Positions 1 to 64,000 of a stretch of DNA of 64,000 nucleotides are shown here, one piece after another. The notes beneath the pieces are model-generated. The model was not told the origin of the DNA and did no database searches. It was given only the letters and a program-made list of their open reading frames with translations. This DNA comes from a virus. Its lineage: Duplodnaviria > Heunggongvirae > Uroviricota > Caudoviricetes. The DNA lies in the IMG/VR virus record IMGVR_UViG_3300028048_000076. One strand, given 5' to 3'. The translations under genes were made by a program, and so were the position numbers. How positions within the stretch are numbered: the first letter of the stretch is position 1; each line of letters opens with the position of its first letter.

Positions 1-381
1 AATACAATTACAAAAATTGTGGAACGTGACCGTCAACCTGAAACTGTAGTTACTTCTACAGGAAAGAATTATGAGAAAGTTGCACAAAAAGAAGCTACAA
101 AGCGAAATGCAGATGCAGTTGTTGTAACTCCTTCACAGGGAGAAACAAAACAAATTGAAGACATAAAAGATAGTGACGTAGTAAATCTTAATCAATATAA
201 CATTCAAGCATATCCAAAACATATTATGAGTGTTGGTGCATATTCGGATGGAGATGTTACTGTTGATTATGAAAACCAAATAAAATTCTTAGGGAAACAC
301 ATGTATGTTGGGCCTAGTGTAAAATACAATAATAAAGACCATGATGTTGCTATGGGTATAAAAGCAACAATACCATTTTAA
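1..381 (+). CDS. 5'-partial protein; C-terminus is an amphipathic beta-strand ending in Phe (possible envelope/lysis accessory protein)
   Basis: Frame is open from base 1; ends VAMGIKATIPF. Confidence 0.5.
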   Translation, partial: NTITKIVERDRQPETVVTSTGKNYEKVAQKEATKRNADAVVVTPSQGETKQIEDIKDSDVVNLNQYNIQAYPKHIMSVGAYSDGDVTVDYENQIKFLGKHMYVGPSVKYNNKDHDVAMGIKATIPF

Positions 382-397
382 GAAAGGAAGCATTTTT

Positions 398-1114
398 GTG
401 GCTATAGTAAAACAATGTAAAGTATGTAAGTCAAAACATAAATCTATTGTTGAAGAACTTGCACAAAAAAAGTTTTCGGCAGAAAAGATTTATGAATATT
501 TACAAGGATTAACAAATCCTCGTGATGTAAAAATTGTTCAAGAAGAACAATTAAAACCATCTTCAATTCGTAGACATTTGCAAAGACATTGGGATGCTAA
601 AACAAATGAATTGGCATCACAAGCGAATGTAAAATCAAAAATTAAAGATTCTCGAAAGAATTATGCAGATGGTGTAAAAATTAATATTGACAAAGCTAAT
701 ACTATTGCACACATGATTGAAATTGCGTTAGCTCGAATGGAAGAAGTTGAAGAGCTTTCTGATGCAAAGAAACACCAATATACGATTGGTTATATGGGAC
801 AAGTAAAAGGACTTGTTGACGAACTTAACAAAGTAAGTTCTGAAATTGCTGACTCAGGTGGAGTAATTGATTCCAATTTCTATTCGAATCAGATGGACAC
901 TTTTGCAAAAATTGTTCTTGCGACAATTCGTGCTTTAGACCAACAATTTAATATGAATTACAATCTTGAAGTGGCTTTTTCTGAAGAGTTTAAAAAGCAG
1001 TATACAGCTTTTAAAGAAAGAGAACGCATGATTTTTCAAGGAGAATTATCACCGAAAGACGGAGAAAAAGAACGCAACGTCAATACATTTAATGATGATT
1101 CTTGCTTAGTATAA
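398..1114 (+). CDS. Hypothetical protein with N-terminal CxxC...HxxxH Zn/HTH-like motif (possibly terminase small subunit-like)
   Basis: CKVC ... SSIRRHLQRH; RBS AAGGAAG upstream. Function is a guess. Confidence 0.4.
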   Translation: MAIVKQCKVCKSKHKSIVEELAQKKFSAEKIYEYLQGLTNPRDVKIVQEEQLKPSSIRRHLQRHWDAKTNELASQANVKSKIKDSRKNYADGVKINIDKANTIAHMIEIALARMEEVEELSDAKKHQYTIGYMGQVKGLVDELNKVSSEIADSGGVIDSNFYSNQMDTFAKIVLATIRALDQQFNMNYNLEVAFSEEFKKQYTAFKERERMIFQGELSPKDGEKERNVNTFNDDSCLV

Positions 1115-1127
1115 AGAAGGTGAAACT

Positions 1128-1592
1128 ATGGGCTACAAAATTTATTTTAATACTTTTTACGAAGTTGGCAATTTTCTTGCTTATGCACAAGATTTATGGG
1201 ATTGGGGTACAAGAGTTTTTCGCCTATCCAATTCCACAGGTGCAGTATTGGACTTAGATACCACAAATTATGCTACTGCCAATAGTAGTGGCTATGTACG
1301 CTTCGGCAATTTGTTAAATTATATTAACAATTACTATGAGCAGAATAACAATCAATCTTTTTCATTAGAAATTAAATTGATTTGTCCTGAATCATTTAGA
1401 GCTTCTGCCGACCCTAATAAATATTATGAGAATTTTTTCATTACATTTTATGCTAATGGTAATAATAATTATATAAACTTGGGATATAGTGAAAACGGCA
1501 ACAATTTACAGACAGCCCCTTATTTAACATTTGTAAGTTATGTTCAAGGATTGTTTGATAAATGGAAAACATATTACACAAATAACAATTAG
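1128..1592 (+). CDS. Hypothetical protein
   Basis: 154-aa ORF, GAAGGTG RBS, operonic. Confidence 0.7.
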   Translation: MGYKIYFNTFYEVGNFLAYAQDLWDWGTRVFRLSNSTGAVLDLDTTNYATANSSGYVRFGNLLNYINNYYEQNNNQSFSLEIKLICPESFRASADPNKYYENFFITFYANGNNNYINLGYSENGNNLQTAPYLTFVSYVQGLFDKWKTYYTNNN

Positions 1593-1603
1593 GAGATATA
1601 ATA

Positions 1604-2272
1604 ATGGATAGATTGATTGCAAATCTAACAGCGTATCATTTGTCTTCCAATTCATTTGACAAATTTGATTTGAGTAAAGCAGAAGAAGAAAGAAAAAGAA
1701 ATGGCGATGTTGAACAATGTATATATGGTTATGATATGTACTTGACTAACACTAAAGATGAAGCTCTTGGATTCAAAAATCAAATCGACAATGCAAAATA
1801 TCTTTATACTGTATCAATCAATGGGTCGTTGAAAGATTTCATTGATTGGTTCGGTGACAACTCACATTTGAAGAAAAAATGTGAGTTATTACTTAAAAAC
1901 AATATTAAAGAGATTGTTATTAATGAATTGGAAAAATGCACATCACGTACAGGACTGAATAACGTCTTGTGTAGATACAATCTTGACAAATATACATTGG
2001 AAGCACACGAGGACGAAGACAAACTATCTTCTGAAGAAAAAGAATCTGTCATTAGTGATGTAAAAAAAGAAACCAAAATTGATTTTGATATTGAGGATAT
2101 AATCAATTTTGATGATGATATATATGAAGAAGTTTATTCATTATTCAATAAAGACCACAAAACTACATCCAAAATGTTTGTTTCTGTTGGAATCATTGGT
2201 GTAAAGGCTAATAATTATTTAGTTGTCTTTGATATGGATAATGTAACAATTGTTAACAAAGAAGAGATTTAG
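1604..2272 (+). CDS. Hypothetical acidic protein (N-terminal RLIA motif)
   Basis: 222-aa ORF, AGGAG RBS. Confidence 0.7.
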   Translation: MDRLIANLTAYHLSSNSFDKFDLSKAEEERKRNGDVEQCIYGYDMYLTNTKDEALGFKNQIDNAKYLYTVSINGSLKDFIDWFGDNSHLKKKCELLLKNNIKEIVINELEKCTSRTGLNNVLCRYNLDKYTLEAHEDEDKLSSEEKESVISDVKKETKIDFDIEDIINFDDDIYEEVYSLFNKDHKTTSKMFVSVGIIGVKANNYLVVFDMDNVTIVNKEEI

Positions 2273-2288
2273 GAAGAAGGATTAATTA

Positions 2289-3593
2289 ATGCAGGAATCA
2301 ATCAAAGCGATATTGACAATTTTTACCAATATGGGTTTTAAAGCTTACTACACAGGTAAAAAATGCCGTAATGATTATTACAGCGTAGTTCACAAAGAAG
2401 CTTTAAACAGAACAATGGATATTCGTATTGTTACCAATGCTAGTCCTGAAAATATTGTAAAAATTTTCCCTCATGCAATTCAGCACGAAGAAAATAAAAT
2501 GATTTTTGATATTGAGTTTGCGAATGCCAAATTCGTATTGGAATCATTTCATAAGCAGACCTATTATTTTGAGAAAAAAGAGAACGGAAAGACAATTGAG
2601 GAATTTTTAAGTATTCCTGTCGTTGAAGCGGTTGATTCTATTGAGGACGATTTCAAAAGAAAGGTTTTCAATATTGAATGCGTTGCCATGAATGAAGATG
2701 GTTTTATTTTTGCTAAGAAAACAGAGGAAGACATTAAATCTAAAACCATCCGTACAATTCAAGGTACAAAAGATGTATTCTATCATTATCCTGTACGTTG
2801 TTTGCAAGCATTCGTATTGATGGCAGAAACAGGATTTGATATTGATAAACAGGTGTTAAAAGATATTAAATCAACTATGCGTTATATGCGTTTTATGCCT
2901 AGCGAACAAATTGGTGTTGAATTGCGTAATGTTATGAGAGGAAAATTTGCACTAAAAGCACTTCGTGCAATGCATAAGATTGGTATTTTGAATTCTCGTT
3001 GTTTGGTGCAAAAAGGAGAAGAACAAGAAAAAGAAAAGATTCTGTTCTCTTTGCATTCTTCGGATATAAGTAAATTTGATATTATTAGCAAATTCCGTGT
3101 TAATAAAGAAGTTGAACTCGAACTTTGGGCTTTACTGTTTGATGATGCGAAAACTGCTATTGAAGAACTTGAAAAGTTCCATTGCTTTTCCGAAGAAGAA
3201 TTCAATACAATTATTTGGTTAATTAACAATAAACACATTGTGAAAAAAGCAGATGATATTCAATTGAGAAATGATATTTATAATTCATTAGACTCTTTTG
3301 AAAAAGTACAGGGCATTCATCATCTAAAGAAATTAATTCTCCATGCAAATCATATTTTTAAAGTAGTGAATGAAAATTACAGTAAGGAAGAAAAAAATGA
3401 AATTGCCAACAAGATGTTATACAACATTTGTTGCAGACCTTATTTTGTAAATCAGCTTACTTGGAAAATTAGTCAGACTGACAAAGAAATGTTAATTGAA
3501 AAGCTTTTAAATGAAAATGTTTATCCATTTGAAGAAAAAGATATTAATGCATTTCTTGATAAATATAATTGCAAGAAATTGGGGGATAAATAA
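2289..3593 (+). CDS. CCA-adding/poly(A) polymerase family nucleotidyltransferase homolog with degenerate catalytic motifs
   Basis: GFKAYYTG, DIRIVTNASPE, DDFKRKVFNIECVAM, EDIKSKTIRTI and PSEQIGVELRNVM align in order with class II CCA-enzyme motifs. GGxVRD, DxD, RRD and EDxxR are altered. Confidence 0.75.
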   Translation: MQESIKAILTIFTNMGFKAYYTGKKCRNDYYSVVHKEALNRTMDIRIVTNASPENIVKIFPHAIQHEENKMIFDIEFANAKFVLESFHKQTYYFEKKENGKTIEEFLSIPVVEAVDSIEDDFKRKVFNIECVAMNEDGFIFAKKTEEDIKSKTIRTIQGTKDVFYHYPVRCLQAFVLMAETGFDIDKQVLKDIKSTMRYMRFMPSEQIGVELRNVMRGKFALKALRAMHKIGILNSRCLVQKGEEQEKEKILFSLHSSDISKFDIISKFRVNKEVELELWALLFDDAKTAIEELEKFHCFSEEEFNTIIWLINNKHIVKKADDIQLRNDIYNSLDSFEKVQGIHHLKKLILHANHIFKVVNENYSKEEKNEIANKMLYNICCRPYFVNQLTWKISQTDKEMLIEKLLNENVYPFEEKDINAFLDKYNCKKLGDK

Positions 3594-3907
3594 TGAAACG
3601 CTTGATTGCTAGTGATGAACTACATAACGCTAGTGCAAAAGCATTAGAAGTACGTAAAAATGCAACAGATTTACTCGACAACTATAAACAGTTGTTTGAA
3701 AATCTAACTATTTTATATAATGAATATCCTATGCTTTATCAGGAGATTCAGCGTGTAGTTAAGTTACCTACTAATGAGGATGCACAGAATGTAGTACGTT
3801 TCTATGAAGATTTACTGCAAGAACTTGAACTCTTAAAAGACTCTGATAAACTTGAAATGGTACTTCGTGGCAATTCATTAGACCAAGGTAATGAAGAAGA
3901 AAACTAA
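3593..3907 (+). CDS. Hypothetical protein (N-terminal KRLIA motif)
   Basis: 104-aa ORF coupled to the previous stop codon. Confidence 0.7.
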   Translation: MKRLIASDELHNASAKALEVRKNATDLLDNYKQLFENLTILYNEYPMLYQEIQRVVKLPTNEDAQNVVRFYEDLLQELELLKDSDKLEMVLRGNSLDQGNEEEN

Positions 3908-3920
3908 GAGTATTAATTTT

Positions 3921-3951
3921 AAAGAGGGGAATATTGATTCCTCTCTTTTTT
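3921..3951 (+). terminator. Intrinsic terminator
   Basis: aagagggga-loop-ttcctctctt followed by a T-run. Confidence 0.7.
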
Positions 3952-3970
3952 AATAAAAGAAGGTGAGAAA

Positions 3971-4666
3971 ATGGCTTTTGGCAAAATTAAAAAAGTAACT
4001 CTTGAAGAATTTAATGATTTGAATAAAACATGGTCGCCAATTTATCCTAAAACTTCAGGTGATATGGTAGTTGGTCGTGTAGAAAATGCTCGTTTGTTTG
4101 ATGGTCGTGAAACAAAAGATTTTATGCCATCTACATTTTCTAGTAATATGCGTGTAATTTCTAATCTTGCAAAAGAAACCCCACAAGGTATGCTTGTTAA
4201 AGGGTTGGTTGTAACAAGCAATTATGATAAAAATGAAGTTGGTATGGCTTACAATTCTATTTGGGTTCAAGGTACAGTAAAGGTAAACAATGGTACACTT
4301 GAAGTAGCTACGCAAAAATATGTAGATGAAATTCATGGTCAGCTTACAACAGGCGATTATACAGTTACTGATAGTCAGTCAGCAGGTGGAAAGAAAAACA
4401 CCACACAGAGTGGTGAAATTTACAACCATTTGGTGTATCGTGCAGAAAAAGCAGATAAATTAACCACCCCTGTACAAATTAACGAAGTATACTTTGATGG
4501 AACTAAAAATATTCAAATTCCATTCTATGAAGTATCTGAAAACGCTCCTGCAAATAAAACAAAGTTATGGATTAAAAAGTCAACCCATACATTATATTAT
4601 TATGATAGTTCAGCAGGGAAATGGATGCCAACAACTTCTGTATGGTATGAGGATAGGAATGGTTAA
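3971..4666 (+). CDS. Putative tail/tail-fibre-associated protein
   Basis: AEKADKLTTPVQINEVYFDGTKNI matches the common tail-fibre motif ADKL..A..INGV.FDG..DI. Confidence 0.55.
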   Translation: MAFGKIKKVTLEEFNDLNKTWSPIYPKTSGDMVVGRVENARLFDGRETKDFMPSTFSSNMRVISNLAKETPQGMLVKGLVVTSNYDKNEVGMAYNSIWVQGTVKVNNGTLEVATQKYVDEIHGQLTTGDYTVTDSQSAGGKKNTTQSGEIYNHLVYRAEKADKLTTPVQINEVYFDGTKNIQIPFYEVSENAPANKTKLWIKKSTHTLYYYDSSAGKWMPTTSVWYEDRNG

Positions 4667-4668
4667 CA

Positions 4669-5316
4669 ATGGCTAATGTATATACAACTCAACAAACACA
4701 AAAAAGTGTGTTGGATAAATTATATAATAGATATGATACCGTTGTAAAAAAAGTAAAATTGGCAGGCGAACCTTTAACTTCTGATAGAGGTGAAAAAACC
4801 ACCCTCCCTAGAAATAATTTCCAAGCTTTGTATCAGCAAAAAGTAGACTATGAAGCAAATAGTAAAATTCCTCGCTTAATTACCGTTAAAGATTTACAAG
4901 AAGCAATTAATTATCTTGAAGGTCGTTTTACGGAAAATTGTGATTGTGCTTCTATTGCAGTAAAATGTCAAACTTGTCAAGCGCAGTGCAGCTACGATAG
5001 CGGTAGTCAGGTCAGTGGGCTAAGTTGTCAGTATACAACCGAACGTGTTGTATGCCAAAGTTACGCTTGTCAAACTCTCAAATGTCAAACTATTAGTTCA
5101 ATTAAAAGTTGTGAAGTTTGTCAGAGTTGTCAGCTTTGTCAAAAAGATGATGACGCAGTTGGTTGTCAGTCATGTCAATTATTCTCCTGTCAGACGTTAA
5201 GATGTGAAACAGCAAAGCCACAATGCGTTTGTCAGACTTGCCAAACAAATTGTTCACAATGTTCCTGTCAATCATTGGGTACATACAAGTCCTGTCAATC
5301 TCAATGTACGGTATAA
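4669..5316 (+). CDS. Protein with Cys/Gln-rich C-terminal low-complexity domain (CQxCQ repeats)
   Basis: C-terminal half is densely packed with CQ/CQTCQ/CQSCQ units. Confidence 0.8.
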   Translation: MANVYTTQQTQKSVLDKLYNRYDTVVKKVKLAGEPLTSDRGEKTTLPRNNFQALYQQKVDYEANSKIPRLITVKDLQEAINYLEGRFTENCDCASIAVKCQTCQAQCSYDSGSQVSGLSCQYTTERVVCQSYACQTLKCQTISSIKSCEVCQSCQLCQKDDDAVGCQSCQLFSCQTLRCETAKPQCVCQTCQTNCSQCSCQSLGTYKSCQSQCTV

Positions 5317-5445
5317 CAAAAAAGAGGTGTGTTACATTTTCGTGGCATACCTCTTTTTTGTTATTTTTTTAAAAAAAAGTGTTGACAAGTGATTTAAGAA
5401 GAGTTATAATAAATACAGAGTTAAGGATTGATTGATAGGAGGAAC
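5314..5445 (+). repeat. Terminator-promoter-RBS cassette, copy 1
   Basis: Hairpin aaaaaagaggt..tacctctttttt, TTGACA 5382, TATAAT 5405, AGGAGG 5437; closely similar to 6959-7090. Confidence 0.9.
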
Positions 5446-5451
5446 ATAAAA

Positions 5452-6534
5452 ATGTTTAAGAATCCGAACTACGCATGGTTGCTTGATTTTGAATTACCTG
5501 AAGACCCCTTCTTTGGTGGTTTCTATTATATGAATCTGTATCACAAACTGTTCAAACAGGGTACTAATGAAGACCGTTATGAACTTGAAAAATTGTATAA
5601 TGAAATGAAAACTGATGCTCCGTTCCCATTTAATCTGTTGGTGGCATTGGTAAACTTTGGTGAAACGTATTATAAAACTGTAGATATGTTCATCTATAAA
5701 CGCAAAAGTGAACACTATGAAGATGAACGTCAGCGCAGATATGAAATTGACCAGGATAATTATCAGAAAAACATTGATGATTTGCGTAAAAAAAATTCAA
5801 TTCTGTCTTATGGTTATGACCGTGCAGAAGCAGAAAAAACTGCATTGGCAGTTGGTGCAGAACTTGAAGCAAATCATACTGAGGAACAGAATACCAAAGA
5901 GCGTGACCCTGAAAACGAAAACAATATCGTTAAATATGAATGCGGTCACTATGTCAAAAACAATGTAAAGTGCTTAAAAAAAGAGGACATTGTTGTTACA
6001 GATGTTTTTACAGGCGAAAAAAGAGTTATTCATGCTGTATTGTTCGATAAATTTAAGGGTTTTTATAACTGTGCCATTTATTGCGAATCAGAAAAACATA
6101 TTTTGACGAATGATGTTGTTATACATCAAGGTTGGTCTGATTCTTATACGGATAAGGTTGCAAAAGGAAATTGGGGAAGTTGCAGATTCCGTGGTATTGA
6201 ATCTATGTATCGTGAGTTCATTGATGATTTTAAAACTATGGCAAAATTCAATAGTTTCGATTATATTTCTGATTACGGTGGAATGACCAATACTCTTGAC
6301 TATCAAGAACAGAAAGATGCATATAACAAGATGGTTAAGAAGGTTAAAGCTGATGAAGAAAAGGCAAAGAAAAAAGCAGAACTTCAGTCTTTGGAAGAAA
6401 AAGTTCGTAAAGATTTAGGTCTTAATCCTGTGCAGAAATCTCAGCCGAAAGCCACTTCCGTTGATATTTCCAAAATTAATAAGGCTTTGGGAATTGAGGA
6501 TGGAGATGATGACCTCAACGGAAATATTTTCTAA
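5452..6534 (+). CDS. Hypothetical early protein
   Basis: Start reassigned to ATG 5452, which follows AGGAGG. Confidence 0.75.
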   Translation: MFKNPNYAWLLDFELPEDPFFGGFYYMNLYHKLFKQGTNEDRYELEKLYNEMKTDAPFPFNLLVALVNFGETYYKTVDMFIYKRKSEHYEDERQRRYEIDQDNYQKNIDDLRKKNSILSYGYDRAEAEKTALAVGAELEANHTEEQNTKERDPENENNIVKYECGHYVKNNVKCLKKEDIVVTDVFTGEKRVIHAVLFDKFKGFYNCAIYCESEKHILTNDVVIHQGWSDSYTDKVAKGNWGSCRFRGIESMYREFIDDFKTMAKFNSFDYISDYGGMTNTLDYQEQKDAYNKMVKKVKADEEKAKKKAELQSLEEKVRKDLGLNPVQKSQPKATSVDISKINKALGIEDGDDDLNGNIF

Positions 6535-6622
6535 AATTAATTTGAGAGTAGGAATTTCCTACTCTCTTTTCTTTGAGATTTTTTTGTCTTAATTTACTAT
6601 ACTATAATTGAGGTGATAAAAA

Positions 6623-6928
6623 ATGGAATTGATTTATGTTATTATGGTTCTTGCAGTTGTACTTTATGGTGGGAATATTTATTTAACCAAACGCAACGAT
6701 AAAAAAGCGTTGGAAAATGAATTACGTATGCAAGCCCTCGAACTTTTCCTTTATGCTGAAAAGCAGAATCTTATCGGTGAAGAAAAAATGAATTTGGTTG
6801 TCGAAAAGATTTTGGAACGTGTAGATGGCACTGTTATTTCTGCTGTTGTTAATGGTACAACTCTTCGCAATTGGTTACAGGCACTTTATGACGAAGTGAA
6901 AGCTAAATTGCAGGAAGAAATCAAATAA
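6623..6928 (+). CDS. Putative holin (LL-H-like)
   Basis: One N-terminal TM helix followed by LFLYAEKQ..GEEKMNLVV. Confidence 0.55.
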   Translation: MELIYVIMVLAVVLYGGNIYLTKRNDKKALENELRMQALELFLYAEKQNLIGEEKMNLVVEKILERVDGTVISAVVNGTTLRNWLQALYDEVKAKLQEEIK

Positions 6929-6958
6929 ATTCCTAAATATTCAAACTATTTAGGAATT

Positions 6959-7090
6959 TAACAAAAAAGAGGTATGTCGTATTTTCGTGGCATACCTCTT
7001 TTTTGTTGTTTTTGTTTTAAAAAAGTGTTGACAAAACATTTTAGAAGAGTTACAATAAATACAGAGTTGAAGATTGATTGGTAGGAGGAA
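6959..7090 (+). repeat. Terminator-promoter-RBS cassette, copy 2
   Basis: Same hairpin, TTGACA 7028, TACAAT 7051, AGGAGG 7083. Confidence 0.9.
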
Positions 7091-7096
7091 TGAGAA

Positions 7097-7351
7097 ATGA
7101 ACAAAATAAAATCTATTGCAGGTTACATTAATGAAAAAGGTCAGCTTGTATACCTTTCGAACGAAGGTATTAGCACTACAGTTGCAGGAGCAAAAAAGTT
7201 TGATGATTGGGGCGATGCTCGAAATGAAATTTTCAACACCAATAATAATGTACACCTTGGGTGGTTTGTGTTCTTGGTAAATGAGGAAACAGGCAATTGT
7301 ACTGTACGAAATCATATTTGCTACGATACAATTGAACTCCCTGATATTTGA
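7097..7351 (+). CDS. Hypothetical protein
   Basis: 84-aa ORF behind the cassette. Confidence 0.7.
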   Translation: MNKIKSIAGYINEKGQLVYLSNEGISTTVAGAKKFDDWGDARNEIFNTNNNVHLGWFVFLVNEETGNCTVRNHICYDTIELPDI

Positions 7352-7390
7352 CAAAGCATTTTAGAAAAGTTATAATAAATGCAGAGGTAG
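7348..7390 (+). promoter_or_regulatory. Sigma70-type promoter of the conserved class
   Basis: TTGACA-17-TATAAT with TTAGAAAAGTTATAATAAATGCAGAG. Confidence 0.8.
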
Positions 7391-7407
7391 ATAGAAGGTG
7401 ATATATT

Positions 7408-7617
7408 ATGGATTGGACATCATTTTTAATAACAGCCGAAGCTATGGTGGTTGTTATTTCAACAATAGTGGCTATTAATGCAATGAACGAAACGAAACAA
7501 ATCTTAAAGCAAATGAGGGAAGAGAACTATTGTAATGTAACCAATAATGGGCAGGTTAATGTTACTAACAGTGGTAATAATTCAGGTGTAATTGATGGTA
7601 CAACTGAAATCCGCTAA
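7408..7617 (+). CDS. Small membrane-anchored protein
   Basis: N-terminal hydrophobic stretch; own promoter. Confidence 0.6.
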   Translation: MDWTSFLITAEAMVVVISTIVAINAMNETKQILKQMREENYCNVTNNGQVNVTNSGNNSGVIDGTTEIR

Positions 7618-7655
7618 TATTGATTAACAATTTCAAAAAAAGTTTTAAAAAAGTG

Positions 7656-7695
7656 TTGACAAATCATTTTAGAAGAGTTATAATAAATACAGAAG
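7656..7695 (+). promoter_or_regulatory. Sigma70-type promoter of the conserved class
   Basis: TTGACA 7656, TATAAT 7679, TTAGAAGAGTTATAATAAATACAGA. Confidence 0.85.
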
Positions 7696-7749
7696 TTGAG
7701 GGAACGCAAAAAGCGTTCAGAGTGAGTTACTAATAGGAGGTAATTAATT

Positions 7750-8709
7750 ATGAGTGCCAATGTTGAGTCTTTATTCTATGTCGATGCTGATGGTCGCCAC
7801 ACTCCGTGGCATGGTATGGGTTATCGTGTTTTCGAAGCTCCCACAAGTGGGGATGCTCTTGTAGCCGCAGGTCTTGATTGGGAAGTTAAACAGACTCCTG
7901 CATTCATCAATGTAGATGGTCAGCAGATTCCCACAGGCGATATGGTCAACTATCGTGATTCCGACAATAAAGTTCTCGGCACTGTAAGTGGTCGTTATCG
8001 CATTGTTCAGAATCGTGAAGCATTTGCCTTTACTGATGAACTGCTTGCTAATGATGAAGTGGAAGTTCATTATGAAACGGCAGGGTCGCTTAATGGTGGT
8101 CGCACGGTATGGATGCTTGCACAGATGCCTGAAATGAGTGTTCTTGGCGATAAAGTGGAATCTTATCTGCTGTTCTCTAACAGTCATGATGGTAGTTCTT
8201 GTGTCCGTTGCAATATCACGAATGTTCGTGTTGTATGTCAGAATACCTTGAATTATGCACTCAGTACGGCTCGTAGGTCTTGGTCTTTTGCTCACAAGGG
8301 CGATATTGAGAGCAAAATTGAGGAAGCTCGGCGTACTCTTGAACTTGCACAGGTTTACAATCAGCAGTTCGAAAAACATGCCGAAACCCTTGCAGTGAAA
8401 AAGATTTCTGCTGAAGATGCCAAGAAGATTCTCGATAAGATGTTCCCCATTGAAGAGGATGGAATCTCTGAAATCAAGCTCAATCATCAGATTCAGCTTC
8501 GAGAAAACTTTTTCAAGTGCTACAATGCTGATGATATTGTAGACTATAAAGGTACTGCATGGGGTATGCTGAATGCATTCTCTGATATGATTTACCACGG
8601 CGGTGCAACCCTCCGCAATACGCAAACTCAGGCAGAACGTCAGTTGCTTTCCGTTATCAACGGCAATAACCTGTTTGACAAAGCACATAGTCTTCTGCTT
8701 GCAGCTTAA
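7750..8709 (+). CDS. DUF932/DUF945 family phage/plasmid protein
   Basis: PWHGMG..APTSGDALVAAGLDWEV, YETAGSLNGGR, NSHDGSS, RVVCQNTL, TAWGMLNA. Confidence 0.85.
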   Translation: MSANVESLFYVDADGRHTPWHGMGYRVFEAPTSGDALVAAGLDWEVKQTPAFINVDGQQIPTGDMVNYRDSDNKVLGTVSGRYRIVQNREAFAFTDELLANDEVEVHYETAGSLNGGRTVWMLAQMPEMSVLGDKVESYLLFSNSHDGSSCVRCNITNVRVVCQNTLNYALSTARRSWSFAHKGDIESKIEEARRTLELAQVYNQQFEKHAETLAVKKISAEDAKKILDKMFPIEEDGISEIKLNHQIQLRENFFKCYNADDIVDYKGTAWGMLNAFSDMIYHGGATLRNTQTQAERQLLSVINGNNLFDKAHSLLLAA

Positions 8710-8712
8710 ACG

Positions 8713-8745
8713 AAAAGACCTCTCAATTGAGAGGTCTTTTTTTTT
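8713..8745. terminator. Bidirectional intrinsic terminator
   Basis: aaaagacctctc-aatt-gagaggtctttt between convergent genes. Confidence 0.85.
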
Positions 8746-8779
8746 GTGAGAAATGTTGTCAGAATATTTAGGAATTTAA

Positions 8780-9499
8780 TTAATCCCATAAATCGAAAAA
8801 ATATTTACAAAATAAATCTTTGGAAGTTGAAAGATAATTATTATACTCTTTCATTTTTTTTATATCTCCTGCGATATGTAATTCATCATGATTTGTCACC
8901 ATTTCATTACAAAACCAAATCATTCGCATGATGATAGACCGCCACTGTTCCATAGTTAAATCTTTTGGAGTTCCGTGGAGTTGGTCAGAATACTCTTGTA
9001 ACAATTTCGGTAGCATAGCTTTGCAAATAGAATGGTTTGGATTCCAAACATCAAGTTTAGAATATCCTTTTTCTTTATATTCTTTATACATATCAATTAA
9101 TTTTTGATATTCAGCTTTATCTACTAAAACTAGAAGTTTGTCTGCACCTGTAGAAATGGAATCAACTTCGAGCATTTCTTTTGTTTGCCCTAAATATAAA
9201 GCTCTATGTTCCATCAAGTCTTTTTTATTGATGCAATAATATGTATTAGGTTTTAATTCAGCTTTGATGCATTTAATAAATCGTTCTGAAACTTTTTTTA
9301 ATTCATCTGAATCAATTTTAGATAAATCTTCATACCAAATATCAGATTCTGATTCTTCTGCATCTAAATAGTGTTCTACACCTGTTTCGTAAATGTGGAA
9401 TAGTCCATTTAACTCTAAAAACGATTTCAATTCTTCATCATTTAAAGAATGAAGCTGTTTTGTTAATTCCAAGACTTTATTCGTTAGATTCTTCTCCAT
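8780..9499 (-). CDS. Hypothetical protein
   Basis: 239-aa ORF in the minus-strand operon. Confidence 0.7.
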   Translation of the reverse strand: MEKNLTNKVLELTKQLHSLNDEELKSFLELNGLFHIYETGVEHYLDAEESESDIWYEDLSKIDSDELKKVSERFIKCIKAELKPNTYYCINKKDLMEHRALYLGQTKEMLEVDSISTGADKLLVLVDKAEYQKLIDMYKEYKEKGYSKLDVWNPNHSICKAMLPKLLQEYSDQLHGTPKDLTMEQWRSIIMRMIWFCNEMVTNHDELHIAGDIKKMKEYNNYLSTSKDLFCKYFFDLWD

Positions 9500-9995
9500 C
9501 TACATCATCTGCTTTCATTTCTTCAATAACAGCATCTAATTTTTCTTTTTTTTCTTTTTTCTTTTTGGAATTGGATTTTTTCTCTTTTAATTCCTCACGA
9601 ATAGATTCAAGAATTTTGCCTGTATGGTTTTTACCTTCGCCATTCATAACGCCCCAAAACGTATCATCCCAAGAAACGTTATTAATGATTTCCCCTTCAG
9701 AATTCAGAAGTAAATCCTTAATTTCTTTATGCGCTTTTACTTTTTCCATGATAATGTCATGCATTAAAGCAAGCTGTTCTTCTTCAGTCATTTTTAATGG
9801 TGCGCTTTTTAACAAAGTCTGTGCTCGGCTAGGAATAGAACCTGCAATAACTCGTTGTTGAGTTTCGTTTTCAAAAAACTGAGCAACAAAAGCATTGATA
9901 ACATTACGATATTTGATACCTTTGAATTCAAATTTTGCTTCAAAATAATTACTTAAAGGTTTGTATTCATTCGTTAAACTTTTAATCATTTTCAA
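9477..9995 (-). CDS. NADAR (YbiA-like) family protein, partly degenerate
   Basis: LSNYF, WDDTFWG and GKNHTGKILESIRE motifs. Confidence 0.75.
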   Translation of the reverse strand: MKMIKSLTNEYKPLSNYFEAKFEFKGIKYRNVINAFVAQFFENETQQRVIAGSIPSRAQTLLKSAPLKMTEEEQLALMHDIIMEKVKAHKEIKDLLLNSEGEIINNVSWDDTFWGVMNGEGKNHTGKILESIREELKEKKSNSKKKKEKKEKLDAVIEEMKADDVDGEESNE

Positions 9996-10026
9996 AACAC
10001 CTCATTAAATATATACAGAGAATACA

Positions 10027-10506
10027 TTAATCTAATTTGATTACATGATATTTGAAATCATCATTCATATAAGATGTGATAACAGTAGATTGTTGTTTTG
10101 TTTGCGAATACGCTCTGATTTCCAATGTTTTTTCTGTGTCAGAATCGTATACAACTGTTGTTGAAACAGGTATATTGAATTTCTTCAAAGTGTCAGAATA
10201 AGTCATTCCACTTTCTAAAGAATCTGCCGTTACAACGTATATAAACAAACGGTCAGATTCTATTTTATCTAAAAACTTCGGTGGCAAGTATGAACCAACA
10301 AAGTTAGCCAAAAATACAGCCAACGCAATCAACCATTTATCTCCACCATCTGAATTTGCCATAATATCTGCTACAAAAATAAAAAGTATAGCTGAAATAC
10401 TATTACATACAGATGATAATAGATATTTTTCTTTAATCAAAAAAACATTTTTTACTGTAGATAAAGCACAGTCCATAAATTTCAACACAAATGTTGTAAA
10501 AATCAA
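10027..10506 (-). CDS. DUF5698/DUF2179-like membrane protein
   Basis: Three TM helices (STVKNVFLIK, ANFVGSYL) plus a soluble C-terminal domain. Confidence 0.6.
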   Translation of the reverse strand: MIFTTFVLKFMDCALSTVKNVFLIKEKYLLSSVCNSISAILFIFVADIMANSDGGDKWLIALAVFLANFVGSYLPPKFLDKIESDRLFIYVVTADSLESGMTYSDTLKKFNIPVSTTVVYDSDTEKTLEIRAYSQTKQQSTVITSYMNDDFKYHVIKLD

Positions 10507-10508
10507 TT

Positions 10509-11003
10509 TTAAATTCCTTCCTTTAATGTAATTTCTCCTGTTTGCAACGTTTTCTTAACATCAATAACACGCTGATTATTTGACCCACGGAAATGCAAAA
10601 ATGTATTGCGTTCTGCTAATTCAAATTTACCATCAACAAGAACATCAATGTGATTAAGCAATTCTCGTTTATCGTCTGTAAAGGATAAAAGCTGTTCAAT
10701 AGTATAGCCTGTATAACACCAAACGTCTTTATTCAAAGCATGAATTTTATCAGCTAACTTGATTAATTCAGTTGCTTGCATGAATGGTTCACCACCTGAA
10801 AAAGTGATGCCCTGACAAAGAAAATCGTCTTTAAGAGTGTCTACAATTGTATCAATTTCAACAAATTTATTATCACGGAATTCCCATGTATCAGGATTAT
10901 GACATCCTTCACAGTGATGTGGACAGCCTTGTACAAAAACAACATATCTTATTCCTTGACCGTCAACGATAGAGTTTTCAATGATACCTGATGTATTCAA
11001 CAT
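10509..11003 (-). CDS. nrdG: Anaerobic ribonucleotide reductase activase (radical SAM)
   Basis: SIVDGQGIRYVVFVQGCPHHCEGCHNP, GITFSGGEP, FRGSNNQRVID. Confidence 0.95.
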   Translation of the reverse strand: MLNTSGIIENSIVDGQGIRYVVFVQGCPHHCEGCHNPDTWEFRDNKFVEIDTIVDTLKDDFLCQGITFSGGEPFMQATELIKLADKIHALNKDVWCYTGYTIEQLLSFTDDKRELLNHIDVLVDGKFELAERNTFLHFRGSNNQRVIDVKKTLQTGEITLKEGI

Positions 11004-11054
11004 AAAAATAATACCTCCATTAACAAAGAGGGGAAAATTTTCCCCTCTACTGTT

Positions 11055-11603
11055 TTATTCTTCTTCTGCTGTTGTGGGTTTTTCTTCTTGTACCAATTCT
11101 TTTTTCTTCTCCTGATATACAGAATCAATATAATTGACAGCTTTGGTTACAGAAGCTACACCATTTAACCGAGTGTATTCCTGTGCACTCTTAAAGAGTT
11201 CATATCCTAAAGCATAAACAGGTCTGTCAATAGGTGTTAATCGAGATTCCTCACTGTCCATAATTGCAGCCAAGTTAAAATAAGCTTTCTGTTTTTCCAT
11301 CTGTTCCCAAACGAGATGACTCATTGTAATGGCAACACTATTGAGGAAATCGTGAACCATATCAATATTTTTATCATCTTCCTCAGTATTGCAAGGGAGA
11401 ACAATTCCACGAATAATGCCGAATTTATTTATATTGGTATTTGTACCTTCATAACAAATTAAATTGATGAATGCATAATTGACTGAATCATCCATAAATG
11501 TTGATGTGTGCTGAATTTCGCACTGCACCTCAAATCCTAACCCAAGTTTGCAATCCACTTCAAACATCTGTTTTTCATTAATGTTGAACATCATCCAATT
11601 CAT
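11055..11603 (-). CDS. Hypothetical protein
   Basis: 182-aa ORF. Confidence 0.65.
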   Translation of the reverse strand: MNWMMFNINEKQMFEVDCKLGLGFEVQCEIQHTSTFMDDSVNYAFINLICYEGTNTNINKFGIIRGIVLPCNTEEDDKNIDMVHDFLNSVAITMSHLVWEQMEKQKAYFNLAAIMDSEESRLTPIDRPVYALGYELFKSAQEYTRLNGVASVTKAVNYIDSVYQEKKKELVQEEKPTTAEEE

Positions 11604-12690
11604 TGCTGAATCCTCCCATAATATTTTTTAATTTCAAAAGTTTCCGCTTACCAATCTTGTTGGCAGACAATTTGAAATTCGTTTTGTCAATTTTTAAAAG
11701 ACCTTTGATAAGTTCTGTTTTGTTGCTACTAATCGCTTTGTTAAGCAATGTTTTCATTCGAGAAACAGAGAATCCTTTCTGAACGTATTCATTCAAAAGA
11801 TTAAAATCTTCTTCTTCACAATTAAAATCATTGCGTTCAATTTTGGCAGGAGCATTCCCCATAATAACAGCCAAACGGCGTTTGCCAATTTGTTTTTCAC
11901 ATTTACTGAATACCTCAGGGAAAGCAAGCGTAAACATTCGAGCTACTTCATATTCTTCATTGTTATAAGCATCAAGAATGAATCCCTTGAGAATCTTTGC
12001 ATTCATATAATCTAAATCGGCAGTAAGGAATGTGAAACGTTCAAAAGATTTCTCGGAAATGTCTTCCAAATTGAAGAATTCTTTAGTAAGTTTACTCTTA
12101 TCAATTTCAACACCTTTTAATCGCTTATCTTTGGTGCAATACTCTACATACTTTTCTTTGTAAATAGTGTTGGATTTTGAAGACATTGGAATAAGAGAAC
12201 CGCCACATGGACAAGAGTAATCGTTAATTTTATTCAAATCCACTTCGTGTTTGGTGTGACAAACATCACAATATGCGTTAGGATGGAATTCATCATCACA
12301 CATGAGATATGTGGTACTGAATGTATCTACATATTGAAACTCACGTTTATTTCCATTAGCCTGTGCAATTTTGCTACCTTCAGCCAATGTTTCACTCCAA
12401 CTCTTAAAACTTCCATCCATATTTAATGAAAGAAAACATCTGATAAATAATTTTTCTACCTTTTTAATAGGGTTATTAAGGTATTTGTTGGAGAACGCCA
12501 TACAGAACTGTTCATATTTGTCATTGTACCAAACACTGACAGGGACTTTGCTATCATTAGTAGCTTCTCCCAAAACCACATCTGTGCAACATTTTACTCC
12601 ATACTTCTGACGAAAATCAATGACTTGCAACCTTGCCCTGACGAAACAATCACTGATTTGTTCTTTCGTTAAAGCTTCTACCTTTGCCAT
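11578..12690 (-). CDS. Hypothetical protein with Zn ribbon
   Basis: YCDVCH...YSCPCGGSL; duplicated IGKR(R/K)L..IMG motif in the C-terminal half. Confidence 0.65.
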   Translation of the reverse strand: MAKVEALTKEQISDCFVRARLQVIDFRQKYGVKCCTDVVLGEATNDSKVPVSVWYNDKYEQFCMAFSNKYLNNPIKKVEKLFIRCFLSLNMDGSFKSWSETLAEGSKIAQANGNKREFQYVDTFSTTYLMCDDEFHPNAYCDVCHTKHEVDLNKINDYSCPCGGSLIPMSSKSNTIYKEKYVEYCTKDKRLKGVEIDKSKLTKEFFNLEDISEKSFERFTFLTADLDYMNAKILKGFILDAYNNEEYEVARMFTLAFPEVFSKCEKQIGKRRLAVIMGNAPAKIERNDFNCEEEDFNLLNEYVQKGFSVSRMKTLLNKAISSNKTELIKGLLKIDKTNFKLSANKIGKRKLLKLKNIMGGFSNELDDVQH

Positions 12691-12844
12691 TTACACATTC
12701 CTTCCTTCTGATATTTTTTACCATTCTATTGTAACTGAAATGTTTTTTGTTGTCAAGGTGAAAAAAAATATTTTTTTTCTATAATAAAAATGAAATGAAA
12801 AAAGTTTCAATTAAATTTGCAACTAAAGAAGGAGAAAAAACTTA

Positions 12845-14413
12845 ATGAAATTAGATTTTGTGCCGACTCATAAGTATGATGAAGGAATCTTTGACAATAC
12901 AGGTAACTACGATTTGTATTTGATGGCTGTTTTCTGCATTAACAATCAAAACATGACCAATAAGGAAATTTGCGATTACCTTTATGATTATGCACAAGCG
13001 CATAATATTAAGGAAAAAACAGGGTTTAATTTTGTTCATGACCGTATTCGTTATTTCCGTAATGCAATTATGGATTGCATTGATGGTTCGGATTATTCTT
13101 GTGAGGTTGTTGATTTCAGACCTCCATATAATTCATTAAAACCAAAAAGCTGTAGTTTCCGTCATTATGATATGGGTGTAAAAGTATTCAGTAAATATTT
13201 TAAGGTTTTTGCTGATGGAATTAAGAAAGAAACAGATAAGAAAATTGTTCCTTCTTCCCTAAGTCGTAATATTGCTACAATTAAACTTTCACAGGCTTGT
13301 ACGACGAATGAAACTCAACAAAAAATCAATATGTTGGAACAAACTTTGAATGACTTCAAAGAAACATATCATAATCAGAAACATTCTTGTAATTGTCAGT
13401 GTAACACTGATAATGCAGAGCCATTTATTGATTATAAAGACCAAATTAAATCTATGGCTCTTGAAATTAAAGAGTTGAAATCTGAAAAAGTGGCTTTGGA
13501 AAAGAAAGCTCTTCGATATGCTCGTCAATATAGAGAAATTGAGAGTTTGGCAAAAGAAGCTACATTTATTAAACCTTATGATGATTCTATAATGAAATCA
13601 GTAAAATATGATAGAACATTAATTGTTACATTAACAGATGTTCATTATGGTATGGTTGCAACAGATAATAATGGTAACGTTTGTTATAGTCCTAAAATTT
13701 GCAACAATCGTCTTATTGAATACGCTCAAAAAATCATTAATATGGCAGACGAAAAAGATGCACAGAAAATTGTAGTCTGCTTGCTTGGTGATATTGTTCA
13801 TGGTGATATTCATGGTGGACAGGTAGGTGAAGTTGAATTCGGTTTCCAATCCCCTACAACGCAGGCATATCATTTTTCAATCAACTTTGCTCGTTTTATG
13901 GAATGTCTTGCTCACAATGTACCTGAGGTTGATTATTATGCAGTTGCAGGTAATCATGACCGTATTCATAGACAGAAAGATGCCAATACGCATGACAACA
14001 ATTATACAAACATTGTAATTGGATATTTAAAAGGATTGCTTACTCCTTTGAATAATGTTAAATTCTGTAATGAAGGTCAGTCCGAAATTAAGTTTGCAGG
14101 AAGTACAGACCATCAGACGTTCTCAGTATATGGTAAGACTTTTGAACTTTGCCACGGTGATGGAGAAGGAAAAAATATGCGTTCTGCTACGAACGCCCAT
14201 GCTCGTAATGGCAAAATCATTGACTTCTCATTAAAAGGACATGTACACAATGGGTCACATGAACAATTCGGACTTAACAATACTATTGTGGCAGGCTCTT
14301 TCTGTAATCCTGATTTATACAGTAAGAAATTTGGCGGTCATAAAGCTTCACAGACTATTATTACTCTTGAAAATGGTAATAAAGGGTTTGAACTTACTGA
14401 AATCGTATTCTAA
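12845..14413 (+). CDS. Calcineurin-like metallophosphoesterase with long N-terminal extension
   Basis: TDVHYG, LGDIVHG, AGNHDR, CHGD, GHVH. Confidence 0.85.
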   Translation: MKLDFVPTHKYDEGIFDNTGNYDLYLMAVFCINNQNMTNKEICDYLYDYAQAHNIKEKTGFNFVHDRIRYFRNAIMDCIDGSDYSCEVVDFRPPYNSLKPKSCSFRHYDMGVKVFSKYFKVFADGIKKETDKKIVPSSLSRNIATIKLSQACTTNETQQKINMLEQTLNDFKETYHNQKHSCNCQCNTDNAEPFIDYKDQIKSMALEIKELKSEKVALEKKALRYARQYREIESLAKEATFIKPYDDSIMKSVKYDRTLIVTLTDVHYGMVATDNNGNVCYSPKICNNRLIEYAQKIINMADEKDAQKIVVCLLGDIVHGDIHGGQVGEVEFGFQSPTTQAYHFSINFARFMECLAHNVPEVDYYAVAGNHDRIHRQKDANTHDNNYTNIVIGYLKGLLTPLNNVKFCNEGQSEIKFAGSTDHQTFSVYGKTFELCHGDGEGKNMRSATNAHARNGKIIDFSLKGHVHNGSHEQFGLNNTIVAGSFCNPDLYSKKFGGHKASQTIITLENGNKGFELTEIVF

Positions 14414-14662
14414 TATACAAAAAATGCTTACCTTGACGGTAGGCATTTTTTTTGTGTGTATAAAAATTGCTATTTCTAATATAATATAAATGAAGGTTGT
14501 TTAGTTAGGAGGTTTTATAGTGAATAACAAGGTTATTGAATTGGTTTTCCACGCTCCATCCCAACGGAATCTCAATATGGGAATTATTAAAGCCCATACA
14601 AAACATTTAACAATTGTAAAAATTAAAGATAAGATATATGCATTTAAAAAGGAAGATTAAAC

Positions 14663-14833
14663 ATGTCTGAATTTAAGGTTACAGTTACTAAAACTGAAAT
14701 TAGCACTGTTATTATTAAAGCAGAAGATGTTGACGAAGCCCAAGAGATTATTAATACTGCTATAAAAGAAGAAGCTATTGGTTTTGGGAATACTCCAAAA
14801 TATACAACATCTATAAAAGAATTAGGACAATAA
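14663..14833 (+). CDS. Small hypothetical protein
   Basis: 56-aa ORF with AAGGAAG RBS; below the ORF-track cutoff. Confidence 0.5.
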   Translation: MSEFKVTVTKTEISTVIIKAEDVDEAQEIINTAIKEEAIGFGNTPKYTTSIKELGQ

Positions 14834-14979
14834 GGAGCACTTTTTTGCGCTCTTTATTTTTTTTATTGTTTTGAATCAATTAACCATTTTTTAGATTAAT
14901 TCAAAATATTTTTTGAAAAACTATTGCCAAAATGAGCAAAAGATGATATAATTAAGACACAAAAGGAAAGGGATTTACA

Positions 14980-15654
14980 ATGATTTTCGTAACAGGAGAC
15001 ACACATGGACATTTAGATGTAGGCAAATTAGGTCTAATTAATGCAAAAAAAGGAGATTATGTTATAATTCTTGGAGATTTTGGAGCGATTTGGAACTATG
15101 AGCCAAATTTTCAAGAGAAGAATTTGTTAAGCATGTATAACAAATTGCCATATACTACATTATTTATAGATGGCAATCATGAAAACTTTGATAGATTAAA
15201 TGCAATGCCTGTTGAAGAATGGAATGGTGGTAAAATTCATAGAATTACAAATAAAGTGTTCCATTTAATGAGAGGTCAAGTTTTTAATATTGAAGGATTG
15301 AAGTTCTTTACTTTTGGTGGTGCTTATTCTATTGATAAACACCTTCGTGTAGAAGGAATGAGTTGGTGGTCACAGGAGATTCCAAGCCATGCAGAGGTTG
15401 AAGAGGGCTTGACAAATTTAGAAAAAGTAGAGTATAATGTTGATTATGTACTAACGCATACATGTCCATCACATTTGATTAATGAATTGGTCGAAGGTGC
15501 AGAACCTGAACCAACAAACAAGATTTTAGATGGGTTTAATGATTTGATGCAATATCAGAATTGGTTTTTTGGACATTGGCATTTTGACCATTATTTCAAA
15601 AATCCAAATAGCAAATTTAAATGTTTATATAACGATGTGATTGCATTGAACTAG
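14980..15654 (+). CDS. Calcineurin-like metallophosphoesterase
   Basis: GDTHG, LGDFG, DGNHE, THTCP, FGHWH. Confidence 0.9.
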   Translation: MIFVTGDTHGHLDVGKLGLINAKKGDYVIILGDFGAIWNYEPNFQEKNLLSMYNKLPYTTLFIDGNHENFDRLNAMPVEEWNGGKIHRITNKVFHLMRGQVFNIEGLKFFTFGGAYSIDKHLRVEGMSWWSQEIPSHAEVEEGLTNLEKVEYNVDYVLTHTCPSHLINELVEGAEPEPTNKILDGFNDLMQYQNWFFGHWHFDHYFKNPNSKFKCLYNDVIALN

Positions 15655-15683
15655 AAGAAATGTATATAGAAAGGTAGATTAAA

Positions 15684-16007
15684 ATGAAATTTAATGGTAA
15701 AGAAATGAATGAAATTATTCCTATGCAGAAAGAAAAACTTAACATGCATATGGATATTTTCAATCAGAATTTGAAAAAAATTGGATTACGAGCACAGCAG
15801 GACAAAGAACGTTATGGAATTGCTTATACTGAAATTGCGGCAGTAGCAGGAGTAAGTGCTGATGCAGTAAGTGATTTCTTGCGTGGAAAAACAGCACCAC
15901 ATCCTGTAACGGTATCTGCGATTTGTGGTGCAATTCGTATGCTTAAACCTCAGTATGCAATTAAAACAGCAAAAACCATTCACACTACTGCAAAAAGAAA
16001 GGGATAA
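15684..16007 (+). CDS. XRE-type HTH DNA-binding protein
   Basis: YTEIAAVAGVSADAVSDFLRGKTAP. Confidence 0.75.
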   Translation: MKFNGKEMNEIIPMQKEKLNMHMDIFNQNLKKIGLRAQQDKERYGIAYTEIAAVAGVSADAVSDFLRGKTAPHPVTVSAICGAIRMLKPQYAIKTAKTIHTTAKRKG

Positions 16008-16009
16008 AT

Positions 16010-16321
16010 ATGTTTTATTTAAAATTGCCGAATGCAATCATTCCATCTGATAACATTGATACGGTAGAAGTAACAGATTATGATAAGGTTTCTATTTTTT
16101 CTAAGAAGGGTAGAGAATATTCCATTCAAACGAAAAATCCTCAAAATCTTCTCAACGCAATTGTTTCAAGGATGGGGTATTGTATGGCAAGCAAGTATAT
16201 TGTACATGCAAACGAACCCAAATCTGTACCTTATGGTTCGTGGGGACGTATGGAAACCACATTTACATTGAAAAATACAGATTTTATTGTGGATGTAGAA
16301 ATTTTAAATGAAAATCTTTAA
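16010..16321 (+). CDS. Hypothetical protein
   Basis: 103-aa operonic ORF. Confidence 0.65.
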   Translation: MFYLKLPNAIIPSDNIDTVEVTDYDKVSIFSKKGREYSIQTKNPQNLLNAIVSRMGYCMASKYIVHANEPKSVPYGSWGRMETTFTLKNTDFIVDVEILNENL

Positions 16322-16362
16322 AGTGCGGATTTATTTCCGCACTTTTATTTTTTTAAAAAGTG

Positions 16363-16402
16363 TTGACAAACTGTTTTCGATAAGTTATAATAAATACAGA
16401 GT
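16363..16402 (+). promoter_or_regulatory. Sigma70-type promoter of the conserved class
   Basis: TTGACA 16363, TATAAT 16386, then AAATACAGAGTT. Confidence 0.8.
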
Positions 16403-16535
16403 TAAGGATTACTTAACAAAAAGAAAAAAGTCAAGAGTATTTTTAAAAAATATTTTAAAAAAGTGTTGACAAAATCATTAAATAATGATACAATAATATC
16501 AAATGAAAAACCAAAATAGAAGGGGATGTATAAAA

Positions 16536-16706
16536 ATGAAAACAACAAACATTGAGATTAATAACGCTATTAAAGAAGTTGAAGTAGCACAGAACAATCT
16601 TGATATGGCAGATAGTGCTTTTGTAGAGAGTGCAATTTTGCGTTACTCGGCTGCTATGGCTCGTCTGAATGCATTAATTCAGATTGCAAAACATCAGAAA
16701 GCGTAA
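16536..16706 (+). CDS. DUF2508/YaaL-like small protein
   Basis: EVAQNNLDMADSAFVESAILRYSAAMARLNALI pattern. Confidence 0.55.
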   Translation: MKTTNIEINNAIKEVEVAQNNLDMADSAFVESAILRYSAAMARLNALIQIAKHQKA

Positions 16707-16779
16707 AAAAACTATTGACAAGTAGAACACAAAAGATTATAATAACATTCGTGAGTTAAGTTTAGGAGGAATTTTTAAA

Positions 16780-17943
16780 ATGGCAAAAGCAACTACGACT
16801 AATAATTATCTTCAGATTGTACCGAATGATTTCGTGAAATTGTTCGTTGATTTGTATTCTAAACAGAAGGAGTTCAACAAACTCCCTGCAATTATGCTTT
16901 GGGGACAGCCTGGTGTTGGCAAATCTCAGGCAGTTCACGAAGCAGGTCGCCGTCTTGGTGAAATGCTTGGCAAAAAGGTTAATACAACGGTAGCTTCTCT
17001 TCTGATGATGTCTCCAATTGACCTTCGTGGTATTCCCGCAAAGGCTACCAACGATAAAGGCGAGGATATTGCTCGTTGGCTTGAACCTGAAATTTTCCAT
17101 ATGGACGATTCAGATGATGTTATCAATATTCTGTTCCTTGATGAAATTTCTGCCGCACCGCCATCTGTACAGGCTTCTGCATATCAGATTTGTCTTGACC
17201 GCCGTGTTGGTGAGCATCACTTCCCTAAGAACTGCATTGTAATTGCCGCAGGTAACAGAACTACGGATAAAGCTGTGGCATACAAAATGCCGAAACCGCT
17301 TGGCAACCGTATGACTCACTTTGAAATGGTTCCGAGCGTTGAGGATTGGAAGAAGTGGGCATATAACAATAACATTGATTCTCGAATCATTGCATTCATC
17401 AACTACGACAATCGTTATCTGTGCCGTTTCGACCCACAGAATGATGAAGTGGCATTTGCTACCCCTCGTTCTTGGGAACTCGTAAACAGTTACCTTCAGT
17501 TGGATAAGGAACATGCTTTTGAAAAGTATTTCTCTTGCGTGGCAGGTACAGTAGGTCTTGGCGTAGCACAGGAATTCCGTGCTTATGTTAATGTGTATGA
17601 GAAGTTGCCTGACTTCAAATCTATTGCCACAGGTGCTCGTAAGGAATGTCAGAAGAACATTCAGAACAAGCCTGATGTAATGTTTGCACTTGCAACTATG
17701 ATTTCTTCTCGTTGCGTTTCTCTTGCCAATAAGGTGGACATTACCAACAAAGAATCTGTTGCAAAATTGGACACTGTTATCACTAATTGTGTTCGTTTTG
17801 TCAATACAATTGAGAAAAAAGAATATGTCACTTTGTTTGCAAAGGATATGTTTGGTTCTCTGAGCGATAGCACTCGTGGACTGTTCGTAAACAACAGTGA
17901 GTGTTCTGACCTTATCATGGAAATTGGCGAGAATTTCCTGTAA
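16780..17943 (+). CDS. MoxR-like AAA+ ATPase
   Basis: GQPGVGKS Walker A, ILFLDEI Walker B, AAGNR, LGNRMTH. Confidence 0.9.
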   Translation: MAKATTTNNYLQIVPNDFVKLFVDLYSKQKEFNKLPAIMLWGQPGVGKSQAVHEAGRRLGEMLGKKVNTTVASLLMMSPIDLRGIPAKATNDKGEDIARWLEPEIFHMDDSDDVINILFLDEISAAPPSVQASAYQICLDRRVGEHHFPKNCIVIAAGNRTTDKAVAYKMPKPLGNRMTHFEMVPSVEDWKKWAYNNNIDSRIIAFINYDNRYLCRFDPQNDEVAFATPRSWELVNSYLQLDKEHAFEKYFSCVAGTVGLGVAQEFRAYVNVYEKLPDFKSIATGARKECQKNIQNKPDVMFALATMISSRCVSLANKVDITNKESVAKLDTVITNCVRFVNTIEKKEYVTLFAKDMFGSLSDSTRGLFVNNSECSDLIMEIGENFL

Positions 17944-18060
17944 GAATATAAAAAAAGGCATACAAAATGTATGCCTTTTTTTATACGAATTTATTTAAAA
18001 AACTATTGACAAAACATTATAAATGTAGTAGAATTAAAACAAATGAAGGAGGTTGCTAAA

Positions 18061-19479
18061 ATGGCAAATATGGAAGTAGAAAAGATGGTAAAGAAAGCAT
18101 TGAATAATATGATTATTGATTATCCTTTCTTTGCAACTCTTGCGTTACAGTTACCTTTGGTAGAAAAGCCTGACAATTATCCGTGTCCCACAGCTTGTAC
18201 TGATGGTAATCGAATTGTTTATAATCCTGAGTTTTTTAAAAATTTGGATATTGGAACAAGTTTGGCGATTCTTATTCACGAGGTTCTGCATTGTGCTCTC
18301 GGACATTTGTGGCGTAGGGGAACTCGTGATGTTGAGTTGTGGAACTGTGCTACAGACTTTGCAATCAATTCTATCATTAAAGATACAATTGATTCTATGA
18401 GTAAAGAAAATAGAAATTCTATGGTTAAACCGCTTGTTTTGCCAAGGAACTGCTTGTATGATGAAAAATTTCGGAATATGAATGCTGACGAAATTTATAC
18501 TATTTTGCTTAAAAATGCAAAAAAGAATAAAAAGTCAGGTACAGGCTCTGGACAGGGTGGACAAAACCACGATAATCAGAGTGGTAATGGTAATGGCGGT
18601 AACAACAATAATAATAGCAATAGTGGCTCTTCTAATTCTGATAACAATCAGAATGGTAACGGCAAAAACAAGCAGAATGGTGGTCAGGGGCAGGGCAGTA
18701 ACTCAAAAATTACTGTAAACGGCAAAACTTACAATATGCCTAACAACCATGATTCTTGGGAAAAAGCCGACAAAATGACGGATGCTCAGAAAAACGAGCA
18801 AAAAGTTAAATGGGATGCAGCTATGTTGTCTGCGGCTGAAGCTGCAAAGGCGGCAGGAAATCTCCCAGCAGGTATGCAACGTGGCATTAGCGACATTAAG
18901 AATCCTCAGAAAGATTGGAGAATGCTTTTGCAGGAGTTCATTCAAGAAGAATATAATGATTATTCTCTTATGCCACCTGACAAACGTTATCAAGGAGACT
19001 TCTTCATGTTCGACTTCAATGATACTATTGAAGTAGTAAATGATATTCTCTTTTTCATTGATACGTCAGGTTCTATGGGTGAAAAAGCTATCAATATGTG
19101 TTTCTCTGAAATTCAAGGTGCTATTAATCAGTTTGAAAAGAATTTGCATGGTAAACTCTTCTTCTTTGATTATGACGTAGCAAAAGAACACTATGATTTC
19201 GATGATGTAAACGGCAATGTATCAGACCTTGCAGTATTTGGCGGTGGTGGTACTTCTTTCAAATGTGTATTTGATTATATTCGCAATCACCGTGAAGAAT
19301 TCAACAACATCAATGGCGTTATCATTCTTACGGATGGCTATTGCGATTATCCGAATGAGGAAGATACGGATGGAATTCCTACTCTGTGGATTTACACTAC
19401 GCCTGAGGTAGAACGTGGTAGTTCTGCTCCATTTGGCAGAACTGCTGTGCTTGACGAAAGTCAGTTTGATGAAGAGTAA
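18061..19479 (+). CDS. DUF2201-type metallopeptidase plus VWA domain protein
   Basis: TACTDG, HEVLH, WNCATDFAIN, DTSGSM, GGGGTSF, LTDG; Asn/Gly-rich linker. Confidence 0.9.
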   Translation: MANMEVEKMVKKALNNMIIDYPFFATLALQLPLVEKPDNYPCPTACTDGNRIVYNPEFFKNLDIGTSLAILIHEVLHCALGHLWRRGTRDVELWNCATDFAINSIIKDTIDSMSKENRNSMVKPLVLPRNCLYDEKFRNMNADEIYTILLKNAKKNKKSGTGSGQGGQNHDNQSGNGNGGNNNNNSNSGSSNSDNNQNGNGKNKQNGGQGQGSNSKITVNGKTYNMPNNHDSWEKADKMTDAQKNEQKVKWDAAMLSAAEAAKAAGNLPAGMQRGISDIKNPQKDWRMLLQEFIQEEYNDYSLMPPDKRYQGDFFMFDFNDTIEVVNDILFFIDTSGSMGEKAINMCFSEIQGAINQFEKNLHGKLFFFDYDVAKEHYDFDDVNGNVSDLAVFGGGGTSFKCVFDYIRNHREEFNNINGVIILTDGYCDYPNEEDTDGIPTLWIYTTPEVERGSSAPFGRTAVLDESQFDEE

Positions 19480-19534
19480 TGTAAATGTCCCCCTGTAATA
19501 GGGGGATAAAATAAAAGAAAAGGATGATGTAATA

Positions 19535-19831
19535 ATGATTCGCAGAAGAAAAAAAGTTTTGAGAAATGCCTTTGAATTTTTCAATTGCGACAAAGATAAA
19601 AGTGCAGTTTCCATGAATCCTCTTTATGAAAACTGTATGTATCGAGATACCGTTCAGAGTCGCAGACGACTTTGGACTAGAATTAAAGATGAAATTGAAC
19701 GGAAAAATATCGAAATTGATTCTACTGACATGACAACAGTTCGTAAGGCAATCCTATTTGGCAATCCGTCCGAAGCAAGCGATTTTATGAAATATGGGGT
19801 TATCCTTACCAAGAAAATGGAAGACTATTAA
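19535..19831 (+). CDS. Hypothetical protein
   Basis: 98-aa ORF with RBS. Confidence 0.6.
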   Translation: MIRRRKKVLRNAFEFFNCDKDKSAVSMNPLYENCMYRDTVQSRRRLWTRIKDEIERKNIEIDSTDMTTVRKAILFGNPSEASDFMKYGVILTKKMEDY

Positions 19832-19848
19832 GGTAAGGTGAGAAAATA

Positions 19849-20193
19849 ATGGAAGCTATCGACAAAAAACAGCACATCATCAATACAATTAAAAAATACG
19901 TTGACAAAGACAATGCGGTAGATTTGAAGTTGTTTCGAGAAGAATGTAAATCGGAATATTTTTTAGTTAATCATTACTTTGGTTCTATTGATAATCTATT
20001 GACTCAGATAAATGCGAAAAGAAGCGTTTCAAGTTATGGGGGAGCTTCTTTGCGAAATAAATTAGCACTTGCATTTATTGAAGATTGTCGCAAAAAAGGT
20101 AAAACCTATGACGAGATTGGAAAAACTTTCAATGTTTCGAGGGCGGCAGTAAGTGCATTGCATAAAAAACTGACACAGTATCTACCAAAATAA
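19849..20193 (+). CDS. HTH DNA-binding protein
   Basis: KTYDEIGKTFNVSRAAVSAL. Confidence 0.65.
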   Translation: MEAIDKKQHIINTIKKYVDKDNAVDLKLFREECKSEYFLVNHYFGSIDNLLTQINAKRSVSSYGGASLRNKLALAFIEDCRKKGKTYDEIGKTFNVSRAAVSALHKKLTQYLPK

Positions 20194-20321
20194 TGATAAA
20201 CAACGTCACGTTAAATGTGGCGTTGTTTTTTTTTGTAAAATTTTTGACGCAAGAAATTACAAAATAATTACTTATGCAATATAATATGTTCGTAAAAATT
20301 TAGTCAAAGGAGACATGCAAA

Positions 20322-20786
20322 ATGGCAAAAAAAGTTATTTTGGGGAACGTTGATTTGAGCGAAGTATCACAAACGCCGTGTTGGTATACGCTTGTTACTC
20401 AATTCAATTATGAGGAAAAAGCTGTAAACAATATTTGTGATGCAATTGACGGTACTGATTTTGCAGATAAAGTAGAAGACTTCTATATTCCTATCAAATA
20501 TAGTAAAGAAGTCGTTCATCTCGCAGACGGTTCGACCAAAAACAAAATCCACAAGGTTAAAGGTGCTTTATCTAATTACATTTTTATCAAATGTGTATTG
20601 GATGAAGGTCTTTGGAATTTGCTACGTACTACAACAGGTGTAGCAGTTATTCCGACAACAGGTGGTTTCCCTGTGGCTATTTCTGAACAGGAAATTAAAA
20701 AGATGAAAGAAAAACAAGCCCCTGAGGGATTTACCCCTGATGAATTAAAAGCCTTGCAAAATAAATTAAAATATAGTCTAGTTTGA
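20322..20786 (+). CDS. NusG N-terminal (NGN) domain protein without KOW domain
   Basis: WYTLVTQFNYEEKAV, FYIP, SNYIFIKC, LWNLLRTTTGV, PVAISEQEI. Confidence 0.85.
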   Translation: MAKKVILGNVDLSEVSQTPCWYTLVTQFNYEEKAVNNICDAIDGTDFADKVEDFYIPIKYSKEVVHLADGSTKNKIHKVKGALSNYIFIKCVLDEGLWNLLRTTTGVAVIPTTGGFPVAISEQEIKKMKEKQAPEGFTPDELKALQNKLKYSLV

Positions 20787-20801
20787 AAGAGGGATTAATT
20801 A

Positions 20802-21398
20802 ATGTACAGATTAAAAATGGACATTACACAGAATGATTTTCAGCGTTATATGACACATTCAAAATTTTATGATTTTGCTCAGTTGAATGTAGTAATTGCA
20901 ATTATGAAGGAAAGCTTCAAACAGTATCTTGATGTTTTGAATGGTATTGACGAGAAGATTCTTGTTCGTGTTCTTACTAACGAAGATTATGATGTATATG
21001 TAACGTTTGACTTCGTAGGTAAAGATGTTTATTTCACAACTGAATATCATGGTGCTAATGACGAGCATTTTACATCTAATATTTGTGAGGGTGCTGACAT
21101 TCAGAATTCTGTTAGTCTGAAACAGATTAATCAGACCTATTTTTGCGAATGTGTAGAAAAGCCAACAAAGGTACTTATTGCTATGTATTATAAGGATATT
21201 GTCACGTTCCTTAAAGAGGAAATTGACCGTCTTACAGGAACATCTACAATGGTAGAAAATGTTTTCAATGATTATATGAAACAGCAGAATTCTGAACAGG
21301 AACAGGAAACTACACAGGCTGATAAAGGTGTTGAAATTGTCGATAAGACAAATGAAACACGTCCTGAACCAAAAGATATTCTCCCTGAAGAGTGCTAA
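20802..21398 (+). CDS. Hypothetical protein
   Basis: 198-aa ORF. Confidence 0.7.
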   Translation: MYRLKMDITQNDFQRYMTHSKFYDFAQLNVVIAIMKESFKQYLDVLNGIDEKILVRVLTNEDYDVYVTFDFVGKDVYFTTEYHGANDEHFTSNICEGADIQNSVSLKQINQTYFCECVEKPTKVLIAMYYKDIVTFLKEEIDRLTGTSTMVENVFNDYMKQQNSEQEQETTQADKGVEIVDKTNETRPEPKDILPEEC

Positions 21399-21468
21399 AA
21401 ATAGTTGACAAATAGCCATCAAAATGCTATAATGAGTAAGCATTTTAAAACAAAGGAGATAAAAACCA

Positions 21469-21936
21469 ATGACTATTGAAGATAAGAAAGAAATTAGAGC
21501 AATTGTTAATGATTATATGAAAGAAATTATGGACAATTGCGAAGCAACTCTTAAAAGTGTAGATGAATACCTTGACAGTGTTGATGTTAAAGAAAAAGAA
21601 GAGAAAACGGCAGAAAAGGTTGTCATTCCTAATGATAAAATTATTTTGTCTGCTGATGTATTTGCAAAAATTATCAATAACCTTTCTTTCGCACAGAGTG
21701 AGGGAGTTATTGAAGATGGTAGCCTTGATATGATTTTCAAGGATGTGCAGAAAAATCGTCAGACATTTGAAATGAAAAGTGCAACCGTTGAAGATGCGAA
21801 ACCTAAAAAGAAGACTGAAAAACCACAGATTAAGGTAAATACTTTCCCTATTAACGATTTTTTCAGCAACAAAGGTCGAAATCCTGAATTAGACGATTTT
21901 ATTGATAAGGTTATTCGTGGTTACTATGGAGCATAA
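21469..21936 (+). CDS. Hypothetical protein
   Basis: 155-aa ORF with own promoter and AAGGAG RBS. Confidence 0.7.
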   Translation: MTIEDKKEIRAIVNDYMKEIMDNCEATLKSVDEYLDSVDVKEKEEKTAEKVVIPNDKIILSADVFAKIINNLSFAQSEGVIEDGSLDMIFKDVQKNRQTFEMKSATVEDAKPKKKTEKPQIKVNTFPINDFFSNKGRNPELDDFIDKVIRGYYGA

Positions 21937-22142
21937 AAATAATTTTATATATTTTTCAGCTTTGAAAAATAGAAAAAAAGTTGTAAACAAATTGTTGGCT
22001 CTCGATTTTGAAAACACTTCTACGGAAGAATTAAGTGCCTTGTTGTCAAATTATCAAACAATAATGCGTGATTTAAAAACAAGTAGATGATGTTTATAGT
22101 AGGGAGGGATGTAATTCCCTCCTTTTTAAATAGAAAGGAAAA

Positions 22143-22739
22143 GTGAATATGGAATATCAGTATAATGTTCAGCAAATGACTGAAGCTGCAAACGCATTGC
22201 AAAGTTTTTATGATGCTTATAATGAGCAGAATGAAAATAGTGATGCAGGAATGAGCTTTTTTATTTGGCTTTATGATTATCTTTTCACTAACAAGAAAAG
22301 TATGTATCTTGAACGTGTTCATATCGACAATTTTACAATGACGAAAGATAAAGACGAACAGAATCAAAATTACATTCGTTATTCTTTCCTTATGAATGTT
22401 TGCACTGAAAAAAACATTCTTCTTGAAAATTTAGAAGTTAGCCTATCGTTTGAAAATGAATGGAATAAAACTCATAGCGAGGAACTTCTAAAAGAAACTA
22501 TTCAGGCTACCATTCAGACCGCACTTAATGGTTATCTGACATCGCCTGATGAAAAAGAAAATCTGTTCCGTTTGTTTGCCATTTTAACAGATAGCGAAAT
22601 GAAAGAATTCCATTATTCTTGTGATGAATGCAATGAGGAATTTTCTAAGGCAGAATATCTCCTTACACATCTAAAAGAAACAGGACATAAAGATTCTATT
22701 TGGAAACAGTATGGTTGGTTTGAACCAAAATACCGCTAA
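22143..22739 (+). CDS. Hypothetical protein with C-terminal C2H2-type zinc finger
   Basis: YSCDECNEEFSKAEYLLTHLKETGH. Confidence 0.7.
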   Translation: MNMEYQYNVQQMTEAANALQSFYDAYNEQNENSDAGMSFFIWLYDYLFTNKKSMYLERVHIDNFTMTKDKDEQNQNYIRYSFLMNVCTEKNILLENLEVSLSFENEWNKTHSEELLKETIQATIQTALNGYLTSPDEKENLFRLFAILTDSEMKEFHYSCDECNEEFSKAEYLLTHLKETGHKDSIWKQYGWFEPKYR

Positions 22740-22747
22740 GAGGTAAT

Positions 22748-23272
22748 GTGTATATGGATTTCGTAGACTCAAAAGATTTCTATTTGATTTTTATGTTTGT
22801 TTTGTTTTGGTTTTTTTCTTCATTTGTGGGAGCATGGAATGTTTTCAGAAATAAAATTGAAAAACCAAATCCTAATGCTGTATATGCCCTTGACACTGAA
22901 CTTAAAGGAGCAAAAGGACTATTAAAAGTTTTATATGTCGTTGCTTCTGTGTTAATTATTTCATGGATAATGTTAAAAGGATTAATCGTACTGTTAGCAA
23001 TATTTTGTTTTGGAATGGCACATACACAACAAGGATATGTGTTGATTGTATGGTTAACATATTTTGTTTCATTCCTAATTACATTTTCTTACAATTGTAT
23101 AAAAGAGTTTCAAATTATCAAAAATTATAATTTTGAAAGTGAAAATTTTTTCGAGCAATTGTATAAGATAAAAAAGCCCATTATAATTAAAACACTTTCA
23201 GTGATTGAAAGTTATATTAATTTCGGATTGGCAACATTTGTACTTGCCGTGTTCTGTAGCAAATGGATTTAA
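22748..23272 (+). CDS. Multi-pass membrane protein
   Basis: About four hydrophobic segments. Confidence 0.65.
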   Translation: MYMDFVDSKDFYLIFMFVLFWFFSSFVGAWNVFRNKIEKPNPNAVYALDTELKGAKGLLKVLYVVASVLIISWIMLKGLIVLLAIFCFGMAHTQQGYVLIVWLTYFVSFLITFSYNCIKEFQIIKNYNFESENFFEQLYKIKKPIIIKTLSVIESYINFGLATFVLAVFCSKWI

Positions 23273-23644
23273 GAGAATTTCTCAATGCCATCAAATTAAA
23301 TCAATAGATAATATAACTGATTCGTAAAAAAAATAAGACAAAAAGGAAGGATAAAAAATGAAATGTGAAGATTGTACTGAGTGGGAATATTTTGATGGGT
23401 ACGGTTATGGTTGTTTTTGCATGAAAACAATGACACCCATTGATGCCAATAAGTGCGAATTTTTCGCAGAGAAAAGACCTGATATACCGCATTCATGGAA
23501 GCCATCAAAAACAGATAAGAAGAAATGAAAAAACCACTTCGGAATTTCCTTTTACGGAATCCGAAGTGGTTTTTTTTGTTATATATTTTTTTAAAAATAA
23601 TCAAAAACGCAAATATTCTAGTTACAGTTGCGTATTTTTTTAGT

Positions 23645-23829
23645 GGAAGGTCGAGAAAATTTAATTACGCTAAGACGCATACAGCTATCGTCATATGAAA
23701 TTCCTCCTAAGATTTTGTGTTTATCAATGCGTCTAGTTTTATAATAAAGACTTATGACAGTCTTGGTTTTATATATATCTCCTTTTTCTGAGAAATATAC
23801 CTTCGATTCGACACACTCCTTGACCTTCC
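23645..23829 (+). ncRNA. Candidate Y-RNA-like structured RNA
   Basis: 5' GGAAGGTCGAG pairs with 3' CTTGACCTTCC; internal helices AGACGCAT/ATGCGTCT and AAGACT/AGTCTT; lies upstream of a DUF2828 gene. Confidence 0.45.
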
Positions 23830-23909
23830 GAACATATTAATCCTTCTTTAGTGAATGAGTGATGGCAAAACAGTTATCACTCATTTTTAGTTTACAGAAA
23901 GGCATGGAA

Positions 23910-24737
23910 ATGAATAAGACATTATCATTGTTATTAAACGAAACAAACAACATTATTGTTAATGCACAGCATAACAAACATTATGACAATTACTGTATAT
24001 TCCGTCTAGCGTACCATTCAGACCCCCAAACGGCATTGAGATGGTTATTATACCTTCGAGATATTAAAAGCGGTCTAGGGCAACGTGAAGCGTTTAGAGG
24101 GCTATTAGTGGAAATAGCTAATCATGATATAGAATTAGCTATTAAACTATTACGATTGGATTTGGCTCAATATGGTAGATTTGATGATGAAATTTCCATC
24201 TATGATAAAGTGAATTCAGGTTGTAAAGCTGCTATTATTGATAAAATTAGACATTTACTAAAAGAAGATTTACAATTGGAATCTGAAGGTAAAGATATTT
24301 CTCTATTAGCAAAATGGATGCCATCAATTAATACAAGCAGCCCCCACACGAGAAAATTAGCAAATATGATTAGAAAAGATTTGTTATTATCACCAAGACA
24401 GTATAGAAAAATTCTTTCACGTTTAAGGAAACATTTAAATATTTTAGAAAGAAATTTATCAAAAAAAGACTACAAAAACATAAATTATGAAGAAATTTCT
24501 GCAAAAAATAACCAAAAATATGCAAAACTTTTTGAAAAAAATGATTCAGAACGCAGAATGGAATATTTGAAAAATAAAGAGCAAAAGGATAAGATGTATC
24601 GCATTTTAAATGAATATAATAAAACTATGGACAAGCAAGAAAAAACTGTAGAACAAATTATTTTCAGCGAAAGATACGATATAATCAACGAAATCTTTAC
24701 TCAAAAAAATGATGAAAAATTTGAAATAAATGCCTAA
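23910..24737 (+). CDS. DUF2828-like protein, lacking the usual C-terminal vWA part
   Basis: LLYLRDIKSGLGQREAF, YGRFDD, LLAKWMPSINTSS, YRKILSRLR. Confidence 0.7.
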   Translation: MNKTLSLLLNETNNIIVNAQHNKHYDNYCIFRLAYHSDPQTALRWLLYLRDIKSGLGQREAFRGLLVEIANHDIELAIKLLRLDLAQYGRFDDEISIYDKVNSGCKAAIIDKIRHLLKEDLQLESEGKDISLLAKWMPSINTSSPHTRKLANMIRKDLLLSPRQYRKILSRLRKHLNILERNLSKKDYKNINYEEISAKNNQKYAKLFEKNDSERRMEYLKNKEQKDKMYRILNEYNKTMDKQEKTVEQIIFSERYDIINEIFTQKNDEKFEINA

Positions 24738-24810
24738 ATTTTATAAAATTTTATAAAAAAATCCAAAACTTTTTGAAAAATTTCAAAAAGTTTTGGATTT
24801 TTTTATTTTT

Positions 24811-25014
24811 TTACATTTTTTTTATTTCTTTGAAGAACTCCATTTCTTGTTCTGTTACTATAACTGCAATATATGATGATTTATCTCTAATATCCATCAG
24901 AAGATTTCCCTCGCCTGCTCTTAGATATTTGAGAGTAGCGATTATTCGCTCGTCAGGTATGTATTCTATACCTTCACAACAATCATCATATATGTACCAA
25001 TTTCTCATTACCAC
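24811..25014 (-). CDS. Small hypothetical protein
   Basis: 67-aa ORF with GGAG RBS. Confidence 0.55.
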   Translation of the reverse strand: MVMRNWYIYDDCCEGIEYIPDERIIATLKYLRAGEGNLLMDIRDKSSYIAVIVTEQEMEFFKEIKKM

Positions 25015-25110
25015 GTTTAGTTCTCCAATTTATTAGACTACTTATTACAAACAAAAATTGTATATATTATACAATGTCATATACATATACAATATCGTTA
25101 CAACAAAAAG

Positions 25111-25353
25111 TCATACACATAACACACGCATCAAATTTACATCAACAAATTTCAGATATTTAGAATCCCACCAATCCCTGCTAAATGTATGTACGGAGTA
25201 ACGTCCATTAAACGATTTATCTGCAAATTTTACATCTACCGTCTGTACTCCACTAAGATTGCGATAATACTTTACTTCTATATTGGGAAAAACCGCTTTA
25301 ATTACATCGCCATTAGTTAATATTTTTTCCTTTTTTGCATCAAAATCAGCCAT
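25111..25353 (-). CDS. Small hypothetical protein
   Basis: 80-aa ORF with AAGGGGG RBS. Confidence 0.6.
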   Translation of the reverse strand: MADFDAKKEKILTNGDVIKAVFPNIEVKYYRNLSGVQTVDVKFADKSFNGRYSVHTFSRDWWDSKYLKFVDVNLMRVLCV

Positions 25354-25774
25354 TGAAATGCCCCCTTAGTAAATTAACATTTGTGTTATTCTAAAATTAT
25401 ATCCCTATTCCATGTGCATGTCAAATCAAAAAGGAAGCTTTTCATTTCATAGGCTTGATAATATACTGCATACATACAAAAATATAAAACAACAATACCA
25501 TTAATCAGTAGTAATGTCAATCCACGACAGTATACTAATTAGGTTGTAGACCTGCGTTTGTAGCGAAATCAGCAGGAGGATTTTTAATTTTAACGCCTTT
25601 CACATCACATCCTTTAAATAATTATTGTTTTAAAGTCGAAGTCTACTTATTTAATAGTGATTTGTATTACAAATAATAAGATGCAGGAATGGTAAGGGAT
25701 TAGGATTTTTTAAAAAAGTATTGACAAAAATATTTTTATATGATATAGTAAATGAAAAAGGAGGAATGATTAAA

Positions 25775-26386
25775 ATGGCAAAAAAAGCAAACGAGAAGGA
25801 AGAGATGCGGTATGAAACGGTAGAACAATTTTGTGCAGATTATGCAGATGCAAGCAATCATTTTCAGCATAATCTATCCGATTTCGTTAAATCATTTACT
25901 GATTACGTATGGAAGAAGACTGACATTACGGAAGAGATTAAGAAATTAGATGAAACGCCGTTAACGAGGAAAGAATATGAAGAAAAAGTAGCTGAACTCA
26001 AGAAATCAGTAAGCGTTTTTACTTACACAAAAGAAATGAATGAAAATGATTTATACAAAATGCTTATCATTCCTTGGATGAAGGAATACGCATGTGTTGA
26101 ATACGGATTAGATGCAAAGCTTGCGGAAGCTGTAGCCAAGTATATATGGAAAGAATATGATATATGCGGATTGCTTTTGCATTTTGATGAACCGAACTAT
26201 TATGAAGCAAATTATCGTCATTATAGCGAATCGGAAAGCTCTGAATATAATTTGTATAACAGAAATAAATATTATACGTATCAAAATCATTTATATGCAG
26301 AAACCATTATCAAGAATATAATGGGATTAATTGTAAGCAATAAGGATTTGACGAATTCGCTTTATTTGGAAGCATTAGATGACTAA
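25775..26386 (+). CDS. Hypothetical protein
   Basis: Start set at the ATG after GGAGG. Confidence 0.7.
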   Translation: MAKKANEKEEMRYETVEQFCADYADASNHFQHNLSDFVKSFTDYVWKKTDITEEIKKLDETPLTRKEYEEKVAELKKSVSVFTYTKEMNENDLYKMLIIPWMKEYACVEYGLDAKLAEAVAKYIWKEYDICGLLLHFDEPNYYEANYRHYSESESSEYNLYNRNKYYTYQNHLYAETIIKNIMGLIVSNKDLTNSLYLEALDD

Positions 26387-26410
26387 AAAACAGAAATATA
26401 GTAATAGAAG

Positions 26411-26623
26411 GTGAAAAAGATGGATATGCAGACGGTATCGCAGTTCTTTAGTGATGGAGTAGATTTTATTGCAATGATTGTATCTATGGTTGACAAATTG
26501 ATTCCCATTGTGATAAAATATCCTGAAGCTAGTTTAATTGTGGTAATCATTGGATATTTAAAACGCAATTGGATTAAGCGAAAAGTCAGACAATTGTTGA
26601 GATATGTAATGATAGGAGTATGA
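26411..26623 (+). CDS. Small membrane protein
   Basis: Hydrophobic segment; GAAGGTG RBS. Confidence 0.55.
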   Translation: MKKMDMQTVSQFFSDGVDFIAMIVSMVDKLIPIVIKYPEASLIVVIIGYLKRNWIKRKVRQLLRYVMIGV

Positions 26624-26627
26624 TATA

Positions 26628-26813
26628 ATGAGACATGTGATTGCATTAGTTTTTGATTGTTTTGCCATTTGGCTACTTTCCCAAGTATATGAGATTTTCA
26701 GTATTGGATTCAATATCAATCCGACATTTGCTTTTTTGTTTGGTGTATGTTTTGTAATTTGTTTCCATATGAGAACGGTAAATTACCTGTATTGGTGGGG
26801 CAAGCATCAGTAA
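26628..26813 (+). CDS. Small membrane protein
   Basis: Two hydrophobic segments. Confidence 0.55.
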   Translation: MRHVIALVFDCFAIWLLSQVYEIFSIGFNINPTFAFLFGVCFVICFHMRTVNYLYWWGKHQ

Positions 26814-26829
26814 GGATGGAGGTATTCTT

Positions 26830-27096
26830 ATGGGAATACGTATTATGAGCAAAGAAAAAGAAGATAATCTCATAGAAATTAATGTACTTGAAGAAGGGAA
26901 TTTCGAAGGTTTTTTCGAATGCGAGGGGCGTTTTGATACGTCCCATGTTTTCGTTACTTGTGATTTTGTACCTGATGATGGTTGGTATCGAATAGCGACA
27001 TATACGAAATCAGATTTGAGGAAATTTAAAAAGAGAGGAATTCCTGTAACGTATCATTTTAAAGAATGGGAAGAGTTGAACGAAGATGGGGACTAA
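26830..27096 (+). CDS. Hypothetical protein
   Basis: 88-aa ORF. Confidence 0.6.
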   Translation: MGIRIMSKEKEDNLIEINVLEEGNFEGFFECEGRFDTSHVFVTCDFVPDDGWYRIATYTKSDLRKFKKRGIPVTYHFKEWEELNEDGD

Positions 27097-27538
27097 TTTT
27101 TATTGGATAAAAAAGCAGGAGTGGATGAATGAGTATGAATCCTGCAAAGAATTACCAAGAGTATTTGATTTAGACAATGACGAATTAGATAATTACAATC
27201 CATTTATTCATATAGGCAAGCGTAGTAGTGCAGGACATTATTGTACGAAATGTGGCATCACTTATTGTCAAGGTGGGGAGCGAGAAGTACATATGGGTAA
27301 ATGGATGTGGCATGATGTATGTCCTGCTTGTGGTAATAATGACCACAAAATATTTGTTTGCTCGTTCACATGGACAATGCGTAGGCATGAATGGGAAATT
27401 AGGAAATTAATTGCGAATGGATGTGAAGAAAAAGTCATTCAGGATGAATATGAGGAGCAATTCACGGCAGAAGAATTTTTGTGTGACGCATTGGAAAATG
27501 CAATTGTAACGAATCAGCATTTTGCTGAATTCAGTTAA
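27086..27538 (+). CDS. Phage Zn-finger hypothetical protein
   Basis: MGTNFY, HIGKRSSAG, CTKCG, CPACG. Confidence 0.65.
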   Translation: MGTNFYWIKKQEWMNEYESCKELPRVFDLDNDELDNYNPFIHIGKRSSAGHYCTKCGITYCQGGEREVHMGKWMWHDVCPACGNNDHKIFVCSFTWTMRRHEWEIRKLIANGCEEKVIQDEYEEQFTAEEFLCDALENAIVTNQHFAEFS

Positions 27539-27600
27539 AAAAACTATTGACAAAAATAAAATTCTTTGCTATGATTATAGTAAAGAAAGGAATGAGCGAT

Positions 27601-28989
27601 ATGAATTGTTATTATGGTACTCCGAAGCGTGGTTTTGAAATTGAAGTGCTTGTAGGATTACCTGCTAGTGGCAAAAGCACATATGCAAAGGCGAAGGAAA
27701 GCGAAGGGTATGTTGTTATTAGCAAAGATGATATTCGTCTAAAATGTGCTCGTAAGATGAATGATTTGGCATATGATGCGCCTGAAGGTTATTTTAAACC
27801 GTCCGAATTGCATCATTTCAGCAAAGTATGCAATGTAATCATTAATGATATTTGTGATAGTATTGTAAAATGGATAGCAAATAAATCGTTTTATGAAAAC
27901 GATTTAAATCGTAAGAGTCTGCACGAGTATACAGACGAAGAATATGAAGCCATACAAAAAGTATATTCGGAATACCTTAATCAGGTGTATAAAGCAAAGC
28001 ATGGTGTAATTTTTGATGCTACGTATTATACAAAGAAATCTCGTGTAATGTTTCCTGCGAAATTCAAGGATTGTGGTGTAAAACTCATTGCTCGTTATTT
28101 TGATTGCACTTTGGAAGAAGCTATCAAAGGTAATGAAGAGCGAAAGCAGTATAAAACGCTTTACAATGGCAAAGAATATGATGGTAGGCGAGTACCTGAT
28201 GATACATTGAGAAACATGTATAACAACCTCACTTTGCCAAGTGTAGAAGAAGGTTTTCATGTAGTCGTTGAAAACAAGCCGTGTTGTACAAAAATCAATG
28301 GTGATAAGTTGGTTCAGATGTATTATAACTTTGATAATTATTCTGAAGATGAAATTGCAGATATTTTTCCGAATGACTATTTCAAACAGTGCATCAATTT
28401 TAACCAATGTAATAGCCATCATACGCTTACCTTATCACAGCACATGTACCATTCTGCAAAATATGTTAAAGAGCATGGTGGTAATTTGACTACATTTATT
28501 GCGGCATTATTGCATGATGTAGGTAAGGCTGATACGAAAGGTTTATATGGTCGGTTAAATCGTGAATTCAACGGTTATAAGAATAATAAGGAATTGGAGA
28601 TTGTTGGTGAAGACGAAGTTTTTCATTGCGTAGACCCTTTTTCTAAGCATAAAATTGATGTACCGATGGATTATCTTGATGTAGATAGGGATTGTCACTA
28701 TTATAATCATCATGTAGTTTCAGCATTAAAGGCATGGCAAATGTTGAAAGGAATGTGTGATGAAAGAATGGCAAAAGATGTGTATAATCTCATTTATCAT
28801 CATATGGCAATACCTTTCAAATCAGATGATATTTCAACGAAAGCCTTGAATAAGATTAAGAAGTATTTAGGGGTTGAAGGGTTACATAATTTGGCATTGA
28901 TTAGGGAAGCTGATTTGTATGCAAAAGATTTGACCCCTCCAAATATCCCTGAATTAGTTACCTCAATTAAAAATTATCAATACATTTAA
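27601..28989 (+). CDS. Polynucleotide kinase (P-loop) fused to an HD phosphohydrolase
   Basis: VGLPASGKSTYAK, VIFDAT, RRVPDD; SHHTLTLSQHM, ALLHDVGK, YYNHHVVSA, EADL. Confidence 0.85.
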   Translation: MNCYYGTPKRGFEIEVLVGLPASGKSTYAKAKESEGYVVISKDDIRLKCARKMNDLAYDAPEGYFKPSELHHFSKVCNVIINDICDSIVKWIANKSFYENDLNRKSLHEYTDEEYEAIQKVYSEYLNQVYKAKHGVIFDATYYTKKSRVMFPAKFKDCGVKLIARYFDCTLEEAIKGNEERKQYKTLYNGKEYDGRRVPDDTLRNMYNNLTLPSVEEGFHVVVENKPCCTKINGDKLVQMYYNFDNYSEDEIADIFPNDYFKQCINFNQCNSHHTLTLSQHMYHSAKYVKEHGGNLTTFIAALLHDVGKADTKGLYGRLNREFNGYKNNKELEIVGEDEVFHCVDPFSKHKIDVPMDYLDVDRDCHYYNHHVVSALKAWQMLKGMCDERMAKDVYNLIYHHMAIPFKSDDISTKALNKIKKYLGVEGLHNLALIREADLYAKDLTPPNIPELVTSIKNYQYI

Positions 28990-28990
28990 C

Positions 28991-29025
28991 AAAAAAAAGG
29001 ACTGAGTAAAATCAGTCCTTTTTTT
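28991..29025. terminator. Bidirectional intrinsic terminator
   Basis: aaaaaaggactga..tcagtcctttttt. Confidence 0.8.
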
Positions 29026-29338
29026 AAATTGTAAAAAATTTTATATATAAAATTTTAAATACGTCTATATTTTCAATAAATGGTTGTAATACATTGTAAT
29101 ATCTATTGGCGTATATTTGTTTTGTTAAATAAGGTGTTCTGCTTGGATAACGAGAACAAGCGTTAAGAATTTCCTTTTCTGTTAAATTTTCTGACAAATT
29201 AAATTCATAAAGATTTTCAATAGTCAGCAAATATTGTTGTTGCAAGGAAAATTCTATTCCTTTAAATTGACCTGTTACGCAGTGTTTTATACGATTGTAA
29301 GAATAATTTAGCAATGGAATTTCTAATTTTTCGAACAT
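29024..29338 (-). CDS. Hypothetical protein
   Basis: 104-aa ORF. Confidence 0.55.
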   Translation of the reverse strand: MFEKLEIPLLNYSYNRIKHCVTGQFKGIEFSLQQQYLLTIENLYEFNLSENLTEKEILNACSRYPSRTPYLTKQIYANRYYNVLQPFIENIDVFKILYIKFFTI

Positions 29339-29341
29339 TTT

Positions 29342-29668
29342 TTATACCCCCATTTCTCTAGCTAGATAATTTTTGAAACATTTGATAGCGTATTTCATCT
29401 CTGCTTGAAATTCTTGATAAGCAGATACAATATTAAATGTATAATATTCATGTAAGAAAAATGATGGCAAGATTTTTGTGTCATAATGACCGAAGAAATG
29501 ATAATCTCTAAAAAGCTTGTCATAATCAACTGAAAAAATAAGATTTGCTTTATTTGAAAGAACTTTAACATCAAAACCTTCGAGAGATTTTGTTGATGAT
29601 ATAACAACGGTACAATTATCTGTTTCATATCCATAAGTAATTAAATTTTTATTCTCTCTTCTATACAT
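29342..29668 (-). CDS. Hypothetical protein
   Basis: 108-aa ORF. Confidence 0.55.
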   Translation of the reverse strand: MYRRENKNLITYGYETDNCTVVISSTKSLEGFDVKVLSNKANLIFSVDYDKLFRDYHFFGHYDTKILPSFFLHEYYTFNIVSAYQEFQAEMKYAIKCFKNYLAREMGV

Positions 29669-29701
29669 TTTTTTGTGCCTTTCCTATAATAAATATATCG
29701 A

Positions 29702-31246
29702 ATGGTTGAAAACCTTCATAGAAATTATACCATAATTATTGAAGGAAATCAATCAATATATAATGGAAAGGATATTTGGTACATGATAAAGGTAGATTCC
29801 AAAGCAGTATTTGGAGCTTTCAGTAATGAAGACTTTCGTAAATTCAGAAGGGATAATGAAAAACTGTCAAAACTTATGCATGAGATTGACGAGGAAATTG
29901 TAAATGCTCGTACTCCCAAATTCATATCACGTTTTGACGATTGCGGTAATGTAGGCAAGATTGACGTAATTAATAACAAGAAAATGCGTTTCAGTGCTAA
30001 CCGCTGTGGAAATCCCTTTTGTGCTGTATGTGGACGAGTAAAACAGCAGAAAGAATATGAGCGTATTTTATATGCCATGAATGATTATATTTTTCATAAC
30101 CCTGCAAATTACAATATTCACTTTGTCACTGTATCATTTAAAAACATTCCTGTTGAAGAATATACCGATACTGTAATATCTACACGAAAGGCATTGAGAG
30201 CATTATACAATGCTGCAGGTGTATATACACGTAAAGGTATTGTTGGTCATTCTCTTAGTGGACAGATTGGAAATAAAACTGTTGGTAGTTATTGGAGGTT
30301 TGAATCCACCTATAATTATAAGACAAATGAAATGCATCCTCATTACCACGCAATTGTTGTTATGAAGGAAGGGCAGACTATTTTGCCTGAAGTATGGCGT
30401 GAAGGTTTAATGAAGCAGTTTGATTTGAATTATGAACCGCAGATTTATATTGAACCTGTTCACTTTGAAGAAGAAGATGATATTATTGAAAATGTAGCAA
30501 GAATTTGTCGCTACATGAATAAGGGACAGGATTTCGAGTGGGATAGAATTCCGCACGAAAAGGCTATTTCTTTGGTTCGTCAGATGGTTGTCGATTTGAA
30601 AAAAGTACAGTATTATGTAGCAGCAGGATTCTTTGTTGATAGCAAATATACAAAGACACGCATGAGCAAATGCAAATCAGAACCCATCTTAGATGAAATT
30701 GGTGAACGTACCGAAGGTATGACTGATGAAGAAATTGACAACGTAACAATTGTTAACCCTGAAACAAAAATTGTATATACTCACGAAGAGAAAAAAGTGG
30801 CACAAATGGCTCTATGGAATATGAGCAACACAGCCCTAGCTTGCATGACGAGTGAAGAAGGATTAAAAGGAGCTTTGTCATCAGCGATTTTAAGAATTAA
30901 AAAGAAATGTGCTATGTTTTATGAACAGAAGCAAAATGAATTTAGCAATATATCCATAACAACCTTGGCTACGATTCTCAATCGAGAAAGAGATAGAAGA
31001 GAACGTAGATTGTTCAAAGAACGATTAAAAGAAGAACAAGCGAGGGAAACTTATAAGGTTGTATATAATCGAGTATTAGGACATTATATGGTAACGAGTC
31101 ATACTTATATGGATTCTTTTGGAAATAGAGTATCTGTAGGTTATCAGAGTTATTGTGCTTATGATGAATTCGAAGATAAATTGAATTCTGAAGAAATTAT
31201 CCCCATTGCTGAAAACGTATATGTTTTTAGAGGTGGCGGTGATTAA
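29702..31246 (+). CDS. Rolling-circle Rep (HUH endonuclease, Rep_1-like)
   Basis: RCGNPFCAVC, HFVTVSF (motif I), EMHPHYHAI (motif II), ICRYMNKG (motif III). Confidence 0.75.
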   Translation: MVENLHRNYTIIIEGNQSIYNGKDIWYMIKVDSKAVFGAFSNEDFRKFRRDNEKLSKLMHEIDEEIVNARTPKFISRFDDCGNVGKIDVINNKKMRFSANRCGNPFCAVCGRVKQQKEYERILYAMNDYIFHNPANYNIHFVTVSFKNIPVEEYTDTVISTRKALRALYNAAGVYTRKGIVGHSLSGQIGNKTVGSYWRFESTYNYKTNEMHPHYHAIVVMKEGQTILPEVWREGLMKQFDLNYEPQIYIEPVHFEEEDDIIENVARICRYMNKGQDFEWDRIPHEKAISLVRQMVVDLKKVQYYVAAGFFVDSKYTKTRMSKCKSEPILDEIGERTEGMTDEEIDNVTIVNPETKIVYTHEEKKVAQMALWNMSNTALACMTSEEGLKGALSSAILRIKKKCAMFYEQKQNEFSNISITTLATILNRERDRRERRLFKERLKEEQARETYKVVYNRVLGHYMVTSHTYMDSFGNRVSVGYQSYCAYDEFEDKLNSEEIIPIAENVYVFRGGGD

Positions 31247-31283
31247 AGGACACCGATTTAATATTTGTTAATTGGTGATAGTA

Positions 31284-32231
31284 ATGGAAAAAAGACGAGA
31301 TATGAAATCATACATTTGTGCAAAGCCAAGAAGGATTGCGGAAATTGAGATATTTAATGGGTGTAATGCAAAATGTGTGGTTTGTCCAAGAGGTTTAGGG
31401 TTAATGTCTAACCCTTGTACCACTATGGATTTTGAATTATATAAAAAGATTGTTGATAAATGCGCTGATTTAAAAGTGGAAGGTGTTTCTTTGTTTAGTT
31501 GGGGCGACCCCTTATTGAACAAAGATTTACCTAAATACTGTGAATATGCGCACAACAAAATGGAAGTGTATTTATCTTCCAATTTGAATATGAACGCTGA
31601 TTTTGAAAAATTCTTACCTCATATAAATAGTATGAGTATTTCAGTAAGTGGATTTAAACAGGAAACTTATGAAATCAACCATAGAGGATTGAATATTGAG
31701 AAGGTAAAAAAGAATTTAAGAATCATTGAAAGTGTTTTAGCCAAAATGGAAAAAGCCGATAGACCATATATAGAATTGAAATGGTTTGACTACGACTACA
31801 ATAAAGGCGAATTAGACATGTGGCGTGAATTTTTGGATTTAAGTTTAATCAACATTTATATCATTAAAGGTAATTATAATCCAATCGAAAATCGAGAAAA
31901 GATTGCAAAAGGTCATACATTTACGAATGATGATGAATTTATGGGGCGAGTTTGGATGTCAGGTTATCGTGATATGAATAAGATTGATTTGCGATATTGC
32001 AACTATATTCATAAATTTGCTATTGATGTTCAAGGGCGATTGTTATTGTGTTGTGAACCTATGTATGATGAACGTATGGTAATTGGAGATTTCTTAAAAG
32101 ATGACATTTATGAAATGCAATTAAAAAAACTACATCATAAACAATGTTTGTGCTGTGAGGTTTGGAATGAACAGGTTAATCTTTTAAGAAAACATGAAAT
32201 TGAAGCTATTAAAAATAAGACATTTCTGTAA
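31284..32231 (+). CDS. Radical SAM protein with SPASM/twitch-like C-terminus
   Basis: CNAKCVVC, SWGDPLL, CNY...AIDVQGRLLLCC, CLCC. Confidence 0.85.
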   Translation: MEKRRDMKSYICAKPRRIAEIEIFNGCNAKCVVCPRGLGLMSNPCTTMDFELYKKIVDKCADLKVEGVSLFSWGDPLLNKDLPKYCEYAHNKMEVYLSSNLNMNADFEKFLPHINSMSISVSGFKQETYEINHRGLNIEKVKKNLRIIESVLAKMEKADRPYIELKWFDYDYNKGELDMWREFLDLSLINIYIIKGNYNPIENREKIAKGHTFTNDDEFMGRVWMSGYRDMNKIDLRYCNYIHKFAIDVQGRLLLCCEPMYDERMVIGDFLKDDIYEMQLKKLHHKQCLCCEVWNEQVNLLRKHEIEAIKNKTFL

Positions 32232-32345
32232 GTTAATCGCCTATCAATAATAGGCGATTAAACTTTTTTTCAAAAATGTATTGACATTGGTCAAATATTC
32301 ATATATAATATAATCATTCAGAAGGAAATGAAAGGAATGATATTA

Positions 32346-34322
32346 ATGACAAAATATTCGCAGTTAGAGTTTGCAACTGCAATGTTGGGCTTGTTTAAGG
32401 CACTTCCTTGTGTAGATGAAATGTCTGAGCCTGTAAATCTTAATGATTCTGTAAAGATGGATTTTGTTCGCAAAGGTCTTATTTTATCTGATAAAGTCAT
32501 GCACCTTAAAATGCTGAAAAGCAGAGATATTCACTATGCAATTATCAGTAAAATGGGTCAATCGGCTGCGAAATTCAACAATACATTTTTTGAAAATATT
32601 GATAAGATTAGTTCTATGAAAGATGAAGAATATTATTTTCATCAGATTTTGAACTATCTCAGTTTCAATTTGGCAGATATGGGTCTTATTGATAATAGTG
32701 AGATTTATGTGCCGAACGAGAAAATTGGTATTTCTGAGGATATTCCTCCGTATCATTTGACTGTTGTGCAGGCAATGACCAAAGAGGAAACTAAAGAACG
32801 TATTGAAAAACTTTTGTATACAGGTGTAGCTTTGAAAGAAGAAACTGTATCGAAGATTTTCACTGTTAGTGATTGCTTCGGCTTTACTGATGAACTCGAT
32901 GCTGACAAGGTAAAGAATAAGGAAGCACAGCTTACCCTTTATAAACGTACAAATACAGTACCAAAGAATCCTGACTTCTTTGTACGCTATCTGTACTACC
33001 TTGCAACAGGTTCTACTATGCTTGTAAAGAGCAAACGTACTTATAAAATGTTGAACGATACATTGTGCTATAGCTCGTTAGTATCAAATGATATTGCAGG
33101 TGCATTGCGTAAGTATGTTAGCGATTATGGTTGCGAAACTCTTGCAAAAGCGTTTTATCGCAATAAGAAATTGCTTCTTCTCTTTAAAACTAAAGAAACT
33201 GCATACATTATCAATCGTACTCGCCGTTTGGCAGATAAGTACAAGAAAGCTCCGAAAGTCGGTGTTCTTGATAGATTGTCCGAACTCACTATGAAAGATT
33301 GGGATGATTTTGTTGCTGAAGTGGCTAAACTTAATGTATTTAAGAAAGTTGCTTTGATTAACTACATCATGAATCAGCATAGTGGCAATACAGATAGCTT
33401 GTATTTCATTCGTAATGGTAGAGTATTCTTCCGTGAGAATTACAGCGGTGGCAAGCCTAATATGCGATTCTTACAGCATCTCATTGAGAGTGTTGTGGAA
33501 GAAATGTCTCCTATTGTTGCAGGTAAGAAATTCTATATCCCACAGGGTATTGAATATGCTTTCCCTGTTTCTGAGAAGAAGTTCATTGGTGGCATTCCAT
33601 TCAATTCGAAGTTTACTTTGGAACGTAAGGGTGATGTACTCTTCGGTATTCATTGGTACAACTACGATAATGGTACGAAACACGGTAAAAGAACTGACCT
33701 TGACCTCCATATTACATCTGTATATGGTGAACGTATGGGTTGGAATAGCTATTATCGAGACAGTCAGCGTAGCACCTATTTTACAGGTGATATGACAGAT
33801 GCTCCTCGCAATGAAGGTGGTGCTTCTGAGTTGATGTATTTCACAAAGAATGCAAAACCGAATATGTATTCTGTAGCGATAAACAACTTTACCAACAATA
33901 ATTATCCGTTCCCATTCTCGTTGATTGTAAGCAATGCTGTCAATTATGAGGATGATGATAAGAGTGCTGTGGAAATTTGCAAAGATGCGTTTGTTAACAA
34001 CACTTGCAATTACATGACAGTGAATAATTATCTGAAGTCTGCAAACAATACTATGGGTTATTTCATTTTGAATGAAGATACCGCAGAGTTTGTATTTACA
34101 GATATGCAGGTTGGTAAATGTGTTGTACCGAATTCCATCGACTTCGATACCAAGATGATGAAATATATTTCTACTTATAGCGATACCGTTGTAAAACTGA
34201 AAGATGTTTTGGAATGGTGCAAGGCAGAAATTGTAGATGAACCTGTTGAAGGTTGCGTAAATCTTGATTATCGTGAGCTTGGCGAAACCACAATTCTTGA
34301 TGCTTTCTGCAAAAAGGATTGA
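32346..34322 (+). CDS. Large phage protein with TerD-like C-terminal beta domain
   Basis: FGIHW..RTDLDLH..GWNS..FTGDMTDAP..GASE. Confidence 0.55.
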   Translation: MTKYSQLEFATAMLGLFKALPCVDEMSEPVNLNDSVKMDFVRKGLILSDKVMHLKMLKSRDIHYAIISKMGQSAAKFNNTFFENIDKISSMKDEEYYFHQILNYLSFNLADMGLIDNSEIYVPNEKIGISEDIPPYHLTVVQAMTKEETKERIEKLLYTGVALKEETVSKIFTVSDCFGFTDELDADKVKNKEAQLTLYKRTNTVPKNPDFFVRYLYYLATGSTMLVKSKRTYKMLNDTLCYSSLVSNDIAGALRKYVSDYGCETLAKAFYRNKKLLLLFKTKETAYIINRTRRLADKYKKAPKVGVLDRLSELTMKDWDDFVAEVAKLNVFKKVALINYIMNQHSGNTDSLYFIRNGRVFFRENYSGGKPNMRFLQHLIESVVEEMSPIVAGKKFYIPQGIEYAFPVSEKKFIGGIPFNSKFTLERKGDVLFGIHWYNYDNGTKHGKRTDLDLHITSVYGERMGWNSYYRDSQRSTYFTGDMTDAPRNEGGASELMYFTKNAKPNMYSVAINNFTNNNYPFPFSLIVSNAVNYEDDDKSAVEICKDAFVNNTCNYMTVNNYLKSANNTMGYFILNEDTAEFVFTDMQVGKCVVPNSIDFDTKMMKYISTYSDTVVKLKDVLEWCKAEIVDEPVEGCVNLDYRELGETTILDAFCKKD

Positions 34323-34410
34323 TTTGATAGACCGCTTCGGCGGTCTATTTTTTTACAAAATTATTGACAAAATATACGAAATAAATTATAATAAACATGA
34401 GGTGATTAGA

Positions 34411-35361
34411 ATGGAGCAGAATGTAAAAGATGAATTTTATAAGCATTATAGCGAAAAAGTGCCTAACATTTGCTATTTAACGTTGGCAGGTAGTAAATCA
34501 TATGGTACAAATAATGAAAACTCTGATACAGATATTCGAGGGTTTTACCTTGAAACAAAAGAACAGTTGTTTGGACTAACTAAATATTCTACAGAATATA
34601 CGGATAGTGAAAATGATACTGTATTGTATTCATTTAAGAAGTTCTTGCATTTGTTGAGTAATTGTAATCCTAATGTAATTGAATTGCTTGGTACGAGAAA
34701 CGAAGATGTATTGTATATGACAGCATTATCTAGGGAAATGCGAATGAATGCTGAAATGTTTTTATCCAAACGAGCATATGTAACGTTTGGCGGTTATGCA
34801 GTGCAGCAGTTGCGTAGATTGCAGAACGCTTTGAGTCGCACTGACAATAAATTGAAGGAAGAACAGCTTTTAAAAACATTAAATCAGCAGATTGTTGAAA
34901 ATGTAGATGAATTATCAGCTTTGGGAAAATACGAATTACATATTGATGAAGAATTGAAAATTTCTGCAAATGTAAAAGATATATCTCTTAGAGATTTTTT
35001 GAATTCAAATGCTATTTTGAATAATACTATGCGTAATTTTGATAAAATTGGGCATAGGAATAACAAAAAAGACGAAAATCATTTGAATAAACATGCCATG
35101 CATTTGATTAGATTATATTATATGGGTATTGATATTCTTAAAAATGGTGTTATTAACACTTATCGTGAAAAAGAACACGATTTATTGATGACAATTCGTA
35201 ATGGCGAAATGTCATTTGATAAAGTTTTTGAAATGAGAGATAAACTTGAAGTAGAACTCCAAAAAGCATATGAAGAAAGTAAATTGCCTGAAACTGCTGA
35301 TATGAATAAAATTAATAAGTTCTGCATTGATGTATTAAATACGAATTTGAGGTGGGAATGA
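34411..35361 (+). CDS. DNA polymerase beta-superfamily nucleotidyltransferase (Nuc-transf/RlaP-like)
   Basis: LAGSKSYGTNNENSDTDIRG, NPNVIELL, KHAMHLIRL. Confidence 0.85.
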   Translation: MEQNVKDEFYKHYSEKVPNICYLTLAGSKSYGTNNENSDTDIRGFYLETKEQLFGLTKYSTEYTDSENDTVLYSFKKFLHLLSNCNPNVIELLGTRNEDVLYMTALSREMRMNAEMFLSKRAYVTFGGYAVQQLRRLQNALSRTDNKLKEEQLLKTLNQQIVENVDELSALGKYELHIDEELKISANVKDISLRDFLNSNAILNNTMRNFDKIGHRNNKKDENHLNKHAMHLIRLYYMGIDILKNGVINTYREKEHDLLMTIRNGEMSFDKVFEMRDKLEVELQKAYEESKLPETADMNKINKFCIDVLNTNLRWE

Positions 35362-35741
35362 TGGCTAAAATTGTTGTTGCAGGTGGGAGAACATATACAA
35401 ATACAGGCATGGTTTTTATTTGTTTGGAAGATATTGTTCAAAAAGATGATGTAATTATTTCAGGTCATGCTAAAGGCGTAGATATGATGGGAGAATTTTA
35501 TGCCCAAAAGAACAATTTAGTTTGTGAAATCTATCCTGCGGAATGGGACAAATATGGAAGAAGTGCAGGCCCTAGACGTAATGAGAAAATGGCACAGATT
35601 GCAGATAAGGTAGTTGTATTTTGGGACTTCAAATCTCGTGGTACAAAAAACATGATTGATATGGCTAAAAAATATAAGAAAGAGTTGTTCATCTTTGATT
35701 ATTTTGGCAATTTAAAACAACATTTTTTATTCAATGATTAA
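35358..35741 (+). CDS. SLOG-family (DUF2493) protein
   Basis: VAGGR, ISGHAKGVD, AEWDKYGRSAGPRRN, SRGTKNMI. Confidence 0.85.
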   Translation: MMAKIVVAGGRTYTNTGMVFICLEDIVQKDDVIISGHAKGVDMMGEFYAQKNNLVCEIYPAEWDKYGRSAGPRRNEKMAQIADKVVVFWDFKSRGTKNMIDMAKKYKKELFIFDYFGNLKQHFLFND

Positions 35742-35795
35742 TATAATCAAAAAACCTGTTCTATATAGAACAGGTTTTTTGATATTGGAATATAT

Positions 35796-36587
35796 TTATT
35801 TTTGCTTAAAGTAGATTTCAAGCATTTTATCTAAGAGATTGCCTGAAAGGAGGTAAGGGTAACGACCAAAGAATGAATCACCGATGAAATTATTAGAAGC
35901 AAGAGATTCATCGCATTCTTCGGTGTTGCATTCCCAATATTTAAGCTCGTCCATATGAATCATAACAGATAAGAAATCACAATCATGGATGATAAAATAT
36001 ACTGCTTTTTCTGCAACTGAATCGTCCTTTTTGAACATTTTTGCTTTATGGCAGACAAAAGCCTTAATAGCCTTTTCAATGAACCAAGGATTAACGGCAT
36101 TAATATTAATAGTTTCTTTTTCCTTAGTGAGTTTATCATATGCTTCGAGGTAATCTTTACGTACCATAGGGGTATTTTCAAGTTCTGCAAATTTTTCGTC
36201 ATAAATTTTTCTGTTTTCTGCCATCAAATCAGAATTTTTCTCACTAATTTCCTCAAAAAAGTGAGAAAAAGAATCATCAGCGTAACCATTATTAGCGCAG
36301 TAATCAATGAGTTCGAGATAATTCGAATATTTTCTAGCAGGTTTAGATTTAGATTTGGATTTTTTAGGCATAGTAATCACTCCTTTTCGTTTTTTTATAG
36401 CATTAACGATATTTTTCACGCCGTGTTCAGACAATCTATCACCGTTATCGAAATGAACGGTAAAGAATTGAACTGTACGGTTATTAACGAAATCAATATC
36501 AACGAAAGTATCAGTAATGTCATGCTGATATTTTTTTGGAATATATTTTGCTAAGTCTGCATTATCTTTCATGTTTAAAACCTCCAT
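35796..36587 (-). CDS. Hypothetical protein
   Basis: 263-aa ORF. Confidence 0.65.
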   Translation of the reverse strand: MEVLNMKDNADLAKYIPKKYQHDITDTFVDIDFVNNRTVQFFTVHFDNGDRLSEHGVKNIVNAIKKRKGVITMPKKSKSKSKPARKYSNYLELIDYCANNGYADDSFSHFFEEISEKNSDLMAENRKIYDEKFAELENTPMVRKDYLEAYDKLTKEKETININAVNPWFIEKAIKAFVCHKAKMFKKDDSVAEKAVYFIIHDCDFLSVMIHMDELKYWECNTEECDESLASNNFIGDSFFGRYPYLLSGNLLDKMLEIYFKQK

Positions 36588-36718
36588 TCGTTTTATGGTT
36601 ATATTATAACATTCAACTGATATTTTGTCAACACTTTTTTTAAAACAACAAATGTACAGAAGTTTACAAAATAATTACTTATCTTCTATAATATTAACAA
36701 AAAAAGGAGGTTTGAGGA

Positions 36719-37063
36719 ATGACTATGAAAGATTTTTTCAAAAAGATGTTTGATGAAGCTGATGATAGAAATAAGGCACAGATTGCGTATATTATATCTC
36801 ATTTTGTTAATAAAGATGTAACTATGATTTTAACAGATGAAGATAGTTTGACAAAATTCATTGATGCACATGATTCAATGCATAATAAAAAAATTGGGTT
36901 TTATGATGATGATGAATTTGTAGAAGTATTTGTCTGCGAACCTTATAAGTACGGAAGCGGAATGTTATTAACACCTACTGAAAAATTGAAAGAGTTTTTA
37001 GATACAATTGAATGTAAAAAACTTGTAACAGAATTTAGCTTTGCTTTGCTAAAAGAACATTAA
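36719..37063 (+). CDS. Hypothetical protein
   Basis: 114-aa ORF, AGGAGG RBS. Confidence 0.7.
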   Translation: MTMKDFFKKMFDEADDRNKAQIAYIISHFVNKDVTMILTDEDSLTKFIDAHDSMHNKKIGFYDDDEFVEVFVCEPYKYGSGMLLTPTEKLKEFLDTIECKKLVTEFSFALLKEH

Positions 37064-37076
37064 GAGGTGATAGATT

Positions 37077-37781
37077 GTGAAAAATAGAGTTCCTGTTAAT
37101 TTGAATATTATGGCAATAGATATAGGACTAAATTATCTTGGAGCTTGTACAACTACAACACATGACCACTTTTTGTTGGATGGACATTTGTTAAAATCCT
37201 GGTCATTTTTCTATTTGAAAAAAGTGCATGAATTAGAAAAGATTAATCCACAATCCAAAAGAATTTATAAATATAAACAAAAAAACCTTGCCTATATCAA
37301 TCAGTATATTTTCAAAGTAAACTCTTATCTGAAAAGATATTGTAAAAAAAACAAAATCCATACGATAATTATCGGTAAAATTCCGACAAAGAAGATTAAG
37401 AAAAATAATTTGTTCTTTAACATGGATTATGATTATCAAAATGTCAATTCGTATATAATGTCTTGTATGTACTATGAGACAATTGATATGGCGAAGCAGA
37501 ACAATATATCTGTTGTATTTATTGATGAAGCACATACATCCAATTGTAGTTTTTATGATAATGAATGGCTTATTTACAAACATCGTAAAGGGAGAGTTTG
37601 TAGAGGAAGATTTAAAACGTTTGATGGGCATAATGTCCATGCAGATATAAATGCTAGTTTAAATTTCTTTAGGAAAAATGAAAAATGTGAACGGTTATTG
37701 GATTTTGAAAAAGCAAAGGAAAGAATGCTTTTACATCCACGAAAAGTATTCTTTCCTGACAACAATCAAAAAAAATTATAA
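37077..37781 (+). CDS. Truncated TnpB (IS200/IS605 OrfB)-like RuvC-domain protein
   Basis: AIDIGLNYL, IDEAHTSNCSFYD, GRFKT, HADINASLN; N-terminal region missing and no tnpA nearby. Confidence 0.75.
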   Translation: MKNRVPVNLNIMAIDIGLNYLGACTTTTHDHFLLDGHLLKSWSFFYLKKVHELEKINPQSKRIYKYKQKNLAYINQYIFKVNSYLKRYCKKNKIHTIIIGKIPTKKIKKNNLFFNMDYDYQNVNSYIMSCMYYETIDMAKQNNISVVFIDEAHTSNCSFYDNEWLIYKHRKGRVCRGRFKTFDGHNVHADINASLNFFRKNEKCERLLDFEKAKERMLLHPRKVFFPDNNQKKL

Positions 37782-37796
37782 AAATATATTTTTGTG

Positions 37797-37830
37797 TTGA
37801 CAAATATATATGAAAAGTATATAATAAGAA
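37797..37830 (+). promoter_or_regulatory. Promoter of a small RNA
   Basis: TTGACA followed by TATAAT; no RBS or ORF downstream. Confidence 0.7.
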
Positions 37831-37914
37831 TGTAATCGCTGATGCGATTATACAGTTTGTTTTTCATTTTAACAATCTCCGACTTCTCACTTTGTTCGGT
37901 TGAAGTGGGGAGTT
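37831..37914 (+). ncRNA. Candidate ~85-nt small RNA
   Basis: 5' hairpin TAATCGC/GCGATTA, U-rich linker, 3' hairpin; bounded by a promoter and an HDV-like ribozyme. Confidence 0.5.
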
Positions 37915-37980
37915 GGCACTATGATACAGCCTTTCCGTGGCAGTGCTATAAGTAGTTCGCAAGAACGAAACCAATGTATC
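37915..37980 (+). ncRNA. HDV-like ribozyme 1
   Basis: P1 GGCACT/AGTGCT, P2 GATACA/TGTATC, P3 GCC/GGC, L3 TTTCCGT, P4 GTTC/GAAC, J4/2 GAAACCAA. Confidence 0.85.
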
Positions 37981-38068
37981 AATCCTTTCAATATATAAAT
38001 ATTGGAAAAATCTCCCACGCCTTTTCTACCTTTATCAACGTGGGAGATTTTTTTGTGAGGGACATGTA

Positions 38069-38404
38069 ATGATATATACAACATATTTTGCGAAAACAAA
38101 ATTAATTAAGGAAAAAGATAAACTTGTTTCAATAACAAGATTTCCTCCTAAAAATATTAGCATGAAATCATTTCAGAAATTAGCACCATCAAAAGAATTG
38201 TTAAATAAGTATAAAACAGATGGTGATAAAGAATATTTCATTAACGAATTCAATAAGTATTTAGATTCATTAGATGCAAAAGCATTTGCTGAATTTTTAG
38301 ATGGATATATTCTTTGTTGCTATGAAAAATCAACGGATTTTTGTCATAGACATTTAGTTGCAGAATGGTTTAGAAGAAATGGCTATGGTTGTGAGGAGTT
38401 ATAA
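38069..38404 (+). CDS. DUF488 family protein
   Basis: IYTTYF, LAPSKELL, LCCYEK..FCHRHLVAEW. Confidence 0.8.
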   Translation: MIYTTYFAKTKLIKEKDKLVSITRFPPKNISMKSFQKLAPSKELLNKYKTDGDKEYFINEFNKYLDSLDAKAFAEFLDGYILCCYEKSTDFCHRHLVAEWFRRNGYGCEEL

Positions 38405-38599
38405 TGAACGTTACATTGGTATATGGTGGCAAACGTATTAACGTGGAATCTGTGGATGCAATAATAAAACGTGAGCGTGGAGAAGAAGTATTCATTAACT
38501 TGCTGTCACATGATTCTCTTGACGTTGATAATTACATTAGTAAATTAAAAAGTTTAGACGGAACAAAATATAAAATGTGAAAATATTTTTGTAAAACGC

Positions 38600-38911
38600 T
38601 TGACAAATATGTACAAAGATTGTATAATAAGAATGTAGTTGAGAGATAAACAAATGACTTGAATGTTTCATTAATTCTTTCAATAAATTCTAAAAAAGTG
38701 CTTGACAAGATAAAGACATTTTGATATAATAATAAATGTCAAAAGCGAGAAATTAAATTGACTTGATTGTAACAATTAATTCTCGAAAATCTTAAAAAAA
38801 AGTGCTTGACAATAACATTGAAAAATGTTATAATAAAGAAGTCGATTGAGATTGAAATAAATCAAAATCACAAAAAAAGATGTTGACAAATTATCACAAA
38901 AGTGATATAAT
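38600..38911 (+). promoter_or_regulatory. Four tandem consensus sigma70 promoters driving the RNA cluster
   Basis: TTGACA at 38600, 38702, 38806 and 38883, each with TATAAT at 17 bp and an A-rich upstream tract. Confidence 0.85.
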
Positions 38912-38917
38912 AAAGAA

Positions 38918-39188
38918 GTCAGTTAAGGCGACCTACTCTCAACGGAGTAAAACAACAAGTAGTTGAGAGAATAAAAGTAAAGGATAGTACCACTTCTTAT
39001 ATTCATGCTATACATGATTTAGAAATAAGAGCCTGACTGATGGCGAAAGAGAATTCTTAGGAGTTATGACCCCTGTAGGACAAGGCATAACATTATCATC
39101 CGAATAAGGTTGCAGTCTTATGAAGGTGCTTAAAAAAAATTCGTTAGGTCTTTGAAGGTTATTTTTCCATTCTCTACCTTCAGAGATA
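38918..39188 (+). ncRNA. Unidentified ~270-nt structured RNA A
   Basis: No ORF; hairpins CTCTCAAC/GTTGAGAG, TTATG/CATAA, TCTTTGAAGGT/ACCTTCAGAGA; ends at a ribozyme cleavage site. Confidence 0.5.
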
Positions 39189-39260
39189 GCAATTCAATAA
39201 CACATACCGTCACGAGGTGAATTGTGTAATTAGTCAGAAATGATGAAACTAAATTGTGTG
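39189..39260 (+). ncRNA. HDV-like ribozyme 2
   Basis: P1 GCAATTC/GAATTGT, P2 ACACA/TGTGT, P3 ACC/GGT, L3 GTCACGA, P4 GTCA/TGAT, J4/2 GAAACTAA. Confidence 0.8.
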
Positions 39261-39271
39261 AAATTTAATAC

Positions 39272-39346
39272 TGCCCAATCGTCTAACGGTTAGGATGACA
39301 GACTTTGAATCTGTAGGTGTTGTTTCGACTACAACTTGGGCTGCCA
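39272..39346 (+). tRNA. tRNA-Gln(TTG)
   Basis: Cloverleaf, CT-TTG-AA loop, encoded CCA. Confidence 0.9.
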
Positions 39347-39419
39347 ATGATTTTTAAAACTTCAGACTTGATGTGAAAATATCGTTTCTTCCTGTTTTCT
39401 GAAGTTTTGAAATAAATTT

Positions 39420-39681
39420 GAATAATCTGCCTAACAATGGATTGATAATTGTCTTTTTAAGACATGGGCAGAAAAACGTTGCAAAAGCAATATAAATCCT
39501 AAGTCTTACAGAATCATGTGATGGCCTCCGAAAATCAATGATTTGTGTTTGAACTTCTACTAAAATTAGTAAGATAGGGACGAATTGCACTGCGAAAGCT
39601 GTATATCCCTGAATGTAACGCGCTGTATGTATCACATAACAGATGAAGTTGGGAGTACCCTATAGGAAACTATGGGGATAT
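39420..39681 (+). ncRNA. Unidentified ~260-nt structured RNA B
   Basis: Helices TCTGCCT/GGGCAGA, TGTCTT/AAGACA, AACTTC/GAAGTT, GGGA/TCCC, CCCTATAG/CTATGGGG; ends at a ribozyme cleavage site. The 5' end is approximate. Confidence 0.5.
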
Positions 39682-39758
39682 GACAATCAATTTTGCAAAC
39701 CTTCTCGTGGTGATTGTCGTAAGTATACATTTTTTGAAATGTAGAAACAAATTGCAAA
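39682..39758 (+). ncRNA. HDV-like ribozyme 3
   Basis: P1 GACAATC/GATTGTC, P2 TTTGCAA/TTGCAAA, P3 ACC/GGT, L3 TTCTCGT, P4 TACATTT/AAATGTA, J4/2 GAAACAAA. Confidence 0.85.
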
Positions 39759-39803
39759 TAAAACTGTAAACTATATGTATTTAATAGTTACCAAACAAAA
39801 ATG

Positions 39804-39942
39804 TTTTTGCATAAACAACTTCCTTTCAGTCTTGCAAAACTATTTTAGTTGTCGCAAAAATAAATATAAAAATTTAATAACGGCATAAATAGCTTCCTTT
39901 TGAAAAATTATTTATGGGAAAGTAATTTAGTTATCGCCGTTA
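39804..39942 (+). repeat. Anti-SD hairpin motif, copies a (39804-39860) and b (39878-39942)
   Basis: stem-ATAA-6bp-TCCTTT...TT-6bp-C-stem. Confidence 0.75.
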
Positions 39943-39948
39943 ATATAT

Positions 39949-40022
39949 GCACTTCTAGTTTAATGGTAAAACTTCGGTTTTGTAAACCGACAATATCAGT
40001 TCAATTCTGATGGGGTGCTCCA
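39949..40022 (+). tRNA. tRNA-Thr(TGT)
   Basis: Cloverleaf, TT-TGT-AA loop, CCA. Confidence 0.9.
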
Positions 40023-40027
40023 ATAAT

Positions 40028-40100
40028 GGCTCGTTGGTCTAGTGGTCTAGGACATTACTCTTTCAAGGTAGTAACAGCAGTTCAAATCTGCTACGAGTCA
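40028..40100 (+). tRNA. tRNA-Glu(TTC), no encoded CCA
   Basis: Cloverleaf, CT-TTC-AA loop; a ribozyme starts right after the discriminator. Confidence 0.9.
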
Positions 40101-40167
40101 GTCACTCAAAGCATTAGCCTTTACGTTGGCGAGTGACATAAGTAGGTTAACCGAAACTAATAATGCT
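40101..40167 (+). ncRNA. HDV-like (theta) ribozyme 4
   Basis: P1 GTCACTC/GAGTGAC, P2 AGCATTA/TAATGCT, P3 GCC/GGC, J4/2 GAAACTAA. Confidence 0.85.
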
Positions 40168-40170
40168 AAA

Positions 40171-40298
40171 AGTCTTGTGACGAAATAGGTAAACGTTATG
40201 TGTAACTTGACACAAACCTTGGCAGTGTGGTTCGATTCCACGATACAAGAATGGAGAAAGCAAGGGATAATGTAAGGTGCAAATCCTTACCAAGACTT
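40171..40298 (+). ncRNA. tRNA-like RNA with two T-arms
   Basis: Acceptor AGTCTTG/CAAGACT, D-arm, internal GTGGTTCGATTCCAC and terminal GTAAGGTGCAAATCCTTAC; no canonical 7-nt anticodon loop. Confidence 0.65.
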
Positions 40299-40390
40299 TT
40301 GTAATTAAAGATATTAAGCTAACATCTTCCCCACTTGTGAACCTGAGATGTAAAGATTGTACAGATATAGGATATAATCAGCTTCATAAT

Positions 40391-40465
40391 ACCTTGGGTG
40401 CGTGTAATGGTAACACGGCTAGACTGTGAATCTAGTAATATGGGTTCGAATCCCATCCCTCGGAC
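40391..40465 (+). tRNA. tRNA-His(GTG), mismatched acceptor stem, no CCA
   Basis: CT-GTG-AA loop, intact T-arm; acceptor CCTTGGG/CCCTCGG has two mismatches. Confidence 0.7.
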
Positions 40466-40537
40466 GGTTTTCTTAAACATCAACCTTCTCGTGGTGAAAA
40501 CTGTAAGTAATCATTTATGATAAAACTAATAGATGTT
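40466..40537 (+). ncRNA. HDV-like (theta) ribozyme 5
   Basis: P1 GGTTTTC/GAAAACT, P3 ACC/GGT, L3 TTCTCGT, P4 ATCAT/ATGAT, P2 AACATC/GATGTT. Confidence 0.85.
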
Positions 40538-40540
40538 AAA

Positions 40541-40608
40541 AAAAGACAAAAAGCACTTCCTTTTGCTAATGCGCCGATTTGTTAAATCGTTTTTAGTGCT
40601 CGTCTTTT
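40541..40608 (+). repeat. Anti-SD hairpin motif, copy c
   Basis: AAAGAC-AAAA-AGCACT-TCCTTT...AGTGCT-C-GTCTTT. Confidence 0.75.
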
Positions 40609-40613
40609 AAAAA

Positions 40614-40690
40614 GGCCCTATAGTTTAGTTGGTCAAAACATCGCCCTGTCACGGCGAAGACCATCGGTTCAAGTCCGATTAGGGTCGCCA
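40614..40690 (+). tRNA. tRNA-Asp(GTC)
   Basis: Cloverleaf, CT-GTC-AC loop, CCA. Confidence 0.92.
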
Positions 40691-40695
40691 AATAT

Positions 40696-40772
40696 GTGTC
40701 AGTAGCTCAGTTGGTAGTAGCAACAGACTTTTAATCTGTAGGTCGTGGATTCAAGTTCCACCTGACACACCA
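40696..40772 (+). tRNA. tRNA-Lys(TTT)
   Basis: Cloverleaf, CT-TTT-AA loop, CCA. Confidence 0.92.
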
Positions 40773-40778
40773 TATTAT

Positions 40779-40859
40779 TCCGCAGTGATGAAATGGTAGA
40801 CATGCTTGACTGTTAATCAAGTGCCGAAAGGCGTGTAGGTTCGAGTCCTACTTGCGGAG
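40779..40859 (+). tRNA. tRNA-Asn(GTT) with long variable arm, no CCA
   Basis: CT-GTT-AA loop, variable arm GCC-GAAA-GGC, G discriminator. Confidence 0.85.
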
Positions 40860-40931
40860 GTTATTCGATAACATCAACCTTTACGTGGTGAATAACATAA
40901 GTAATCATTTATGATGAAACTAATAGATGTT
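40860..40931 (+). ncRNA. HDV-like (theta) ribozyme 6
   Basis: P1 GTTATTC/GAATAAC, P3 ACC/GGT, L3 TTTACGT, P4 ATCAT/ATGAT, J4/2 GAAACTAA. Confidence 0.88.
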
Positions 40932-40935
40932 AAAA

Positions 40936-40990
40936 TAAAGACATAAAACACTTCCTTTTACAACAGGTGTTTGGTTAGTGTTCGTCTTTA
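40936..40990 (+). repeat. Anti-SD hairpin motif, copy d
   Basis: AAAGAC-ATAA-AACACT-TCCTTT...AGTGTT-C-GTCTTT. Confidence 0.75.
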
Positions 40991-40996
40991 AAAAAA

Positions 40997-41083
40997 GCGA
41001 GGATGGCGAAATCAGGCATACGCACAGAGTTTAAGCCTCTGCGGTTTTATACCATGTGGGTTCGACCCCCACTCTTCGCACCA
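40997..41083 (+). tRNA. tRNA-Leu(TAA)
   Basis: Class II cloverleaf, TT-TAA-GC loop, CCA. Confidence 0.9.
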
Positions 41084-41084
41084 T

Positions 41085-41168
41085 GCCCTTGTGCTGAAAT
41101 TGGCAGACAGGGTGCGCTCAAAACGCACTGATGGTAACATCGTACAGGTTCAAATCCTGTCAGGGGCA
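41085..41168 (+). tRNA. tRNA-Leu(CAA), no CCA
   Basis: Class II cloverleaf, CT-CAA-AA loop, A discriminator followed by a ribozyme. Confidence 0.9.
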
Positions 41169-41239
41169 GTTATCCAATAACATCAACCTTTACGTGGTGG
41201 ATAATATAAGTAATTCATAAGAATGAAACTAATGATGTT
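41169..41239 (+). ncRNA. HDV-like (theta) ribozyme 7
   Basis: P1 GTTATCC/GGATAAT, P2 AACATCA/TGATGTT, P3 ACC/GGT, P4 ATTC/GAAT. Confidence 0.88.
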
Positions 41240-41244
41240 AAATG

Positions 41245-41705
41245 CTTTGTGGAAATGGCAACTGATTTCAACGAAACAAACGTATTGTACCTTCGATTGA
41301 GATTACAGTTGAGAGTATTAAATCAAAGTAATCATGCTAGTACCCCATTTTGGACACACTAGGAATTTTGCTTAATGACTGTGGAGATTGATTATCGTAG
41401 AAGCAGTAAAACACCACACAAATTATGGGCTTTATTAAGGTTAGCGTCTTATGAAGTCGAATCGAATCCGAACTAAATCGTATAATCGCCCACACATAAC
41501 GCTAATGTGATGGAGAAATACGATGGAAGGCCCTTTTGGCACGAGGGTACGGATATGGTATGCAGAGAACTACAACCTGTCAGTGAGTTATCAGCTGCGA
41601 ATGTAGCCGTAGAATACCGCGAGAGCGTATCGAGGGAGAAGGCGAACTCTCGACGTTAGGTGTAAAATACGCAAGAGGTTATGATGCCACATAACTTCGT
41701 CTTTA
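41245..41705 (+). ncRNA. Candidate large ornate RNA (ROOL/GOLLD class)
   Basis: ~460 nt with no ORF, more GC-rich than its flanks, many helices (GGGC/GCCC, TTAGCGT/ACGCTAA, TCGAG/CTCGA, AGTTATG-type), inside the tRNA array. Confidence 0.45.
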
Positions 41706-41706
41706 T

Positions 41707-41797
41707 GGAGCAGTACCCAAGTGGTTATAAGGGAACAGTCTTGAAAACTGTGAGGTCGCAGTGATGCGGTGCGTGAGTTCGAATCTCACCTGCTCTT
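41707..41797 (+). tRNA. tRNA-Ser(TGA), no CCA
   Basis: Class II cloverleaf, CT-TGA-AA loop. Confidence 0.88.
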
Positions 41798-41798
41798 C

Positions 41799-41867
41799 GT
41801 TGTTCATTGTATCAGCCTTTTCGTGGCGAACAACATAAGTAATCAAAATGATGAAACCAATGATACT
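41799..41867 (+). ncRNA. HDV-like (theta) ribozyme 8
   Basis: P1 GTTGTTC/GAACAAC, P2 GTATCA/TGATAC, P3 GCC/GGC, L3 TTTTCGT, J4/2 GAAACCAA. Confidence 0.85.
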
Positions 41868-41883
41868 ATTAAATATAATTAAT

Positions 41884-41958
41884 GCGAATATAATTTAATG
41901 GTTAGAATCTCAGTCTTCCAAACTGATTGTGTCGGTTCGATTCCGACTATTCGCTCCA
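41884..41958 (+). tRNA. tRNA-Gly(TCC)
   Basis: CT-TCC-AA loop, U discriminator, CCA. Confidence 0.9.
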
Positions 41959-41962
41959 TAAT

Positions 41963-42049
41963 GGGTAGGTGTGATAAGCGGCGAAATCAGCGGACTGTAA
42001 ATCCGTGACACTAGAAACATCGAAGGTTCGAGTCCTTCCCTGCCCACCA
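41963..42049 (+). tRNA. tRNA-Tyr(GTA)
   Basis: CT-GTA-AA loop, long variable arm, CCA. Confidence 0.9.
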
Positions 42050-42128
42050 CGTTACCGAAGAGAAATTACTTTAACGTAGTGGTAACGTTAAGTATGTATT
42101 TTAACAATACAGAAACTAAAAATTTCTC
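42050..42128 (+). ncRNA. HDV-like (theta) ribozyme 9
   Basis: P1 CGTTACC/GGTAACG, P2 GAGAAATT/AATTTCTC, P3 ACT/AGT, L3 TTAACGT, P4 TGTATT/AATACA; starts right after CCA. Confidence 0.8.
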
Positions 42129-42282
42129 ATATAAATATTTTTTTGGCTGACGAAGCCACTCTAAAAATATTTTGGAGTGTAGCACATTAATGTGCTACTA
42201 TTTAATTTGCTTAATTAAGAAATGGTAAACGGACTTCAATTATCTGAATGCTCCCAAAAAACCTTTCTTTAAAAAAAATATA

Positions 42283-42417
42283 TTTTGGCATAAATAACTT
42301 CCTTTTTTTTACAGCTAAATGAAAAACACTTGTTTAGTTATCGCCAAAACAAGATTTCAAGTATGGCAAAAAATAGTTCCTTTTCTTATTTATCAGATAC
42401 TATAGAAATGCCGTTAT
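42283..42417 (+). repeat. Anti-SD hairpin motif, copies e (42283-42349) and f (42362-42417, degenerate)
   Basis: TTTTGGC-ATAA-ATAACT-TCCTTT...AGTTAT-C-GCCAAAA. Confidence 0.7.
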
Positions 42418-42958
42418 AACGGCATTTCACCATTACTATTCGCCATGCAAAAATAACGGGTCGTTGAAAAATTGCGAAAAAGCACAGCAATCTTCATTTT
42501 GTGATACCTCCCTTTCATAAGATATAAATACGGCATATATAGACTGTGTTAAGTAACAATGAAGTAAACTGCTAATAAGTGGAATGAACTGTGAGAAATC
42601 CTTAATGAATTAAATCCCTCTTACAATTACAATGTTGAATATCCCATAGAATGTGAATGTGGGTTTAAAATATTCGTTCAATTTTTAACTAAGGATTATA
42701 ATTGAAAAATAGTGAATGATGGATAAAGTTCATGTTGTTGTGAGTCTACACAAAATGGCAGTTTTGTGTAGTTAAATGTGTATTTGGGAATTTCGTTTAA
42801 ACACTTCTCGATAAGTCAAAGTTGTTTTTGATATTTTCAACTTTAAAATAAAAAAAATACATTTTCACAAAAAGGTTCGTGGTGTGTACCAACAAACCCT
42901 TTCTTTTAAAAAGAGTATTAGATAATCTAATACTCTTTTTTGATTATTACAATTATAG

Positions 42959-43480
42959 GTGATTAATGTGAATTTTATAATAAGGAAACAATTAAAAGAT
43001 TTGTTGGATAAAGCGAAAACTATTACAGAAAGAATTTCAAATACTTACATAAATAATGTTATTACTACAGAATACCATCAATCTATGGATTCAGGTGGGG
43101 CAATAGAAAAATGTATAATGGATAGAACGGCAACAAATTTACCTCCAAAAATAGGTACAGATATTAATACTACAAAAATTAGTTATAGTAGGAGTAGTAG
43201 TTCGCCATTTAGTTTGATTATTCAACCTCAATATGTTTTTATTGGTGGTTATGGGTCAAAGATGGGTAGAGCAACTTTGACTTTCGTAGATAATGTAACA
43301 ATATATGTTTATTTGTCAAGAGATAAAGATAAATATGGCGTTATTAATATTGAACAATATGACCGTTTGTTAGGTGGGGATGATAGAGATATTCATTTTT
43401 CTCGCGTGTTAGTTATGCGTGTTCAAACTAATTTGAATGGTATCACAGATGTTCATTGTTATGATGTAGGCAATTATTAA
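42959..43480 (+). CDS. Short paralog of the two downstream putative receptor-binding proteins
   Basis: Shares NLPPKIG and (F/L)(I/L)GGY...IY(V/L)YL motifs. Confidence 0.7.
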   Translation: MINVNFIIRKQLKDLLDKAKTITERISNTYINNVITTEYHQSMDSGGAIEKCIMDRTATNLPPKIGTDINTTKISYSRSSSSPFSLIIQPQYVFIGGYGSKMGRATLTFVDNVTIYVYLSRDKDKYGVINIEQYDRLLGGDDRDIHFSRVLVMRVQTNLNGITDVHCYDVGNY

Positions 43481-43497
43481 AAAAGATGTGAAAAATA

Positions 43498-45999
43498 ATG
43501 GGAAATACAATAAATAAAAGATTAAAAGAAATAAAAACAAATATTGAAAGTGCTTTTACTACAGTTACAAACAATACATTTATAAATGAAATAAAGAATC
43601 AAATCAATACATTAACAACCAATACCACAAATAGCAATGCGAATATCACAAAAATGATTGTGGAAGCATCCTTTAGCAATTTGCCACCGAAAATTGGCTA
43701 TTTAGATGAAACAACTGTACCAATCAATGCTAATTTTAATATGTCGTATAATGAAGTATCAGGTCTTGCTTGGTGGGCTATTGGCGACTTGGAAGGTCGA
43801 GAAAATTTATATTTCCGTGGTTCTCCTTCAGGTGGTCAAGGACGAGCAATATATAGATGTAGTCGAAGTTCTCTTAGTGCAGGCAGTGTTTTTACATTTG
43901 AGAACGAGCCAATTACAGTTCCATCAGCAGGTATTACATTAGATAACATTTATGGATTGGATAATTATTATATGTTTGCACATGCTCAAAATGGCAAATA
44001 TTATCGAGTGGCAATAAATAACACTTCTAATACAAAAAAATGGAGTGCTGTTGAGATTACAACGTTGGTAAATAATTGTAGTGGGTTTTGCAATTGTTTG
44101 TATTTTCCTACTGTTGATAAGTATCTTGTTTTGTGTAATCGTAGCAATCAAATATATTTGACTGTATGTAATGGAAATCAAAGTGTTGAATGGGAAGATA
44201 TGATTGTTAATATCAATGGTATGAAATATAGTGACCCTGCTCAGAAGGATTACACAACATCAAACGGTGTATATGATACAGGAATGTGTTATATTGAAGA
44301 TAAAAATATACTTTTGGTTTGCATTCATGCACAATTATATGTGTGGAATGCAGAAAGAGTACAAGTTCAACACAATGTGCAAGGTGGATATACAGATTGG
44401 TTGAATTTTTATCCTAAGAGCTTATTAACGAAGAATTATTTTACAAGAACGAAATGGAATATGGGGGCAGCTTTTTACAATGATTTAAATAATTCTAACG
44501 GATATTGTGGAACAGGCAAATATGCATTGACAAGAAATTGGAGCAATCATACCGTTACTTATGATACAGTTAATCATAAATTGTATTATCAATGGGTTGG
44601 TCGTGATGAAACCGTAAATCGTATTTATCGTGTATCAGAAGATAAATTAGACATGGTTTGTAAAGGAGCAGGAATTTTAACAAACAATTGTGAAATGGCA
44701 CAAGAAATTATGTCACCTGATACTTCGCCTTGGTCGAAGCGCAATTATTGTCCATCAGTTATTTATGACAATGTATATTTATATGCAGAATCAAAAAGTT
44801 ATGGATTTAGAGAAACAGCAATTATTCCTGAAGCTTCAAGTACGTCAGGTATTTATAATGTAACAGCAGGTAGTTGGACAATCAATAATTCAGATGTTAA
44901 TTGGAATTTGCCAAATGGTCAATATTGTTGTGTTCGTGAGGATTTTAATTCTGTTGATGGTTGTAGCGTTTATGCTCTTAGAAGTGACGGAACAAATTTA
45001 ATCGTTTCGAGAATAGCACATCAAGAAATTAAAGATAAAAAAGGCGTTAATCGAGATTATGCTTTATACAATAGTGGTGTTGTTAAAACATTTAAAGTGC
45101 CAAATACATTAACAGATATGTGGAATTTTCCACGTTGTGTAGGTTGGTCTTATCATTCTAATAGTTTTGATGGGAAATCAAGATTGATTGTATTTGGTAA
45201 TAGCCATGCAGATAGAATTATTAATAAGGTAAGTGGTGGTTGGGCAATTAAAAATACAAAACAAATGCTTACAGGTTATGTGATTAATGAAGATGGTAGT
45301 TATATGACTGTTAGTTTGCCACAAGCCATCCAAAACATGTTTAAACAACACGCAAATGATATTTATCCTTGGATTGATTTGTGTGATTTGAGTCGAAATT
45401 CATTTTTGGATAATGATGGTCGTTCTTTCTATTTGTCATTTCATAGATGTTGGCAAGAAGGTGGTTACGATTATCGCGCATATAGATTTAGGTTTAATAC
45501 AACTTTTACTGCTATTGAAGATTGGGAAGAATTGGCAGGTTCAGTTGGTGGATGGAATGGATATGAAACGTTAAGTTGGAGCAAAAAATATGGATATGTT
45601 AGAACTTATGCTGACCGAATTAATGCCTGTGTAAGATATGCTCCAACAATGAAAGACGCTATTCAGGGAACAAATAGTACAACAATGACTTTTCCTAATG
45701 GTGGTTCTGTTGGTTTAATTACATACGTTCAAAGTTTCCCTATATTTTTAGGTGGGTATTTTTCCATTGTACCTGAACAAGAAATTTATTTATATGCAAA
45801 TAAAACAAATTATATTTATCTTGCACGAGATTTAAATGATTATCGAAAAGTAAATGTAGAAGTATATGATAAATTATTGGGTACTGAAAATAAATCTAAT
45901 GGTATAAATTTCCAACGAATATTAGTTACTAAAATTGTTTGTGATGACAAAGGCCCTATTAGTCAGGAATATTATCACATTCAATATTATGGTCAATAA
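43498..45999 (+). CDS. Putative virion receptor-binding/fibre protein
   Basis: 833 aa, Asn/Tyr/Gly/Trp-rich beta-type composition, conserved termini shared with paralogs. Confidence 0.55.
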   Translation: MGNTINKRLKEIKTNIESAFTTVTNNTFINEIKNQINTLTTNTTNSNANITKMIVEASFSNLPPKIGYLDETTVPINANFNMSYNEVSGLAWWAIGDLEGRENLYFRGSPSGGQGRAIYRCSRSSLSAGSVFTFENEPITVPSAGITLDNIYGLDNYYMFAHAQNGKYYRVAINNTSNTKKWSAVEITTLVNNCSGFCNCLYFPTVDKYLVLCNRSNQIYLTVCNGNQSVEWEDMIVNINGMKYSDPAQKDYTTSNGVYDTGMCYIEDKNILLVCIHAQLYVWNAERVQVQHNVQGGYTDWLNFYPKSLLTKNYFTRTKWNMGAAFYNDLNNSNGYCGTGKYALTRNWSNHTVTYDTVNHKLYYQWVGRDETVNRIYRVSEDKLDMVCKGAGILTNNCEMAQEIMSPDTSPWSKRNYCPSVIYDNVYLYAESKSYGFRETAIIPEASSTSGIYNVTAGSWTINNSDVNWNLPNGQYCCVREDFNSVDGCSVYALRSDGTNLIVSRIAHQEIKDKKGVNRDYALYNSGVVKTFKVPNTLTDMWNFPRCVGWSYHSNSFDGKSRLIVFGNSHADRIINKVSGGWAIKNTKQMLTGYVINEDGSYMTVSLPQAIQNMFKQHANDIYPWIDLCDLSRNSFLDNDGRSFYLSFHRCWQEGGYDYRAYRFRFNTTFTAIEDWEELAGSVGGWNGYETLSWSKKYGYVRTYADRINACVRYAPTMKDAIQGTNSTTMTFPNGGSVGLITYVQSFPIFLGGYFSIVPEQEIYLYANKTNYIYLARDLNDYRKVNVEVYDKLLGTENKSNGINFQRILVTKIVCDDKGPISQEYYHIQYYGQ

Positions 46000-46011
46000 G
46001 GAGGTGACAGA

Positions 46012-48375
46012 ATGATTAGTTTGACTGAATGTTTAAAAAGTTTGAAAAACATTCATACTAAATTTTTAACTTTTATAAATAACAATACAATAACAAATTA
46101 TACGAAAAACATTATAACGAGTGATATGAATTCGCCCACAGGAGTTTTGTATAACAAAATAAAAAAGGCGGCTTTTAAAAACCTCCCCCCAAAAATAGGT
46201 TATTTTAATGAAACAACTGTTCCTATTTTTGCACAATTTAACATGAATATTCCTTCAGGTAAAATGTGGTGCGTAAGTGATTATCAAAGCGTACAGAATC
46301 TATATTTTATGGCTTATCCTTCACAAACTCAAACCGATAAAACATATATGTTTCGTGCTTATCGAACAAATACTTCACAACCATTTTCCTATGAAAACGA
46401 AAAAATGGTGACACCTGTTGACGTAAAAACCATTAATTCAGTTGGTGCAACACATATTATTGTTAATGACAATATCTTATATGATACTCATTATTCGTCA
46501 AGTCCTAAGGATTGGGAATTAATTACTGATAAATTAGATTTAGCAAACAAAGGATATATATTTTATTACAATATTTTATATTTTCCTGAGTATCGTACTG
46601 TTTATTTAGTTGGCGAAAGAAATAGAGGTATATTGTCAGTATCTTTATATTATATTCATGATAATGGAACTCTTGGTGAAGAGTTTAGTCGTGATTTGTT
46701 TAATTATCAAGCGGCTTACTTGGCTAATAATCCTGACCATATTTCGTGGAATTATCCTGATTCTTCAGCATATGCTTATTATAATTCTGAAACTGAAGAA
46801 TTGGTTTGTTGTTGTAATCATTATTGTGTACATACTAATCCTAGCGGCGGTTCTGCAGGGGAATATCATAAATTTATAATGGCATTTCGTGTTCCACAAA
46901 GATATTTTGCCCATCAATGGGCTGGTTGGGAACTAAATAAATTTAAAGGTGATGATTATAAACGTGGAGGGAGAGCTTGTATAATGCATCAAGACGCAGG
47001 TAGTAATACCTGTGTATATGATGAAATTTCTCATACGATAAATGTTGTTCATTGCGCTCAAGGCGTGTTAAATTATACTTTGTATATTACAGACGAAAAA
47101 AATACCATAGAGAATGCAGTTTCTAATTTTGGTAATTTACTAAACCAAACAAATCACGTTGAACCTGATGATACTGCACCTTGGTCAAAATTAATGAGAG
47201 CACCACAGGTTTACAATGAAGATATTTTTATTAATGGATATTCCAAAAGATATAATTACTCAACTTGTCGTGTTGGTTATACAATTAATAATAATATGGC
47301 TGAATGGAAATCTTCTGAGTGGTGGTTAGAAGGGCAACATTCAGACAGAGCACCGAGCAACGTTTCTGTTCTTAAACAAGGTAATTCATATCAAACGTTT
47401 GCGTATATGGATGGAGAACCAAAATTGTTAGTTACTACCGATGTAACAGAAGATGGAAAAACATATCATGGTGTAAGACATTATAATGGCGGTTATCCAA
47501 AACCTCCATCTTCAGTAAATGTGTCAGGATTTTCTATTAGACAAGGCCCATTTTATTTTCCTGATTTATTTTTATGGTTTGGACATTATCATAACAATGC
47601 TGTTGGTTATAAAGCTCCTGCTATGGTTGGGTACACAATTTCAACAGGAAAATGGACATTATATAATAATATAACTCAATCTATGATAGACCAATCTATT
47701 GCAAGTATAAAAGCAATAGGTAGTGATTTTATTGGTGGCAATTATTTGTTAACAAATTTGTTTAAAGAAGGTAATTCGATTTGGTTTGATATGGGATTTC
47801 AATATGTCGGAGGTCATGGTTCAAATACAATTGAAGAATTAAATCTCTCGACAGGCGTATGGACTTCTCATTCAAAACCTGTAATGAGTGGTCATTATAT
47901 GGGAATGGATTATTTTATTGGATGGAATAACAAATTTCATTATTATGCAACTCAATCAAGAGGTGATGGTACTACACAAGCGTGGATTCATTCAAGTAAA
48001 AATTCAGCAACAGGTGCAGATTATGGTGGAACATTTCAATCATTTATTGAACAAGGAACATCACACCATACTTTAACGTTTAATGCTAGTGGTGCAATTG
48101 GATTGACAGCTTATTTACAAGCCACACCTATATTTTTAGGAGGATATTTTACATTATTGCCTATGTCAGAAATTTCATTATATGCCAATGCTACAAACTA
48201 TATTTATTTGCAAAGAAATTCTTCAGATTATAAAAAGATAGATATAATTGTAAGAACTTCTGCAATGTCAGTAGATAATTTTAATACGATACATGTGGCA
48301 ACAATTAAAACAAACGCAGATGCCCCTATTACAACAACATACAATCACATAAACTATTATAGTAATAGAACTTAA
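46012..48375 (+). CDS. Putative virion receptor-binding/fibre protein, paralog
   Basis: 787 aa; NLPPKIGYFNETTVPI and PIFLGGYF..LYAN.TNYIYL shared with 43498. Confidence 0.55.
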   Translation: MISLTECLKSLKNIHTKFLTFINNNTITNYTKNIITSDMNSPTGVLYNKIKKAAFKNLPPKIGYFNETTVPIFAQFNMNIPSGKMWCVSDYQSVQNLYFMAYPSQTQTDKTYMFRAYRTNTSQPFSYENEKMVTPVDVKTINSVGATHIIVNDNILYDTHYSSSPKDWELITDKLDLANKGYIFYYNILYFPEYRTVYLVGERNRGILSVSLYYIHDNGTLGEEFSRDLFNYQAAYLANNPDHISWNYPDSSAYAYYNSETEELVCCCNHYCVHTNPSGGSAGEYHKFIMAFRVPQRYFAHQWAGWELNKFKGDDYKRGGRACIMHQDAGSNTCVYDEISHTINVVHCAQGVLNYTLYITDEKNTIENAVSNFGNLLNQTNHVEPDDTAPWSKLMRAPQVYNEDIFINGYSKRYNYSTCRVGYTINNNMAEWKSSEWWLEGQHSDRAPSNVSVLKQGNSYQTFAYMDGEPKLLVTTDVTEDGKTYHGVRHYNGGYPKPPSSVNVSGFSIRQGPFYFPDLFLWFGHYHNNAVGYKAPAMVGYTISTGKWTLYNNITQSMIDQSIASIKAIGSDFIGGNYLLTNLFKEGNSIWFDMGFQYVGGHGSNTIEELNLSTGVWTSHSKPVMSGHYMGMDYFIGWNNKFHYYATQSRGDGTTQAWIHSSKNSATGADYGGTFQSFIEQGTSHHTLTFNASGAIGLTAYLQATPIFLGGYFTLLPMSEISLYANATNYIYLQRNSSDYKKIDIIVRTSAMSVDNFNTIHVATIKTNADAPITTTYNHINYYSNRT

Positions 48376-48428
48376 ATGGGTGGATAAACCCACCTTTTTC
48401 CCTATAATATATAGGGAGTGATTTTTAT

Positions 48429-48905
48429 ATGAGACAAGACAAAATTAATTATTATCTTGATGTAGCTGATTCCATTGCAAATCGTGGAACGTGTTTAAGA
48501 AGAAACTATGGTGCGGTTATTGTAAACAATGATGAAATTGTATCGACAGGATATAATGGTGCACCACGAGGAACGACCAATTGCTGTGATACAGGCAAAT
48601 GTTATCGTAAAGAGCATAATATTCCTCATGGTACACAATATGAGAAGTGTAAATCAGTACACGCAGAGGGCAATGCAATCATTTCTGCTTCTCGCAAAGA
48701 AATGATTGGTGCAGACTTATATCTTGTTGGCTTTGATGTAGAAACCAACGATTACGTTAAAAACGCAAATTGTTGTACATTATGTAAGCGTATGATTATC
48801 AATGCAGGAATTAAACGAGTATATGTTCGTATTGAATCTCCTGAATATAAAGTATATCAGGTAGCAGATTGGATTCGTGACGATAAATACATGGATATTA
48901 ACTAA
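48429..48905 (+). CDS. dCMP deaminase (ComEB-like)
   Basis: TGYNGAPRG, SVHAEGNAI, CCTLCKRMIINAGI. Confidence 0.92.
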   Translation: MRQDKINYYLDVADSIANRGTCLRRNYGAVIVNNDEIVSTGYNGAPRGTTNCCDTGKCYRKEHNIPHGTQYEKCKSVHAEGNAIISASRKEMIGADLYLVGFDVETNDYVKNANCCTLCKRMIINAGIKRVYVRIESPEYKVYQVADWIRDDKYMDIN

Positions 48906-48968
48906 AAAAAAGAGAACCTTAATTGGTTCTCTTTTTTAAATTCTTAAATTTTCAAACGATTTAGGAAT

Positions 48969-49469
48969 TTAAAAGTTTTCATTACAAATCATTTCACAAC
49001 AAATATCATCCATTTCTAACAATGCTGTATTTGTGATTTCATTTAATTCGTAATTTAATATATTTGCAATACATTGTGCGACTTCTTCAAAAATTTCTTT
49101 AGTAAAGAAGTTTTCGTTATGAATCATTTCAAATAAAATGGTATGGATAGAGTCGTACAAAGGTTCATCTAAATTGTTTTCATAAAATGACCCCCCTGCA
49201 TTATGATTACATAATGGATAGTTCTTGCCATAGATATATGTAATTAACTCTTCCATTTTCATAGCTTGTGCGGTAGTACATTCTTTTTCCAAAATTAATT
49301 CAATTCTTAAATTATTTTCACCTTTAGAAACGAATTGATTATATACTTGCGATTTAACGTCATGATTGTGTTGCCATAATCTTCTATTTAATTGTTGAGA
49401 AGTACATCCTATATAAATTGGTTTTTCATTATTTTGATTAACTATTTTGTATATTTTGTAATTTTTCAT
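48969..49469 (-). CDS. Free-standing GIY-YIG nuclease
   Basis: KIYKIVN..IYIGCT..LNRRLWQH. Confidence 0.8.
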   Translation of the reverse strand: MKNYKIYKIVNQNNEKPIYIGCTSQQLNRRLWQHNHDVKSQVYNQFVSKGENNLRIELILEKECTTAQAMKMEELITYIYGKNYPLCNHNAGGSFYENNLDEPLYDSIHTILFEMIHNENFFTKEIFEEVAQCIANILNYELNEITNTALLEMDDICCEMICNENF

Positions 49470-49513
49470 GTATTTTCTCCTTTTTTATTTATTATAGTTC
49501 GAGGTGTTGTAAA

Positions 49514-49855
49514 ATGGCAATTCGTTATGAAGAACCAAAGAAAGTAATTGAACCTATGTTCTTTGTTAATCCTCATACACTTGTGGATGCTGAAGTAGAA
49601 ATGGCATTTCATGAAACTTTGGAAGAAGTTGCAAAGGGCGAAATGAATAAAGCAGAAATTGCAGTAGCTTTGAAAGCTGTTGTAGATATGGTTTCTGAAA
49701 AGTTTGCAAAAGAAAAAACTGTTGAAACAGGAAAAAACCCATATGACCCTACTAATCAGCAAAAAGAATGGCAGATGTGGGAAAATGAACATCATCCAAA
49801 AGTTATGCCACCTGAAGATGAAGGGTCAAAAGATGACACTTATGTAAAACCATAA
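49514..49855 (+). CDS. Hypothetical protein
   Basis: 113-aa ORF, GAGGTG RBS. Confidence 0.7.
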   Translation: MAIRYEEPKKVIEPMFFVNPHTLVDAEVEMAFHETLEEVAKGEMNKAEIAVALKAVVDMVSEKFAKEKTVETGKNPYDPTNQQKEWQMWENEHHPKVMPPEDEGSKDDTYVKP

Positions 49856-49916
49856 TCTAATTTTTATAATGTTTTTTTAAAAATAGGTTGGTTTTAATTA
49901 TTTGAGGTGAATATTT

Positions 49917-50474
49917 ATGGCTCTTAAAGTATTTTTGAATCCTGGACACGATAGGGAGTACGATTCAGGTGCTTGTCATTGGTCAGGTACTCGTGAAGCT
50001 GATATTGCATGGCAGATTGGTTGTAAAGTACAGGAATATCTCGAAGCCGCAGGTGTAGAAACAAATATCATGCAGAGCGATAATCTTTGTGGTTGGGACT
50101 GTGATAGAGCTGACCGTCCAACTGCTGTTTGTCCTACAAGTGATGCTTGGGGAGCAGACGTATTTGTTTCTATTCACTGTAATGCATTTAATCAGCAGGC
50201 AAAAGGCACTGAAGTAGAATATATTTCTTCTGAAGGTGCTAATGTGGCACAGTGCATTCAGAGTCAGATTGTAGATGCACTCGGTACTGTTGACCGTGGT
50301 ATTAAATATCGCCGTGATTTGATGGTACTTAAAAATACTGAAGCTGTAGCTGTTTTGGTTGAATGTGCATTTATTGACAACGATGAAGACCATGATAAAT
50401 TGGTAAATCGTACAGATGAATTCGCTGCCGCTATTGCTCGTGGTATCACAGATTACGAACTTATGCGTGGTTAA
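49917..50474 (+). CDS. N-acetylmuramoyl-L-alanine amidase (Amidase_3), probable endolysin
   Basis: VFLNPGH, READI, FVSIHCNA, AVLVECAFIDN. Confidence 0.93.
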   Translation: MALKVFLNPGHDREYDSGACHWSGTREADIAWQIGCKVQEYLEAAGVETNIMQSDNLCGWDCDRADRPTAVCPTSDAWGADVFVSIHCNAFNQQAKGTEVEYISSEGANVAQCIQSQIVDALGTVDRGIKYRRDLMVLKNTEAVAVLVECAFIDNDEDHDKLVNRTDEFAAAIARGITDYELMRG

Positions 50475-50581
50475 TTAACAATAACAAGAGAAGTAGAGAG
50501 AAAAAAAATCTCTACTTTTTTTGTTGACATGAATATGAGAATATGATAATATTATGTTTGTGATTAAAACAGAAAGGAAAG

Positions 50582-51259
50582 ATGTTTGTGAAAAATAAAG
50601 AATTGGTAGAAAAAGAAACCAAAGGGAAATGGAAGACTATTACAATAAAAGGAAAGATGTTTGAAAAAAACAAAGAATGGGTAGATAAAAAAACAAGAAG
50701 AGAATCGAGGATTGTTATGATAATTGCATTTGTGTTTGCTATAATCCTCATTATGTTCGCAAAATTTGTACTACCCAATGTTGATGCTAAAAATTTATAT
50801 GAACGCTATACTGTTAGCCATGAATTAAAAACTGAGGTAAAAAATCAGTTAAATGATTTGGAATCAGCAGAAAAAAGCTATTGTGATTCGCTTCTAGTAA
50901 TCAAAAATGATGTAGAAGTTAAGAATATTTCGCTTGATAAAGTTCAGGCTGATATTCAGAATTCAAAAGAAAAGGCAAATGAATTGAGAGAAAAAGTTCT
51001 TCTGAATGAAAAATTGGTGCACCGAATGACACCAAATCAAGCAAAAGAACTTGATAATTTATCTCTTTGCTATATGAATGAAATTGATAAATTTGACAAA
51101 GCTTTGATTGATTTGAATGAGGGCATTGAGTTGTTGAAACAAGGTGGTTCTTGCAGTGATGAATTTTATAAAAACGTTACCGCTACATTGAATCAGGGTA
51201 TTTCTTATCAGTTCAATGTTAAGCATCAGACATATCGTTTGAGAGAATATTATAAATAA
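50582..51259 (+). CDS. Membrane-anchored coiled-coil protein
   Basis: One TM helix followed by a heptad-rich region; adjacent to the amidase. Confidence 0.6.
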   Translation: MFVKNKELVEKETKGKWKTITIKGKMFEKNKEWVDKKTRRESRIVMIIAFVFAIILIMFAKFVLPNVDAKNLYERYTVSHELKTEVKNQLNDLESAEKSYCDSLLVIKNDVEVKNISLDKVQADIQNSKEKANELREKVLLNEKLVHRMTPNQAKELDNLSLCYMNEIDKFDKALIDLNEGIELLKQGGSCSDEFYKNVTATLNQGISYQFNVKHQTYRLREYYK

Positions 51260-51297
51260 GAAAAGCAGTGCAACTTTGCACTGCTTTTTTAAAAATG

Positions 51298-51335
51298 TTG
51301 ACAAAACGTTTTAGAAGAGTTATAATAAATACAGA
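51298..51335 (+). promoter_or_regulatory. Sigma70-type promoter of the conserved class
   Basis: TTGACA 51298, TTAGAAGAGTTATAATAAATACAGA. Confidence 0.85.
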
Positions 51336-51353
51336 ATTGAAAGGGGGATAAAA

Positions 51354-51758
51354 ATGTTTGAACTAAAAGGAAATCAAGAATTGTCTCAGCATGAAAAAAA
51401 TTATTGTCATAATCGTATGAATAAGATTTTAAAAAGCGTGTTCAATGAAAATGTAAATTATAATGTCATCTGTAATGATGAAATGTTGGCAAGCAAGATT
51501 GGGTTTGATTGGCATATTCAAACTTCTCCTTACGGAACTTGTTTGCAGGCAGATTGTAAAAATGTTATTCTGTTTTGCTTTCTTACAAAAGATGATAACA
51601 TTACAATTAAATTTGAAAAAGAAGCTCGTGTGCCTGAACAAATGGGAGGACAGACTTGTTGCTTGATAGAAATCAACGTTCCTTATTACAAATTTGATGA
51701 TTTTTCTAATGAAATGTGCTATTGCACTTCGGAGTTTTGGCGATACAAATCGTATTAA
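51354..51758 (+). CDS. Hypothetical protein
   Basis: 134-aa ORF. Confidence 0.7.
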   Translation: MFELKGNQELSQHEKNYCHNRMNKILKSVFNENVNYNVICNDEMLASKIGFDWHIQTSPYGTCLQADCKNVILFCFLTKDDNITIKFEKEARVPEQMGGQTCCLIEINVPYYKFDDFSNEMCYCTSEFWRYKSY

Positions 51759-51866
51759 GCAATTACAAAATTGAATATTTTTTTTAAAAAACCTCACTGT
51801 TTTTTGTGAGGTTTTTAACTTTTCCCTCCTATAATATAAAAGTAAGATTTTTAGGAGGGATTTTTT

Positions 51867-53099
51867 ATGAACAAACGCATTCTTGCAAAGTTTCGTAGAA
51901 ACAAATGGCTGATTGCTTTGGCGGCTTCAGGTATACACATTTCCATTGGCAGTGTATATGCTTGGTCTGTTTTAGCTTTGCCTATTATGGAGACTACAGG
52001 GTGGTCGTTATCAAGTGTTACTTTTACATTTTCTTTGGCAATTCTGTTTCTTGGATTGTCAGCAGGTTTTTTTGGTAATATTGTAGAAAAATATGGAGCA
52101 ACGAAAACAGGCTTGCTTTCAACAGCCTTTTTCTGTGTAGGTTTGATTGGTACTGCATTGGCTTTATCTATTCAAAACATCTATCTACTATATTTGTTCT
52201 ATGGTGTAATCGGAGGTATTGGTCTTGGGCTAGGTTATGTAACGCCTGTATCGACTTTGGTTAAATATTTCCCTGAAAATAAAGGGTTTGCTACAGGTCT
52301 TGCCATCATGTCATTTGGGTTCGCTTCTCTTATTGCAGCACCACTCATGCAATATCTTGTAGAAATTTATGATTTAACTGCAAACTTCTTAATCCTTGGA
52401 TTTAGCTATGCAATTATAATGACAATTTCTTCATTATATTTATCACCTCCCAAGAAACGCCGTATTAGTATGAGTGATTACCAACCAAGCCTTGAACCTG
52501 AAGATGTATATCCTACATGGCAATTTAAGTCACTTTGGATTATTTTCTTCATTAATATAACGTGTGGTATTGCTTTACTGTCTATTATTTCACCAATGGC
52601 ACAGGAAGTAGTCGGAATGTCTGCTGAACAGGCGGCAGGTTTGGTAGGACTTGTCGGCATGGTTAATGGATTTGGACGAATTTTTTGGTCTACACTATCA
52701 GATTATGTAGGACGAGGATATACATATATCGTATTCTTCTTGATGGAAATGTTCTTGTTCTTTATTTTGGCAGGAACAACACATCAGTTCATTTTTACTA
52801 TGTCAGTTATGATTATTATATCTTGCTATGGCGGTGGATTTAGTTGTATGCCTGCATATTTAAGTGATTTGTTTGGTAATGCACATCTTTCTACAATTCA
52901 CGGTAGAATCCTTACAGCTTGGGGATTTGCAGGTTTGGCAGGGCCTTTGGCAATTGCGGCAGGCAAACAGTTCCTTGGTAGTTATTCGCTGATTCTTTAT
53001 TGTTTTATTGCATTGTTTGTTTTGAATTTGATTATTGCTACTGTATTGGCACATCAAAACTTTCTTGAAACTGATAATAAGGAGCTTGATGAAGAATGA
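51867..53099 (+). CDS. OFA-family (oxalate/formate antiporter-like) MFS transporter
   Basis: IHISIGSVYAWS, GGIGLGLGYVTPVSTLVKYFP..KGFATGLAIM, NGFGRIFW..SDYVGR, CYGGGFSCMPAYLSDLFG. Confidence 0.92.
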   Translation: MNKRILAKFRRNKWLIALAASGIHISIGSVYAWSVLALPIMETTGWSLSSVTFTFSLAILFLGLSAGFFGNIVEKYGATKTGLLSTAFFCVGLIGTALALSIQNIYLLYLFYGVIGGIGLGLGYVTPVSTLVKYFPENKGFATGLAIMSFGFASLIAAPLMQYLVEIYDLTANFLILGFSYAIIMTISSLYLSPPKKRRISMSDYQPSLEPEDVYPTWQFKSLWIIFFINITCGIALLSIISPMAQEVVGMSAEQAAGLVGLVGMVNGFGRIFWSTLSDYVGRGYTYIVFFLMEMFLFFILAGTTHQFIFTMSVMIIISCYGGGFSCMPAYLSDLFGNAHLSTIHGRILTAWGFAGLAGPLAIAAGKQFLGSYSLILYCFIALFVLNLIIATVLAHQNFLETDNKELDEE

Positions 53100-53575
53100 A
53101 GAAAACAAAAACTATGACCGCAGAAGAATTCACTAAAGCAGTTAATTCTCAATTCCCCTTCCATGAAGTAGATGGTAAATTTGAACACACGGTTAGTGCG
53201 CCGTTGTATTATATCCCCCTACTTAAAGGCGAAGAAGAAAATGAAAAAGTCTACAGTTATTTAAAAAATAATTTGAAATTGATGATTACAGTTCAGGCGC
53301 AAGATGTTGAACCACCTAAGGGTACAGAATATAGAGTAGCTATTTGTTATACGGCGTTGTATCGGAATAAAGTTATCGGTTCTCACTTTAAACAGATTGA
53401 TACAGCAATAGATGTAGAATTTATTAATGTCTTCCTTCAAAATGCATATCATTGTCCAACAGCAATTGATAAAGCGGTAGCCGAACACCTTATTGATAAT
53501 TGCATCATTAGCAAAACAGCATATGATGAACTTTCTGATTTGTGGGCGTTTTTAACTATGGAGGAAATTAAATGA
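53096..53575 (+). CDS. Hypothetical protein
   Basis: 159-aa operonic ORF. Confidence 0.65.
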   Translation: MKKTKTMTAEEFTKAVNSQFPFHEVDGKFEHTVSAPLYYIPLLKGEEENEKVYSYLKNNLKLMITVQAQDVEPPKGTEYRVAICYTALYRNKVIGSHFKQIDTAIDVEFINVFLQNAYHCPTAIDKAVAEHLIDNCIISKTAYDELSDLWAFLTMEEIK

Positions 53576-53814
53576 TTACTTGTAGTGAAATCAAAAACGC
53601 TTTTTTGAAGAAGAATATGGCAAATGAAGAATTTGCCAAAGATATTGAGGATATTACAGAACGGTTATACGAAACAGTAATGACTAAAGCTGAATATACC
53701 CTCCATGTGAGATATGAAGTGGAAAAGGCGAAGAAAATTGCTTATGCATTGAAGATTCTTGGCTTTTCTGTGGAAGAATATCGGCATGGAAAACTGCATA
53801 TTAAGGCGGTATGA
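53572..53814 (+). CDS. Hypothetical protein
   Basis: 80-aa ORF with overlapping stop/start. Confidence 0.65.
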   Translation: MITCSEIKNAFLKKNMANEEFAKDIEDITERLYETVMTKAEYTLHVRYEVEKAKKIAYALKILGFSVEEYRHGKLHIKAV

Positions 53815-54118
53815 TATATGGTTAATCACGATTTAGATAAAGCGATTGAAGAATTCATGACAAAATATCATGAAGGTCAGTATGGAGCAGATGAAACCCA
53901 TCAAGCATTGCAATTTGCAAATTGGCTAAAAGAATTAAAACAATATCGTTTAGATTGGAAAAATTTCTTTAAAAAAATTGAAAAAAAATAAAAAAACCGC
54001 TTGACAACTTTTAATTAATGGTCTATAATTTGAATTAACAAAAACAAAAATGCGCAAATTAAGTTTTTGGATGATAAGAGGAATGGAAAAAATTAAAAGT
54101 TGTTAGGAGGAAAAGACA

Positions 54119-54319
54119 ATGGCTAGAAAAGCAAATTATGATGTGAAGATTGAAGCACTTCAGGCAAAAATCGAGAAAAAGCAGAATGAAATCAAGGCTT
54201 TGAAAGAAGAGCTGATGATTGCAAAAACCAAGAAGTCGCAGGGTTCTTACAAAGAATTGATTGCGTACATGGAAGAAAAGAATATGAGTGCTGAAGATGT
54301 TTTGGCAATGATTCAGTGA
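54119..54319 (+). CDS. Small coiled-coil protein
   Basis: 66 aa, AGGAGG RBS, own promoter and terminator. Confidence 0.7.
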   Translation: MARKANYDVKIEALQAKIEKKQNEIKALKEELMIAKTKKSQGSYKELIAYMEEKNMSAEDVLAMIQ

Positions 54320-55010
54320 GCACAAACAATGGAGAGGTGAAATTCCTCTCCTTTTAATTTTGAATAATTTTAAAAAGGTGTTGACAAATAGAACAAATTC
54401 ATGTATTACCATTGACTATTGACAAATCACCTATTGTGTGCTAACCTATATTTAGGTTAAACAAACCAACCATATCAAAGGAGGAATTTTCAATGAGTCA
54501 GTATGATGAAATTTCTTGTAGGGATTGTGCATGTTATTCTTGTACACAACGAGATAATTGCGCAATGAATGGTTGCGAGGGCGGTGGTTGTACAGAGGAT
54601 TTGGAACATTTCAAATCAGACTGTGACGATTATGAACTACAATAAACGATAAATCAAAAACTTTAAAAATATCCTGTCAATATTTTTGACAGGATATTTT
54701 CTTTGTGTTATAATGTAAATGTATGACATAAAGGGAGTGAGTATTTTTGAAAGTAAAAGATTTGATTGAAGAGTTGATGAAGATGGATTCTGAACAGACT
54801 ATCTACATTGAACTGAAAAATGAAAACAAATTCAAAGAAGTAACTACTATTTCTAATAGCAATGGTTGTGTGATAATTCGTGAGGAAGAACAATGATTGA
54901 CATCCTCCCCCACCTCTACAGGTGGGGGAGGATGTCAAATCTGAAGAAATCAAATATACAAGATGTAAATTGTGAAGAATTTGCATATTAATATTTAGAA
55001 GGTGGTTAAA

Positions 55011-55811
55011 ATGGCAAGAAAGGCAGAACCGAATGCAACTGCACAGATGATTGAAGATTTGTGGGATAAACTAAATGAGAAGTATGATGATGATTATTTT
55101 GAAATTATCGCAGAAAAGGATATGAAGGTAATTTTCAACACCGAAAACATGTCAATGCCTTGGATGTGTGATTTTGGTGATGGCATTGGTTTTTATGAAA
55201 TCAATGGGACAACAATTGCACTTTGTTGTGCAGGTGGTGATTGGGAAACTCCTGTATACTTTGCTTTGTATGTTGAAAAGGGCGGTAAGAAGCTGAGAAT
55301 GTACATTCCCACCATTGGTAATGTATTCGATGGCTATTGTAAAACGGCTTTTGGTAGCGCAGGAGAATATGGCGATAAAATGCCTGAGGATTGTTGGCCT
55401 GAAGATTTTCTTGATGAAGATGAAGATTGTGGCAATAATAAATATGAGGCTTATACGGAGTATATTCAGGCTCATTTCAGTGTAGATGATATGCTGAAAG
55501 ATATTGGTGCTCGTGTTGAAGGGGCAACGCCTTGTGTTCCTTTCAAAAAGAAACCTTTGAAATGGGACAAGACCGCAAAAGAATGGGCAAAGGAACACAT
55601 TGGTGATTCCGATTGTGGAGAAAAAGAATCTGCAACGGAAACTTCCAATAAAAGAAATGAAGTTCCAAAAATTATGAACTTTCGAGACTTAGAACTTGTA
55701 TTGTACCACCACGCTCCTGTATTCGATGTAGAAAATCCGAACGAAAAAATTGTAGTCGAAATGACTGTAGGAGATGTGATGAAATTACAAAAACTTGTAC
55801 AGAAAGATTAA
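55011..55811 (+). CDS. Hypothetical acidic protein
   Basis: GAAGGTGG RBS; terminator at 55813-55842. Confidence 0.7.
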   Translation: MARKAEPNATAQMIEDLWDKLNEKYDDDYFEIIAEKDMKVIFNTENMSMPWMCDFGDGIGFYEINGTTIALCCAGGDWETPVYFALYVEKGGKKLRMYIPTIGNVFDGYCKTAFGSAGEYGDKMPEDCWPEDFLDEDEDCGNNKYEAYTEYIQAHFSVDDMLKDIGARVEGATPCVPFKKKPLKWDKTAKEWAKEHIGDSDCGEKESATETSNKRNEVPKIMNFRDLELVLYHHAPVFDVENPNEKIVVEMTVGDVMKLQKLVQKD

Positions 55812-56042
55812 CAAAAAGACCTGCTTAATTGCAGGTCTTTTTTATTTCAAAAATAAAAAATCAGAAAATTTTGAATATTTGATGTAAAACGTTGATATAT
55901 CAATATGAAATTTTTGTGTCACCTAACCCTATATTTTATATACCTAAACGATACATGAAATGAATTTTTGATATGTTTTTTAGGTATATAAAATGAATTT
56001 TTGGTATATAATAATTACATAACATTTAAAGGAGGTTTCCCA

Positions 56043-59000
56043 ATGGAAAAAGTAAGGAAACGAAATGGTAAATTAGTGGATTATGATTCACAGAAGATTT
56101 TTGATGCTATCAAGAAAGCAAATGCTGATTCTAAAGATAAGCGTATGAATAAAACAGCATTGTATCTTCTTGTGTCACAGGTAGAAGATGCATTTGAGGA
56201 TGTAAAAGCACCATCAGTAGAAAGTATTCAGGATTGCATTGAGAATTTGCTTATGAAATCTAATTGGGTTCATACAGCTAAATCTTACATTGTATATCGT
56301 AACGAACATGCAAAGATTCGTGATACTCATGCTGATTTGCTCAAACAGTTAAATGAAGTCCTTTTCAGTAAAGGCGAAGATTCTGATTTGAAGCGTAGCA
56401 ATGCAAATATCAAATCTGATTCAACAATGGGTGCAATGTTGCAGGTTGGAACGACTACAACAAATTATTTAAATGATAATTTTATCATTCCTAAAAGATA
56501 TATTGATGCCCATAGAGCAGGTTACATCCATATCCATAAGTAATATTGTGGCTTTACATGGTGACATGTACTGAAAAACTAGGTGAACCTACAAATGTAG
56601 GGTGTATGAATGACGATTAGTAATTGTAGGAAATGACAATTAACATTCATGCTAACAGGGAAAGTGCGATTTCACCAATCCTGTGGGAAGTATCTTTACT
56701 AATGAAGATAAACCTCCATCGACTATCGAACACATAGCACAAAAGAAAAATTTGTGTAAAGAAGTAAGTAGAGTACATTGTGAGTGAAATTCTCATAGTG
56801 GAAGTGCCTAGTACCTAATATTTGGTAATAGAATATTAGGTGATGATATAGTCAGCACATACTTTGAAATAAGTATGTGTGGATAAAGATTTTTCAAATT
56901 TGACATTTAACTGTCTCCAGGTGGACTTGCAGAAAACTTTTAAGGATGGATTTAAGATTGGGAGTTCGTTTATTCGTGAACCACAGTCAATCCGTTCTGC
57001 CGCTGCTTTAGCTTGCATAATTTTGCAATCTTCACAAAATGACATGTTTAAGTAAAAATTGAACACTTATAAGGTGACTTATAAGAACAAACTCCACGTA
57101 GACCTATCTATTATAGGGTGTCATATTAACGAATAGGAATTGCAGGAAATGGCAATTAGTAATATGGCTAACAGGGAATGTTAACAAGAATTAAAAATGT
57201 CCAACTTGTTAAAGAATCCTGTGCTACAATTTTTATTACACTTTAAATCTTTATAAAAACTGAAGATAAAAAGTGTAATAAAAATTAAGTCAACAGAGTA
57301 TCGAAAAGATAGTGACCGCAAAAGGGTTTCAGAGTTGTCAACTGATTAATCACGAATAACTGAGTAGAGTAAGATAACTATTAATACGTTATTTGAAAAT
57401 GTGGGTACTTATAATTGAAAATATAAGTATGAGATGTATTCGGTGTCATATTACAAAAGTATGACATGGGTGGACAAAGTATTCAGGACTTCGATAGAGC
57501 AATGGCTATTGGTGTTCGTAGAACATTTAAAAAAGAACTCTGCACTGCATTACAGGAAGTTCTTGATTACAATGATATTGAAAATGTTGATGAAGTTGTA
57601 TTGAATATTCCTGAAAATATTCTTTTGACATATAAAAATGTTGATAAGATGGAAGAATTGACTTTATATTTAACAAGCGTAATTAAAGACAGTGCAATTG
57701 CAGAAAAATGTGTTTCAAAAGCATATAAAATTGCTTGTAAACGCACAGAAAAAGAAACCCATCAAGCTATGGAAGCTGTAATTTTCAATTTAAACAGTAT
57801 GCATAGCCGTGCAGGTCAAATGAGGGCCTGAATCTATAGAAATATAGATGTAGAATAAAGACAAATCGGTGAAGGCTAAAATATAAATTTTATTTATATT
57901 ATGCTAATACCGAGCTAACCGAAATCAACGGTAGTGTAACGCATAGGAATTGAGCGATATGATAGCAACAATATTCCCACGAGGTCTTTACCCCTAACAC
58001 GTAAAGGTGAGGGTGAAAATATATGCTGAACAAGATGTGAATTGACACATAGTATTTAGTCATATAAAAGGGTGGCTAAAGATGAAGGAAACTTCTTGAA
58101 GTGAATGATAAAAAACTTTCACGATAACAAATTGTCGCAGGTAGAATGAGTGCCTGTTAATTGTAGAAATATAATTATAAGTACGGAGCAAAATCGGTAG
58201 AGACTAAAGATAAAACTAATTTGTTTTAAAAAAAAGTTTCGTTTATGTTAATACCGAGGTAAGTAAATCGTTAAAAAGGTTTGCCACCGTAGAGCATAGA
58301 GGTTGAACCTGTAAATAGCAGAATATAATACCTCCAAGAGTGTTCCGCACATTAAGTTATAGACTTAATCTTTATATTAGCAAATATAAAGCCTAACGTT
58401 AAACGAGGGTGAAAATATATGCCAAGCTGAGTTGGAATTGACCAACTGATGAAAATAGGGGAAACCCTCAGAGGTGTAGATAAAAAGCTACACGATAATA
58501 ACAATCTGACCTTTTAGTAGTTTAAATTTCGGTCTTGATACTTCTCCTGAGGGAAGATTAGCAATGGAAAAACTTCTTCTTGCACAGGAAGCAGGTTTAG
58601 GACATGGAGAAATTTCAATCTTTCCAATTACGATTTTCCGTTTGAAGGAAGGAATTTCTTACAATCCTGAAGACCCAAATTATGATTTATTTAAACTCGC
58701 AATGCGTGTTAGTGCGAAACGTTTGTTCCCTAATTTTGAGAACCAGGATGCTCCATATAATATGAAGTATTATGACCCAAATGATTATCGCACAGAAATT
58801 GCAACTATGGGTAAGTGTAAATGTAGCCCATGTAAAACCGTTTGAACCCTGCCAAGGGGTGTGAGAATTTATATTCTTGCTAACGGATAGGACTTCATAG
58901 AAGTTGAGTCCGTGCTAAGTAGCAGAAATGCTTAAATGTGTATCGACCATCCGTGATGAATGTAGCGGAGTAGGGATAGAGATAGGCACTATCCCCAAGA

Positions 59001-59958
59001 GGACGGCTATCAAAAATGATAGATGATATGGTCAGTGCTAATGGTGACATTGGATAAAACGTGCAGAACAAAAACACAAATGAATCGTAATGGTGAACCT
59101 ATTACATCAAGCCGTGGTAATTTTGCTTTTAATACAATCAATCTTCCTTTGATTGCTATTGAAGCAAACCGTGATATTAAAAAATTCTATAAGGAATTAG
59201 ATAAATACATGAAACTTTGTAGAGATAATCTTCTTTGGAGATTTCAGCAAATCAGCAAACGCCATGTTTATAATTACCCATTCCTTATGGGCGAACATCT
59301 TTGGTATAAGAGTGAAACTTTGAAACCTGAAGATGAAATTGGTGAAGTTTTGAAGCAGGCAAGTATTTCAATCGGTTTCTGTGGGTTGGCAGAAGCACTC
59401 GTTGCTTTGATTGGTTCTCACCACGGCGAAACCGAAGAAGCAAGGAAACTTGGCTATGAAATCATTTCTCATATGCGTGAAATGACTGATAAATTCGCAG
59501 ATGAAACAGATTTGAACTTTAGTTTATTCTGTACTCCTGCCGAAAGTACAGCAGGACGCTTCGTTCGTTGTATTCAGAAAAAATATGGCAAAATTAAAGG
59601 TGTATCTGACAGAGAGTATTTAACAAACTCAATGCATGTGCCTGTTTATTATCCAATTAAGGCGGCAGAAAAAATTAAAATTGAAGCTCCTTATCATGAA
59701 TTGGCAAATGCAGGTGTAATTAGTTATTTGGAATTTGATGGCGACCCATCCAAAAACCTTGTTGCTTTTGAAAGTGCAATCCGTGCAATGCATGACAACA
59801 ACATGAATTATTTTGCTATCAACTCACCAAAAGATAGATGTCCTTCCTGTGGACACACTACAATTATTGATGGTGATACTTGTCCAATTTGCGGTTATAA
59901 GGAAACTTATGGCAAGCAGGAAGAAAAAGTCTCTATTAAAGATATTGTGAAAAAGTAA
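56043..59958 (+). CDS. nrdD: Class III anaerobic ribonucleotide reductase, 6 exons (56043-56537, 56882-57049, 57469-57816, 58135-58142, 58509-58812, 59062-59958), 739 aa, ATP cone, no Gly-radical tail
   Basis: Splicing restores HIH|DKDF, NDMF|GGQS, SRAG|SQ(V)|PFSS and ATMG|CRT in frame; exons total 2220 nt. Confidence 0.92.
56538..56881 (+). mobile_element. Group I intron 1 of nrdD (344 nt, no ORF)
   Basis: Exon ends in U, P1 CCAT/GTGG, P7 GACTA/TAGTC, terminal G. Confidence 0.9.
57050..57468 (+). mobile_element. Group I intron 2 of nrdD (419 nt, no ORF)
   Basis: P1 TGTTT/GAACA, P7-like GAGTA/TATTC, terminal G. Confidence 0.88.
57817..58134 (+). mobile_element. Group I intron 3 of nrdD (318 nt)
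   Basis: P1 CAGGT/GCCTG, GCATA/TATGC, terminal G. Confidence 0.88.
58143..58508 (+). mobile_element. Group I intron 4 of nrdD (366 nt), related to intron 3
   Basis: P1 CAGGT/GCCTG; shares AAATCGGT, AATACCGAG and GAGGGTGAAAATATATGC with intron 3. Confidence 0.88.
58813..59061 (+). mobile_element. Group I intron 5 of nrdD (249 nt)
   Basis: P1 ATGGGT/GCCCAT, P7 GACCA/TGGTC, terminal G; inserted just before the conserved Cys codon. Confidence 0.9.
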
Positions 59959-60040
59959 ATATTTTCTCCTAAATAGATGGTTTTGTTTTTTCTCAAAACC
60001 ATCTATAATATGGGGGAAAGGAAAGGTGATAATTTTGAGA

Positions 60041-60637
60041 ATGTTACCTGATAATGTTGTTTTTATTTCAGGTGTTCATGGAACAGGAAAAACAACATTG
60101 AAAAGTGAATTGTGTAAACTCCCTTATGTCATTGGATATGAAAAATGTGAGATGACACAGTTTGACCAAATTTTTGAGCGTCAAATTCGTAGGATTGCGA
60201 AATATCGTATTGACTATGAACGCATTTGTGATTTAGCAGAATCTAATCCTGATAAAATTATTCTTGCAGACAGATGTGTATATGATGCTTATGCGTACTT
60301 AGATACGTTTTTGGAATTGGGTTGGCTAAAACCTGAAGATTTTTATGATTGCTTGTCTATGACAAGAGCATTATTCCCAACCTCAGAAATGTCTCCAAGA
60401 TACGTACTTCAATTAACACCACCCCTTAGTACCGTTAAAGAATGGTTAAAAAAGCGTCAAGCAGAAGTAGGAGCGAAGTGGTGTGAAAAAGACGAGAATT
60501 ATCTTGAAACGCTTTATAAGCGGTATGAAAGTTCTCACTTGTCAGGCATTACCAAAATTGCAGAAACCAATCCTAAAAAACGATTTGAAATTTGCAAAAA
60601 ATATTTACATAAATTGCACAATGAGGTATGCAAATGA
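60041..60637 (+). CDS. P-loop nucleoside/nucleotide kinase-like protein
   Basis: ISGVHGTGKTT, LADRCVYD. Confidence 0.75.
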   Translation: MLPDNVVFISGVHGTGKTTLKSELCKLPYVIGYEKCEMTQFDQIFERQIRRIAKYRIDYERICDLAESNPDKIILADRCVYDAYAYLDTFLELGWLKPEDFYDCLSMTRALFPTSEMSPRYVLQLTPPLSTVKEWLKKRQAEVGAKWCEKDENYLETLYKRYESSHLSGITKIAETNPKKRFEICKKYLHKLHNEVCK

Positions 60638-60818
60638 TTGAAATGGTCAATTCTATACTTCTGCTTGCAATATGCATTTTCATTATTTTGATGTTATTCA
60701 TTGGGCAGACAGCCCAAAACATAAAAGAATGTAAACAAGAAATTGTCATATTGGTATGGGCAATTGTTGCCTGTATAATAATGTATTTGATTAATAATTT
60801 GTAAAAAGGTGATAAAAA

Positions 60819-61118
60819 ATGGAATTTACAATTGATGGTGTAAAAGTAACTTTTGTTAATGGCGAAAATATTACTGAAGATATGGCTAAGAATTATCTTG
60901 CTTATGCAGAAGAACATAAATTGTATAAAGATGCTAAAGTAGCTTCTCTTACTGTAAAACTTGATGGGGAAGAAGCAGATATGGAATATGAGTATGTTCA
61001 GAATAAGCCAAAGATTGAACGTATTCGTAGAATCACTGGGTATTTGTCAGGCACAACCGATACCTGGAATAATGCAAAACGAGCAGAAGAGCGAGATAGA
61101 ATTAAACATTTTGGTTAA
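60819..61118 (+). CDS. Stand-alone NrdD C-terminal glycyl-radical domain protein
   Basis: IERIRRITGYLSGT..WNNAKRAEERDRIKH. Confidence 0.88.
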   Translation: MEFTIDGVKVTFVNGENITEDMAKNYLAYAEEHKLYKDAKVASLTVKLDGEEADMEYEYVQNKPKIERIRRITGYLSGTTDTWNNAKRAEERDRIKHFG

Positions 61119-61216
61119 TTTTTCATTAAAAAACTTCAAGGAAGGTTATAAAAACCTTCCTTTTTTATATATAATAAGACTGTGAGGATAATATGTTTAA
61201 AAGGAGAGTATTCTTA

Positions 61217-61507
61217 ATGGAAATTTATACCATTACAATGTTTGAGAACTTTGATATTACAAACAACTATACTAGGTGTGTAGGATTTTTTCTTGACCTA
61301 GAAGATGCAAAAAAAGCAGTAAAAAACAATCAGGGCGATATAAATGAATGTTGTTATAATTATGCTGTGATTGAAAAGATTGGTGAAGGGATTTATAGTC
61401 CAAATTACGAACGTTGGTTTTACGAATATGATTTATCCAATAACCAATATGTAGAGATGGAAGAGCCTGAACCATTTAAAGGTATTTATAATTTTTCTAT
61501 AGGCTAA
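61217..61507 (+). CDS. Hypothetical protein
   Basis: AAGGAG RBS; RCVGFF..A..AVKNN.GDINECCYNYAVIE. Confidence 0.7.
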   Translation: MEIYTITMFENFDITNNYTRCVGFFLDLEDAKKAVKNNQGDINECCYNYAVIEKIGEGIYSPNYERWFYEYDLSNNQYVEMEEPEPFKGIYNFSIG

Positions 61508-61531
61508 AAGAAATGAGGTTTTCTGTATAAA

Positions 61532-62281
61532 ATGATTACACTTGAAAGTATTGTTCCTGATGATGAATACACCCAAATTGTTTATAAGAATTATGATGTT
61601 CCAAAAGAAGAAGGTAATGTTGTAAAAATCAATGATAATATTGAGTTGCCTGATGAATGGAATATTGGCGTAATTTATGGACAAAGTGGGGCAGGGAAAA
61701 GTTCTGTTTGTAAGAGTTTTTTCGGTGCTAAATTAGGTACATACGATTGGTGTGGTCATAAAAACGGAAAACCTCTTCATTATGATAAAACGATAGCTAC
61801 TATCAGTCAGTTTGGTTTACATAAACAGGCTACCCCTGAACAAGCAGCACAATTATTAACGGCTGTTGGTTTTAACACAATGAAGTCTTGGATTCGTCCG
61901 TATTCGGCACTATCCACAGGTGAAAAAGCACGAGCAGATTTAGCTATGAGTTTAGCTAAAGGTTTAAAAAATCCAAACAAAATTATATGCATTGATGAAT
62001 ATACAAGTGTTGTCGATAGGAATACTGCCCTTTCTATGAGTAATGCAGTACAAAAATATATTCGTAGAAATAATTTGAAAGTGGTATTTGTATCTTGTCA
62101 TGAAGATATTTTGTCACCATTGAACCCTGATTGGATTTTTAATCCTAAAATTGGAGAAACACTTTACAATGAAAAGTTGAATCCTGAATTGTATTCTAAA
62201 TATTCTATGTCTGAAATGCGTAAAGGGTCAATCGTATCAGATATTGTTATCAAATACAATTTTAAAAATGAGGTTAAATAA
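61532..62281 (+). CDS. Soluble ABC-type ATPase
   Basis: GQSGAGKSS, LSTGEKARA, ICIDEYTSVVDR, SCHED. Confidence 0.88.
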   Translation: MITLESIVPDDEYTQIVYKNYDVPKEEGNVVKINDNIELPDEWNIGVIYGQSGAGKSSVCKSFFGAKLGTYDWCGHKNGKPLHYDKTIATISQFGLHKQATPEQAAQLLTAVGFNTMKSWIRPYSALSTGEKARADLAMSLAKGLKNPNKIICIDEYTSVVDRNTALSMSNAVQKYIRRNNLKVVFVSCHEDILSPLNPDWIFNPKIGETLYNEKLNPELYSKYSMSEMRKGSIVSDIVIKYNFKNEVK

Positions 62282-62827
62282 GTGAACTTTGTAAATAAAA
62301 AAGGACAGGTAAAAAAAACTGTCAAAGATTTTGAGATTAAATTAAAATTCTGCCGTGTTAAGTATGATATGTGGAACTTATTCAAAGAATATCATTATCT
62401 TAGCAGGGATTTAAATAAAGCGTGTAAATGTTTTTGTGCTTTTTTAGATGGAAAACCTGTGGGATTTATAGCTGTTATTGTTCAACCACATCCTAGTTTT
62501 AAAAACGGATGGCGTATTTCAAGAACTGTGGTTTTACCTGATTATCAGGGGTGTGGCATTGGTATTGCAATGCGTAATTATATTGGTAAATTGGTTACAA
62601 GTAGAAATAATGCTAGATTGTATTCTAGTTCTGCCCATCCTGCGCTTGGGTTGTATGGAGAAAAACATCCTGACATTTGGCAACCCACTTCGCATAATAA
62701 ACGAAAACAGGATAAATGTTCAGGTTTTGATAGTTACCGAACTGATGATAGAGTTTGTTATCGTACTAGATATGTTGGTGAATCTGCTACTTATGAGGAA
62801 GGTGAGTTGTTTTATGAAAAGTGTTGA
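62282..62827 (+). CDS. GNAT-fold acetyltransferase
   Basis: FKEYHYLS, WRISRTVVLPDYQGCGIG, SAHPALG. Confidence 0.85.
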   Translation: MNFVNKKGQVKKTVKDFEIKLKFCRVKYDMWNLFKEYHYLSRDLNKACKCFCAFLDGKPVGFIAVIVQPHPSFKNGWRISRTVVLPDYQGCGIGIAMRNYIGKLVTSRNNARLYSSSAHPALGLYGEKHPDIWQPTSHNKRKQDKCSGFDSYRTDDRVCYRTRYVGESATYEEGELFYEKC

Positions 62828-63122
62828 GGAAGTAGTAGCTTGGTCAGACTTAGATATTTCAAGACAATCTATTCTTGGACTGTGGGAAGGAAAACATATT
62901 TTAGCAACCACCCCCTTTCATGAAGCAATATTCTTAGGTTTTGGACATGATAAATACGAATCTAAAGTTGTATTTATTTTACAGCAGACAGGTGAAACAT
63001 GGTTTAGAATTTGTGACAACGATTATTCAGCTAAAGAATTAGCTACAAAAGTTGCATACGATTTAATGAAAGCACCTAGTTTGAAAGTAATGGATTTTTA
63101 TTTATTTGAGAAGGTAGGATAA
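62814..63122 (+). CDS. Hypothetical protein
   Basis: ATG after GAAGGTGAG; overlaps the GNAT stop. Confidence 0.6.
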   Translation: MKSVEEVVAWSDLDISRQSILGLWEGKHILATTPFHEAIFLGFGHDKYESKVVFILQQTGETWFRICDNDYSAKELATKVAYDLMKAPSLKVMDFYLFEKVG

Positions 63123-63316
63123 CATGAAAGAAAATAAAATTGAATTGACAGATGATATTACTGTTGTAAATGCAAAATTGAAAACTGACGAATATAAAGA
63201 CCTTGACAATGCAGGTATCGCACATCTTTTGCAGGATATGGGTTATGATATTGATTTTGCAATTTTTATGATTGAGGGTCGTCAGATTGTAAGACGTTAA
63301 TGAAAGGCTGATATAA

Positions 63317-63664
63317 ATGAAACGATTGGTTGCAGAAGTATCAGATGATTTGATGGATTTATTCAAACAAGCTGTATCTGTACAAGATATTACAGATGAA
63401 ATTTCTAAGGCATATACAGCTTTTAAGGAAGCTCAAACGAATGAACAGCAGTTGGATAATGAAGATTATAAAGATTTGGATGCTTGGTTTGATGAATATT
63501 ATTCTAGCGTAGTACCTGATTGTATCGAAAAAGCAAAGGATAATTATGACTTTAATCAAAAATATTCTATGGCTGAAATGTCTGATATTGAAGATTTAAA
63601 AAATAAAGTGGCTGAATACATCTTAAACAATAAGGTGGGAATTTTCAGTCAAATTCAAGAATAA
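63317..63664 (+). CDS. Hypothetical acidic protein (N-terminal KRLVA motif)
   Basis: 115-aa ORF. Confidence 0.7.
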   Translation: MKRLVAEVSDDLMDLFKQAVSVQDITDEISKAYTAFKEAQTNEQQLDNEDYKDLDAWFDEYYSSVVPDCIEKAKDNYDFNQKYSMAEMSDIEDLKNKVAEYILNNKVGIFSQIQE

Positions 63665-63770
63665 TTAACAGAGGATTGATTTCCTCTGTTTTTTTTGCAA
63701 AAAATGTTGACAAAATAATACGTTTGTGATATAGTATGGTTAATAAATCTTTTGACAAGGAGGTGGCAAT

Positions 63771-64000
63771 AATGAAATTCAGTACAAATGATATGAATGA
63801 AAAGGATAAAAAAATAGCGGAACTTGAAAGACAAAATGCTATCCTAAAAGAACGTTTATTTATGGCAAAACGTGATACAAAAATTCGCAATAGGCGTTGG
63901 GATAATTTAATTGCAAAAATCTTTCATGATTCCTCTCTTACAATTAAAGAAAAGAAAATAAGAAGCAAACATGATTTACTGTGGGACGCAGATAAGATAT
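63771..64000 (+). CDS. 3'-partial hypothetical protein
   Basis: Promoter, AGGAGG RBS and ATG; runs off the window. Confidence 0.65.

What the first reader, a model, noticed from the sequence alone, without database searches (positions are those of the whole stretch)
39804..42417. Repeated covarying hairpin carrying the complement of a ribosome-binding site plus start codon
Six copies (39804, 39878, 40541, 40936, 42283, degenerate 42362) read stem-C-A(T/A)AA-[6 bp]-TCCTTT-variable loop-TT-[6 bp]-C-stem. The stems covary (ACAACT/AGTTGT, AGCACT/AGTGCT, AACACT/AGTGTT, ATAACT/AGTTAT). The 5' arm is the reverse complement of AAAGGA-N8-(A/T)TG, and (C/A)ACUUCCUUU resembles the 16S rRNA anti-SD tail. 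They lie in spacers released by ribozyme and tRNA processing. Candidates are translation-initiation sponges or antisense RNAs, a protein-binding motif with a 4x1 internal loop, or processing signals. I do not recognise the motif.
Basis: partly seen in the sequence, partly recalled or inferred. Interest (0 to 1): 0.72.

Follow-up and report, generated by a model that had tools for sequence, protein, structure and literature searches.

The report
Phage hairpin RNAs with protein partner
The six repeated hairpins are real members of an uncatalogued family of small folded RNAs of large phages that always travels with one uncharacterised ~650-residue protein, so they look like the RNA half of a new Y-RNA/Ro60-like particle and not like antisense blockers of translation.

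Summary
There are six full copies on the + strand; the "degenerate" sixth is complete and simply has a long loop.

All share one handle: a 7-bp outer stem, an AUAA/C internal loop, a 6-bp inner stem, and a loop that opens with UCCUUU.

A covariance model found 57 more copies in about 25 other phage contigs. Across 59 distinct sequences 96% of cells pair, and 11 of 13 pairs show two-sided changes. Rfam 15 has no such family.

The copies occur in two settings, always on the tRNA strand:
- as tRNA-like cassettes inside tRNA arrays;
- as 1-4 tandem copies, usually followed by a terminator, just upstream of a ~650-aa gene.

That gene's homologue lies in this window at 32328-34322. It has no Pfam or PDB sequence match and a TerD-like C-terminal fold. 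Nine of nine sizeable hairpin-bearing viral records encode it.

Some relatives carry tRNA-like loops. One, in cultured cyanophage S-CRM01, gives a sub-threshold YrlA match.

Best reading: these are protein-binding small RNAs, a Y-RNA-like partner of a TerD-type protein. The anti-RBS reading is not supported.

The scan had already noted this family on other DNA (e1-5414324). I saw that note only after reaching the same reading.

The parts
39804..39860 (+). Hairpin copy 1: P1 TTTTTGC/GCAAAAA, bulge ATAA vs C, P2 ACAACT/AGTTGT, loop begins TCCTTT
   Evidence: (62.6 bits)
39878..39942 (+). Hairpin copy 2 (P1 TAACGGC/GCCGTTA, P2 ATAGCT/AGTTAT with one G-U); ends 6 nt before tRNA-Thr
   Evidence: (67.1 bits)
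40541..40608 (+). Hairpin copy 3 (bulge AAAA, P2 AGCACT/AGTGCT); starts right after the HDV-like ribozyme match 40466-40540 and ends 5 nt before tRNA-Asp
   Evidence: (69.6 bits)
40936..40990 (+). Hairpin copy 4 (P2 AACACT/AGTGTT; same P1 as copy 3); follows ribozyme match 40860-40934 and ends 6 nt before tRNA-Leu
   Evidence: (66.6 bits)
42283..42349 (+). Hairpin copy 5 (P1 TTTTGGC/GCCAAAA, P2 ATAACT/AGTTAT), after the last tRNA of the array
   Evidence: 77.4 bits
42361..42448 (+). Hairpin copy 6, a complete member: P1 GTATGGC/GCCATGC, bulge AAAA, P2 AATAGT/ACTATT, C; its 57-nt loop contains a strong hairpin at 42406-42427
   Evidence: (40.9 bits, not in the training set)
32328..34322 (+). 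Gene for the 664-aa partner-family protein: N-terminal helical repeats plus a C-terminal TerD-like beta-sandwich, with no Pfam, PHROG or PDB sequence match. Its homologues lie directly downstream of tandem hairpins in many other phages.
38600..38911 (+). Four perfect sigma-70 consensus promoters (TTGACA-17-TATAAT) that head the + strand RNA array holding the hairpins
39682..39746 (+). HDV-like (theta-type) ribozyme match 57 nt upstream of copy 1. Equivalent matches at 40466-40540 and 40860-40934 abut copies 3 and 4.
   Evidence: RF02682, 17.9-25.8 bits, below Rfam's threshold; PMC10879173 for the ribozyme class

Best explanation
The hairpins are genes for small structured RNAs. Their conserved base is a handle: P1, the AUA(A)/C internal loop, the 6-bp P2, and UCCU(U)U at the 5' edge of the loop. 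This handle is the recognition site for the ~650-aa TerD-type protein encoded at 32328-34322.

In this phage four strong promoters transcribe them as part of the tRNA/ribozyme array. They are then freed by the cuts that mature the neighbouring tRNAs: RNase P at the next tRNA's 5' end, and the theta ribozyme or RNase Z at the previous unit. Copies 3 and 4 start as ribozyme-hairpin fusions.

The released RNAs bind the protein to form an RNA-protein particle analogous to Y RNA with Ro60. The handle is constant and the apical loop is a free module, which in some relatives is a tRNA mimic.

Shown: the structure, the family, the two genomic settings, and the linkage to the protein.

Inferred: release as discrete RNAs, direct binding, and a role in tRNA/RNA maintenance or its control.
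For: 1. Structure under selection. 59 distinct copies give 95.9% paired cells, 11 of 13 pairs with two-sided changes, and covariation 0.70 against 0.17 in shuffles. Slid controls drop to 32-51% pairing.

2. The invariant unpaired bases sit at two places a fixed helix apart, as expected of a protein site.

3. Linkage to the protein when starting from the RNA. 17 loci found only through the RNA pattern have the homologue of 32328-34322 next downstream or one small ORF away (E 1e-15 to 1e-104).

4. Linkage when starting from the protein. Homologues fetched with no reference to the RNA carry hairpins directly upstream:
- L199 has 4 copies;
- L201 has 1 copy, in the 5'UTR;
- cultured cyanophage S-CRM01 has at least 5 copies upstream and 1 downstream of g174;
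- Phass-1 has 4 copies, 1.4 kb downstream of the gene.

5. Co-occurrence. Nine of nine sizeable hairpin-bearing IMG/VR records encode exactly one copy, against 0 of 3 unrelated large viral records.

6. tRNA-like handling. All 174 tRNAs in hairpin loci are on the hairpin strand, and copies abut tRNAs by 0-8 nt. One example is tRNA-Glu|hairpin|hairpin|tRNA-Cys in L178.

7. RNA made in excess of protein. In 13 of 18 adjacent loci a strong stem plus T-run (-12 to -27 kcal/mol) lies between the last hairpin and the gene, with only about 20-30 nt left before the ATG.

8. Y-RNA-like modularity. Loops range from 16 nt to over 70 nt. Some hold T-arm-like hairpins (L199, L158/L175/L193, S-CRM01). The S-CRM01 member L202:2544-2658 matches Rfam YrlA over its full length at E 1e-5 to 1e-6.

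9. RNA-repair neighbours in several lineages. The window and L140 have a kinase-HD protein and RlaP. L199 has Rnl2, RtcB, two RlaP genes and an AlkB-like gene.
Against: - No binding data exist; the link is purely genomic.
- The partner's N-terminal 425 residues match no known RNA-binding fold (best Z 7.0 to unrelated helical repeats). TerD domains are not known RNA binders.
- In this window the gene is not adjacent to the hairpins; it lies 5.5 kb upstream of the first copy.
- RNA-repair genes are not universal companions: RlaP is in 2 of 5 and RtcB in 0 of 5 hairpin-bearing genomes. The proposed physiological role is therefore weak.
- Most distant members were collected with a sequence pattern that fixed CATAA, TTCCTTT and TCG. 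Part of the apparent invariance is therefore by construction.
- Many loci are close relatives of one another, leaving about 12 independent lineages.
- Nothing cuts between the ribozyme and copies 3 and 4.
Confidence: 0.55

Rival explanations
1. The hairpin array plus terminator is mainly a cis-acting control unit or an RNA antitoxin for the downstream protein. The repeats would be made in excess and neutralise or titrate the protein, as in type III toxin-antitoxin loci (ToxI-terminator-toxN). Alternatively, the protein would bind its own leader to tune terminator read-through. Copies in tRNA arrays would then be extra neutralising or titrating RNA.
For: The order promoter, 2-4 tandem repeats, intrinsic terminator, gene, with no room for a separate promoter, is seen in about 6 independent lineages. 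In L201 a single hairpin lies in the 5'UTR, 25 nt from the SD.
Against: - The repeats are covarying hairpins, not near-identical direct repeats.
- The protein shows no ToxN/AbiQ-like or other nuclease fold.
- In the window, L178, L184, L192 and L163 the hairpins are far from the gene and are built into tRNA arrays.
- Hairpins also lie downstream of the gene in S-CRM01, L188 and Phass-1.
- This reading still needs the protein to bind the handle, so it overlaps the main one.
Confidence: 0.17
2. One reading: the RNAs act by base pairing, with UCCUUU (an anti-SD look-alike) plus the 5' arm binding ribosome-binding sites and start codons of mRNAs as a sponge or antisense repressor.
For: In the window the 5' side reads as the exact complement of AAAGGA-N8-(A/T)TG. 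UCC stays conserved in all members, and the RNAs are driven by very strong promoters.
Against: - The anti-start CAU is not kept in distant members, and the U-rich tail varies.
- The 5' arm is locked in two helices that are under strong selection to pair.
- No initiation region in 64 kb matches within 3 mismatches.
- This reading does not explain the strict linkage to one protein family.
Confidence: 0.07
3. The hairpins are passive structural spacers or processing aids. They would insulate ribozyme and tRNA folding, or guide RNase P/Z, and have no life of their own.
For: In the window they sit exactly between ribozymes and tRNAs.
Against: - Sequence-invariant unpaired bases are not needed for insulation.
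- The same motif forms promoter-driven, terminator-ended units with no tRNA or ribozyme nearby, as in L159, L160, L162, L170 and L186.
- It tracks one protein family.
Confidence: 0.07
4. The hairpins recruit a processive antiterminator, for example the phage NusG-like protein at 20322-20786, in the way LoaP uses a leader hairpin. RNA polymerase could then read through the structured array and the terminators that follow.
For: The window encodes an NGN-domain protein (Pfam NusG, 4.8e-12). In relatives the hairpins lie upstream of terminators. LoaP sets a precedent for a NusG paralogue that binds a leader hairpin (PMC12691694).
Against: - The NusG-like protein is found in only 1 of 5 hairpin-bearing genomes, against 5 of 5 for the TerD-type protein.
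- LoaP's element is a small UNCG tetraloop hairpin, unlike this motif.
- Copies abutting tRNA ends, or lying after the last gene, fit released RNAs better.
Confidence: 0.05

Closest known systems
Y RNAs of bacteria and phages (YrlA/YrlB, Rfam RF02553) with Ro60/Rsr (Chen et al. 2014, PMC4201824)
   Same: - Small RNAs encoded beside, or in the same genome as, one large RNA-binding protein gene.
- A basal helix with conserved bases acts as the handle and carries a variable module, sometimes a tRNA mimic.
- They occur in phage tRNA regions and near RNA-repair genes.
- One family member, in S-CRM01, gives a full-length sub-threshold YrlA match.
   Different: - The handle sequence is different: there is no GNCGAAN0-1G motif.
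- The window's six copies have no tRNA-like domain and no YrlA match.
- The partner has no TROVE or vWA match. It carries a TerD-like domain instead.
- Copies come in tandem sets of 2-4.
Type III toxin-antitoxin loci (ToxIN, CptIN, TenpIN; own knowledge)
   Same: Promoter, tandem RNA repeats, intrinsic terminator, protein gene. The layout makes RNA in excess of protein.
   Different: - The repeats are covarying hairpins, not near-identical 36-45-nt direct repeats.
- The protein is about 650 aa and has no ToxN-like fold.
- Many copies lie in tRNA arrays far from the gene.
LoaP leader hairpin (NusG paralogue antitermination; PMC12691694)
   Same: A small leader hairpin upstream of terminators that is bound by a dedicated protein.
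   Different: The LoaP element is a UNCG tetraloop hairpin. The NusG-like gene does not co-occur with this motif.
Small stable RNAs inside phage tRNA clusters (T4 species 1 and 2 RNAs; own knowledge) and theta ribozymes next to phage tRNAs (PMC10879173)
   Same: Non-tRNA RNAs embedded in phage tRNA arrays and matured by the same processing events.
   Different: - They share no sequence or structure with this motif.
- The theta-ribozyme paper does not mention a downstream hairpin.

Membership tests
YrlA / Y RNA (Rfam RF02553) | Match to the Rfam covariance model at or above its gathering score (69 bits) | tested here: not met
   No YrlA match to any window copy even at E<=10. A relative with a tRNA-like loop (S-CRM01, L202:2544-2658) reaches 35.9 bits, E 1e-5.
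YrlA / Y RNA (Rfam RF02553) | Conserved GNCGAAN0-1G (bacterial) or GGUCCGA (vertebrate) Ro60-binding motif on the 5' strand of the basal stem (PMC4201824) | tested here: not met
   The handle reads C-AUA(A)-A-N-N-A-S-U-UCCUUU in 59 distinct copies.
YrlA / Y RNA (Rfam RF02553) | tRNA-like domain (T and D arms) | tested here: not met
   The window loops are 16-57 nt with no T or D arm. Some relatives do carry T-arm-like or full tRNA-like loops.
YrlA / Y RNA (Rfam RF02553) | Partner is a Ro60/TROVE ring protein encoded nearby | tested here: inconclusive
   The partner family has no TROVE or vWA Pfam match at E<=1 and no PDB sequence match. Fold searches of the N-terminal domain list only generic helical repeats with Z<=7, which does not exclude a distant relation.
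Type III toxin-antitoxin | Antitoxin is a run of near-identical direct repeats cut by the toxin | tested here: not met
   The copies differ in both stems and loops while keeping their pairing.
Type III toxin-antitoxin | Promoter - repeats - terminator - toxin gene | tested here: met
   Seen in relatives: 13 of 18 adjacent loci, about 6 lineages. Not seen in this window, where the gene lies 5.5 kb upstream of the hairpins.
Type III toxin-antitoxin | Toxin is a small ToxN/AbiQ-type endoribonuclease | tested here: inconclusive
   The 664-aa protein's only clear fold match is TerD (2qz7_B, Z 9.7, rmsd 3.4, 135 aligned residues). No nuclease was listed.
TerD domain (for the partner protein) | TerD beta-sandwich fold with acidic Ca-binding motifs | tested here: met
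   - Foldseek probability 1.00 to 3ibz, 2qz7 and 2kxt.
- VIA Z 9.7 and 8.3 over residues 432-614.
- Conserved DLDLH and GD.T...E motifs.
- The Pfam TerD model does not match by sequence.
- Ca binding was not tested.
LoaP-type leader hairpin | UNCG tetraloop hairpin bound by a NusG paralogue | tested here: not met
   The motif has a large loop with no UNCG (PMC12691694). The NusG-like gene is present in 1 of 5 hairpin genomes.
Any Rfam 15 family | Covariance-model match | tested here: not met
   At the six sites there is only chance-level noise: FopS on the opposite strand (E 8.4), CRISPR-DR42 (E 9.9) and LOOT (E 9.9).

The most novel reading that the evidence does not exclude
Large phages, from rumen and gut phages to the cultured cyanophage S-CRM01, carry an undescribed RNA-protein particle. 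It would pair a TerD-type ~650-aa protein with modular 'handle' RNAs that are matured by the tRNA-processing machinery and sometimes mimic tRNA. It would be a second, independent counterpart of Ro60/Y RNA that acts on phage or host tRNA/RNA turnover during infection.
Probability: 0.4. Interest if true: 0.85.

Novelty: new variant of a known kind. Interest (0 to 1): 0.72.

Why it matters
If the pairing is real, this adds a whole RNA family and a whole protein family to the small list of bacterial and phage RNA-protein particles. Neither family is in Rfam or Pfam.

It would also explain part of the "dark" non-tRNA content of phage tRNA arrays.

It comes with a tractable model. Synechococcus phage S-CRM01 is cultured. 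It has the protein (g174) in the middle of its tRNA array, flanked by at least six handle RNAs, one of them a YrlA-like tRNA mimic.

The conserved handle gives a precise mutational target. The promoter-repeats-terminator-gene layout gives a testable model for how the RNA:protein ratio is set.

Tried and rejected
- Close relatives by protein words in IMG/VR. Neither the 833-aa downstream protein nor RlaP gave any locus.
- DNA similarity to GenBank phages found only tRNA matches.
- The first strict motif pattern found nothing in IMG/VR.
- The strict pattern in GTDB genomes gave 4 hits, all chance.
- Contigs of close relatives reached through RlaP break before the array. One contig had no DNA available and one protein was not on record.
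- The theta-ribozyme paper has no mention of a hairpin, spacer or stem-loop.
- FopS similarity was rejected: opposite strand, E 8.4.
- The Bacteroidetes-type promoter idea was dropped once perfect sigma-70 promoters were seen.
- Antisense targets in the window: none.
- A wider scan for long-loop copies in the window found only the six.
- Whole-protein Foldseek gave only meaningless low-TM matches besides TerD.
- Ro60 did not appear in any fold list for the N-terminal domain. This is not evidence against a relation.
- The DUF2828 literature search was uninformative, as was the PDB sequence search with the DUF2828 protein.
- The UCCUUU literature search found nothing relevant.
- GGA-rich stretches in many loops could pair with UUCC. 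They are absent from many copies, so I did not treat this as a conserved third helix.


Full report
**Observation.**

The region 38.9-42.45 kb is a + strand RNA array. It is headed by four perfect sigma-70 promoters. It holds 12 tRNAs, sub-threshold HDV-like (theta-type) ribozyme matches and other non-coding stretches.

The exact word CWWAANNNNNTTCCTTT occurs six times in the 64-kb window, only at the six reported sites and only on the + strand.

I built a covariance model from five window copies and three copies from relatives (A3/R1). It recovered those five window copies at 63-77 bits. It also scored the sixth site, which was not used to build the model, at 40.9 bits over 42361-42448. The next best hit anywhere in the window was 19 bits.

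So copy 6 is a complete member. Its 3' arm lies beyond a strong extra hairpin housed in its loop. A structure-aware scan allowing loops up to 450 nt finds only these six.

**The family.**

No Rfam 15 model matches the sites. DNA patterns derived from the motif retrieved true members from three sources:
- JGI metagenomes (L123, a close relative of the array; L130);
- IMG/VR (L071; then 23 loci from 22 mostly 100-416-kb viral contigs);
- contigs of relatives reached through neighbouring proteins (L140, L151, L154, L155).

Aligned to the model, the 63 copies (59 distinct) give these figures:
- 95.9% paired cells, against 67.8% after shuffling;
- two-sided changes at 11 of 13 pairs;
- a covariation score of 0.70 against 0.17;
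- a collapse to 32-51% pairing when the partners are slid by 1-3 columns.

The unpaired invariant bases are the bulge AUA(A), the single C opposite it, and UCCUUU at the 5' edge of the loop. Part of this invariance was imposed by the search pattern. However, copies found only by the model or by protein-first searches keep the same architecture with a looser sequence: bulges ACA, AAA or AUA, and UCCUGU, UCCUAU, UCCUCU or UCCCAU. Loops range from 16 nt to over 70 nt and are not conserved between orthologues.

**Two genomic settings.**

(A) Inside tRNA arrays. All 174 tRNAs in hairpin-bearing loci lie on the hairpin strand. Copies often abut tRNAs by 0-8 nt, for example tRNA-Glu|hairpin|hairpin|tRNA-Cys in L178. 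The window belongs to this setting. Copies 3 and 4 start directly after ribozyme matches, and copies 2, 3 and 4 end 5-6 nt before a tRNA.

(B) As 1-4 tandem copies directly upstream of a ~600-685-aa gene. In 13 of 18 such loci a strong stem plus T-run lies between the last hairpin and the start codon. It leaves too little room for another promoter.

**The linked protein.**

That downstream gene is the homologue of the window's ORF 32328-34322 (blastp/tblastn E 1e-15 to 1e-104). Counting near-identical loci once, about 12 lineages show hairpins within about 600 nt upstream of it.

The reverse test started from protein homologues chosen without regard to RNA:
- L199 has four divergent hairpins ending 15 nt before the ATG.
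- L201 has one hairpin in the 5'UTR behind a consensus promoter.
- L200 has none adjacent.
- Cultured Synechococcus phage S-CRM01 has its homologue (g174) in the middle of its tRNA array, with at least five copies upstream and one downstream.
- Gut phage Phass-1 has four tandem copies 1.4 kb downstream of the gene.

Where hairpins sit in tRNA arrays away from the gene, the same genome still encodes exactly one copy. This holds for 9 of 9 sizeable records; the only miss is an 8-kb fragment. It holds for 0 of 3 unrelated large viral records.

By contrast, among hairpin-bearing genomes the window's NusG-like protein is found in 1 of 5, RlaP in 2 of 5 and RtcB in 0 of 5.

**What the protein is.**

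It has no Pfam, PHROG or PDB sequence match. All database homologues are labelled hypothetical.

The predicted structure (pLDDT 74.6) has two parts:
- N-terminal helical repeats with no convincing structural relative (best Z 7.0; a separate N-terminal model reached pLDDT 82.9);
- a C-terminal TerD-like beta-sandwich (2qz7_B, Z 9.7, rmsd 3.4 over 135 residues; 2kxt, Z 8.3; Foldseek probability 1.0).

Full-length structural relatives exist in Campylobacter and Lactobacillus phages.

Neighbours include RNA-repair genes in some lineages. The window and L140 have a kinase-HD protein, a radical SAM protein, RlaP and a SLOG protein. L199 has Rnl2, RtcB, two RlaP genes and an AlkB-like gene, beside a GOLLD RNA.

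**Interpretation.**

The pattern is an invariant two-site handle on covarying helices, free apical modules, tRNA-style embedding, production in excess of the protein, and strict linkage to one protein family. It is best explained by small RNAs that are bound by that protein.

The closest known system is Y RNA with Ro60. The analogy is strengthened by members whose loops are tRNA-like. The S-CRM01 member L202:2544-2658 matches Rfam YrlA over the full model at 35.9 bits, E about 1e-5.

Membership in the Y RNA family nevertheless fails for the window copies. They have no model match, no GNCGAA motif, no tRNA domain and no detectable TROVE partner.

The physiological role is inferred only from context and is weak. 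Candidates are tRNA/RNA maintenance, control of the protein, or decoy action.

**Rival readings.**

- The anti-RBS reading is disfavoured. The 'anti-start' is not conserved, most of the strand is paired, and no target exists in the window.
- Passive spacers do not explain the setting-B units.
- NusG-type antitermination lacks co-occurrence, and LoaP's element is a UNCG hairpin.
- A type III-antitoxin-like or autoregulatory role remains a live variant, because the leader layout matches it.

**Prior notes of this scan.**

After reaching this reading I found that the scan had already described the same kind of pair on other DNA. Notes e1-5414324 and e1-1854272 report a hairpin array with a TerD-type ~650-aa partner.

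My results agree on the family and the partner. I could not reproduce a Ro60-like fold for this partner's N-terminal domain.

Noticed in passing
window 20322-20786 (+): A phage-encoded NusG-like (NGN domain) protein of 154 aa (Pfam NusG, 4.8e-12). It could be a specialised transcription elongation factor. It was found in only 1 of 5 other hairpin-bearing phages.
   Followed up: partly
window 23859-24737 (+): A 292-aa protein with a partial DUF2828 match (1.6e-17). It is also present in a close relative (L146). It gave no PDB sequence match, and its role is unknown.
   Followed up: partly
window 42414-42536 (-): A 40-codon minus-strand ORF with a strong SD (AAAGGGAGGT). It converges on the array and overlaps the 3' part of hairpin copy 6. 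It may be a small gene or chance.
   Followed up: no
window 42179-42198 and 42908-42940 (+): Two terminator-like hairpins with T-runs. One lies before copies 5 and 6. The other, very strong one lies just upstream of the gene at 42959. This suggests that the downstream paralogous genes depend on read-through or on a weak local promoter.
   Followed up: no
window 40541-40608 and 40936-40990: Copies 3 and 4 share an identical outer stem (AAAGAC/GTCTTT), and each follows a near-identical ribozyme. This points to a recent duplication of a ribozyme-hairpin cassette.
   Followed up: no
L199 4540-6000 (ENA contig of 3.99 Mb): In order: a 14-tRNA array, RNA-repair genes, a GOLLD RNA (139 bits, E 2e-38, just under Rfam's threshold), a 112-nt tRNA-like element with an insert that contains half of the handle sequence, four hairpins, the partner gene, and then further repair genes (a second R2K gene, RtcB and two RlaP genes).
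   Followed up: partly
L202 2441-2900 and 4749-4804 (Synechococcus phage S-CRM01, NC_015569.1 about 132119-134482): A cultured phage carries at least six handle RNAs around g174. One (L202:2544-2658) is a YrlA-like tRNA mimic. The annotated minus-strand ORF g173c overlaps these RNAs and is probably not a gene.
   Followed up: partly
L183 12919-12995, L184 2323-2399: A tRNA with a CUA anticodon (called 'Pyl' by ARAGORN, so a likely amber suppressor) sits between two hairpins. The Phass-1 record is classed in a 'code 15' clade. Some carriers of the family may therefore recode TAG.
   Followed up: no
L186 8300-8510, L162 (minus strand) just upstream of its hairpins: A conserved, apparently structured stretch of about 130 nt lies directly upstream of the hairpin arrays in two phage lineages. 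Rfam gives no match at the gathering threshold.
   Followed up: no
L130 (minus strand) about 525-455: Downstream of the hairpin lies a tRNA-Ser-like 5' half that breaks off in the anticodon loop. A 140-aa ORF follows. This may be an intron or insertion in a phage tRNA gene.
   Followed up: no
L201 725-6500: A distant partner-family gene, with a single hairpin in its 5'UTR, is inserted between dnaK and dnaJ homologues on a 53-kb contig.
   Followed up: no
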